Assembly: GCA_964016885.1 (NCBI GenBank)
Contig: OZ024740.1
Span: 290,284,001-290,348,000 of the forward strand
Origin: Eledone cirrhosa
Taxonomy: Eukaryota
Direction of reading: 5' to 3'
DNA length: 64,000 nt
Shown here: in pieces, positions 1 to 64,000 of the stretch
Numbering within the stretch: the stretch's first letter is position 1
How the letters are laid out: each line of letters starts with the position of its first letter
Notes under the pieces: generated by a model
What the model was told of the DNA's origin: nothing
The model's input: only the letters and a program-made list of their open reading frames with translations
Databases searched by the model: none
Translations under genes and position numbers: made by a program

Positions 1-1280
1 GATATAATCCAATTGAGCTCTGCGATTGTTTTTTCATGAAGCTATTTGTATACGAGAAGAGTTCAAATTCGTCAAGGAGTTGGAGAATCATTTCACGATT
101 CCGGTTTGTTTCAGTGTCAAAGGGGAATTGTACATCGTCAGGGCCTAGTTTAGTATTGAAGTCGCCTAGAATAGTAAGGAAATTATGGGCAGGGACGTTT
201 TCAATGACTGATAGAAACCGGCGGCAGTTTCTTCATCACTGCTATTAGTTTGGCTATAGCAAAATATAAATGTGAGTTTTGGATTTGAATTGAACTCGGC
301 AACCATTATTCCATCGTCTATATTTTCGATGTTGATGATGTTCTCGCGTGTCTTTGATGAGAGAAGCTTATCGACTCTACGAATGGTGGCGTTATTGAAG
401 ATTTTGTATGCAGAAGCAGTGACAAGCTGGAAATTGTCAGATTTTGCAAACTTTAAGTCGAGATCTGGATGGAAATATCTATGCTCTTGAAGACTGATGA
501 TGTCAATAGCGTTGGATTTAGCGCTCGTTACTAGCTCATGAAGTATATCAAGAAGTCAAGTGTATTGACATTGAATGTGCTAAAGTTGGTGGGGTGTTTA
601 CACTTTAGGAGATGTTTTCATCTGCCTTCTGCTCTATTGAGAACAGTCTGCTTAGATGAGTCCAGTTTGAAGACTGATTCGTCATTAGTCTCAGAGGGTG
701 AGGTGTGAATTTCAGGAAAATCAGCTAAGGCAGGGGCTTGAACCCTGGGGCAAATCAATAAATAGTCCATTTTTTCGATAGCTGGAAACAAGAGCGCGTC
801 GCCAGGACTGCACAGGCCATTTTAAAGTTATTTAGCCCATAGGTGGAGGCATTGTTGATAGGACTTCCAAGCACCCTCTAGCTGGTTTTTCCATGTTTCT
901 GGGAGGCTTTCCTTCCTGGTATTTTTCATTGAGACTCAATCTCCAGGCTCGTGGCTTGGGGGCGCCTGCATGATCTAACTTTATTTAGGCTCAAAAATGA
1001 TGTTTGAGCCTTCACATATATGCACACACAGACAGGCATGCAATCAGTCACCCCCACCCCACCCCACACAGAATATACATATTTACATATGGCCGTTGAC
1101 TCTTATGAGTTCTTTCGCCCTTGGTCAAGTTTTGTTTTACATCCCGCATGGTGTCCAAAATTACCCTCCTCATCAAGCAAGCTTGGTGGGGGTTGCCAGT
1201 TTAGTCGCCGTCGACCGGACCGTGAGACAGTTTGTACTGGGTTACATGCTACTAGTAACACTCAAGAGTGACCTGACCCC
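1..1280 (-). mobile_element. Decayed RTE-clade LINE, 5' UTR plus start of the APE endonuclease (runs off the window)
   Basis: Minus strand ~590->240 reads TNFSTFNVNT...HELVTSAKSNAIDIISLQEHRYFHPD...AEFNSNPKLTFIFCYS, i.e. APE motifs TxN and LQE. Frameshifts and stops present. The 5' boundary at the TA/CATA repeat near 1280 is inferred. Confidence 0.7.
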
Positions 1281-1410
1281 ATATATATACATACATGCAT
1301 ACATAGATACATAGATACATACACGCATACATATATGAATACATAGATACACACAGCTATACATACATGCATAGGTATACAGATATATAGATACATGCAT
1401 ACATACATAC

Positions 1411-1700
1411 ATGATGGCTGCCCCCTCGTTATCGAGTATGGACATTGCACGATATAACATTATTAATAATTATCAATTGATACTATCGTGTAATGCCTGT
1501 GCGTGAAGATTTTTTAAAGTGAGGAAAGACTGTGCACTGAGTCAATCCCACTCTCTGAGCGACAGTAGCTATAACCCGAAAAGAAGAAAAGATCAACATC
1601 ATCGGTAACTACTGAGCCGCAGGTTTTATGTCGGAGTTATCGCAGTTTCCTGAGTTGCATTCTCCCAGAAGAATGCCCTGACAAAGGCTAGGAGTCCTTC
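1411..1700 (-). mobile_element. Short non-autonomous element with RTE-like termini, in (CATA)n
   Basis: Both ends resemble those of 4000-4415 (TGGCTGCC..CTCGTT.TCGAGTA.GG at one end, GAGTT....CC.AGAA...TGCC.TGACAAAGGCTA.G.GTC at the other). Flanked by CATA repeats. Confidence 0.55.
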
Positions 1701-1724
1701 ACATACATATATACATATATACAT

Positions 1725-3510
1725 CATCTTGCATCTCCTTTAACTAATCTGCAGAGGAACTCACTGGACGCTGGTTATACACCTGAAAATTCTCTGTCCC
1801 TGTCCGTCTTGCCAGCTTTCAAAAAGGGAAGCATATTTCTTGGCGTGTATTACTGTCCGATCTCACTCACCTCACATATTGAGATATTTAAGAGGGTGAT
1901 GGGCTCACCAATATCTCACTTCCTCGATGACAGGGATTGCCTAATACAGCTTCTGCATCACTTTGATGACATCCTATGACTCTGATGTTATATTCCTTGA
2001 TTTCAGCAGGGCCTTTCACAAGGTTGATCATAGCACCCTCTTGAAGAAACTATCCACCATTGAAATCTGGGGAAAGTTACTACAATGGATTAAGTGTTTC
2101 CTGATGTGGTCCAGGGAATACGATGAAGCTCAGCCAAAATCAGCACTGTGTTTGGCTAACTTCTCTTCAATAAAGTACCAGTAATGCTCTGGGTAATTGC
2201 TAGCCTTGTACCAAAAGTAGAAACAATTATTTATATGGCAGTGGATTGGTAGTATCGATAGTGGGTCGGACGCCATGCGTTGCAGCAGAGAGTTATGGTC
2301 CTTTACAATCTAAGTTCAAATCGCGCCGAGGTTGACTTTGCCTCTCATCGTTTCGGGGTCGATAAAATAAAGTACCAGTAATGCACTGGGGTAATTGCTG
2401 GCTTTGTACCAAAAGTAGAAACAATTATTGATATAGTAGGGTGTCGGACGCTATGCGTTGCAGCATAGAATTATTGCCCTTTACGGTCTGAGTTCAAATC
2501 CTGCCGAGGTTAACTTTGCTTTTCATCCTTACGAGGTCGATAAAATAAAGTACCAGTAATGCACCGAGGTAATTGCTGGCTTTGTGCCAAAAGTAGAAAC
2601 AATTATTTATATCAATGACACGATTGATGTCATCAAGCACAGCTACCTACGAATCTTGGCAGATGATTCGAAGCTTCAGAAAGTCATCAACGGAGTGGAA
2701 GACCGGTCGTGCCTTCAATTGGACCTACTTTCTATTATCCAACGAGCGAAAAATAAAAATACAATAAAAAAAAAAAACAATATGCTACTAACCGAAGATA
2801 AATTTGAACTAATCCTCGTTGGAAAAGACGATGCACTGAAGTTACCCTATTCTCTTCCATCAGGTGAAACCTCCGTGGCCTCTAACAACACCAGAGACCT
2901 TGGAGTAGTTATTGATAGCAATTTAAGCTAGAATACTCACATAAACAGCAAATATAACATGGCCTGCATGATATGTTCCTGGATTGTTGGAACTTTCCGG
3001 TCGAGAGATATCCACACAACCATCCTTCTCTTCTTTATATTTCCCCGATCCCACTTTGGATACTGTTGCTCACTGTGGACTCCTCATACGAAACAAAATA
3101 CCCCAGAGGTCTATTACAAAAAAGATAAATGTTATAGCAGGTCTTGACCATTGAGATCGACTAGAAAAACTCAAACTCTACTCTTTCCAACGCCGCCGTG
3201 GTATCTGTCTACTATAAAAGCAATTTTACCTCAACTGGTACCGCTCTCTTTAATATCATACCAAATACATAAAAACAGAAACAGATCCCATAACAATCAA
3301 CACCTCAGTGAACAAATTCCTCCAAGAAATTGTGGATAGACCACCTTCACACGGATATGTCTGCGAAAACAAACAATAAATCTTTACTAGAGTGGCCCAT
3401 GTTTCCAAAACATGACTGAGGTGTAAATCTAGATCTGAAAGACTTTGTCAGGTGGTGCTATTAAGTTAGGCATGGCCTGGGCCAACACTAGCCGAAACCT
3501 ATAAAAGTTA
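1725..3510 (+). mobile_element. Decayed CR1/L2-group LINE, 3' part (RT remnant), interrupted by SINEs
   Basis: DVIFLDFSRAFHKVDH (1963-2184), YINDT...ILADDSKL and RDLGVVIDSNLS (2610-2931). Its 3' tail GGCATGGCCTGGGCCAAC...AAAGTTA matches the minus-strand copy starting at 57481. Confidence 0.8.
2169..2611 (+). mobile_element. Tandem Nin-domain-type SINEs (one tail plus two units)
   Basis: Repeats of GTTCAAATC.CGCCGAGGTT.ACTTTGC.T.TCATC.TT.CG.GGTCGATAAAATAAAGTACCAG...GTAGAAACAATTAT, with a B-box-like GTTCAAAT. Confidence 0.8.
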
Positions 3511-3968
3511 TATATATACATAGACACATACGTAGATACATACATACAAACATACATACATATATATATACATACACACATACATACGTACATAGATATA
3601 CACATATATACAAACATGCATGCATACATACATACATAGACACATACATACAAACATACATACATATATATATACATACACACATGCATACGTAGATACA
3701 TAAATACATGCATACATGCGTACATAGATATGCACAGACATACATACAAACATGCATGCATACATACATATATACATACATACATACATACATAGACACA
3801 TACATACAAACATACATATAAACATACATACACATATACACACGTACATACATAAATACATGCATACATACGTACATAGATATACACATGCATATATGCA
3901 TACATGCATACATACAAACATACACGCACACATACATACATACATACATACATACATACATACATACA

Positions 3969-3999
<31 letters not shown>
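3511..3999. repeat. Degenerate (CATA)n microsatellite tract
   Basis: Direct reading. It is the source of the MYVC/HTYI pseudo-ORFs. Confidence 0.95.
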
Positions 4000-4001
<2 letters not shown>

Positions 4002-4415
4002 GGTGGCTGCCAACTCGTTTTCGAGTACGGCCACTACTTTATATCCATGTAGGAGAACCCCTACCGATGCGCTGAACGAGTGTGACTTTTTAGTCCAGCC
4101 AGCGACTTGTTAACTCTGGTACAAACACTACACTTGTGACAATTATTGACACATAGTGCTGGGCCCATGGTACCATGTGATGACAAGTGCAGAGAGATCT
4201 CCAGATATAAAGCAATGCCTGTGCCATGAAGCTTTTATAGTGAGCAAAGGCACTGCACAAAGCCACTCTCTTAACCAAGATGATATTTACCAAAAAGAAG
4301 ACCAAGTCAACATCATTGGATACCATCTGGGTTGCAGGTGTTATATCAGAGTTTTCCTTTTCCTAGAATTCTGCCTTGACAAAGGCTAAGGGGTCATCTC
4401 TCCCGGTGATTTTGG
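4000..4415 (-). mobile_element. Short non-autonomous element with RTE-like termini, in (CATA)n
   Basis: Termini similar to 1411-1700 but a different interior. (CATA)n on both sides. Confidence 0.55.
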
Positions 4416-4466
4416 ATACATACATACATACATACATACATACATACATACATACATACATACATA

Positions 4467-6962
4467 ACCCCTTCAAAAGAACAGGTTGAGAACTACTGGA
4501 GATCTGTATGGGAAACGGATGACGGATTCAACAGACAAGCTAATTGGCTAAAACAACTGGAACAGGACTACTGCCAACATGTCCAGACAAAACAATATGA
4601 CATAGATGGGTCAATACTGGAAACAGCTCTACAGAAAATGTCGAATAGGAAATCGCCAGGCCCAGACCTCATTACAGGATACTGGTTGAAGAATTTCACT
4701 TTCTATCGGCAAGATCTCATACGGCTGTTTACAGAAACCATTAAGGGCACACAAGAACTGCCCAGATGGTTATCAACTGCCACTACTCTCCTCATTCCCA
4801 AAAATAGCCAAACCACCCTTGCTAAAAATTACCGCCCAATTGCCTGCCAAAACATCATGTATAAATTATATACTGGGTGCCTTAACCTGTTCTTACAAGA
4901 TCACTGTGCTACCAACAACATCATAACACCTGAGCAAGCTGGTGGAAAGAGGGAGGTGTGGGGTTGCATAGATCACCTACTAACTAACAAAATGATTCAG
5001 GAAAAAACAACAAAGAATCGCAGAAACATGACTGTCGTGTGGCTGGACTATCAAAAAGCATTTGATAGTGTACCTCATGGGTGGATTATTAAGGCTTTAC
5101 AGTTAGCTAAAGTCCCACAACCATTAGTAGCTGCTGTTGAACGCCTGACCAAGAACTGGTACACCAATTTGATCCTTAGAGGTGAGAAGGAGCAGGTTAA
5201 GACTGATAGGATACATTACCAGAAGGGCATCTTTCAGGGTGATAGCTTGTCAGTACTACTCTTCGTTCTCTCACTGAATCCACTATCTTACCTACTCAGG
5301 AAACAAGGTGGACAAAGAAGTGGGCCCAGAAGTATCTCCCATCTTTTCTTTGTTGATGACCTGAAGTTGTATGGGCCAAATATCAATGACATCAAGAAAC
5401 AATTGGACCTCATTACACAATTTTCAACCGACATCAAAATGAAATTTGGTGAGTCCAAGTGTGCATATTTGGCAGTAAAACGTGGAAGAGCTGTGCCCTC
5501 CTCTAGAAATCTAGATATGAACGGCCTGACAATACAACCTCTGCAGTCAGGTGACAACTACAGATATCTTGGACAGGATGAGAATGTCAGATATGATGGA
5601 CCCATAAATAAGGAGAGAACCAGAACTGAATACCTCAGAAGAGTAAAAAAAATATGGTCATCAGAACTGTCAGCATACAACAAATACATTGCCCACAATA
5701 CCTATGCTGTGCCAATTCTAACGCCAACATTTGGCCTACTGAACTGGTCATTGCAAGAACTAAGTGAGATGGATGTTAGAACTCGTAAACTTCTCAGTGT
5801 TACTGGGAACTTTAACATCAATGGTGATGTGGATAGGCTATACTTCTCACGCAAGGAAGGTGGCCGGGGTCTAAAATCAATATTAACAACATATGAAACC
5901 CGGATAGTAACACTGAAGCAACACCTTCAACAGAGGAAAAAGGTTGGCGACCATCTTGCTCAGGTTTATGAGCATGAAAAAAGAAATATCATTAGAATAG
6001 CGACTGATCTGGAGGAGAGATATGGAATAAAGCCTGATATAAATCTCTCACCCAGAGAAATCGGAAGATCCTATTCAATGTTCAAACAAGGAAAAAAAAT
6101 TGACCAATTTACAGAGAAAGTTGTGCATGGATACTTGAGGCGTAAAACACAGACCATAGAGGGGATAAACCACTCAAAAAGCCTGGCATGGAGTTCCGAC
6201 AAGTTTATGACATCACACCTTGAGGGATATCTCTATGCAATACAGGAACAAGAACTCCCTACCAAATATCTGCTGCACAAAAGAGGAGGGCCAGCAGCTG
6301 ACAATAAATGTAGGCTATGTAAAACAAAGATCGAGGATGTAAGCCACATTGTTGCCAGCTGCGAAAGAATGTCATCTCGCTACTACCTCCCCATGAGACA
6401 CGATGGGATAGCTAGAACTATCTGGAACGCACTTCGGAAAACAAAATTAACAACAAACGAGGAAGAATATATTGAGACAGATGGCACTAAGGAATACTGG
6501 TGGAACCTGAAAATAAAAACTGCCACCAAATTAAAGCACAACCGGCCTGATATTGTAGTTTGGGACCACACATTGAAAACGTGTTCTGTTGTGGAGATCA
6601 GCTGCCCACTTGATGTAAACGTTGTCAGAAAAATACAGGAGAAGGAGGACATCTACGGACCATTGATGAGGAGCTTACAAATCCAGTATCCAAGATACAC
6701 CTTTAGCTTCATACCCATCATTATTGGTGCTACGGGTTATATACCAACCCGCTTGGACCAAAGTATGACCGAACTTGGATTTGCGGACAAAAAGCGCAGC
6801 TCCCTAATTCATAGTCTACAAATGGCTGCGATAGCTGGCACCTTCAAAATATGCAAAACATTCTTGCGATTCAAGGGATGACAATTTCTTTTCTTTTACA
6901 ACCTTGCCACCAGGAAGGTGGCCGGTCAAAAAAATATACTCGAAATTAAGAGAAAGAGAAAA
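4467..6962 (+). mobile_element. 5'-truncated R4/Dong-clade non-LTR retrotransposon
   Basis: Near-identical to 8724-11220. Starts abruptly after (CATA)n and ends GAGAAAA followed by (CATA)n. Confidence 0.93.
4638..6881 (+). CDS. RT, CCHC zinc finger and restriction-like endonuclease (N-truncated ORF of the R4/Dong element)
   Basis: KSPGPD, NYRPIAC, WLDYQKAFDSVPH, GIFQGDSLS, LFFVDDLKLY, CRLC..HIVASC, RHD, RPDIVV...VVEISCP. Confidence 0.9.
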   Translation: MSNRKSPGPDLITGYWLKNFTFYRQDLIRLFTETIKGTQELPRWLSTATTLLIPKNSQTTLAKNYRPIACQNIMYKLYTGCLNLFLQDHCATNNIITPEQAGGKREVWGCIDHLLTNKMIQEKTTKNRRNMTVVWLDYQKAFDSVPHGWIIKALQLAKVPQPLVAAVERLTKNWYTNLILRGEKEQVKTDRIHYQKGIFQGDSLSVLLFVLSLNPLSYLLRKQGGQRSGPRSISHLFFVDDLKLYGPNINDIKKQLDLITQFSTDIKMKFGESKCAYLAVKRGRAVPSSRNLDMNGLTIQPLQSGDNYRYLGQDENVRYDGPINKERTRTEYLRRVKKIWSSELSAYNKYIAHNTYAVPILTPTFGLLNWSLQELSEMDVRTRKLLSVTGNFNINGDVDRLYFSRKEGGRGLKSILTTYETRIVTLKQHLQQRKKVGDHLAQVYEHEKRNIIRIATDLEERYGIKPDINLSPREIGRSYSMFKQGKKIDQFTEKVVHGYLRRKTQTIEGINHSKSLAWSSDKFMTSHLEGYLYAIQEQELPTKYLLHKRGGPAADNKCRLCKTKIEDVSHIVASCERMSSRYYLPMRHDGIARTIWNALRKTKLTTNEEEYIETDGTKEYWWNLKIKTATKLKHNRPDIVVWDHTLKTCSVVEISCPLDVNVVRKIQEKEDIYGPLMRSLQIQYPRYTFSFIPIIIGATGYIPTRLDQSMTELGFADKKRSSLIHSLQMAAIAGTFKICKTFLRFKG

Positions 6963-7011
6963 CATACATACATACATATACATACATATACATACATACA
7001 TATACATACAT

Positions 7012-10000
7012 AAAATGGCGACCGTTGTGGTCAGTGTCCGATAATCGGACGTATGTAATTACGGCTTACATGAAGGCAACATACCATATATTGGAAAAAG
7101 TTGAGCTACATTACGCGGTAAGATTACATACAATAATTCTACATAAGTGTTTGAACTGTAAGTGTGTTGTAAAACACCTATTTATATGAACGATACATAC
7201 ACTTATGATATATGAACGATACATACACTTTAACATATAAATGCAACGTTGTTATATTACATTTATAAAGAAATATACAAGTAACGTTTTCGATTCCGAA
7301 ACAAAAATATGAGTCTTTGAACTGTGAATATGTTGTGAATAGGTTGTAGAACACCTATTGATATGAATGATACATAAACTTTAACATATAAATACAGCGT
7401 TGTTATATTATATTACATTCATAAAGGAATATACTAAATAACGGTTCTTTTTGTTCTCGATTCAAACGATTCAAGAACAACGTTTAAAACACAGTTGTAG
7501 AATTAAAAACTAACTGAAAAGAAATATTACCCAAGCTGTGAATAACTTTAAATTTGATTCTGACAGAACTTTGTCGTAACTTTTAAAGAAGATCATCGAC
7601 TATTTTGAAAAATAAATATGAAATATTAGTGAATAGACGAACTCATCATGGCAAAAAGTACAAGTCTCCTTCGACCAAATCGCAATTACAACCGTTGTAC
7701 ACAGTGGAGCTACGAGCTTAACAAAGTATTATATGAAGCATACAAACAATCTGAACCCCAAAAGTTCGGTTTTATGCAAAGGATAAAAACTTTATGGAAC
7801 TCCAAACACCCAGAATTAGACTTTTCTCCAAAGCATCTAAATGAACAGGCAAAACGTATCATTAGATGTAAATTGAAACATCTAACGGAATTGAGTGATA
7901 CTACAAATACAGCCCTTGTAGACAACCACCCCACCTCCACTGACAGACAAAGAGAATGGCCAGCTAAATCTAACAATTTTGCTGAAATCCATCCCACTTC
8001 CACTGAAGAACAGCGAGAAAGGTCAGCTGACTCTAGTAGTAATTGTCACCACATCAACAACGAGGCTGAAATTCATGACTCTACTGAACAAACAGAGCAC
8101 CAAAAACTTGTGGGCTCCCTACAAGTGATATGGAACGATATGTTTCAAGAGATACACAGCCTTAATGTGAGTGACAGACCATACAACACTAGAATCAGTA
8201 AAGAACCCACTAAATTGGAATTGGAAGCGGTGAACGAAATAGCTGGCAGTTATCTGAAGGCTATACGATCTAAAGGTGTAGAAACGACATTTGAAACGCT
8301 TAATGTTTTGTTATATGTTTCAGCTGTCACATTACTATCATATAACACACATCTAAAACCACGCAATCAAGATACAAGCAGAAAGCCTGAACCAGCGTGG
8401 ATGCGAAATTTAAAAACCAAAATTTTGTCCCTGAGACGAAGTATCTCACACATCGCAGTCGTTATGAAATGCAACATAGAGAGCAACCTCACACGACACC
8501 AGGAAGACCTAAAGAAAAAGTTAGAGAGACGATTTGGAGATACAAAATTTAAAACTTTGAACTCCAAATTACACCAGTTGAAACAACAACTCACAGCTAC
8601 AACAGAAAGACTGAAATATAAGTCAACAGCACATAAACGACAAGTGCTAAATAGATTGTTTGCCAGAGATCCTAAATCAGTCTATCGCAGCTTCGGTGGC
8701 AAAAGCTCAATCTCTGTAAATGACACCCCTTTAAAAGAACAGGTTGAGAGCTACTGGAGATCTGTATGGGAAACGGATGACGGATTCAACAGACAAGCTA
8801 ATTGGCTAAAAGAACTGGAACAGGACTACTGCCAACATGTCCAGACAAAACAATATGACATAGATGGGTCAATACTGGAAACAGCTCTACAGAAAATGTC
8901 GAATAGGAAATCGCCAGGCCCAGACCTCATTACAGGATACTGGTTGAAGAATTTCACTTTCTATCGGCAAGATCTCATACGGCTGTTTACAGAAACCATT
9001 AAGGGCACACAAGAACTGCCCAGATGGTTATCAACTGCCTCTACTCTCCCCATTCCCCAAAATAGCCAAACCACCCTTACTAAAAATTACCGCCCAATTG
9101 CCTGCCAAAACATCATGTATAAATTATATACTGGGTACCTTAACCTGTTCTTACAGGATCACTGTGCTACCAACAACATCATAACACCTGAGCAAGCTGG
9201 TGGAAAGAGGGAGGTGTGGGGTTGCATAGATCACCTACTAACTAACAAAATGATTCAGGAAAAAACAACAAAGAATCGCAGAAACATGACTGTCGTGTGG
9301 CTGGACTATCAAAAAGCATTTGATAGTGTACCTCATGGGTGGATTGTTAAGGCTTTACAGTTAGCTAAAGTCCCACAACCATTGGTAGCTGCTGTTGAAC
9401 GCCTAACCAAGAACTGGTACACCAGTTTGATCCTTAGAGGTGAGAAGGAGCAGGTTAAGACTGATAAGATACATTACCAGAAGGGCATCTTTCAGGGTGA
9501 TAGCTTGTCAGTGCTACTCTTCGTTCTCTCACTGAATCCACTATCTTACCTACTCAGGAAACAAGGTGGACAAAGAAGTGGGGCCAGAAGTATCTCCCAT
9601 CTTTTCTTTGTTGATGACCTGAAGTTGTATGGGCCAAATATCAATGACATCAAGAAACAATTGGACCTCATTACACAATTTTCAACCGACATCAAAATGA
9701 AATTTGGTGAGTCCAAGTGTGCATATTTGGCAGTAAAACGTGGAAGAGCTGTGCCCTTCTCTAGAAATCTAGAGATGAACGGCCTGACAATACAACCTCT
9801 GCAGTCAGGTGACAACTACAGATATCTTGGACAGGATGAGAATGTCAGATATGATGGACCCATAAATAAGGAGAGAACCAGAACTGAATACCTCAGAAGA
9901 GTAAAGAAAATATGGTCATCAGAACTGTCAGCATACAACAAATACATTGCCCACAATACTTATGCTGTGCCAATTCTAACGCCAACATTTGGCCTACTGA

Positions 10001-11220
10001 ACTGGTCATTGCAAGAACTAAGTAAGATGGATGTTAGAACTCGAAAACTTCTCAGTGTTACTGAGAACTTTAACATCAATGGTGATGTGGATAGGCTATA
10101 CTTCTCACGCAAGGAAGGTCACCGGGGTCTAAAATCAATATTAACAACATATGAGACCCGGATAGTAACACTGAAGCAACACCTTCAACAGAGGAAAAAG
10201 GTTGGCAACCATCTTGCCCAGGTTTATGACCATGAAAAAAGAAATATCATTAGAATAGCGACTGATCTGGAGGAGAGATATGGAATAAAGCCTGATATAA
10301 ATCTCTCACCCAGAGAAATCGGAAGATCCTATTCAATGTTCAAACAAGATAAAAAAATTGACCAATTTACAGAAAAAGTTGTGCATGGATGCTTGAGGCG
10401 TAAAACACAGACCATAGAGGGGATAAACCACTCAAAAAGCCTGGCATGGAGTTCTGACAAGTTTATGACATCACACCTTGAGGGATATCTCTATGCAATA
10501 CAGGAACAAGAACTCCCTACCAAATATCTGCTGCACAAAAGAGGAGGGCCAGCAGCTGAAAATAAATGTAGGCTATGTAAAACAAAGATCGAGGATGTAA
10601 GCCACATTGTTGCCAGCTGCGAAAGAATGGCATCTCGCTACTACCTCCCCATGAGACACGATGGGATAGCTAGAACCATCTGGAACGTACTTCGGAAAAC
10701 AAAATTAACAACAAACGAGGAAGAATATATTGAGACAGATGGCACTAAGGAATACTGGTGGAACCTGAAAATAAAAACTGCCACCAAATTAAAGCACAAC
10801 CGGCCTGATATTGTAGTTTGGGACCACACATTGAAAACGTGTTCTGTTGTGGAGATCAGCTGCCCACTTGATGTAAACGTTGTCAGAAAAATACAGGAGA
10901 AGGAGGACATCTACGGACCATTGATGAGGAGTTTACAAATCCAGTATCCAAGATACACCTTTAGCTTCATACCCATCATTATTGGTGCTACGGGTTATAT
11001 ACCAACCCGCTTGGACCAAAGTATGACTGAACTTGGATTTGCGGACAAAAAGCGCAGCTCCCTAATTCATAGTCTACAAATGGCTGCGATAGCTGGCACC
11101 TTCAAAATATGCAAAACATTCTTGCGATTCAAGGGATGACAATTTCTTTTCTTTTACAACCTTGCCACCAGGAAGGTGGCCGGTCAAAAAAATATACTCG
11201 AAATTAAGAGAAAGAGAAAA
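7012..11220 (+). mobile_element. Full-length R4/Dong-clade non-LTR retrotransposon
   Basis: ~635-bp 5' UTR directly after the (CATA)n spacer, a single long ORF, and an ~80-bp 3' UTR identical to the upstream copy, followed by CATA. Confidence 0.93.
7648..11139 (+). CDS. 1163-aa retrotransposon protein: N-terminal domain, RT, CCHC, RLE
   Basis: Uninterrupted ORF. N-terminal W..ELN...Y...W motif like R4/Dong proteins, FVDD RT core, PD..E-type RLE. Confidence 0.93.
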   Translation: MAKSTSLLRPNRNYNRCTQWSYELNKVLYEAYKQSEPQKFGFMQRIKTLWNSKHPELDFSPKHLNEQAKRIIRCKLKHLTELSDTTNTALVDNHPTSTDRQREWPAKSNNFAEIHPTSTEEQRERSADSSSNCHHINNEAEIHDSTEQTEHQKLVGSLQVIWNDMFQEIHSLNVSDRPYNTRISKEPTKLELEAVNEIAGSYLKAIRSKGVETTFETLNVLLYVSAVTLLSYNTHLKPRNQDTSRKPEPAWMRNLKTKILSLRRSISHIAVVMKCNIESNLTRHQEDLKKKLERRFGDTKFKTLNSKLHQLKQQLTATTERLKYKSTAHKRQVLNRLFARDPKSVYRSFGGKSSISVNDTPLKEQVESYWRSVWETDDGFNRQANWLKELEQDYCQHVQTKQYDIDGSILETALQKMSNRKSPGPDLITGYWLKNFTFYRQDLIRLFTETIKGTQELPRWLSTASTLPIPQNSQTTLTKNYRPIACQNIMYKLYTGYLNLFLQDHCATNNIITPEQAGGKREVWGCIDHLLTNKMIQEKTTKNRRNMTVVWLDYQKAFDSVPHGWIVKALQLAKVPQPLVAAVERLTKNWYTSLILRGEKEQVKTDKIHYQKGIFQGDSLSVLLFVLSLNPLSYLLRKQGGQRSGARSISHLFFVDDLKLYGPNINDIKKQLDLITQFSTDIKMKFGESKCAYLAVKRGRAVPFSRNLEMNGLTIQPLQSGDNYRYLGQDENVRYDGPINKERTRTEYLRRVKKIWSSELSAYNKYIAHNTYAVPILTPTFGLLNWSLQELSKMDVRTRKLLSVTENFNINGDVDRLYFSRKEGHRGLKSILTTYETRIVTLKQHLQQRKKVGNHLAQVYDHEKRNIIRIATDLEERYGIKPDINLSPREIGRSYSMFKQDKKIDQFTEKVVHGCLRRKTQTIEGINHSKSLAWSSDKFMTSHLEGYLYAIQEQELPTKYLLHKRGGPAAENKCRLCKTKIEDVSHIVASCERMASRYYLPMRHDGIARTIWNVLRKTKLTTNEEEYIETDGTKEYWWNLKIKTATKLKHNRPDIVVWDHTLKTCSVVEISCPLDVNVVRKIQEKEDIYGPLMRSLQIQYPRYTFSFIPIIIGATGYIPTRLDQSMTELGFADKKRSSLIHSLQMAAIAGTFKICKTFLRFKG

Positions 11221-11539
11221 CATATAATTCTAATAATATTTCATCTATGAGAAAACCAATACAATTGAAGGTTTAAAGAGTGTGAATACTCTACGGCCCC
11301 TCTAGCATTCAATTACTGTTCCGTGTCACGTTGAATAAAACTACTGAACTGTAAATGTACTATTAAATGCCTCCATTGTGTTGTTTTAATGAGGTGGAGT
11401 GAAATGGAATGAGTGCCGTGGAGATGTGTACAGATATGGTGAAACAAATAGAGAAAGATTGATTAGGAGTTGGAATAAAGGTAAGCGTGTGTATTATGTA
11501 TATGTGGATGTAGTTGTGTGTGTACACACACAACTACAT

Positions 11540-12260
<721 letters not shown>

Positions 12261-12668
12261 TGTACTTGTGGGTCTGTGTATTTGAGAGAAAGACAAAGAG
12301 AAAGAATGTATGAGTGAAGAGAAGACGAGGCGAGAAAGAGTAAAGCAGAGTGTTAACGTGTGTTTGAGTATTTCATCGTATGTAAGTATGTATATGTGTG
12401 ATTGCGTGCTTTAAGTGTGTGGGGGTGGTGGGGTGATCATATATGCGATCATAAGTGTATGTAATTGTGGATGCGTGAGGAATTTACAGTGATATGAATT
12501 AAATGATAGGAATAATGGAAGAAAACGGAAAACACATACACACACACATTCTCTTACATACATGCACACATATGTACACTCACTTACAGAAACCACGAAT
12601 TGATTGATAGAAAGAGATTAAGATAAGTACTAGCTAGGTATGTGTGTGCCCATCTATATATGAGAATG

Positions 12669-15510
<2,842 letters not shown>

Positions 15511-15540
15511 CATAACTCGTGTGTTACACCTCTTTTCTTT

Positions 15541-15575
<35 letters not shown>

Positions 15576-15583
15576 TTTATATA

Positions 15584-15644
<61 letters not shown>

Positions 15645-15757
15645 AATCTTATATTTTGTCAGATCAAAACGTACTTAAACACAATTTTCTCTTTGAAATA
15701 TGTATAATAAAATATATATTTTGATTATGAGAATATTTTTCATTTATTAATGTCTTG

Positions 15758-15802
<45 letters not shown>

Positions 15803-15814
15803 CATACATATATA

Positions 15815-16703
15815 TCTTTTACTCTTTTGCTCTTTTACCTGTTCCAGCCATCCGGCTGAGGTCATGCTGGGGCGCCGCCCTTGTTGCTACTCGTTCTATC
15901 TGCATCCTGTGTTGGCTGGCTAATGGCGTAAGAGGGAGTTTGTTGCTGCTGCCCTTAGGTCACCTACGTACCGTGCTGTGGGCTCATCCGGTATCCTGGA
16001 TAGCAGAGTGCCAAAATGTTTCTTGAAAACATTCACATCCACACCATTCAGATCTCTCAAATTTCTTGGCAGCTTGTTGAAGAGTTGAGGGCCTTTAAAC
16101 CACAGGCTATTGCAATATTTGCTCCTTATTCTAGATGTGAAAGACGAGACCTTTGGCACCACACAGTGACGCCTTGCTCCGCGTTTGGTCCAGCTCTCAA
16201 TGCCAACATTTGGTATTAGTCCGCCCAGGATTTTCCATATGTATATCACTGCGTACCTCTCCCGTCTTCGTTCCAAGGAGTAGAGTTTGAGTTCTGTTAC
16301 CTCTCCCAGTAGCTCATCTCCTTCATTGTGGCAATCCTCTTGGTGTAGCTTCGTAGGATTGCTTCAAGCTCCGTGGTTAGTTTGATACTATGGCGTGACC
16401 ACAGTTGGGAGCAGTAGTCCAGTCGGCTTAGGACAAATGTCCTCCATAGTATCAACATGGTCTCTCGGTCTCTTGTCCGTCCGAAAAGTCCTCAAGATCC
16501 AGCCAGCGAGTCGTCTGCTCATTGTCGCCACCCTTATGATATGTGAAGAAAAAGATGCATCGTCGCCCAAATCTATCTCCAGGTTTCGTATCGATTTCGA
16601 CAAAGGGTCTTCGGTCCCTCCTGGTCCGCTGTAGCTGTGTTGTACTGGCTTTGTGTTATCAAGTTGTAATTGTAGAGCTTGAAATTGTCTAGCATTAAAC
16701 TGC
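15815..16703 (-). mobile_element. CR1/L2-group LINE 3' fragment
   Basis: RLAGWILRTFRT, ERRRERYAVIYIWKILGGLIPN, GPQLFNKLP. The tail ends in AAAAGAG-type repeats. Confidence 0.8.
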
Positions 16704-16739
<36 letters not shown>

Positions 16740-16785
16740 TTATATATATACTGTATATATATATAAATATATATACACATACAGG

Positions 16786-16906
<121 letters not shown>

Positions 16907-17384
16907 ATTAAAGATTAATTAGTCTTTAATCTCAATGAGATATATATATATATATATTAAATTTAAGTGAGTATTACACTGCTCCTTAATTTGTTAAGTT
17001 GTACCAGGCGGTCTTTTGGCTGCTATTTCTAGCGGCATTATAAGAATGTTGCATAGTCCTAATATCAGTAATGAACTGGGTAATTGCTGGCCTTGTGCCT
17101 AAAGTAGAAACAAATATATTAAGAGATTTTTGATCACGTAATATTTCTACTACATAACGTGATTCTTTATTCTACATGATGCCTCGGTAAATGAAACAGT
17201 ATAATTTCTTGGTCAATTTTCTCTTCGCCTTTGAAGAATTCAAACTCCTCTGAAGTGTATTGCGGATTCTTCAATTATTGTTGGTTCCAATAAGAATTCT
17301 TCCGCAAACGAAACCATAGACACACAGACACACACACACATATATGTATATATGTAAATATATGTATACACTCATATATATATA

Positions 17385-17468
<84 letters not shown>

Positions 17469-17473
<5 letters not shown>

Positions 17474-17810
17474 ATACTTTGGGAGGGTCATGTTGCCAAT
17501 AAGAAACACACGCACCAGTTGCTTTCACTTCAATTTATTATAATAAATTTATAAATTTCCGGTTGGTTGGTTGGTTCCACAACCAGATGATTGTTTATAT
17601 ATTGTCAAAGAACAAAGGAGAGGCACAAAAACAAAGAAAAGAATCCCTAGTCACTGAAGAGGTCACAGAATGTGTGACGAAAGAACTTTGACAATATATA
17701 AACAATCGTCTGGTTGTGGAACCAACCAACCAACCGGAAATTTATAAATTCCTAAATTTATAAATTTATTATAATAAATTGGAGTGAAAGCAACTGGTGC
17801 GTATGTTTCT
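17469..17810. mobile_element. Fold-back Penelope-type terminal remnant
   Basis: Inverted arms ~17502-17610 and ~17686-17810 next to (TA)n, with a hammerhead motif in the spacer. Confidence 0.65.
17650..17692 (+). ncRNA. Minimal type-I hammerhead-like motif (degenerate)
   Basis: GTCA-CTGAAGA-G-GTCACA/TGTGAC-GAAA-GAAC-TT-TGAC. Stem III AGAACT is one change from a palindrome. Confidence 0.6.
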
Positions 17811-17907
17811 AAACAAATTCAGAAACGAAATATATATATATATATTTCGTTTCTGAATTTGTTTAGCAAGATTCTTTATCTGAAAACGTGTGTTGAAACC
17901 GATATTG

Positions 17908-19178
17908 TTATACTGGAAGCAGATGCGTTGCTTCCCCGCAGACGAAACAGCGTGGCCTTCTTCCGTCAATGATTAGTTGGATTGTTGTCCCGTCCTTCAG
18001 GTGGGCAAAATCCGGGATGTTGTTCATGTCCTCCGGTTTCATTTGGAGAAGAATCTCCAAATCCATTCCGGGCCAGTCTTCTCTCTCTGTCCTTTTGATA
18101 TCCAGGAGGGTAGTGTCTGTCTCCTCCTCGATTACGCAACCCTGCAGCCACCATATGTTCATTCCTGGTGGGATGCTGGGAATGCGTACCTTTACTGTCC
18201 TTTTACCCATGTAGGACGGATGCATGATAATGCGTTCCGTTCTGCGGGGTGTCACCGAGTGCTTAATAGCGAGGGCCTCGGTTTTGAACAGTACCAAGAT
18301 GGTACCGAACTGTTTGCCTCTTGCTTTATACTCTATGTTACTTCCTATGTACTCCAAAGCAGCCTCGACCTCTGCTTGGCTGGCAAGTTCCACTTTTCGT
18401 GTCTGCACCGAAATGCATCGAAAGAACACCGTCCACCTTTGCATGGCCGCTATTGCCTCGTCCGGGATGGTCAGGTTTGCCCAGGACTTCTCCCGTTTAA
18501 TTAGCCTCCACGCTTGGGCCAACTGTTCGTCTTTATCGCTAATATCAATATCAATATTCAATAAGCGCTTTGTTTTTGCTGCGGCTGCAGCAACTGTGGT
18601 GCTTCTGATGCTCTTATTGTTGGTGTTGTCATTCTTGCTGTTGCTATTGGTGTTGTTGTTGTTTTGTTTGTTGATGCTGTTGCCACCGCCATCCGTGTTT
18701 ACATTGAAGCTGTCGGTGTTATTGTCGTTAATGCTCTGAGTTGTTGTTGTTGTTGTGGTGGTGGCGGTGGCGGTGATGTCGTTTCCAGATGATACTGCTG
18801 CTATCACAGAAGGTTGAGTTTTGCCTTCACATTCAGTAGAGTGGATGACAGGTATGACTGTAGCCGTCGTAGTCGTGGTGAAATCTACAGTGGTTGCCTT
18901 TAAACTTTTGACCTGAACTATGTTTACCATTTCAAGGTCGAAAATTTCCATAATTTTTTTTGGTGGGGAAGCGATTCTTTTCAAAGTTTTTAAAAAAATA
19001 AATCTGAATATTTGGGCTTAAAGCCCGAATATTGAGAGGTATCCCCCTCTTTAAATCAAGATGTGTACCTTAAGTTTCGTTAACGACAAGAAAATACAAA
19101 AAATGACACTTTAAAACAGCTTAAATTTACAAACCTTTTCCCCCGCAGATTTGTACTGTCTTCGCACATGTGCGGCCA
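17908..19178 (-). mobile_element. L1/Tx1-type element, 5' UTR and ORF1 only (3'-truncated at the zinc knuckle)
   Basis: ORF 17908-18984 shares PSYMGKRT, NIWW, LEILLQMKPE and DGRRPRCFVCGEATHL with ORF1 of the elements at 29.4-45.5 kb. Confidence 0.85.
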
Positions 19179-19209
19179 TAATAATAATAATAACAACAAT
19201 AATAATAAC

Positions 19210-19259
<50 letters not shown>

Positions 19260-20349
19260 GCACACACATAAACATATCTACACAGACACACACGATAGCA
19301 ACTAACAGCGCTGCGATCGAATGTGGCTTTTTAGCCCAGCCAATGATCTAAAATGTCTTGCACAGAGTCGGCAACCAAAACATTCACTGGGAATAGCCGG
19401 CTGTGGTTGGAGTTCATGTACTTGTGCATGTCGTTTGAGCCCTCCTGCTGATTTACATTCTCTACCACATGTTTGGCAAGCATGATGAGTAGCATCTCCA
19501 ACAGCAGCCTGCTAGTCAACCACTGGTCTTACTTTATGACTGCGAAGATGACTTTCGAGTCCAGCTTTCGAGTCTACACTCTCTCCCCACCATCACATTT
19601 ACATTTACACATGTCATTACCCTATCTAGACTAATGTCACCGACCTGTTGTCAAACTCTCTACTCTGTGTTGAATGTGTGTGTGTATATATATATATATG
19701 TGTGTATATATATATATGTATATGCCGCTCAGTCAAACGACCAGATTTCAACCCCAACATCTACAACAACAATACCGTCACTAATGTTTACAGCAACAAC
19801 AGCTTCAGAATGAATTGAAATGAACATTTACAACAACAACAACAACAACAACAACAACAGCGACATCAAACGATGAATAAAAAAAACTCAAAATAACAAA
19901 ACAAACACGCACACGCACACAACACAACAACAACAACAAATAAGTGAGTATATTCCTAATTAAACGTTCGGGGTGCTAACTAATTGTCTGTATCATTTCA
20001 TATGAGATATATCAAATATATCTCTTCCCAGACGGACGTCTTGTTTCATTATAAGATTCCTACAAATTTGGGTGAAATTATCCAAATTTATGCAGAAGCT
20101 TGTATAAGATCAAGAGATGCTTATTCAAGTGGGCTCTTATAATTCTTCAGTGGGTGCCCAATAATACTAATATTGATAATCAAATCAATATCAGTATTTA
20201 GCGATAATCACCATCAGTGCTTGAGGTATCTGCTAGGTTGCTACTCTAGCAGTTCGAAAGATATACTCAAAATGATTCAAAAGTGAGGAAGTATATTACC
20301 GCCAAAAAAACAATACATGCGCAGGACAATGAATTTTAAAAGGAATTCA

Positions 20350-20475
<126 letters not shown>

Positions 20476-20502
20476 TTGACAATGAATTCTAAAAGGAATT
20501 CA

Positions 20503-20574
<72 letters not shown>

Positions 20575-20780
20575 TATGTACACGTACATACATATATGTA
20601 TACAGACGTACAGTAGTAGGTATATATATACATACATACATTCACACATATATATATATGTACGTACCGATTCACCGAACATTTGTTATAATGCTCGGTG
20701 TGTTTGTAAACAAACATCCCGTATTAAGCCGTAGTGTCCAGCAACCATCGTTGCTCGTTTGTTCAACACAGACAAAGGAA

Positions 20781-20821
20781 TGCTGTACTAGTTTCAAGCT
20801 TATTAGCTATCGTCAGCAACG
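20781..20821 (-). ncRNA. Type-I hammerhead ribozyme (420-bp family)
   Basis: Reverse complement reads CGTTG-CTGACGA-TAGCTAATAAGCTT-GAAA-CTAG-TA-CAGCA. Confidence 0.85.
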
Positions 20822-21011
20822 TATACCTTCCTGCCAGATTGTTGAACGTATATACTTACCTTATGCATATTAACAGCTGAGTAGCCCAATTTGCATATCA
20901 GGTGGGTAAATCGGCCGGGTGCACCGAAAACGATAAACGGAAAAAATGAAACTCAGCTGTTAATATGCATAAGGTAAGTATATACGTTCAACAATCTGGA
21001 AGGAAGGTATA

Positions 21012-21052
21012 CGTTGCTGACGATAGCTAATAAGCTTGAAACTAGTACAGCG
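21012..21052 (+). ncRNA. Type-I hammerhead ribozyme (420-bp family)
   Basis: CGTTG-CTGACGA-T-AGCT-AATA-AGCT-T-GAAA-CTAG-TA^CAGCG. Palindromic stem III ACTAGT, GUA triplet. Confidence 0.88.
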
Positions 21053-21192
21053 TTCCTTTGTCAGTGTTGAACAAACGAGCAACGATGGTTGCTGGACAAT
21101 ACGGCTTAATACGGGATGTTTCTTTACAAACACACCGAGCATTATAATAAATGTTCGGTGAATCCATACGTACATATATATATGTGTGCATG

Positions 21193-21260
<68 letters not shown>

Positions 21261-21480
21261 CTACTGTACGTCTGTATACATATATGTATATACGTGTATA
21301 TACTTATATTTAAGTAACAGCAGTACTAAGAGTGGGAAAGGAAATTTCATTTCATTTTTTTCCGTTTATCGTTTTCGGTGCACCCGGCAGATTAACCCAC
21401 TCGATATGCAAATTGGGCTACTCAGCTGTTAATATGCATAAGGTAACTATATACGTTCAACAATCTGGCAGGAAGGTATA

Positions 21481-21521
21481 TGTTGCTGACGATAGCTAAT
21501 AAGCTTGAAACTAGTACAGCG
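21481..21521 (+). ncRNA. Type-I hammerhead ribozyme (420-bp family)
   Basis: Same core, predicted cleavage after 21516. Confidence 0.88.
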
Positions 21522-21900
21522 TTCCTTTGTCAGTGTTGAACAAACGAGGAACGATGGTTGCTGGACACTACGGCTTAATACGGGATGTTTCTTTACAAAC
21601 ACACCGAGCATTATAATAAATGTTCGATGAATCCATACGTACATATATATATGTGTGCATGTATTATTATATATATACATATCACTGTACGTCTGTATAC
21701 ATATATGTATGTACGTGTACATACATATATTTAAGTAACAGCCGTACTAAGAGTGGGAAATGAAATTTCGTTTCGGTTTTTCCGTATATCTTCTTCGGTG
21801 CATCCGGCCGATTAACCCACTCGATATGCAAATTGGGCTACTCAGCTGTTAATATGCATAAGGTAAGTATATACGTTCAACAATCTGGCAGGAAGTTATA

Positions 21901-21941
21901 CGTTGCTGACGATAGCTAATAAGCTTGAAACTAGTACAGCG
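21901..21941 (+). ncRNA. Type-I hammerhead ribozyme (420-bp family)
   Basis: Same core, predicted cleavage after 21936. Confidence 0.88.
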
Positions 21942-22318
21942 TTCCTTTGTCAGTGTTGAACAAACGAGCAACGATGGTTGCTGGACACTACGGCTTAATA
22001 CGGGATGTTTGTTTACAAACACACCGAGCATTATAATAAATATTCGGTGAATCCATACGTGCATATATATGTGTGCATGTATGTATATATATATACATAC
22101 TACTGTACATCTGTATACATATATGTATGTACATGTACATACTTATATTTAAGTAACAGCCGTACTAAAAGTGGGAAATGAAATTTCGTTTCATTTTTTC
22201 CGTTTATCGTTTTCGGTGCACCCGGCCGATTAACCCACTCGATATGCAAATTGGGCTACTCAGCTGTTAATATGCATAAGGTAAGTATATACGGTCAACA
22301 ATCTGGCAGGAAGGTATA

Positions 22319-22359
22319 CGTTGCTGACAATAGCTAATAAGCTTGAAACTAGTACAGCG
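22319..22359 (+). ncRNA. Hammerhead ribozyme with a core mutation (CTGACAA), probably inactive
   Basis: G8 changed to A, otherwise identical to the neighbouring copies. Confidence 0.8.
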
Positions 22360-22625
22360 TTCCTTTGTCAGTATTGAACAAACGAGCAACGATGGTTGCT
22401 GGACACTACGGCTTAATACGGGATGTTTCTTTACAAACACACCAAGCATTATAATAAATGTTCGGTGAATCCATACGTACATATATATATGTGTGCATGT
22501 ATGTGTATATATATACATAATACTGTACGTCTGTATACATATATGTATATACGTGTACATACTTATATTTAAGTAACAGCCGTACTAAGAGTGGGAAATG
22601 AAATTTCGTTTCATTGTTTCCGTTT

Positions 22626-22700
<75 letters not shown>

Positions 22701-22888
22701 GGTTTGTTGGTTCACCACTGGATAGAATTGGTCATTCCGTATTGTCAATCTCGATGTAATATTATGGAGAGTACTCAGCGTAAAGCAGCTCAACAGCCTT
22801 CGTTTGTTTAGTTGGTGGTGCAAGTACGGAGTTAAATATTATAAAATAACAGGAGGCTGGACTGGTGTAAATCGGTGAAAGGTTTATT

Positions 22889-22946
22889 ATACTATGATCA
22901 TTTCAATGACCGGGTTCCGTATGAATCCGGTGATATCATCAGGTAT
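22889..22946 (-). ncRNA. Type-I hammerhead-like motif
   Basis: ATAC-CTGATGA-[..ACCGG..CCGGT..]-GAAA-TGATCA-TA^GTAT. Stem III palindrome ATGATCAT; base of stem II imperfect. Confidence 0.7.
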
Positions 22947-25304
22947 TCGAAATATAACAAAGGAATATAACAGATAAAATCCATGGGGCTGGACAACATA
23001 GACAAGAGGACGACCGACTCTCTAGCATCTTCTACCTCAGTCGGTCGCCCTCAAGTGTTGGCTATTCGGTCTACTTATGACCATGAGGTGAGGGGGCGAA
23101 AGCTTATAATGTGCTACTACCTCCCCATCAAAGAGAAACAAGAAGAAAGAAAGAAGAAAAGCCAGCGTTAAGGTCATGCTATAATCAGGCTAGAAATTGC
23201 CGCGAAAAATGTTTTTCCAAAGAACCTATATCTTAACAGAGGCATATAGTGGGTGTCTGTATGGTATAATGTGTGAACAGAAATTTGGAACGTTAAACTT
23301 ATGTTTAGAGTTATAGGATGAAATTAAATAAATTAAAAAAAGTTTAAGGTTTGGGTTGCGAGATTTAGTTAAAGAATTTACAGAGAGAGTCTTATATGAA
23401 AAAGTTTAAGTGTATTATAGAGATTCTCGATAAGTTTTCAGGGTGGGATATAGAGTAAATATTAAGCCCTTGTCTAGCAGTCAATAACACGCGACGACTA
23501 GAGATTCCGGCCAGCCCTTCCTAACCACGTGTCAACCGTTCCGAGTGATATCGTCTAGCGAAAGAAATAGAAATAAATTTTTCCGAGTACTCCAGGAATA
23601 TAACTGTCTTAGGCGTCGGGTGTGCTAGCGGGAAATCTGCCATCGCCGTCAGGCCATCGCTATACCAAACGAATACTATTAATTCACACAGGAGGGGTAT
23701 TTGTTTACGTGCCAGTAGAGGGAGGCATGATACAGCTAATAGTTATAATTAGGCCTAGAATTTAAAGGTATTATATGGCGGTCAAAACCGGCGGCGCGGC
23801 GGGCCCCGGGGCGAAGCAATCCGCTCCGAGTAATTTCATTTACCGAAAGAAGGGGAAATTTATTTTTCCAAGCACTCAAGGAAGGCTTATGCACCAGAGC
23901 GCCAGGCGCGCAGCCGGGAAAGGCGCCACATCAGTCGGATCATCGCGTGTAACCAAACGATTATTATATATTCACACCCGTGATGTGAGGTTGAAAGTGG
24001 TAAAACCCGGTGAAATGCTCAAATAGACTATATTTAAGTCCCCAGTTAGTCCGGGTTATAAGTAGTGTGGTTCTTTGGTGGGTAGAGGGAGATATAAAGG
24101 TACAGAGAGTAATATTCTAGTGTTGTGTGCTAATGAGCACAATGATAAGTACATAATGAGAGTAAAGCGAGTAAAAACCTAAATAAAAGGAACAATAAGC
24201 AAAAATACATAAATAAATAAAAGCAGAATACAAAGGTAAAAATACATTAATAAAAATACATTAAAAAAAGTAAAAATACTTAAATAAAACGCCGTCATAG
24301 CTAGGGTGGTGATGGAGTAAAACGGAAGTATATAAGAACATTTCGGAGAAATCAAAACACAGGGGAAATACAATATAGATCAAGTTGCAGTTAGATAATA
24401 CAAGGTTATACATATAGATATAGAGGATGGAGGAGATAGAATGGTATCAGGCGATACCTAGTGGATGTTCGAGTCTCAGAATTCAGTGTGAATCACAAAG
24501 GCCCTCAAGTATAGGGTAGAGAATTCAGTCAATACAATACAGGTTGTAGTATAATCCGTAGAATTTTGTCGAAGTCTGAATATTCCCGACAGGGAAGCAA
24601 CATTGGACCAGGTGGGCGGTAGACAAAGCACAGAGCAGCCAAAATCCGAATGGTGAGTAGATCAGTCAGTTCCATGCTGGCGATAGCTGTACACTGGAGT
24701 CAGTGCCGCTGTTCATTATTGAATCTGAAAGCGCTCAACATTTCTGAAGTTTCTTTCTTCTTTTTTCTCTTTGTATTATTGGTTTTTTCCCCTGTATTAT
24801 TGATAACGCACTGTATATCTCTCTCTGGTGCGTTACCTTTTCAACATATTGTATTTTAAAGAGCTCAGAATCTCTTCTCCTTTGAGCACATTATTTACAG
24901 GGAATAGCGAGGGCCTATGCCTCCGTTAATTTATCGTGATATTTCGCTCCTAATAACAGTCTTTCCTATCTCTGTTTGGTTGAGCACACTTCTCTGAGTG
25001 GCTTTGGGCTGTCCTTTCTAGCAGTTCGTCCCTCAGAGGCCACAGGTTCACTGCCCTTAAACACGCTGTGACTTCTCTCTCCCACGTGTAGCTGGACAGT
25101 CAATTTTAAAATTCTCTTAGTGTTGTCTGAAATGTATAGCCTTATAAGCTTTCGCTCCCTCACCTCATGGTCATAAGTAGACCGAATAGCCAACAGTTGA
25201 GGGCGACTGACTGAGGTAGAAGATGTTAGATGGTCGGTCGTCCTCTTGTCTATGATTTCCAGCCCCATGGATTTTATCTGTTATATTCCTTTGTTATATT
25301 TCGA

Positions 25305-25362
25305 ATACCTGATGATATCACCGGATTCATACGGAACCCGGTCATTGAAATGATCCTAGTAT
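25305..25362 (+). ncRNA. Type-I hammerhead-like motif (inverted copy; stem III TGATCC mutated)
   Basis: Mirror copy of 22889-22946. Confidence 0.62.
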
Positions 25363-25407
25363 AATAAAGCTTTCAAGGATTTACACCAGTCCAGCCTCCT
25401 GTTATTT

Positions 25408-25497
<90 letters not shown>

Positions 25498-25529
25498 AGA
25501 TCAAAAGATGGTTAAAGGAGTTCCATGTA

Positions 25530-25596
25530 TTTTATTATGCGCATTTCAAAAACAAACATCATCATGCAATAATATTTGTGTTTTCATCAGATAAAA
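25530..25596 (-). ncRNA. Type-I hammerhead ribozyme
   Basis: TTTTAT-CTGATGA-[long stem II ACAAATATTAT/ATGATGTTTGT]-GAAA-TGCGCA-TA^ATAAAA, inside an ~200-bp insert between (TA)n tracts. Confidence 0.82.
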
Positions 25597-25689
25597 CAGG
25601 AGAACATGATATGAAGGCTAAAAAACACTTGTGGATAGTGCAGTTTTAAATCTGCATTGCTTTATTGTACTACAATAAAACTCACCTCC

Positions 25690-25743
<54 letters not shown>

Positions 25744-25754
25744 GGTGTGTGTGT

Positions 25755-26098
25755 ATAAAGATCCGATAACTCCTTGTGGAGTCGTAGGGGCAGCGGTGTA
25801 TCTATGGCACTTTTAAACACGGCCGAATTTTTAAATCATACATTTCTATTGACCTCGAAAGGCAAAGGTAACCACGGCGGGATTTGAACTCACAGCGCTG
25901 AGGTCAACATTCCCTTTCATCCTTTCGAGTTCGATAAAAAAAAAATACCAGTCCAGTACTGGAGTCCATTCTTCCACTATAGAAAAATCAGCTGTGTTCA
26001 GACCTGGAGAGGGTTGGGCTCTGCCAGGTTTAAATGTACCCTAGACACACCGTATGATGGTGCTTCTACGACTCCACAAGGAGTTATGGGATCTTTAT
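25755..26098. mobile_element. Short inverted-repeat element with internal SINE fragments
   Basis: ATAAAGATCCGATAACTCCTTGTGGAGTCGTAG pairs with CTACGACTCCACAAGGAGTTATGGGATCTTTAT. Nin-SINE pieces lie at ~25848-25965. Confidence 0.6.
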
Positions 26099-26140
26099 CC
26101 GTTTTATTTTATATATATACACGCACACACACACACACAC

Positions 26141-26229
<89 letters not shown>

Positions 26230-26241
26230 TATACACACACA

Positions 26242-26283
<42 letters not shown>

Positions 26284-26319
26284 CACACACACACACTCAC
26301 ACACACACACTCACACACA

Positions 26320-26629
26320 TCTATATATCTCTCTATATAAAATTCTTTGTCTCTCAATCTCTCTGTCTGTCTGTTCCTATGCATTCTCAAACGGCTCGAC
26401 CAAATCAAATCAAATTTTAAAAAGTAATAGTAGAGTGTCAACATGTAATTTTTATTTTCATTTGGATTAAAACAATATAACATTTTATCCTAAATAATCT
26501 TTCTATAGTCAACTATAGTAAACCACCACCACCACGACGTCCCGCTTTGTATATGTGTGTGTATGTGTCTGTGAGTGTGTGTTTGTTTGTTTGCGTGTTC
26601 TTTACGTACGTTAGACCGCAGAGAATTAA

Positions 26630-26662
<33 letters not shown>

Positions 26663-27517
26663 CACATCTACACATACATATAGCTTAGTAACTTGCATAC
26701 ACATTATCTCCACACACAGATAATTAAACACACACGTACACATCTACACAAATATATATACATATGTGTTGACAGACAAGTAATAGGTGTGCGCGAATGT
26801 ATGTCTGTGTGTGTCTGTCTTAGTATATGTATGTGAGAGTGTATGTGTGAGTGTATGTGAGAGTGTATGTGTGTGGGTGAATGTATGTGTGTGTGAGTGT
26901 ATGTGTGATAATTTTTATTTTAACGTTAGGCCTCAGAATTACACACGCACACACACATCTACACATACATATAGCCTTAGTAAGTTGAATACACATTATC
27001 TTCACACACAGACAATTAAACACACGCACACACACACATCTACACATACAGATACATATGTGTTGACAGACAAGTAATAGGTGCGTGTGAATGTATGCCT
27101 GTGTGTGTCTGCCTGGGTACGTTATTAAATACACACACACACACATCTACATATATATGTGGCAACTGACAAAAAAAATGAGGTGAAAAGCTATGTGTGT
27201 GTCTGCGTGAATGTATGTCTCTGTGTGTCTGTCTTAGTATATTATGTGAGTGTATGTGAGAGCGTATGTGTGTGAGTGTGTAGCAACAATTTATTCATTT
27301 GGACACCAACAAAAAGTTATACAATGACTATCGTTTACTCTAAGGTGCTTCAAGATTTACAGATTTTCATTTCTAAATTCTATTATCATTACAATTTTGA
27401 TATTTTAAAATATAAAATATAGATATTTTGAAATAATTATGAGAAAAAAAACATATCTTCATATTAATTGTTTAATAAGGACAGCAGTAACCTTGGAAAC
27501 GCCGGGTTATTCAGCTA

Positions 27518-27518
<1 letters not shown>
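26320..27518 (+). mobile_element. Non-autonomous Helitron
   Basis: A|TCTATATA... start with a (GTCT)n subterminal tract, 3' end CCTTGGAAACGCCGGG-TTATTCAG-CTAG|T, internal degenerate duplications. Confidence 0.72.
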
Positions 27519-27553
<35 letters not shown>

Positions 27554-27665
27554 CGAAGGAAATGTGGTAAGGAACCAGGTGGACCATAACGCACCAAAGT
27601 ACTCAATACTTGAGGTAGTAGAGTGGGTAATAGGAACCAGTAAGACCCCTGGGGTCTTACTGGTT

Positions 27666-27759
<94 letters not shown>

Positions 27760-28266
27760 TGATCGAGTATCGAAAAATCGGCGTACGAGTTCACGATAAA
27801 CAAAATTCGATATGAGCGGCAGAGTGCTCCTCACTGATTTAGATAAATCAGAGCTATAACTATCGTTAAAATACCGTCACACACAGAACAAGTCTATAAT
27901 CAACCGCACGATCGAAAATTTGCGATTACGGAAGATTCGGGACACTCAGATAAAAATCTCAATAATTCAATAAATTAAATGAATGTAAAAAGCATACCCG
28001 GACCCGCTAGGAAGATGTTAAATCTAGCTTCTTGGGTTTCTGTAAATCCTTAAACTGTTCTCTATCAGCTCACATAAAAATATATAAGACTTCTAGAATT
28101 CAGCGGACAGGAAATTTACTTCTTCAACGAGCTTTGTCCAAACGGATAAAATGGCATAACCCAAGCTAAATACGCACATGGAATTCGGCAAGGGAGATAA
28201 CCTCCACATCCGCGAAAACTATTCGAGAAAATGTGTAAATACACATATCGAATAAATATATATATA

Positions 28267-28822
28267 TTAATTTATCGTGATATTTCGCTCCTAATAACAG
28301 TCTTTCCTATCTCTGTTTGGTTGAGCACACTTCTCTGAGTGGCTTTGAGCTGCCCTTTCTAGCAGTTCGTCCCTCAGAGGCCACTGGTTCACTGCCTTAA
28401 ACACGCTGTGACTTCTCTCTCCCACGTGTAGCTGGACAGTCAATTTTAAAATTCTCTTAGTGTTGTCTGAAATGTATAGCCTTACACACGCTGATGAACC
28501 GAGACTAACCCATTTCTTTCAACAATTTATTGGTGAAACATAACTTTGGATTTGTACGTGTGTTATATAGTTATAGAGGTATTTATTTACGCTTTAATTT
28601 AAATTTTTAATTATCGTGTCTATAGTCTGCCTTTCATAGGTTATAGATTCCATACACTGGTGGTTTTTTTCCCTGTCTTATTGATAACGCACTGTATATC
28701 TCTCTCTGGTGTGTTACCTTTTCAACATATTGTATTTTAAAGAGCTCAGGATCTCTTCTCCTTTGAGCACATTATTTACAGGGAATAGCGAGGGCCTATG
28801 CCTCCGTTAATTTATCGTGATA
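28267..28822 (+). mobile_element. 540-bp hammerhead-containing unit with 16-bp terminal redundancy (retrozyme or pLTR-like)
   Basis: Begins and ends with TTAATTTATCGTGATA (28267, 28807). Related copies at 24779-25145 and 48683-49428. Confidence 0.88.
28484..28563 (+). ncRNA. Type-I hammerhead ribozyme (540-bp family)
   Basis: ACACACG-CTGATGA-ACC..GGT-GAAA-CA..TG-TA^CGTGTGT. 7-bp stem I, GUA triplet. Confidence 0.85.
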
Positions 28823-28834
28823 CACACACACACA

Positions 28835-28918
<84 letters not shown>

Positions 28919-28947
28919 GCACACGTGAATATATATATATATGTCTG

Positions 28948-29000
<53 letters not shown>

Positions 29001-29209
29001 GCACATACATATATACAGATTATATATGCAAGTATGCATAAGTTAATATATACATTTATTTTGTATAGTACATACGATTTTTCAATTTCCGTTCCACATT
29101 TCACATAGACATTGTCATAACCCAAACTAATTCAATTTGTTTGAATTATATATTGCGCACTTTTGTGATAGACGTGTTTTGAGGATGAGTAATGATGTCC
29201 CGTGTGCAT

Positions 29210-29393
29210 TGTGAATTGGCAGTTTCGGTAGAGGGTTGGATATGCTTTCCAGCATAGTTACGTCCCTTTGCGATCTGAGTTCAATTCCCGCCGAGGTTAA
29301 CTTTGCCTTTCATCCTTACGTGGTCGATAAAATAAAGTATCAGTAATGCACTGGGATAATTGCTGGCCTTGTGCCAAAATGTAGAAACAATTA
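29210..29393 (+). mobile_element. Nin-domain-type SINE
   Basis: GTTCAATTCCCGCCGAGGTTAACTTTGCCTTTCATCCTTACGTGGTCGATAAAATAAAGTA...GTAGAAACAATTA. Confidence 0.85.
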
Positions 29394-29426
29394 TATCTAT
29401 CTATCTATCTATCTATCTTTCTGTCT

Positions 29427-32400
29427 GACGCGTGGAACATCGCCGGTAAGCTTTTTTGTTAATTTCTATGCAAAAAACCGAACTAATTGTTTGAAAAAAC
29501 ATAACACTTTGTAGATTAACCCTCAAGCTGAATTGTCAGATGGGTGGTAATCCCATTTTTCGCCCCTGTATAGGCGAACATTTTATTTTTAAAATTTGTT
29601 TTAAAATATCAGATTTTACAAACTAAATAACTTGAGCAACACAAGAACGCTGGAGAACGTCAATAGAGAAAAGAGAGAGAAAGAGGCAGATATTAACGTT
29701 ATATCTGCTTCTGCTACTATGGACGTCGCCATAGATACAAGTGTCAACAAAGAGAAAAATATATTAACACTTGAAAATTTTAAAATTTCTACCGTCGAAG
29801 CGGAGAGAAATAACAATAACACACAGGAAAACACAGCAATCAAACCCATTAACATACATACACATGAAAAAGACATCAACAACTCTACAGATACATATAC
29901 ACATAATGTTTCACCTCGACAAGGAACTGAGATTTCCAACAACGATAACAACAACAACAACAACAACAACAACAGCAGCAACACCACACAAAAAAAGAAA
30001 ATGTCTTTCGCTGAAACATTGAACAAAAAACAAGATTTTATAAATCTTGATATCTCCAACTCAAGAGATATGCTCCAGCAAGGGAGAAAATTTGTAACTT
30101 TCGAAGAAAGAGATGGGTTTAGAATTAACCCACCCCTTGAAATAAAGGAAGACACAATCCGAAGATCAGTCACTTTTAGGACTGTGTCAAATTCCACAAG
30201 AAAGCCGACATTTGTTAACCAAGCAGATATAGAAGATACTTTCAAGGAAATTCTAGCAAATGTCGATTTTCTCCAGCGAGGAAAACAGTATGGAAGTGTT
30301 TCCGTACTGTTTAAAATCGAGGCACTCGCCCCCAAAAACTCTGTGACACCAATGGTGTCAAAAGCATACAACTGTTTCCCTACATACATGGGAAAAAGGA
30401 CACAAAAAATAAAAATAAAAAACATACCTCCAAACATTAACATCTGGTGGATCTTGGCTGGCTTCATAGAGTCAGAATCTGATATGATACTTTCGATACG
30501 AAAATCTATTCGACAAAGGTGGGCGGGCACAGATTTGGAGATTCTGTTGCAAATGAAACCGAAGAGAATCTCCAAAATACCCGAAAGAGTCGTTATCGAT
30601 AATAACAACAAAATAAACATTTCGGTAGAAGGACGAAAATTTCACTGCTTTCGCGGTGGTAGCACAGCACACCTAAAAGCCTCTTGTCCACAGACACACA
30701 ACATCATAAAAAAACGCTATTATCAACACCAACACCAAAACAACCACCACCACCACAAGTACAACGACAGACGAAACGAGCAACCACACCAAAACAAACA
30801 GACACTCAACCAACAACAACAGAAAAAACAGAGACAACAACCCTGAAGAACACAGCCCCACTCCATCCCACTCCATCAAACACTACCACAAACACACACA
30901 CCGAAACACCACCACCACACAACATACCCTTACCCCACACACCTGACGATGATTATTCATCGACGGATGAAGCTGCTTCTCCTTCTTTAAGTGAAGAAGA
31001 GGGAGAACCGCGGAAATATAAAAAAGGAGACACCACAAAACCCCCAAAACTTCAATCACCAACACCAACACACAACCACAGACACAAACAACAACACAAA
31101 CAACACCACAGTCAAACATCCACCTATCAGCAAAACCAGCACCAACACCACCCCAAACACAAGCACCCACCATAAAAAGAAAACTCCTGGACGAACAACA
31201 AACTAAAACAACACAACAAAAACACAAACAACAATACGCATGCATGAACACAAACAACAAGAGTTTGATGGAGGTCATGTCCCAAAACCCCAAGGTGGAG
31301 ACGGAGGGCAAAACTTTCGTCAAGGCAGAATCGTCTCCACACCTTAAACTTATAAGGGTTTCTATGGAAACCTATAATGACCTAAAAAATAAATTCTCAC
31401 AGGACGTGGGCAACCCCTGCCACAAACCCATCAACCACGTCCTGTTAAAATGTTACCCCACCCATCCAGCACCCAAATGGAGATTGAACAACCCGATCTC
31501 CAGGAAACGAAAAGGTAAGTGCACCTTTCGTCCTTTTTCTCCAACTCTTCTTCACCAACATGGCTAGATTACGAGTTGGAAGCGTGAATGTGCGTGGCCT
31601 AGGGATACCCTGGAAACAAGGCCAACTTTTAAACGACCTTAGGTCACACAGTATCGATGTGATAGCCATCACCGAGTCCAGGATCCACAACAGGCAGCAA
31701 ATAACCCCCATCTTCGACGACTTTGAGATCTACGCATCTCTCTGTCAGCCAGGAGGTGGAGGTGGAGTGGCTGTCATGTTTCGGAAGAACCTGGACGTCA
31801 GAGTACAGCAAGTACACTTGGACCCGGAGGGTAGACTGGTAGTCCTAGATGTGAACAGTATCGGAGGTGGAGCCTTCAGACTGGTGGCCGTTATGCCCCG
31901 ACCGGGCAATCGCAATTACGGCCAGACTTCTTTAAGCGTCTCGAGTCTTTTCTGGGAACGTCTCGCTCCTTACCTTTAGTGGTGGACTGGAATGGTATCC
32001 TAGATGCACGATGGGACTATGTGGGAGCATATCCCAGTAGAGCGGGGTGCAACAGCCTCAAAACTTTAATCGGCCAATTCCAACTGGCCGATCGGTATCG
32101 ACCGGATTTCCCGACTGCACCACAGTGGACGTGGGCAAACCGCAGTGAGACATCTAGATCGTATTTAGATAGGTTCATTAGAGATGTTAAGCTGTCCACG
32201 AATGCACATGGTTGCCTATTCAGATCACAAGTTAGTCGTCTGCTTAGTCAACCGTGATAGAATACATAGACAGGGTCCCGGATACTGGAAGCTGAACGTG
32301 TCGTTGCCGGCACGTAAAGCTTACAGTGAACGGATAAGTAGACTAGTCAAGCAACAGTTAACGGGAGCCATCGTCAACAATAGATGGTGGTACTCTCTCA

Positions 32401-34672
32401 AGAAAGCAATTAGAATAGAATCGATATGGTATAGCAGGGAGTTAGCATTAGAGAAAAACAGAATAGAAACAGAACTAGTAGCCAAGGTAGAGGAGGTACT
32501 TAGAAGTGGCAACGCGGCTAGAGTGTTAGCGTCGAGAACGGCACTGGACCGGTTCTTGGATGCAAAACACGAAGGCTGCGTGGTCAGAAGCAAAACACGT
32601 GCTCTAGGAAACGAAGGAGCGAAAGCTGTCAGCTGGGCCCGAGTGGCGGAGGCAAAAAGTGGCAACAAGTCCACGATTCGGTCTTTGAAAGGCCAAAACG
32701 GACGCGTGCTACTTGACCGCAAGCAAATGTGCGCGGCCTTTCAGCGGCACTTTGCGCGACTGTTTGAGCAGAACGAGGGTGAGCCGAACGGGGCCATGGA
32801 CTTTAGTTCATACCTCGACGGCCTGCCGCGTCTCTCGAACACGGACGCCGAGTTATGCGAAAGACCAATCATGGACACTGAGATACGGGACGCTCTGGGC
32901 CGCTGCGGGAAACGCAAGTCACCCGGTCTAGATGGTCTACCCTACTTATTTTACATAGGCATGCCGGACTTGTCCTCTGGCGTCCTCGAAGCCGTCTACT
33001 TTAATTGGCAGCAGAACGGGAGAATTCCCAGTTCTGCAGGCAAGGGCGTAGTAACGCTGATCAGGAAAGACGAGAACAAGGGGGACGAAATTAACAACTT
33101 CAGGCCCATAACTCTGCTCAACACAGAGTTAAAGATTTTGGTCAAGGTGCTAGCGACGAGGTTGGCGCTTGTCGTCGAGAACCTGGTAGGGAAAGCGCAA
33201 ACGTGAGCAATCCCGACTAGGTCCATACACGACAACCTCCACCTCATGCGATACATCATAGAGAGGGTGGGTAGTAAACCCGGCTTCGGTGGGGCTCTGA
33301 TCAACTTGGATCAGTCTAAGGCATTCGATAGGGTCGACCATCGATACTTGGAAGCGGTTCTCAAGGTGGCCGGTTTCGGTCCCGTGTTCAGAGGATGGAT
33401 CGAGGCGATGCACACCAGCTTCTGCTCGAGGGTCAAGGTGAACGGCTACCTATCGCAGCCGTTCGCAATCACGCGTTCCATTCGACAGGGGTGCCCTCTC
33501 TCCTCTATTCTGTATTTATTGACTCTAGAGCCACTACTGCGGAAATTGGAGCTGTTGCAGGGCATCCCTCTAGAACCGGGACTGCGCAAAGCGGCGTCGG
33601 ATTATGCCGACGACGTTACGGTAATGGTGTCGAGCACCCCGGAAATCGGGGTGATCGGCAACTTACTGAAAGAATACGAAACGCTGACGGGAGCAAAACT
33701 AAACCCGGACAAGTCTGTCGGTTTGCAATTCGGTACGTGGAGAGGCAAACCGATGACGTCCGGCAAACCGATGACGGACGGACTGGTGAAATTGCTCGGG
33801 ATCTGGTTCGGTCCGGACCTCCAGGTGGAGAAAAACTGGAACGAGGTCAGGGCCAAGGTGTTTGCACTCATCCAGAAGTGGGCAGAGTGCAAACTGTCCT
33901 TGAAAGGTCGAGCGGAGGTGGCGAACACTTTCACCGCTTGACTGTCGTGCCTTGTCCCCGTGAACACCTCGCCAAGATGGATCGCATGCTATTCCAGTTT
34001 CTGTGGAAGAAGCAGGCTCCGCTGGTGAGGAGATCCGTCTGCTGTCAGAACCCTTCCAACGGAGGGCTGGGAATCCCGTGGCTGATGATGCGCAAACATG
34101 CGCTGAGGCTGCGGCATCTCCAGGTATTCCTCACCGACCCCCAACCGGTGTGGGCACCATTTGTGAGACAGGCTTTCCCACAGCTCGTCTCGCTGACGGA
34201 GCTGCAGTCCTGGGTGAAGAAAAGACCGAACACGATGGGCGCCTGGCACATTGAATGCGCTCAGGCGCTCACAGTCCTCTGGCAAGTGGGCGCAGAAATC
34301 AGTGGAGACTCCACTTCGACATTCTATAGAGGGATTGTACGTTACAAGGGCGACGACGTGCTCGGAGAGACTCTGGGCGTCGAAGATGATGAGCTCACCA
34401 GTCTTTGGTAGGACTTTCCGCCCGGGACCTATGGACAACTTCCAGAGGTCCCTGGCCTGGCAGTGCTACTGAGGAGCTCTACCGTTTCGTGACAAGATCT
34501 ACAGGCACGGACACCCCGGCAGGACGTGTCCAATATGCGCGAAGGACATTGAAACAGTTCTGCACGCAATTGTACACTGCCCGGGCGTAACCGACCTGTG
34601 GAACTATGCAGAACAACTGTTGTCGCGTATGGGACAAATCCAGTTGACTGCCGAGTGCATAGTAAGGATCAA
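29427..34672 (+). mobile_element. L1/Tx1 element 1 (decayed, 3' end missing)
   Basis: ORF1 ~29632-31518 with a knuckle remnant. ORF2 from ATG 31560: SVNVRGL, ITES, DWN, SDH, KSPGLDGLP, NFRPITLLN, LDQSKAFDRVDH, RQGCPLS, YADD. Many frameshifts. Confidence 0.92.
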
Positions 34673-34853
34673 AAGATTTTTTATCTTTCGAAAAATGTCC
34701 TACTTTGATAAAAATGGCTGAAGCATCTTCACCACCATTCAAAGAAAGAAAAGGGAAGCTAAACTCACAGCTTCCCCCTACCACTGTCACAGCAAAATAT
34801 GACCGACCTGCTCACCAACAACTTGATGTAGCCACAACTACACAAGAAATCGA

Positions 34854-34918
<65 letters not shown>

Positions 34919-37900
34919 GCAACAATAAAGACAACAAAAACAACAACACCAACAATGATAACAACAACATCACCAACTACAACAGCAATACGAACAAGGA
35001 AAAGGTCTCCTTTGCCCAGACTGCAAGGAAAACCCTCGACTATCTGCCAGTAGATATAAGCAAAGCGAAGGAGCTACTGGCAGATGCCAAAAAATACATA
35101 GTGTACGGGGAAAATGGATCATTTTTCGATCCACTCATCCCCCCCCCCCCCCCGGAACTAAAAAGCCAAGAAACTCCTAAACACTGTCATGTTTAGGACA
35201 GTCTCAAACAAAAGCAAAAAACCAGCTCAACCATCATAGAGTGAGATAGAGCTGGTTTCAAAAGATGTCATGAAAGACATCATATTCATTCAGAAGCATA
35301 GACTCTATGGGAGTCTATCCTTCTACGTACATGGGTAGAAGGACACAAAAAATAAAAATTCACACCATCCTTCCGATTATGGACATATGGTGGGTATTGA
35401 CAGGTTTCCTGGATCTAGACGATGACACACTAATATCCATGGGAAAGGCATCGGGTGACGCGTTCAGTAGAACGGGCCTCGAACTTGTAATTCAAATGAG
35501 GCCCGAAAGGATCGCCCAGATCCCTGAACGCGTCATACTGGATGATCAAACTTTTATCAACATTACCGTCGAGGGTAGGCGGCCCTCGTGTTACCTCTGT
35601 GGAGCCAGAGGTCACCTGAGGGCTGTCAGTCCTCAACTTAAAAAGAAAACCCCAATCCTGCCTATACCACCAACAACTGCACAACCAACAAAATCACCAC
35701 AACCACCACTACAAAAACAACAACCACAGTCCAAACCAAAACAAAACGCTGTCCAACACCCCCCCCCCACTAAAAAAAACAAACAATTTCCAAAGCACCC
35801 GCACCGCAAACACAACCCGAAAATCTACCCCTCCCCTTCAACGCGGAAGATGACCCTCGTTCGTCGTCAGACAAGGAGGAACACTTCCACACAATCAAAA
35901 GAAAAAAAAGAAAACACACCTCAGACACACAAATGAAAACAACCCCTCCCACAACATAACACAGACACTAACACAAAAGAGCACACAACAACAGCAAACA
36001 AAAAACACCACACAAAAACAAAAACATGCATGCACATACATAAACACAAGAAATAAAAAACTGCTAAACATTGTATACAACAACAATTTAGTAAAAACCC
36101 AAGAGCCTAACTTCACCCAGGCAGGGGATTTCCCCCACCTCAAAATGATTAAGGCCCCAGAGGACACATATAAAACATTAAAAAACAACTTTAAAGAGGA
36201 CCTGCCCCCCCCCCCCCCCTTCGTCGGGCCCATTAACCCCGTCCTCCTAAAAAATTTCCACACCCCCTCCCAAACATCCCAACCACACAACACACTGATG
36301 CCCCTAGACTTCCACAAACCACCACCCCACACAACAACCCATCCCCCAACCTCATGGAAATTGTGCAGCCCGATACCCGGGACGCAGAGAGGTAAGTGCC
36401 TTTTCTCTTCACCACCAACATGGCTATGCTAAGAGTAGGCTGTCTAAATGCGCGTGGCCTGGGCTCAACTTGGAAGCAAGCAATGCTGCTAAATGACCTC
36501 AGGTCACAACGTATAGATGTGATGGTTATTTGCGAGGCCCGGATCAGCAACGTGCGACAGCTGGCCCCCACCTTTGACGACTTTGAGATGCACGCATCTC
36601 TCTGTCAGCCCGGAGGTGGGGGTGGGGTTATCGTTCTGCTACAAAAACATCTGGGTCTCGCAACACAGACGGTACATTTGGACCCGGAGCGTCGACTAGT
36701 GGTTCTGGACCATGGCAGTGGTGAAGGCGGAACGTTTAGGCTGGTAGCCATCTACGGCCCTTTTGGGTCAATGCGGCCGGACATCTTCCATCGTCTGGAG
36801 ACTTTTCTAGGGACGTCCCGCTCCTTGCTATTAGTGGGGGACTGGAATGGTATCATAGATGCACGTTGGGACTACGTAGGGGCCTGTCCCGATAGAGAGG
36901 TGTGTAACAGCTTCAAAGGGTTAATCGGTTGATTTGACCTTGCCGATAGATATCGAATAGATTTTCCGACTGCACCAACCTGGATTTGGGCAAACCGCAG
37001 CGGATCATCTAGGTCGTACCTAGATAGGTCCTTAGTTAGAAAAATAAGGATAAGGATTTTTTAAGTTGTTCAAAAATGCTCATGGTTGGCTATTCTGACC
37101 ACAAGTTAGTGACCTGCTTGGTCAACCTTGACAGAACGCATAGACAGGGACCCGGTTACTGGAAGCTCAACTTGTCCTTATCGGCAAGTAAGGCTTACAG
37201 GGACCGGATTAGCACTTTAGTTGAGGTGGGGATCTCTCAAAAGAGAGATTAGGGTAGTCTCTATAGAATTTAGTAAGGAGTTAGCCTCAAATAGAAATAG
37301 GAAGGAAAGGGAGTTGGTAGATAGTTTAGAAGAGGCAATTAGAAGGGGCGACGTGGCCAGAGTGCTAGCGTCGAGAACGGCCCTGGGCCAGTTCTTCGAC
37401 GCGAAACACGAAGGCTGCATCGTCCGAAACAAAATACGTGCTCTGGGAAACGAGGGGACAAAAGCTGTTAGCTGGGCCCGCGTGACAGAAGCCAAAAGAG
37501 GGAGTAGATCCACTATCCGGTCTTTGCGAGACCAGGATAGACGGGTGATCCTTGAACCTAAGCAGATGTGCGAGGCTTTTCAAAAGCATTTTCCAGATTG
37601 TTCGGAAGGTGCGGGGAACAGATTGCGGGGAACGGCCTGTTGCGTCTCTCGGACAGGGAGGCGAAGTCCTGCGAGGAGCCGATTTCAGCCGCTGAGATAG
37701 AGGACGTGCTGAGCCAATGCGGCAAACGCAAATCCCCGGTTCTCGATGGTCTTCCATACGAACTATATCTAGCTATGCCGGACTTGTTCCCCGATCTCCT
37801 CGAGGCGGTCTACTGCAACTGGCAACAGAACGGGAGAATTCCCTGTGCTGTGACCAAGGGTGTAGTCACGCTAGTGAACACGACAAGGAGAGAACAAGGA

Positions 37901-40059
37901 CGAGGACAAGGGGGACGATGTAAATAATTTCAGCGTTACAGATTTTGGCCAAGGTGCTAGCCAAGAGGTTGGCGCTTGTCGTGGGCAACCTGGTGGGAGA
38001 TGCGCAGATATGTGCTATCCCGTCCAGGTCCATCCACGACATCCTCCACCTAATGCGATACATCATAGAGAGGGTTGGCAACGAACCCGGCTTTGGTGGG
38101 GCCCTGATCAACTTGGATCAATCTAAGGCGGTCGATAGGGTCGACCATGGTTACCTGGCTGCGATGCTAGCGGCGGCAGGCTTCGGACGCGTTTTCAAGG
38201 GCTGGATCACTGCCATGCACAGCAGCCGCATCTGCTCTAGGGTCAAGGTGAAAGGCTACCTCTCGGAACCGTTCGAAACCACGCGGTCCATCCGACAATG
38301 GTGCCCTCTCTACTCCCTTCTCTATGTAATGACTCTAGAGCCCCTGCTGCGGAAGTTGGAGTTGTTGCAGGGCATCACGTTGGAACCGGGATTGCGGAAA
38401 GCAGTGTCGGCCTACGCCGATGACGTAACAGTAATGGTGTCGACGGACTTGGAAATCGGGGCGATCGGCACCTTACTGAAGGAGTACGAAAGGTTTACAA
38501 GGGCTAAGCTGAGCCGGGACAAGTCAATCGGTCTGCAACTCGGCACGTGGATGGGAAGATCGATGGCCTCCGACGGCGCCGTTGGGCGCTGGACGGAGGG
38601 CCCGGTGCAGTTGCTCGGGGTTTGGTTCGGACCAGACCTCCAGATGGAGAAGAACTGGGGTGAGGTAACGAACAGGGTGTTTGCACTGACCCAGAAGTGG
38701 GCCGTGTGCAAACTGTCCCTGAAAGGTCGGGCGGAGGTGGCGAACACTTATATAGCATCCGTCATCTACTACCGCCTGACCGTTGTGCCTTGCCCAAGGG
38801 AAACGCTCGCCAAAATGGAGCGCGCACTCTTCCAGTTCCTTTGGAAGAAGCGGGCTCCTATGGTGAGGAGATCCATCTGCTATCAACACCCTTTGAAAGA
38901 AGGGCTGGGACGTCGTGGCTGATGATGCGCAAACACGCATTAAGGCCACGGCACCTCCAGGTATTCCTCACCGGTCGACCGATGTGGGCCCCATTTGTGA
39001 GGCGAGCCTTTCCCAGACTCGTCTCGCTCACCGAGCTGCAATCCTGGGTCAAGCAAAGACCGAGAAAACTAGGCGCCTGGCACACCGAGTGTGCCCAGGC
39101 GCTCACGTCTCTCTGGCAGGCGGACCCGGCTGTCAGTGGAGAATCCACCTCGTCATTCTATAGCGGGCTGGTGGTTAGCAGGTGCGACGACGCCCTCGGA
39201 GAAGCCCTAGACATGGAGGAAAACGAACTGGCCAACCTGTTCGGTAGGACATTCAGCCCGGGACCTATGGATAACTTCCAGAGGTCCCTGGCCTGGCAGT
39301 GCTACCGAGGGGCTCTGCCCGTTCGAGAAAGGCTCTACAGACACGGGCGCCCGGGTAGGGACTCCTCGAAAGAGATCTGTCCCAGATGCGTGTGCGACGA
39401 GGAAACCGTTGCACACGTATTGGTACACTGCTCGGGTATTGCCGATCTGTAGAGCTATGCCGAACGACTGCTGTCACGAGTGGGACCGATCCGGTTGACC
39501 ACCGAGTCTATTGTAACGATCAAGCCGCCTACCCTCTTCATAAACGAAAGAGAGGCGGTGTTTCTGTGCTTAATAACCATGGTGAAAGAGGTTGTATGGT
39601 GGACGCGTCTGAAAGGACTGAGGTCAGACACCTTTCTCTCTGGCCAACAACTGGTCCGTTTCTTCCGATATCATTTCGGAAGAAGGATCAGGATGGAGAG
39701 AGAGGTGCTGCACCCCAGCCGTTTTTATGAAAGATGGGTGAAAGTGGCGAGAATGGCCTGTGTGAATGGGCCTTCATTCTATATCAGACTGTAGGTGAGA
39801 AAGATATATGATCAAGGGAGCACCCTTTCTCTGTGCTCCTGAGGAGAAGGGTTGCACACTTTTTCGGGGGGGTGATCCCCCAAGGCGCCTCCTCCCTATT
39901 GAGGATTTTGTTATTCAATTTATTTTTGTTATATTTTATATTTTTATATTTTCATATTTTGTTATTGCCTCCTCCTTATTGAGGACGCCATTTTATGTAA
40001 ACTCCCCCCATTGTACTTGTCCCACTCTTTGACGCCCTGGTGGCAAATAAAAAGAAAGT
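34673..40059 (+). mobile_element. L1/Tx1 element 2 (decayed, most of the 5' UTR missing)
   Basis: ORF1 34714-36395 (CYLCGARGH). ORF2 36420-39794 with APE, YADD and CPRC..H...HC. AATAAA then (TATC)n. Confidence 0.93.
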
Positions 40060-40098
40060 TATCTATCTATCTATATATCTATCTATCAATCTATCTCT

Positions 40099-43000
40099 GG
40101 GATGGACACGTGTTAAACTTGCTCGGTAAGTTTTGTTTAAATTTCCTTAGAAATACGTCATTGTGAACTTTTAATTTTATACCAATTTGTAGAGGGACTG
40201 ACAGGTCAAATTTTGATCTGGTCAGTCCTCCAAAATATCGTGCCCCTCAGGGCAAAAAGATCCAAAATATCTTCGAAAATATTTTTGCAAAACACTTCAT
40301 TTTTTTTAAATGGCCGAAGCACCTACTTCTTTGTCAAAACAAGAAGATGAGAAGGGTAAGCCATGCCTACTTGACCAGCAGGTAGTAGCAGACATGGACA
40401 AAGGAAGGCCAACATCATCGCCTCAACATTTAGAAGAGGAACAAGCTTCAGCTGCTTGTAAGCAACTGAACACGCATGACGTCACAAACGTCACATGTAT
40501 CCACACACAGAAGGAAATATATGTAGCAAATACTTCTTTTCGTAAAGAGATGGAAATTCACACAACAAAAAATGAAAATAACAGCCCACAACAGACACCA
40601 AAAAATACAGAAAATGAAAAAATTGAAAACACATCCAACAATACCAATCAAAAGGAAAAAAATTCCAACACAAACACCAAAGAAAATACAAACAACAGTG
40701 ACAACAACAACAAGAAAGACAACAACAGCCAAATTTCTTTTGCTGATACCGTAAAAAAACGGAAATATTTCAACTTTTGGATTTAACCAACGCGAAACAA
40801 AAGTTGGAAGAAGCTAAACAATATGTGACTTTTGGACCCAATGGGTCATTCAGCATAAATTCACCACAAGAACTAAGGAGAGAGAATGCCCTGAACACGG
40901 TGGTTTTCAGGACAATCTCAAATGCATAAAAAAACCCAGCTCAACTATCTCAGAGTGAGATTGAGCTGGTTTTAAGGAACCACATGGATAACATTTTATT
41001 CATTCAGAAAGCCAAACTTTTCAGCAGCATCTCGGTGCTGATGAAAGACAACATAACAGCACAAAAATATTCCATTGCGACCATTGTGTCCACCCATTTT
41101 ACATTTTTCCCTACATACATGGGAAAAAGAACGCAAAAAATAAAAATGACATGCATAAGACTCAAAGTAGATATATGGTGGATACTTTATGGCCTAATTG
41201 ACTTTGAACAAGACATTTTGATCTCAGTAGGAAAATCCTCCAGAGATATATTTAGTGGGACTAGCGTCGAAATTCTGGTGCAGATGAGCCCAGAACGTAT
41301 AATGAAAATCCCACAAAGAGTACCTCTGGATGGACAGACCTACATAAACATTTCGGTTGAGGGTAGGCGGGCCGCATGTTACCAATGCGCAAGCAGAGGT
41401 CACCTAAGTGCTGCCTGTCCTCAATTGACAAAAAGAAAACCACTTTTACCATCACCACAAATAACAACACAACCACCACCACCACCACCACGACAACAAG
41501 AAAAAACAACAGTGAAAACTATCCCACCCAATCCCTCCCCACCCAAAACAAATACAAAAACACACACAGACACTACAGAACCCCAAAACATACCCCTACC
41601 CATCAACACGGATGAGGAACCCCTATCGACGGCACCCAGCGGCGATGAGGGGGAACCCTTCCAACCCGTGAAAAGAAAAAAAGAAAGCACCGCATGAACA
41701 AAAACGAAAAATAAACACACAAACACCAGCACAAACAGCACAAAAATCACAAACAAAAGTTCCCCCTCCCGAAAACAAAACACCCACAACAAAGAGAAAA
41801 CACACGCAGGAACCACAGACAAAAACAAACACAACACAGGAAAAGTACACATACACTTACATAAACGTAGAAAATAGAACACTGATGGAGACCATCAGAA
41901 ACAACCCTTTGGTCAAAACCGAAGGGAAAACTTTGGATAGCCCTGACAAAAACCAAAAAATGAACCTCAAACTGATCAGGGTCCCTATAGGAACTTATAG
42001 ATCCCTAAAAGAAACATTTGTAGAGGACGTGGGGAATTCCTGCGTGAAACCAATCAACCACGTCCTCTTCAAAGGCCTCCCCACCACAGGCACCCCCACC
42101 CACGTCAACCCCATCCCACCAGACACCCCCTCCCCACCAAAGACCTCCGTCCCCACCCCGCCAGAAACCACCACCCCACCAAACATACCCTCCAACACCC
42201 CTATGGAAATTGTGCAGCCTGGTCCCCAGGAGACGAAGAGGTGAGTGATTTCTTTTCCTCTTCAACATGGCCAATATAAGAGTTGGATGTGCGAATGTAC
42301 GCGGCCTGGGAATGCTCTGGAAACAGGGCAAACTCTTAAACAACCTCAGGTCGCACAGTATGGATGTAGTAGCCATTTTCGAGTCCAGGATCCACAGCGA
42401 GCGACAACTGGCCCCCATCTTCGACGACTTTGAGATCTACGCATCTCTCTGTCAGCCGGGTGGTGGAGGTGGGGTTGCCGTTTTGCTGCGGAAACACCTG
42501 GACCTCGTAACACAGACGGTACACCTGGACCCGGAGGGTCGACTGGTGGTCCTAGCCGTTGACGGTAGTGAAGGTGGAGCCTTCAGGCTGGTGACCGCAT
42601 ATGCCCCATCTGGGACACCGCGGCCAGACTTCTTCAAACGCCTAGAGACTTTTCTGGGAACGTCCCACTCCCTTCTGTTAGTGGGGGACTGGAATGGAAT
42701 CCTAGATGCATGTTGGGACTATGTGGGAGCATGTCGCTACCGACATGCAAAGCCTACAGTAGACGGATTAGCACTTTAGTTAAGCAGCACTTAACGGGGG
42801 CCATTGTTAACAACAGATGGTGGTACTCTCTCAAGAGGGCAGTTAGATTAGACTCGATAGGTTTTAGTAAAGAATTAGTGTTAGATAGAATTAAGACCGA
42901 AAAGGAACTGGTAGATAAAGTAGAAGAGGCACTTAGGAGCGTGCTAGCGACGAGAACGGCCTCGGACCAGTTCTTCGACGCAAAGCATGAAGGCTGCGTT

Positions 43001-45484
43001 GTCAGAAGCAAAATACGTGCTCTGGGAAACGAGGGAGCCAAAGCTGTTAGCTGGGCCCGAGTGACGGAGGCGAAAAGTGGCAACAAGTCCACGATTCGGT
43101 CTTTGAAGGACCAAACGTGAACCCATACGTGAACGTGAGCCGAAGCAAATGTTCGCGGCCTTTCAGCGGCACTTTGCTCAACTGTTCTGGCAGGGCGGCG
43201 CGCCGGGAAGGGCTATGGATTTCGGTTCATACCTCGACGGCCTACCGCGACTCTCGGACAGCAAGGCGAAGTTCTGCGAAAGGCCGATTTCGGCCGCTGA
43301 GATAGGGTATGCGTTGAGCCAATGCGGCAAACGCAAATCGCCAGGTCTCGACAGTCTACCCTACGAATTTTACGTAACAATGCCGGACTTGTTCTCCGGT
43401 CTCCTGGAAGCGGTCTACTGCAACTGGCAGCAGAACGGGAGAATTCCCAGTTCTGTGACCAAGGGCGTAATCACGTTAGTCAGGAAGGACGAGAACAAGG
43501 GGGATGACATAGGCAACTTCCGACCCATAACTCTGCTCAACACAGAGTTACAGATTTTGGCCAAGGTGTTGGCAAAGAGGCTGGCGCTTGCCGTCGAAAC
43601 CTAGTGGGAGAAGCGCAGACATGCGCAATCCCGACCAGGTCCATACACGACAACCTCCACCTCATGCGATACATCATAGAGAGGGTAGGGTGTAAACCCG
43701 GCTTCGGTGGGGCCCTGATCAACTTAGATCAGTCTAAGGCTTTCGATAGGGTTGACCATCGTTACCTGGATGCCATGCTCGAGGCGGCAGGCTTCGGACT
43801 CGTGTTCAGGGGCTGGATTGCTGCAATGCACAGCAGCATCATCTGCTCAAGGGTCAAGGTGAACGGCTACCTCTCGGAGCCGTTCCATATCAAGCGATCC
43901 ATCCGACAGGGATGCCCTCTCTCCTCCCTTCTGTACGTACTGACTCTCGATCCACTACTGGGGAAGTTGGAGCTATTGCAGGGCATCCCTTTGGAACCGG
44001 GACTGCGGAAAGCGGGGTCGGCCAACGCCGACGACGTGACAGTAATGGTGTCGATGACCTCGCAAATCGGGGAGATCGGCACTTTACTGGAGGAATACGA
44101 AAGGTTCACAGTAGCGAAGCTGAACCGGGACAAATCCGTCGGTTTGCAACTCGGAACGTGGAGAGGCAAACCGATGCCTTCCGATGACGTCGTCGGACGC
44201 TGTATGGAAGGACCGGTAAAGATGCTCGGGGTCTGGTTTAGTCGGACCTCCAGGTGGAGAAGAACTGGAACGAGGTGACGGCCAAGGTGTTTGCGCTCAC
44301 CCAGAAGTGGGCCGAGTGAAAACTATCCTTGAAAGGTCGAGCGGAGGTGGCGAACACTTTTATAGCGTTCGTCATCTACTACCGCTTGACCGTCGTGCCT
44401 TGTCCAGCCAAAACGTTCACCAAAATGGAACGCGCGCTCTTCCAATTCCTTTGGAAGAAACGGGCTCCTTTGGTGAGAAGATCCAGCTGCTGCCAACACC
44501 CTTCAAACGGAGGTTTGGGATGCCGTGGCTGACGATGCGCAAACACGCGCTCAGGCTGCGGCACCTCCACGTATTCCTCACCAGACAATCGGTGTGGGCC
44601 CCGTTCGTGAGGCGAGCCTTCCCACGACTCGTCTCACTGACCGAGCTGCAGTCCTGGGTCAAGAAAAGACCGAGGAAAATGGGCGACTGGCACATCGAAT
44701 GTGCTCAGGCGCTCACAGTCCTCGGGCAAACGGACCCGGCGATCAGTGGAGACTCCACTTCGACATTCTATAGAGGGTTGGTCCGCAGCAAGTGCGACGA
44801 CACGCTCGGAGAAATTCTAGGCGTAGAGGAGGACGAACTGGCCAGTCTGTTCGGTAGGATCTTCCGCCCGGGACCAATGGACAACTTCCAAAAGTCCCTG
44901 GCCTAGCAGTGCTACCGAGGAGCTCTACCAGTTCGAGACAAGCTCTAAAGACACGGGCGCCCGGCAGGGACCCTTCGAAAAAGATCTGTCCGAGATGCGT
45001 GCGCGACGAGGAAACCTTCGCACACGCATTTGTACACTGCCCGGGGGTTCCCGACCTGTGGAACTATGTAGAACGACTATTGTTGCGGGTGGAATCAATC
45101 CAGTTGACCTCCGAGTCCATTGTCATGATCAAACCACCACCCTCCTTCAAAAACGAGGGAGAGGCGGTTTTCCTATGTGTTATGGCTATGGTGAAAGAGG
45201 TTATATATTGGACGAGGTTAAAAGGGCTGAGGTCAGACACCTTTCTCTACGGCGAACAACTGATTCGTTTTTTCAAATATCATTTTGGAAGAAGAATCAG
45301 GATGGAGAGAGAGGTGCTGTACCCCAGCAAATTTTAAAAAAGGTGGGTGAATGTGGCAACGATGAGCCTTCTCTCTATATAAGCCTGTAGGTTGAGGAAA
45401 AAGTTTTATTTTCATATACCTGTATGTAAACTCCCCATTGTATTTGTCCCCTTCTTTTGTGCCCTTGTGGCTAATAAAGAAATT
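40099..45484 (+). mobile_element. L1/Tx1 element 3 (decayed, both ends present)
   Basis: ORF1 40310-42244 (CYQCASRGHLSAAC). ORF2 42267-~45390 with a deletion near 42730 and YADD changed to NADD. AATAAA then (TATC)n. Confidence 0.93.
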
Positions 45485-45634
45485 TATCTATCTATTTATC
45501 TATCTATTTATCTACCTACCTACCTCTCCCTCTCTTTCTCTCTCTCTCTTTTTGTATGTATTTGAATTTATGTAAAAATATGATTGTAACCATGAATATA
45601 TACATACATACATACAAATATATATATATATTTA

Positions 45635-46107
45635 AAGTGTGTCCCCCAAAATGTATACATACTTTGATTACCTGTACAGGCAATATTTATTAGAATTCAC
45701 AGTCTTTCCCAAAAGTAAAATGATCTACAGACATAATTCAATTGTATGTAAACACCCCAAAATGTTTACATAATTGAAATAATTGTTTCTACTTTAGGCA
45801 CAAGGCCAGCAAATACCCAGTGCATTACTGGTACTTTATTTTATCGACCCCGTAAGGATGAAAGGCAAAGTCAACCTCGGCGGGATTTGAACTCAGATCG
45901 TAAAGGGACGTAACTATTCTGGAAAGCATGGCGTCCGACCCTCTACCGATACTGCCAATCCACCGCCTAATTTAAATAATTATTTCTACTTTAGGCACAA
46001 GGCAAGCAATTATCCAGTGCATTACTGGTACTTTATTTTATAAAACAGAATTTATTTTTGTGCACTGTTTAAAGATTTTTTGTGCATACATTTATTTGGA
46101 CACCCTG
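45635..46107. mobile_element. Tc1/mariner-type MITE containing a SINE
   Basis: TA-flanked imperfect TIRs AAGTGTGTCCCCCAAAATGTATACA / TGTGCATACATTTATTTGGACACCCTG. Confidence 0.62.
45777..46040 (-). mobile_element. Nin-domain-type SINE plus the tail of a second unit
   Basis: Reverse complement of the 29210-29393 type. The tail occurs at both 45780 and 45978. Confidence 0.85.
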
Positions 46108-46397
46108 TATATATATATATATGCAGAGAGAGAGAGAGGGTGGGGGTGGGAGTCAGAAAAAAACGAAAAAGAGTAAGACAAATTTAAATGTGGAATATGT
46201 ATGAATGTTAATATTGATTTCTAACATATGCATAAGGTCAGAATTGTTTTGTTTGGCTGGAAAGGTGAGGTGGGTGTGGTGGTGGCTATGTCGATATTAT
46301 CAACCTTAGTATTTGAGTGGTAATTTATAGCATCAAACCCGGAGGGATGAAAAGCAAAGTTGTTGACTTCAATGGTATTACAAACAAGAGCATAAAG

Positions 46398-46690
46398 CAG
46401 TTGTGGTCAACATGCGGCCCGCGAAGTTTTCTGAATGGTTCGCCTAAGTCACCTAAGTGAAATCTTTCTGATTTTTTCACCCCAACTTTTCAGTCGTGAT
46501 TTATCTTTCTATTATTTTTACTATCGAGGAAAACAACGTGTACGAATTCTGAAGAAACAACTCAAAACAACCTGAGTTAGCGTCCCTCTTTTTTTAACGT
46601 GGACACGAATGTAAATTAGCGCTTGCGGCCCGCCTGATGATGAACCATATCTCATGCGGTCCGCTTCTCGAAAAGGGTTGCCCATGCCTG
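46398..46690. mobile_element. hAT-type MITE remnant
   Basis: CAGTTGTGGTCAACATGCGGCCCGCG ... GCGGCCCGC ... GGTTGCCCATGCCTG termini. No clean 8-bp TSD. Confidence 0.6.
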
Positions 46691-47219
46691 CTGTAAAAGA
46701 TTTTAATGAAATGCTACAATGTATTTCACTCGAGGCGCTAACGATTCTGCCGCTCAACCGTCCTCATGAGGGGTAATAATAGGAGAATTTATAGAAGGCT
46801 CCGATAAGTTCCAGTTGCCGTGAAGAACATGTGAGAAAAGGGTTGAGATAGAAAATGACTGGTAGATAAAGAAGTAAGGGATCGTTAGCACCGTGTTCGT
46901 TCTCTGTTCAAACGTGCTCCGGCCATATCAACCCTTCCGCTTTTCAGATATTGTATAACTTTATAAAATATAGACTTCCTTTTATACAACAATACAGTCT
47001 GATTTGCGGGCGATGTTTTTCTGCGATTACTATCAGACCAATTTCCCTCAATTTCCATTCTATTACTTCTTTCTCTCTCTCTTCTTCTCTCTTTCTCTCT
47101 CCCTTCTTCTTTCTTTCTCTATATGTATATATTTTTAATTATCTACAAATAGCAATTAGTTTTATTAAATACCAGATAGAAAAATGCGTACAGCAAAAAA
47201 TAGTAATATTGTTGGAATA

Positions 47220-47422
47220 TAAACCTTTAAAAATACAGGACAAGAAACTAAAATAAAACTTTAAAAGAATAGGACAAGAAACTAAGATAAAACTTTAAAA
47301 GAATAGGACAAGAAACTAAGATAAAACTTTAAAAGAATAGGACAACAAACTAAGATAAAACTTTAAAAGAATAGGACAACAAACTAAGATAAAACTTTAA
47401 AGAATTGGACAAGAAATAAAAC
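47220..47422 (+). repeat. 34-bp minisatellite, ~6 copies
   Basis: TAAAACTTTAAAAGAATAGGACAAGAAACTAAGA at 47254, 47288, 47322 and onward. Confidence 0.92.
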
Positions 47423-48078
47423 ATTTTACAATAATATTAGTGGCAAAATTTTTATTGGTAAAAAATCGAGTTCCACATTCATAGGCTCTGGGTTCCACAT
47501 CGAGAGGTCGTCGTCAGACCGGGGGGATCATTTGATCCTAGTTTGAACACCAATTGGGCCATAATCATACACCTATTTCATCATTCGGCGACACGCCTCA
47601 TGTGTCATGCATAATGTGAATGGACCCATGGGCCCATGAGCACATATCTTGAGCAGCAGCGGACGGTCTTGTCGTCCCGCTCATCTTTGATCTTGACCAA
47701 CCCGTCCATCTTCTCCTTGCATCTTGTCCTTGAGTTCAAGTCCGGCAGTCCAGATGAATGCGTGCCACAGCCTTCTGGTACAGGAAGGGGGAGCAGGAGG
47801 ACGGGAGGGAGGACGGGACAGAGGGAGGGAGGACCGGTGGTTGAGGGAGGTGCCGTAGTCGGTGGTCAGAGTCGACATCTTGTCCCGGTCGTCTTCTTTA
47901 TCTTCGTCTGGTGTTGCGGGACCAGAGTGGATTCTTGGAGGAGACCTGCAGCTGCATCGGCCAATTCTTCTTGCAATGGTCATTCTGACGGAGCAGAACT
48001 GCTCAGCCAACCAACCCCAACCAGAACCAACCGCTCAGATGTATATATGTATATATATATATATAATATGTATATATA

Positions 48079-48164
<86 letters not shown>

Positions 48165-48243
48165 CATATCTATATATACATATAATATGTATATAATATG
48201 TATATATATATATATACACACACACACATATTTATATATATAC

Positions 48244-48282
<39 letters not shown>

Positions 48283-48289
<7 letters not shown>

Positions 48290-48523
48290 TACACAATAAT
48301 CAAAGCTATGTTCAAATCATTTTATTGCTGACAATCGTTTCTTCCAAACTATCGTTTGGAATCATCGGAGCAATAGCAGTGTTTGTACATATAATTAACC
48401 TCCTATTCAACTGAACAATCATATAGATACATGGATATTAATGTTGTCAAACGATAGTTTGGAAGAAACGATTGTCAGCAATTTAATGATTTGAACATAG
48501 CTTTGATTATTGTGTAATTTATA
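48283..48523. repeat. Inverted repeat, ~76-bp arms
   Basis: 48283-48358 is the reverse complement of 48448-48523; abuts (TA)n. Confidence 0.88.
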
Positions 48524-48682
48524 TTCCGACTTTGTAAAACATCTCATGTATTTACATTGAGCTACTTTTTCTTACTGATAATAAGGTAGTAATAAATTAC
48601 TGACCTTTCCTGTTTATAGTTGTATATAGTGTATACATAACTATAAATAATATTATTATTATTATATGTACATATATATATA

Positions 48683-49428
48683 TATCACGATAAATTAACG
48701 GAGCCATAGACTCTCGCTATTCCCTGTCAATAATGTGCTCAAAGGAGAAGGAATTCTGAGCTCTTTAAAATGCAATATGTTGAAAAGGTAACACACTAGA
48801 GAGAGTGATAGTACGCCATCAATAAAGCAGGGAAAAACCACCGGTGTATGGAATCTATAACCTATGAAAGGCAGAGTAGACACACGATAATTAAAAATAT
48901 AAATTAAAATGTATATACATGTCTCTATAACAATATAACACACACGTACAAATCCAAAGTGATCTATTTCGCCAATAAGTTGTTGACAGAAATGAAATAG
49001 CCCATGGTTCATCAGCGTGTGTAAGACAACTCTAAGAGAATCTAAAGCGACCGTCCATCTACACGTGGGAGAGAGATTTCACAGCGTGTTTAGGGCAGCG
49101 AACCAGTGTTGTCTGAGGGACGTGCTGCTAGAAAGGGCAGCCCCAAACCACTCAGAGAAGTGTGCTCAACCAAACAGAGAGAGAGGAAAGACTGTTATAA
49201 GGAACGAAATATCACCATAAATTAACGGAGCCAGAGACTCTCGCTATTCCCTGTCAATAATGTGCTCAAAGGAGAAGGAATCCTGAGCTCTCTAAAATAC
49301 ACTGAGCACACTTCTCTGAGTGGTTTTGGGCTGCTCTTTCTAGCAGCTCGTCCCTCAGACACCACTGGTTCACTGTCCTAAACACGCTGTGACATCTCTC
49401 TCCCGCGTGTAGCTGGACGGTCGCTTTA
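48683..49428 (-). mobile_element. 540-bp-family element: ~1.2 tandem units plus an inverted fragment
   Basis: Junction motif at 48683 and ~49209, minus orientation to ~49302, then 49303-49428 in plus orientation. Confidence 0.88.
48940..49022 (-). ncRNA. Type-I hammerhead ribozyme (540-bp family)
   Basis: ACACACG-CTGATGA-ACCA..TGGC-GAAA-TAGATC/GATTTG-TA^CGTGTGT. Confidence 0.83.
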
Positions 49429-50060
49429 TTTGATGTATTCATTGAATCTTGTTTAACTCTTTAATATATATATTTATATATATATATATGTATATCCCTT
49501 ACTGCTATCCTCTTTCTCTCTCCCCCTTCTCTCTCCTTCTCCCTCTTACTTTCGCTCACCCCCTCTGCTAGTCACCCTCTCTCGGCTAGCTTCTTCCTCG
49601 CACTTTCACTCACTCAATCTCTGCTACCCACCCTCTCTCTCTCACTTCCTCCATCGTCCCACACCGTACGCGATCCTTTTTCTCGCTCACATCCGCACGG
49701 TCAAGATGTGTCTTTGCCTTCTCGTCAATATTCGCACGTTATTATGTTCAAATGAATTATTGACTTGATTTTTTCATTTTTTCCTCTCTTTACGTTGCCT
49801 CACCATTCGTGTTTGTTTACATGTCTCTCTTTCTCCACGCAACTCTTTTTATCCCAATAACTTTATTTTAGTTATTGTATCGCCCTAGCTGGAGGTATAT
49901 AGTCTGTAATGCGAAGAAATGCCTATGATGGCTAGTAGACCACTGATGACGGATAGTTCTGGCTTCTATTTCTAATTCTTCATTTATTATACATAAATGC
50001 AACAACACAGCTCGCCATTTTTGTTTCATATATACTGTATATATATATATATATATATAA

Positions 50061-50123
<63 letters not shown>

Positions 50124-50128
<5 letters not shown>

Positions 50129-50684
50129 GGAAAAAATGAAACGAAATTTCATTTCCCACTCTTAGTACGGCTGTTACTTAAATATAAGTATGTACATGTA
50201 CATACATATATGTATACAGATCTGGCAGGAAGGTATACGTTGCTGACGATAGCTAATAAGCTTGAAACTAGGACAGCGTTCCTTTGTCAGTGTTGAACAA
50301 ACGAGCAACGATGGTTGCTGGACACTACGGCTTAATACGGGATGTTTCTTTACAAACACACCGAGCATTATAATAAATGTTTGGTGAATCCATACGTACA
50401 TATATATATGTGTGCTTGTATGTATATATATATACATACTACTGTACGTCTGTATACATATATGTATGTACGTGTACTTACTTATATTTAAGTAACAGCC
50501 GTACTAAGAGTGGGAAATGAAATTTCGTTTCATTTTTTCCGTTTATCGTTTTCGGTGCACCCGGCCGATTAACCCACTCGATATGCAAATTGGGCTTCTC
50601 AGCCGTTAATATGCATGAGGTAAGTATATACGTTCAACAATCTGGCAGGAAGGTATACGTTGCTGACGATAGCTAATAAGCTTG
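50124..50684 (+). mobile_element. Second locus of the 420-bp hammerhead family (inverted ~97-bp piece plus ~1.1 units)
   Basis: Hammerhead cores at 50243 (triplet GUA changed to GGA) and 50663 (cut off before GAAA), 420 bp apart. Confidence 0.9.
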
Positions 50685-52050
50685 GATTAGAAAAATGTGA
50701 CAAGGCAACTATTAAGAGAGGGAAACTAGTGAAAAGCAATAATATCATGTCAGATAAAGAAATAGAAATAAAAGAGCTAGATTAAACTCAGACATACAAA
50801 TACTTAGGAATCAATGAACAAGATAAGATTCAACATAGATGAAAGAAAAGATTAGAAAAAAATACCACAGAAGATTTAGATTAATACTTAAAACTGAACT
50901 AAATGCAAAGAATAAGGTGATTGTCATCAACACTTTAGCAATCCCAGTAATGAACTACAGTTTTAACATTCTGAACTGGACAATAAAAGAACTAGCTGGA
51001 ACTAGAAAACTCTTATAAAATAACTACTGTAGGACTACAAATGTACCTAAAAAAAAACAAAGGAAAGCTAATACAAATAGCCACAAAATGTGAACAAAAC
51101 AAAAAACCGTTCTCGGTCTTCAATGAACCCAACAAATTCAAATCTGAAACTGGGCTAATAGATAATTGCGAGGAACATGAAAACAAAGAAAAAACAACAG
51201 CAATTGTGAAATACATAAAACTTAAATTGAAAACACACCTCATGTTAAAAACTTTGGTAAGAGAAATCCTTACATGGCCAATACCCCCTTAGCGCTAAAT
51301 AAAAAGGAAGTAGACAAACAAAACACACAAAACTCGCTCTGAAGCACTGGACTAAAAGCGGAGACGGAAAGATTTCTAATTGCGGTACAAGATCAAAGCC
51401 GACCCACCAGGAACTACCAGAAGTACCTATAGAATATGTTTCTGGATACGCAGCTCTAGCCAAAAAGGAATATATGCACAAGCATAATAGAGATGGGACC
51501 TTCATACACTGGAAGTTATGCCAGCATTATGAAATACCAACAGAAAAAAGATGGTGCAAACACACACCAGAAAACATGTCAGAGAATAACAAAGCAACCA
51601 TTCTCTGGGATATGCCAATACATACATAGAGATCAAAGCCTACTGACCAGATATAGTCAAAGGCCACAAAGAAAATGCCCTCTAATAGATGTATCAATCC
51701 CCACAGATGACAATATATCTTCCAATGAAATAGAGAAACTCTCCAAATATAAAGATCTAGAGATAGAAATAACTCGAATGTGGAAAATGAAAATTGAAAC
51801 AATAGCTATAATAATAGGTGTTCTAGGAATGATAAAAAGTACACAGAAAAATACATAGCCAAAACCTCAGGACTTACACCTATATACACCATACAACAAT
51901 TAGCACTACTAGGCATTGCACACATATTACGAAAAGTACTATCAATACAATAGAAACAACGCCAACAAAACCTACACTGCTCATACCTAAGGCGCACAGA
52001 GCTGTGCTCAGTACAGCAGTAATGATGAGCAATAAAAAATAATAATAATA
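50685..52050 (+). mobile_element. Decayed Dong/R4-type 3' fragment (different family) ending in (TAA)n
   Basis: GLEKC, YKYLGI, GLKAETERFLIAVQDQ, IDVSIPTDDN..EKLSKYKDLEIEITRMW...IIIGVLG. Confidence 0.85.
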
Positions 52051-52398
52051 TCAACACTAAACAAATAATAATAATGATGGGGATGATGATGATGATGAAG
52101 TTGATAACATATTTAATAGGCGATAAAATACTTTAATATATTTCTTCTTTTAATAAGTTTCCATCTAACTAATTCCTTTCACAGTTAATGTCGATCAGCT
52201 ATGGAAGGAACTATCCGCTTGATCACGTGCTTGTACAGCAGCGACCTCTCACTTTTAATAGCTCGACTCCATTAGACGCTGTCAACACATTTTACAGATT
52301 TCTCTTCAAACTTGTTCTTTATCATGCACATTGTAGTTATGCAATAGGTTAAACAAATACTGCTGATTATAAGTGGTAGCATTGGTGTATTGTCAATA

Positions 52399-52463
<65 letters not shown>

Positions 52464-52979
52464 ATGGTAGTAGTAGTTTGTGTATTGGTCGTCGATGTTG
52501 TACCTTTGGTGTTGGTTGTGTTATGATGGTTGTGGTTTTTGGAGTTCAGGGTGTCGGTGGCAACGATTGTGGTGTGTGGTGTTTGTAGTGATGATAGAAA
52601 TGAAGCTAGTGTTGATTGTAATGGTGGTTGTAATAAAGGTAGTATTTATAGAGATGATGATTGCAGTATATGTGATGTTGGTTATGATGCTAGCCGTATA
52701 TATGATGATGATAGTTGAAGTGTTGCTGTCAGTGTAATGTTGGTTAGTTATTGTTAGTAATTTTGGTAGGTTTGATAGTGTTAATAGTAGTGTTAGTGAT
52801 GGCCGTGATGGTGGTTGTAGTTGTAACGATAGTAGATGTGGAAGGAAACTACCTAGTCAGTGGTGGAAAGCATGAGAACTAGTATTGGTCTGTGGGAGGA
52901 TTTAGTTGAAGTCACCTCTGCAGAGTATATCAGGTTGTGGGAACGAATCTGGAAATGCAAAATAATCGTTTCGCTCTCA

Positions 52980-53061
<82 letters not shown>

Positions 53062-53099
53062 CCTATCACTGTCTCTGTATTTCTCTCTCTTTCTCTTTG

Positions 53100-53172
<73 letters not shown>

Positions 53173-53651
53173 AATGGAGTTTCATACAAGTGGTTCGAAC
53201 AAACGCAATTCTGGATAGATAGTATGGCGGTACTGAGATGCGCAGGTTCTAGAATGCCACTCTCAAACTCGCCGGTGTGTTCTAAAGAAGTGCACAACAG
53301 TACGTTAGGGATCAATTTAGCTGGAGGAGATGACAGAAGACGTCGAGCCCAGCAGTTGACTGTGTTAAGGGTTCCAATACGGATGTGATAAGAGATTAAT
53401 TTCACAGCTTTTCTGTCGCGAGGATATTTAGCTATAATAGCGAGGATATTTAGCTATAATTGAGGATAAGTAACAATGAAGAAGGGCCCACATAAATTAA
53501 TGTTGTACATATATATATATATATGTATATATAGTAATAATAATAAAATTGAAGACTAAAATCCAAAGAGGGCTCGATAAGGAAAATATATATTGGGTGA
53601 AAGCAGCGATTCTTTGCTTAAACTTTAATCTGTTATTTTAATAAATATATG

Positions 53652-53689
<38 letters not shown>

Positions 53690-53943
53690 ATAACCATCTT
53701 TTCACCTCTTATTAATTTGTGTGTGAGACACGTTGGCTGACAGCTTTTGACGGAAACGAAAAGATTCGTTTTCTATTCTGCCGCAACCACGTAAAGTTTG
53801 TAAATCGGTGGCTAGTCGAAGGACAGAATTGTATCGGATTCCAGTTGCGAATCGCTTTACCGTGTCGGTTGTCACAAACAGTCATGGCCGGCATGGGCTC
53901 GAGTTTGGATTCTGTCGATCGATTGGTTATTGATTTGGCGATA

Positions 53944-54022
53944 CCCGTTGATGAAGCCGCATACGCCGATTATGCAGTGCACCTTACTGCTGTATTAAGT
54001 GCGGCCGAAACTCGAGTCCGGG
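53944..54022 (+). ncRNA. Type-I hammerhead variant (UUGAUGA core) in an ~490-bp insert between (TA)n tracts
   Basis: CCCG-TTGATGA-AGCCGCA..TGCGGCC-GAAA-CTCGAG-TC^CGGG. Palindromic stem III ACTCGAGT, GUC triplet. Confidence 0.8.
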
Positions 54023-54234
54023 AACTATTATAAGCACCCGTTTTACGTGTGTTGTATTGAAGCGAATAACTATGTGTATACTCTTGGAATGTATCTTACA
54101 TTGACCATTGAGTACGCTGAGATTCAACCGGTCCTGGCATTGATAAATATGCAAGGTCCGTCAACACCTTATTATATATATATATACATATGTATATATA
54201 AATATAACTATATTCGGTAAGTTTTGTCCCATAA

Positions 54235-56096
54235 CACTGGTCTGCGTTTCAAAACTTTTTTAAAAAGGTCAAGGATTTTCCAAATGATTTAGGACCCTTT
54301 TTGCATGCTGAATTCAAATCTCCCCATATCTGCTGCAAAACATGTGTAGAGAAGTTACGGGATTGTAGGAACAAGAAAAGGAAGAGTATGCCATTTGGTG
54401 TCCCAATGGTGTGGAGGGAAGGGAAAGATCACGTTACCGACTGCTACTTTTGCATGACAAATCTAAAAGGCATCAATCGCAAGAACAAGCACCATGTTCA
54501 ATACCCTGATGTTCCTTCTGCCATAAAGCCAGTCCCCCATGGCCCCGATCTTCCTGTTCCTGAGCCAAATGTCACCATGGAATCTAGTTCTGATTCCGAA
54601 TCTAGTGACATGATTGATACAGCTAAGTGTGATGAATACAGGTCAGAAGAGGACGACCAACCGGTGCCTTTGACCCAAGCCGAACTCAATGACCTGACAC
54701 AAGACCTGAACCTTTCGAAGGAGTCTGCCCAGCTACTGGATTCTCGTCTTCGAGAGAAACGTCTACTGGCGCCAGGAACAACATTCTATTGGTATCGGGA
54801 CCGCGAGAGAGAATTTAGAAAATTCTTCATGTTTGATGAAGCATCTTCACTGGTCTACTGTAGCAATATTGCTGACCTGATTGAATTACTTGGTCTGAAG
54901 TATGATGCTATGGAATGGAGACTTTTCATTGCCTCATCTAACAGAAGTCTCAAAGCAGTTCTTCTGAATATCGGAAACAAGTTTTCATCGACCCCTGTTG
55001 GGCACTCAGTTGAAATTAAAGAATCCCACAAAAGCATGGAACGTCTGTTGTCTGCTCTGAACTACCAGAAACATAAATGGTTGATCTGTGGAGATCTTAA
55101 AGTTGTTGGACTCATCCTAGGACTTCAAGGTGGTTACACAAAGTATCCATGTTTTCTGTACTTATGGGATAGCCGTGCTGATGACCAGCATTATGTCAGA
55201 TAAGAGTGGCCTTTAAGACAAGGATTAAAACCTGGATCACACAACGTTTTTTCCCACCCTCTGGTTGAACCGAGCAAGATATTGCTTCCAACCCTCCACA
55301 TCAAACTCGGTCTCATGAAAAACTTTGTAAAGGCATTGGACAGGGAAGGTGGAGGATTTGCTTTCCTCCATCAGAAGTTTCAACGAAAAGGCATGGAGAA
55401 AATTAAGGCAGGTATATTTGATGGTCCTCAAATAAGGGAAATCATCAAGGATACTAGTTTTGATGATGCACTGAATCCTGCTGAACTCTCTGCCTGGTTG
55501 TCCCTTAAGTCAGCCATTGCAAACTTCCTTGGCAACCACAGAAGTTCCCAGTATCAGAAGGTGGTTAATGAGTTAATGGAGAATTTCCGCCAACTTGGTG
55601 CGCGCGTGTCAGTGAAAATGCACTTCCCCCGGTCTCATCTGGATTATTTTCCAGAGAATTGTGGAGACTTCAGTGAAGAACATGGTGAGCGCTTTCACCA
55701 AGATATCAGTGTTATGGAGGAACGCTATCAAGGCCGATGGGATGTCAACTTTCTGGCCGACTACTGCTGGTGCCTAAAGAGGGATGCGCAGTCTGCTCAG
55801 CACAAACGGAAGTCCCTGAAGAGACCATTCATCCATGAGTAGCTTCCTTAGTTCATTATACTCTTCTTGCTATCTATTCAAAATATTTTGTAAGCCTTCT
55901 GTGAATAAATCAGTCTAATATTTTCAATATTGCGTTTTATTCACCTACAAATAGATCGGAATTTAGGATATTTTTAATGTGCTATTATTTCATTAACCTG
56001 ATCTGATTGAGTAAAATGAGCATGATTTTTGGATTCAGTGCAAAAAACTGGCCTAAAATCATGTATTATATGTTAGACCTTGAAAACATCGCAGTG
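54235..56096 (+). mobile_element. Chapaev3-like (CMC) DNA transposon, internally deleted
   Basis: CACTG...CAGTG termini with a shared subterminal GC..CTGAAT.CAAA motif, enclosing a transposase remnant. Confidence 0.75.
54322..55842 (+). pseudogene. Transposase pseudogene (N-truminus deleted, one stop at 55201-55203)
   Basis: PMVWRE..DH.TDCYFC, ICGDLKVV..LGLQGGYTKYPCF, LHIKLGLMKNFVKAL, GIFDGPQIR, SEEHGERFHQDI, ADYCW. The two listed ORFs are in the same frame. Confidence 0.88.
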
Positions 56097-56114
56097 TGTG
56101 TGTATAATTATAAT

Positions 56115-57120
<1,006 letters not shown>

Positions 57121-57205
57121 GGATATATGAGAGGGATGAACACCTTGACTACCTTGATTAAATCTTAACCATTTAACATGTCAGGGTATGTCATGTATCA
57201 TTTTA

Positions 57206-57269
57206 TTTTATCTGATGAGGACGTACTATTGCACTTGATTCAAGTACCTCTGAAATATGTATAATAAAA
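57206..57269 (+). ncRNA. Type-I hammerhead ribozyme in an ~200-bp insert between (TA)n tracts
   Basis: TTTTAT-CTGATGA-GGACGTACT..AGTACCTCT-GAAA-TATGTA-TA^ATAAAA. Confidence 0.78.
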
Positions 57270-57310
57270 TTTAATTGATCACAAGAACATCTATTTTATT
57301 AATATTTGAA

Positions 57311-57401
<91 letters not shown>

Positions 57402-57480
57402 CTTCATAATGCATGCAAAGACACTCTCTTTCTCTCTCACAGGCACACACAAACATAATATGTGTGAGTGTGAGCAGGCA

Positions 57481-58930
57481 TAACTTTGACTTATGATTTG
57501 GCCAATATTGGCCCAGTCATGTCAAGGTATTTCAAATCATGCTTCAGACCTCAGTTATGTTTTTGACACTCTGATCCACTCCAGAAAGGAGTTATTGGTG
57601 TCAGAAAATATTCAGGCGAAGGCATTTTATCCGGAATTTCTTGGAGAATTTGTTTAGAGATCTTTTTATGGGATCTTTCTCTGTCATGATGCATTCTTGT
57701 GTTATATACAAAATACGTGACTTAAGTGGAAATAGTTATGTCGTAATGCAGTTATGTGTTACGAAATCTATTTTTGTAGAGGCGGATAACACGGGGACCA
57801 AGCTTTGGGTGGATGTTAAAGTTGATATTACCATTGTTGGTGGAATATTTTCCTCATCGTACAAATGATGTAGTGTTAACGGTGGCGTGCGAGAGAGTAG
57901 AGTTTGCGTTTTCTAGTCAACACAAGTGGTCAAGGCATGGCATTTCGCCTATCGTTTTTTCTTATCGAACTCTAGATTGTACAATTTCCATATGCTTTTA
58001 TGTGTGTGGATATCAAAGCAACAACAATATTGAAGGTGGGGCCGGGAAAAGGTAGAGAAATGAAGGGTAACAGTATGAATGTTTCTAGACTGGAAAGTTT
58101 CAAATATTCAGCAACTCCACCTTAAGTTGCCGATAGATTCTCCAATGTTAGATATCTCCTGTTGCTAGATATCACGAGGGTTTCACCTGAGGGAAGAGAT
58201 AATGATAATTTAAGTGCAATCTCTTTCTGTTTAGTAGCATACTTTTTTGTGTGTTTGTTATTGTTGTTTTTACCCATTGAATAACACCAATCAGATCTGA
58301 TTTAAGGCATGTTCAGTCTCCCAATCTGTTGATGACTTTCTGGAGCTTGGAACCTCATTTTGCCATGCTTGATGACGTCTGTAATATCTTTGCTGTAAAT
58401 AATAAAGAGAAATGGTTCAAACACAGTGCCATATGGAATTCCACTAATGAATTTTGTTCAGCTTGATCGTACTCCTTCGATCACAACATTCTAGGTTCTG
58501 TTCACCAGGAAACACTAAATGCACTGTGGTGGCTTCCCATAAATTCTAATGCTGTATAGTTTCTTCAACAGGATGCTGTAATCAACCCTGTCAAATACCT
58601 TGCTGATGTCAAGGTATAGAACATTACCAAGGAATGTTAAACATTCCCTGTCATCGAGGAAACCATGCTAGTTGAAATTCAGGTGGGTTTTGCTTTCGAG
58701 AAAGTTAGTTATTCGGGATCTCACCATACTTTCAAATAATTGATGAGGGACATCGAATGATAATTCACTATAAGGGACTTGTTTCCCCTCTTGAAAGCTG
58801 GGATAGAAAATGTGGTGTGATATAGTCTGCGTCTAGCGAGTTCCTCCAGAGATTAGCTTTAGGGTACGCAAGTTGATGTTAACACCACTTCAGAACACTA
58901 GCAAGGCATCTATCGGGACCCACTTCTGCA
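57481..58930 (-). mobile_element. Decayed CR1/L2-group LINE, same family as 1725-3510
   Basis: Shared 3' tail and an AAGCT.CAGAAA.GTCATCAAC segment; LYLDISKVFDRVD on the minus strand near 58600. Confidence 0.75.
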
Positions 58931-59074
58931 GTGTGTTTCATTTTGTTAATTGTCACTATATATATGTACATACACATTACATATACATATGTACAAAGGC
59001 ATACATACACACGTTAACCTAATATATCCCTTCCATATACTGTACCGATTGTGTTGTTATTTCTGTTTACCTTT

Positions 59075-59218
<144 letters not shown>

Positions 59219-59289
59219 ACTAAAATATGTTGACAATCTTTTAATAATGTCTTCCTTGTGAAGTTTGTGGTCTTGTTTTGCTTAAATAA

Positions 59290-59330
<41 letters not shown>

Positions 59331-59368
59331 AGGAAGTTATAGTTCACTTTAAGCATTGTATAATGAGG

Positions 59369-59589
59369 TATAAACGTTTGTATGTGTAAAGCCAAAACAA
59401 TGCAGGTATGGACTTAGAATATAAATGTAAATGCAAAAGATATTGTTGACAATTAGTCTTTTACCTTAAATTTATTTAAATGTCTTTAAATAAATTTAAG
59501 GTAAAAGACTAATTGTGAACAATATCTTTTGCATTTACATTTATATTCTAAGTCCATACCTGCATTGTTTTGGCTTTACAAATACAAAC

Positions 59590-59596
<7 letters not shown>
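59369..59596. repeat. Near-perfect palindrome, ~112-bp arms and 4-nt loop
   Basis: 59369-59480 is the reverse complement of 59485-59596, with two substitutions seen. Confidence 0.92.
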
Positions 59597-59636
<40 letters not shown>

Positions 59637-59791
59637 CATACATATACTTGAACGCGTGTGTATGTTTATGTGCATGTGTGTTATGTGTATTGTGCGTCCG
59701 TGTATATGCGCGTTGTGTTGTATATGTGTTTACATAAGTCATAAGGAAAATGGGAAGCTGTCTGTACTGTCTCTGTATCTGTATCAGAAAA

Positions 59792-59901
<110 letters not shown>

Positions 59902-59973
59902 TCAGAACACATATACACTTATACATATGTATTTGTGTTTATGCATTTGGTGCACAGCATGAGGGTAGTATGC

Positions 59974-60031
<58 letters not shown>

Positions 60032-60176
60032 GCATATGCACTGACTGTGTGTTAATATGTTCATATGCACGAGGTACGCGCACGTCTGGAGTGAGTATAT
60101 ATATATATATATATATATATATACTCACTCTATACGTGCGCAAACACGCACACACACATATATATATTATATGTAT

Positions 60177-60298
<122 letters not shown>

Positions 60299-60749
60299 GT
60301 GTGCGTGTGTGCGTGCGTGCGTGTTTGTGTGTGCGTGTGCGCGCCTGTATATATATGTATTATGTATGTATATATGTCTGCATGTGTGTATGTATGTATG
60401 TATGTATGTTTGTATGTAAGTGTATATATGTATGCATGCATGTATATGAGTGCATATATATGTGTGTGTATGGACACAATTTGATACTGCTTCATACCTA
60501 TAGATATCACAGGAACAATCAGCAGAAACGAGGCTCTCTTTGATGACATTACCTGATGGCCGCCATTACACAATCCTACCTTTTATGGACGCCATTGTTT
60601 ACTGATGCTGATATTATTAACAGTTGTTATTGTCGTCGTTGTTGTTAACGTTGCTATTGATATTGTTTGCATCTTTGCTGATATTCTGGATATTGCTGCT
60701 GTTGTACTGTCGAAGTTATTGCTTTCGGTATATTTAAGTGTTGCAGCTG

Positions 60750-60840
60750 TTATGGTGGTGGTGGTGGTGGTGGTGGTGGTAGTAGTGGTGGTGGTAGTAG
60801 TGGTGGTGGTAGTAGTGGTGGTGGTAGTAGTGGTGGTGGC

Positions 60841-60902
<62 letters not shown>

Positions 60903-60903
60903 C

Positions 60904-60943
<40 letters not shown>

Positions 60944-61047
60944 TTCGTAGTAGTAATGGTAGTAGTAATAATGGTAGTAGTAATAATGGCGGTGGTGGCG
61001 GTGGTGGCGGTGGTGGTGTTGGTAGCAGTAGTAGTAGTAGTTGTAGT

Positions 61048-61109
<62 letters not shown>

Positions 61110-61189
61110 ATAATGGTAGTAGTAATAATGGCGGCGTTGGCGGTGGTGGCGGTGGTGGTGTTGGTAGCAGTAGTAGTAGTAGTAGTAGT

Positions 61190-61221
<32 letters not shown>

Positions 61222-61313
61222 ATGGTAGTAGTAATAATGGTAGTAGTAATAATGGCGGCGTTGGCGGTGGTGGCGGTGGTGGTGTTGGTAGCAGTAGTAG
61301 TAGTAGTAGTAGT

Positions 61314-61348
<35 letters not shown>

Positions 61349-61419
61349 ATGGTAGTAGTAATAATGGTAGTAGTAATAATGGCGGCGTTGGCGGTGGTGG
61401 TGTTGGTAGTGGTGGTAGC

Positions 61420-61456
<37 letters not shown>

Positions 61457-61521
61457 CTAGTAGCAGTAGTAGTAATGGTAGTAGTAATAATGGCGGCGTT
61501 GGCGGTGGTGGTGTTGGTAGC

Positions 61522-61570
<49 letters not shown>

Positions 61571-61641
61571 ATGGTAGTAGTAATAATGGTAGTAGTAATA
61601 ATGGCGGCGTTGGCGGTGGTGGTGTTGGTAGTGGTGGTAGC

Positions 61642-61702
<61 letters not shown>

Positions 61703-61773
61703 ATGGTAGTAGTAATAATGGTAGTAGTAATAATGGCGGCGTTGGCGGTGGTGGTGTTGGTAGTGGTGGTAGC

Positions 61774-61846
<73 letters not shown>

Positions 61847-61917
61847 ATGGTAGTAGTAATAATGGTAGTAGTAATAATGGCGGCGTTGGCGGTGGTGGTG
61901 TTGGTAGTGGTGGTAGC

Positions 61918-61977
<60 letters not shown>
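60750..61977. repeat. Higher-order (GTA/GTG)n minisatellite
   Basis: Cassette AATGGTAGTAGTAATAATGGCGGCGTTGGCGGTGGTGGTGTTGGTAG recurs ~8 times between variable (GTA)n runs. Confidence 0.92.
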
Positions 61978-62328
61978 TGACACTATTATTGCATTCGATA
62001 TTGATTTTTGTATGAATATTTTTTAAAATTATTATTATTGGTAGCATTGCTGCAGCCGCATTTATGATATTTTTATTAATATCAGTGTTGTCTTTGTTGT
62101 TTAATGACATACTCAGAGGAGGGAGAGCAGCGCATATGACACTTTTCAGAGCTCCGAACTAAGGGGAGCAAGGAAACGGTCTTTAAGCCTGGGACTTGAC
62201 CCGAATACTTGCAATCAAAATAGACAGCGTATAACACACCAAAGATCCAGGTGCTGGTGCTAAGACGGCCGACGGATTAAGTGCACCAATCTAATCCCAT
62301 GATTGAGCAGCCCTGTTTTTAAAGAAGT

Positions 62329-62370
<42 letters not shown>

Positions 62371-62489
62371 TCGATCGACAGGATCCCAGATCTCATACAC
62401 TTACCGAGTGGGGTGGAACTCATCAAATCGGACCAAGAAAACAACGTTTCTATTGGTTTTTCAATTGGTGATACTATCTACTGTTTGCA

Positions 62490-62605
62490 ACTCCTTGTAG
62501 ACGTGAAGTAAAGTGTCTTGCTCAAACACGTAGCTCATCGCCCGGTCCGGGAATTGAACTGGCAAGCGCCAGCTTGAGAATCCAATTCCCTAACCACTAA
62601 GCCAT
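62490..62605 (-). mobile_element. tRNA-derived SINE 5' fragment
   Basis: Minus strand has an A-box TGGCTTAGTGG, a B-box GTTCAATTCC, then TTGAGCAAGACACTTT. Confidence 0.65.
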
Positions 62606-63199
62606 GGACCTTCACAAAAGAAGTTCTAGTCATAATATATCTAGAACTAGACTATAAATGCATCCAACCTTCTTTAGATAATAATTTAGTTTGAAGAAGA
62701 TTTGGCTGCAATATCTATGAAATCTCATGACCATGTACAGGATCGGTTGTTGGCTTGTTATCACATTAGGAGGTGACTGTGGAAAGTACGTGTTATGTCA
62801 ATTGCTTTACTGTGATGAAAGCATTTACTGTGATGGAAGATATTCTGCAGAATATCTATCAGGGTGCATATGTTCACCTTTCTGTCTTTGATTATGATAT
62901 CTATATCGCACGCTGTGACCCTTTCGTCTATAATGACATGTCCCAGAGATTTCTTACAATGTCTTTAGTACATAATGAACTTAGTGTATTCTCAAACTAT
63001 TTTCAGGTTTCATGTGAAACCTCAGACATATATCCGAATGGACGCTGTCGTCTACTTCGTTATATCAATAGATAGATATACTTTATATTCTTGACAGTCG
63101 GAAATGATGTAGTCTAGTGTTTCTTTCCATTATGTTTAAACTTGATGGTAGTCTCGTATTTTATTATATTATTTTAGTAGCTTTTTTGGCGAGATATTG

Positions 63200-63810
63200 A
63201 TCTTATGCAGTTAAATCGGATCTTTGGCGGAAAGCGTTCAATGACGGATTAGCGAACTAGTTAAGTAGTAGTTGACGGAACTATCGTCAACAAAGGGTGG
63301 TGGTTCTCTCTGAAAAGATCTATTAGATTAGAATCGATCTGGTTTAGCAATGAAGTAAAGATGACAAATAATAGATTAGAGAAGTAACTTGACAGCAGAT
63401 CAGGACCGAAATACTAGCAGTGAAATAAGTACTTGTCTATCCTTTTGATGAGAAATAAAAAGGTTTCGTTGTCAGATATGCGGAGGGCTCGGGTGGAGGT
63501 GCATGCAATTCGGAGTAGCTAAGCATATGCTGTTTTCTAATTGCATTGTGTCTCAAATACAGTAGATGGTAGCGTGCAAACATGTGTGATTCCTGGTAGG
63601 TCTATCCATGATAACATCCATCTCATGTGATACATCACAGCAAGAGTGAGCAATAAACTTCGCTTCAATGAAGCTCTAATAAATTTGAATCAATCTACAA
63701 TTTTTGATGGGATTAGCGGCTGTTCTCAGTGCATCCAATTTCCGTTCCGTTTCCAGAGGGTGGATCACGTCAACATACAGCATCAACTGCTCGGTGGTCA
63801 GTCTAAGTTA
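63200..63810 (+). mobile_element. Highly decayed L1/Tx1 ORF2 fragment
   Basis: Nucleotide similarity to 32330-32450 and 33190-33330 (QTCVIPGRSIHDNIHLM, ALINLNQS). Confidence 0.75.
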
Positions 63811-64000
63811 CCTTGTCGGCATACCCGACCGACGTTAATATGATGGTATTGAACACGAGAGGAAAGAAGGTGGTCAGCGTCATAATGAAGGAATACATTG
63901 TGGTAATAAGATAAATGATTTCACCAAAATTCGGTGGGTTTATAATCGGGCACCTGACGAGGTATGGTTCATTCATATGCAGTTTTTTCTGCAACTGAAA

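Follow-up and report, generated by a model that had tools for sequence, protein, structure and literature searches.

A dispersed, non-coding unit of 540 nt in the genome of Eledone cirrhosa is probably a non-LTR retrozyme, the RNA of which would have been copied into (TA)n runs by the reverse transcriptase (RT) and GIY-YIG nuclease of a Penelope-like element (PLE) of Neptune type. As a retrozyme it is known in kind, and what is likely to be unusual is the clarity of the evidence for PLE-type integration. So far, mobilisation of animal retrozymes by PLEs has been argued from co-occurrence and from likeness to pLTRs; in this family the insertions themselves bear the PLE signature, with end points defined at base level, beside young and intact PLE frames in the same genome. 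They also offer a small and testable substrate for the formation of PLE tails and inverted arms and for the question of an RNA-circle template. The exact two-site anatomy beside intact candidate enzymes is the part worth keeping.

The 540-nt unit and its copies in the window

The window is the whole stretch of 64,000 nt that was analysed, and positions in the unit are numbered from q1 (window 28267) to q556 (28822), with the predicted cut after q290. The original prediction started from a 16-mer shared by the start and the end of 28267-28822, and this repeat is indeed present, leaving by sequence comparison one 540-nt unit on the plus strand (28283..28822, 39% G+C) without an open frame, the longest ATG frame of its sense strand being 26 codons. 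Since it has neither an RT nor a GIY-YIG frame, the unit is non-autonomous. It is to be noted that the 16-mer is not a terminal repeat but the stub of a second, 5'-truncated lap: sequence comparison places the 16-nt end of the preceding lap at 28267..28282 (+), where it abuts a TA run at its left. On the other side, the copy passes through a second family-wide 3' end, end site A (28730..28739, +; q464, 469 and 473), goes on through an 87-nt "tail" between end sites A and B with two predicted hairpins (28736..28822, +), and stops at end site B (28819..28822, +; q556), whose terminal ATA matches the TA target. The (CA)n/(TA)n microsatellite target, to which no strand applies, follows at 28823..28915.

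Two other copies were said to read straight through the end-to-start junction, at 24779-25145 and 48683-49302, and both do so. The former is a partial copy of q395-556 and then q17-218 (24780..25144, +), aligned as 24780-24941 (q395-556) running into 24926-25144 (q1-218); it reaches only the first base of stem I and has no ribozyme. At 25142 the unit meets a 5'-truncated copy of another hammerhead family on the same strand with a TTA overlap, and this join is either a template switch between two retrozyme RNAs or an insertion with deletion. The latter is a subfamily B copy on the minus strand (48683..49301) with a full unit, 76 nt of upstream lap and a hammerhead at 49015, in which 49301-49210 (q465-556) leads into 49225-48683 (q1-556). 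Its insertion has in addition an inverted, head-to-head arm of q56-175 at 49303..49422 (+), overlooked earlier. The two complete copies share their 3' end as had been claimed, namely TTATCGTGATA followed by a (CA)/(TA) run. In three contig sets from one sample, the junction and the inversions are present as DNA. Elsewhere in the window, two consecutive open frames at 54235-55842 have no Pfam match and resemble a broken DNA transposase, which is an impression only.

The hammerhead motif

The type I hammerhead motif of the window copy, drawn from motif and pair tables, lies at 28484..28563 (+). Stem I is formed by 28484-90 with 28557-63, followed by CUGAUGA at 28491-97; the base of stem II (28498-502 with 28530-34) encloses a long variable loop, and GAAA (28535-38) leads into a looped stem III at 28539-54. 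This is the type I layout, with the core CUGANGA/GAAA/NUH, stem I open and stems II and III closed. The 7-bp stem I and the core are kept in both complete copies, just as the original prediction had it, with CUGAUGA, GAAA and GUA in each; the predicted cuts follow 28556 and 48947, at 266 and 264 nt before the 3' end, respectively. Stem III had been singled out as looped and non-palindromic; looped it is, but there is nothing unusual in it, as this is the canonical type I form shared by other families of the genome. Among animal non-LTR retrozymes, neither a looped stem III nor circular permutation is out of the ordinary. A private change at 28543 puts an A-A mismatch into stem III of the 28267 copy, which is a weakened hammerhead copy, and in the 48683 copy stem II begins with an A-C mismatch at its base.

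A strict hammerhead pattern of the family gave 921 matches in the whole genome and none in the backward-read control, and therefore the motif is not a product of chance. Rfam yielded no hammerhead match, whether the gathering score or E<=10 was taken as the limit. The basal pair of stem II, which is G-C in the hammerhead consensus, is instead A-U in all 39 A motifs and A-C in 21 of 22 B motifs. An active axolotl ribozyme has a U-U mismatch at this place (PMC7229834).

The best evidence for the putative ribozyme comes from stem I of subfamily D, in which pair 3 is G-C instead of A-U in 19 of the 20 scored copies. An apparent class of about 19% of copies with an inactive GUG site was rejected, being subfamily D with a shifted stem I. 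Covariation in stems II and III, proposed earlier as a check on the motif, exceeded shuffles in the first motif set (53 distinct motifs, 94% of cells paired, three two-sided changes; 0 of 500 shuffles as high, with kinship uncontrolled), but did not in a second set of 41 B and C motifs. Stem III is paired in A, B and C through different pair sets, partly via a register shift, and the two-sided changes of stem III in subfamily C were discarded as classical covariation, for they are mostly a one-base register shift. A sub-lineage (L327, L367, L369, L381 and L382) has a short tandem duplication within stem III. As for conservation, no column of 29 in the core and stem I differs between A and B, against 33 of 444 in the flanks, a contrast that alone is not significant. 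In subfamily C, 326 of 348 core cells carry the majority base of their column, as do 8,000 of 9,024 flank cells, a contrast that is partly circular because C was first found via the core pattern.

The gap between the hammerhead fold and the predicted minimum is 2.3-2.7 kcal/mol in three typical A copies, and it widens to 6.5 for the copy of the window and to 7.7-11.3 for four B copies. Circular folding of the unit beats shuffles with z = -3.5 in two copies (40 shuffles each). To judge from stem I, compensated across the whole of subfamily D, the hammerhead is maintained by selection; cleavage is a prediction, and catalysis is likely.

The 540-nt family is not alone. At least five other type I hammerhead families, mostly with a short palindromic stem III, are seen in the window, with motifs at 21017, 21486, 21906, 57212 and 17654 on the plus strand and at 20816, 22942 and 25590 on the minus strand. 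In 750 kb of the genome (L096-L170), hammerhead-like motifs number 80 and belong to many families, with 3 in the reversed sequence, so that the 540-nt family is a minor one; this density would extrapolate to some hundred thousand motifs in the genome. Many of the hammerhead families in these 750 kb have head-to-head pairs, two end sites 60-92 nt apart, and TA runs.

Size and subfamilies of the family

Exact matches in the 3.0-Gb genome to 23 nt just past the cut site number 246 and 1,020, and at least 1,266 copies of the hammerhead region can be counted for the family, which splits into four subfamilies with identities as low as about 70%. A DNA search of the genome, in which 40 of 2,679 candidates were scored, gave 117 matches with a period of 540-541, and a single insertion was met in the 750 kb mentioned above, taken as 75 evenly spaced 10-kb stretches, which is consistent with a few thousand. 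Mean pairwise divergence is 3.5% within subfamily A, 8.0% within B and 11.9% between them. Subfamily C is about 70% identical to A and keeps the core, the stems and both end sites, while D is about 83% identical and accounts for 28 of the first 30 of the 246 matches. Copies are scattered across many contigs and arrays reach four units in a row. The hammerhead pattern of the family has no match in metagenome contigs and none in viral contigs.

End sites and inverted arms

Fixed 3' ends, variable 5' ends and copies longer than one unit had been foreseen for an element of this kind, and all of these are found. In a set selected for full length (59 loci; 60 were fetched and one duplicate was dropped), a selection that favours q556, 52 copies end at q551-556 with no overhang, 52 have TA runs as their 3' flanks, and 50 carry more than 20 nt of an upstream lap, with a median of 92. 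At 30 of these loci the insertion opens with a piece in inverted orientation, and in 19 cases this piece ends at q464-473. The unbiased set, made of the first 30 pattern matches along contig 1, comprises 28 insertions: 12 with their end at site B (q556), another 12 at site A (q469-473) and 4 at neither. Sites A and B are separated by 87-92 nt. Thus, of the fixed priming point predicted about 265 nt from the cut, the distance is right (266 and 264 nt), but the point is not a single one: two sites are used equally, and in pairs.

This pairing is clearest in the pooled set of 114 insertions (121 loci minus 7 duplicates), 56 of which are head to head: 38 combine A with B, 2 B with B and none A with A, and 16 have one end elsewhere. 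Where both ends lie at a site, A is paired with B in 38 of 40 cases (p = 7e-10 against 50:50), with the result that the tail stands at one end only. Every end point finishes in A/T bases that match the target, while any target-site duplication is masked by the microsatellite flanks. Both end sites are also retained in subfamily C.

What distinguishes the tail and the end sites? The two hairpins of the tail are kept in three subfamilies, with a weak RNAalifold consensus of -2.7 kcal/mol; the two-hairpin model is 91% paired and its covariation is not above shuffles. A GTGTGTTAC-like motif about 18 nt before an end is common to the unit and two PLE tails, but it was noticed post hoc, is a lead only, and is not retained in subfamily C. 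Collision of two RTs at site A was considered and dropped (3 of 34, not significant), and arms that stop inside stem III are a weak signal (7 true of 60, after one false call was removed).

Penelope-like elements in the same genome

Partial tandems, an inverted arm and a one-ended tail are together the published signature of PLEs (PMC8557442; PMC3846280), and (TA)n targets are those of Neptune and Naiad PLEs (PMC8557442). The window itself has a broken copy of an autonomous Neptune-type PLE at 12725..15544 (-), in which a GIY-YIG frame lies at 13945-14697; this copy, too, shows an inverted arm and has its tail at one end. This family has 21,970 candidates in the genome and many intact 784-aa frames, consisting of RT, CxxCxxC linker and GIY-YIG. 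Such an order is the Neptune/Nematis layout (PMC8557442), and the designation "Neptune type" is assigned, as judged from the sequence, by the domain order and linker described in that paper and not by a tree; relatives found in a protein search with the frame carry no clade label. The PLE of 12725-15544 looks very young and abundant, many copies being 96-97% identical.

Like the 540-nt unit, this PLE is inserted into TA runs with an inverted arm and a tail, here of about 38 nt, and its end sites are paired in all 15 loci with both ends visible (of 30, scored by eye, with three likely duplicates). It also forms tandem copies with a period of 4,734 nt, and a search of the full 4,734-nt unit with the canonical pattern found no hammerhead. 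At least four further PLE families reside in the genome, one of them with a tail of about 70 nt. Another of these families (L204-L206, L214) has a minimal hammerhead, in which four bases replace stem II and stem III is looped, in its 3' region about 400 nt past the stop codon.

Among 80 loci with PLE nuclease frames, a sample that covers the families incompletely, no homology to the 540-nt unit was found except two independent insertions, and therefore the class of the driver is inferred from insertion anatomy. The PLE of the window is a candidate for this class.

Template and proposed mechanism of integration

Integration from a circular or multimeric RNA had been proposed. The laps and ends bear out a tandem or circular template and internal priming, whereas the circle itself is not established, because the autonomous PLE of the same genome, which lacks a hammerhead, also makes tandem read-through copies. 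Among the arms that hold the post-cut stretch, 58 of 60 continue upstream through the cleavage site; cleaved linear monomers were thus not the template, which was either an RNA left uncut or a circle closed by ligation. Run-off of RT at the cut was rejected, as 5' ends lie there in 2 of 60 and 2 of 176 cases without pile-up. Reads over GUA^CG, once suggested as a check, cannot reveal a circle since the genomic DNA is continuous there.

On balance the template was somewhat more probably an RNA circle: this would explain why a conserved ribozyme leaves no mark of its cut in the cDNA ends, and related retrozymes provide a precedent (PMC7229834). In subfamily A, pieces differ from their own main unit by 1.8% against 4.0% from other loci when direct, and by 2.6% against 4.2% when inverted, and lineage alleles are common to the arms of one insertion in 267 of 278 direct and 97 of 104 inverted comparisons (0.57-0.59 with other loci). 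Each insertion therefore had one source, which is compatible with a circle or a uniform array.

The other template, an uncut linear tandem transcript or repeated template jumping, with no need of a circle, is a serious possibility; the hammerhead would then trim read-through RNA or simply ride along, and the scheme would depart from the preferred one in its first step only. The tandem copies of the hammerhead-less PLE speak for it, and so does the anole PLE, whose insertion in vitro did not require cleavage (PMC11167929). The large folding gap of subfamily B points the same way. Four A insertions (L012, L013, L020 and L028) mix two haplotypes in their direct laps, which counts against a circle of a single monomer. 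In L020, the same basal pair of stem III is broken in both units (1177-1265 and 1716-1804), although three lineage sites distinguish them; this shared defect, too, is on the side of a tandem transcript. Against it, the ribozyme is kept and compensated, yet the pile-up of 5' ends at the cut that trimming should produce is missing, direct laps are mostly concordant, and related animal retrozymes have been demonstrated as circles (PMC7229834).

With the circle as preferred template, integration might proceed as follows. First, a locus with two hammerheads would be transcribed and self-cut into unit-length RNA, which host ligase would close into a circle; this step, a little better than evenly balanced, is modelled on coral, mussel and axolotl retrozymes, and has the uncut tandem RNA as its alternative. 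It is to be noted that at least two same-strand cores, which could release a monomer, are present in only 13 of 114 insertions. Second, the PLE enzyme would nick both strands of a TA run. The target is observed, and the nicking is suggested by the anole PLE PAc, which nicks both strands of AT-rich DNA and has two internal start sites (PMC11167929). Third, each nick would prime at its own fixed site within the RNA, the two sites lying 87-92 nt apart as the observed ends do and each ending in a few A/T bases that match the target. Fourth, cDNA would pass back over the cleavage site, often into a second lap, with the variable stop that is observed. Fifth, a second arm, if kept, would be joined head to head by short overlaps, leaving the tail at one end only, as observed.

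In its most specific form, the scheme would have a hammerhead-free Neptune-type PLE capture a ribozyme-made 540-nt circle, with twin priming from both target strands at sites 87 nt apart; taken as a whole, we put this forward tentatively and with considerable doubt. If true, each insertion would be a record of twin priming on a single RNA circle, the RNA would be recognised by its structure or a short motif and not by pLTR homology, and many hammerhead families would share the enzyme.

Other explanations

Could the inverted arm arise by fold-back, that is, self-priming on the first cDNA, or from antisense RNA, without priming at a second nick? This has been suggested for rotifer PLEs (PMC3846280), and in 7 of 48 clean head-to-head insertions the arms start within 12 nt of each other, besides sharing alleles as described above. 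In 5 of the 48, however, neither arm is contained in the other, and both arms must thus have been copied from RNA; the other 36 cases do not help to decide, one of their arms being almost full length. The strict pairing of A with B and the target-matching ends of both arms also fit two primings, and fold-back is rather unlikely.

LINE insertions, too, show 5' truncation and inversions (twin priming), and the window has several LINE-type RT frames (RVT_1, zf-RVT) at 4410-6881, 7633-11139, 37924-39452 and 43508-44278. The unit might accordingly be a SINE-like passenger of an AP-nuclease LINE, with a TA tail and twin-priming inversions. Since priming is internal to the permuted unit, laps cross the junction, and the paired use of two sites is just that of the genome's own PLE, such a passenger is improbable. 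Equally improbable is that the copies are mere end fragments (pLTRs) of an undetected autonomous PLE bearing a hammerhead. Retrozymes are pLTR-like in Xenopus (10.64898/2026.07.22.740005), a minimal hammerhead does occur in one PLE family of the present genome, and PLE families are incompletely sampled; but laps run from end to start without coding sequence between them for up to four units, none of 57 loci of the family has a PLE frame attached, and the subfamilies evolve as whole units. Finally, DNA recombination might have spread the unit as a satellite whose motif is dead or accidental, as short arrays and the lack of an Rfam match could suggest. This reading is already contradicted by the end statistics, that is, fixed 3' ends and 5' truncation, as well as by dispersal over many contigs and the compensated stem I, and deserves hardly any credence.

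Comparison with known systems

The animal non-LTR retrozymes (Cervera & de la Pena 2020, PMC7229834; Li, Clavereau & Pollet 2026, 10.64898/2026.07.22.740005) are alike in having a non-coding, tandem-capable unit with a type I hammerhead, in a G+C content below 50%, in the absence of an LTR, in a range from monomers to multimers, and in coexistence with PLEs. At 540 nt, the unit is longer than the tested RNAs of animal retrozymes of 170-400 nt (PMC7229834) but fits the 51-972 bp covered by the 2026 survey (10.64898/2026.07.22.740005). Unlike them, insertions here are mostly shorter than two units and showed no pLTR homology in the comparison with 80 PLE loci. Paired end sites with inverted arms were found for no animal retrozyme in the main texts of the papers covered, mostly non-subscription ones, and may be in print elsewhere.

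The EN+ Neptune-type PLEs (Craig et al. 2021, PMC8557442; Arkhipova et al. 2013, PMC3846280) share partial tandems, an inverted 5'-truncated arm, a one-ended tail and a (TA)n target with the 540-nt unit, which in turn has no RT or nuclease frame, a tail of 87-92 nt instead of 30-40, and a hammerhead of full size instead of a minimal one. The non-autonomous Chlamys elements such as MRC1 (PMC8557442) are likewise non-coding PLE passengers, arranged head to tail in microsatellites; as described there, they share 3' ends with their partners and are mostly without hammerheads, and the 540-nt unit differs in both respects. Another likeness is to the anole Poseidon element PAc (Frangieh et al. 2024, PMC11167929), in which two internal starts downstream of the hammerhead define the tail, the target is AT-rich and both strands are used. 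PAc has neighbouring start sites within its coding region, whereas those of the 540-nt unit are far apart and non-coding, with ends that match the target.
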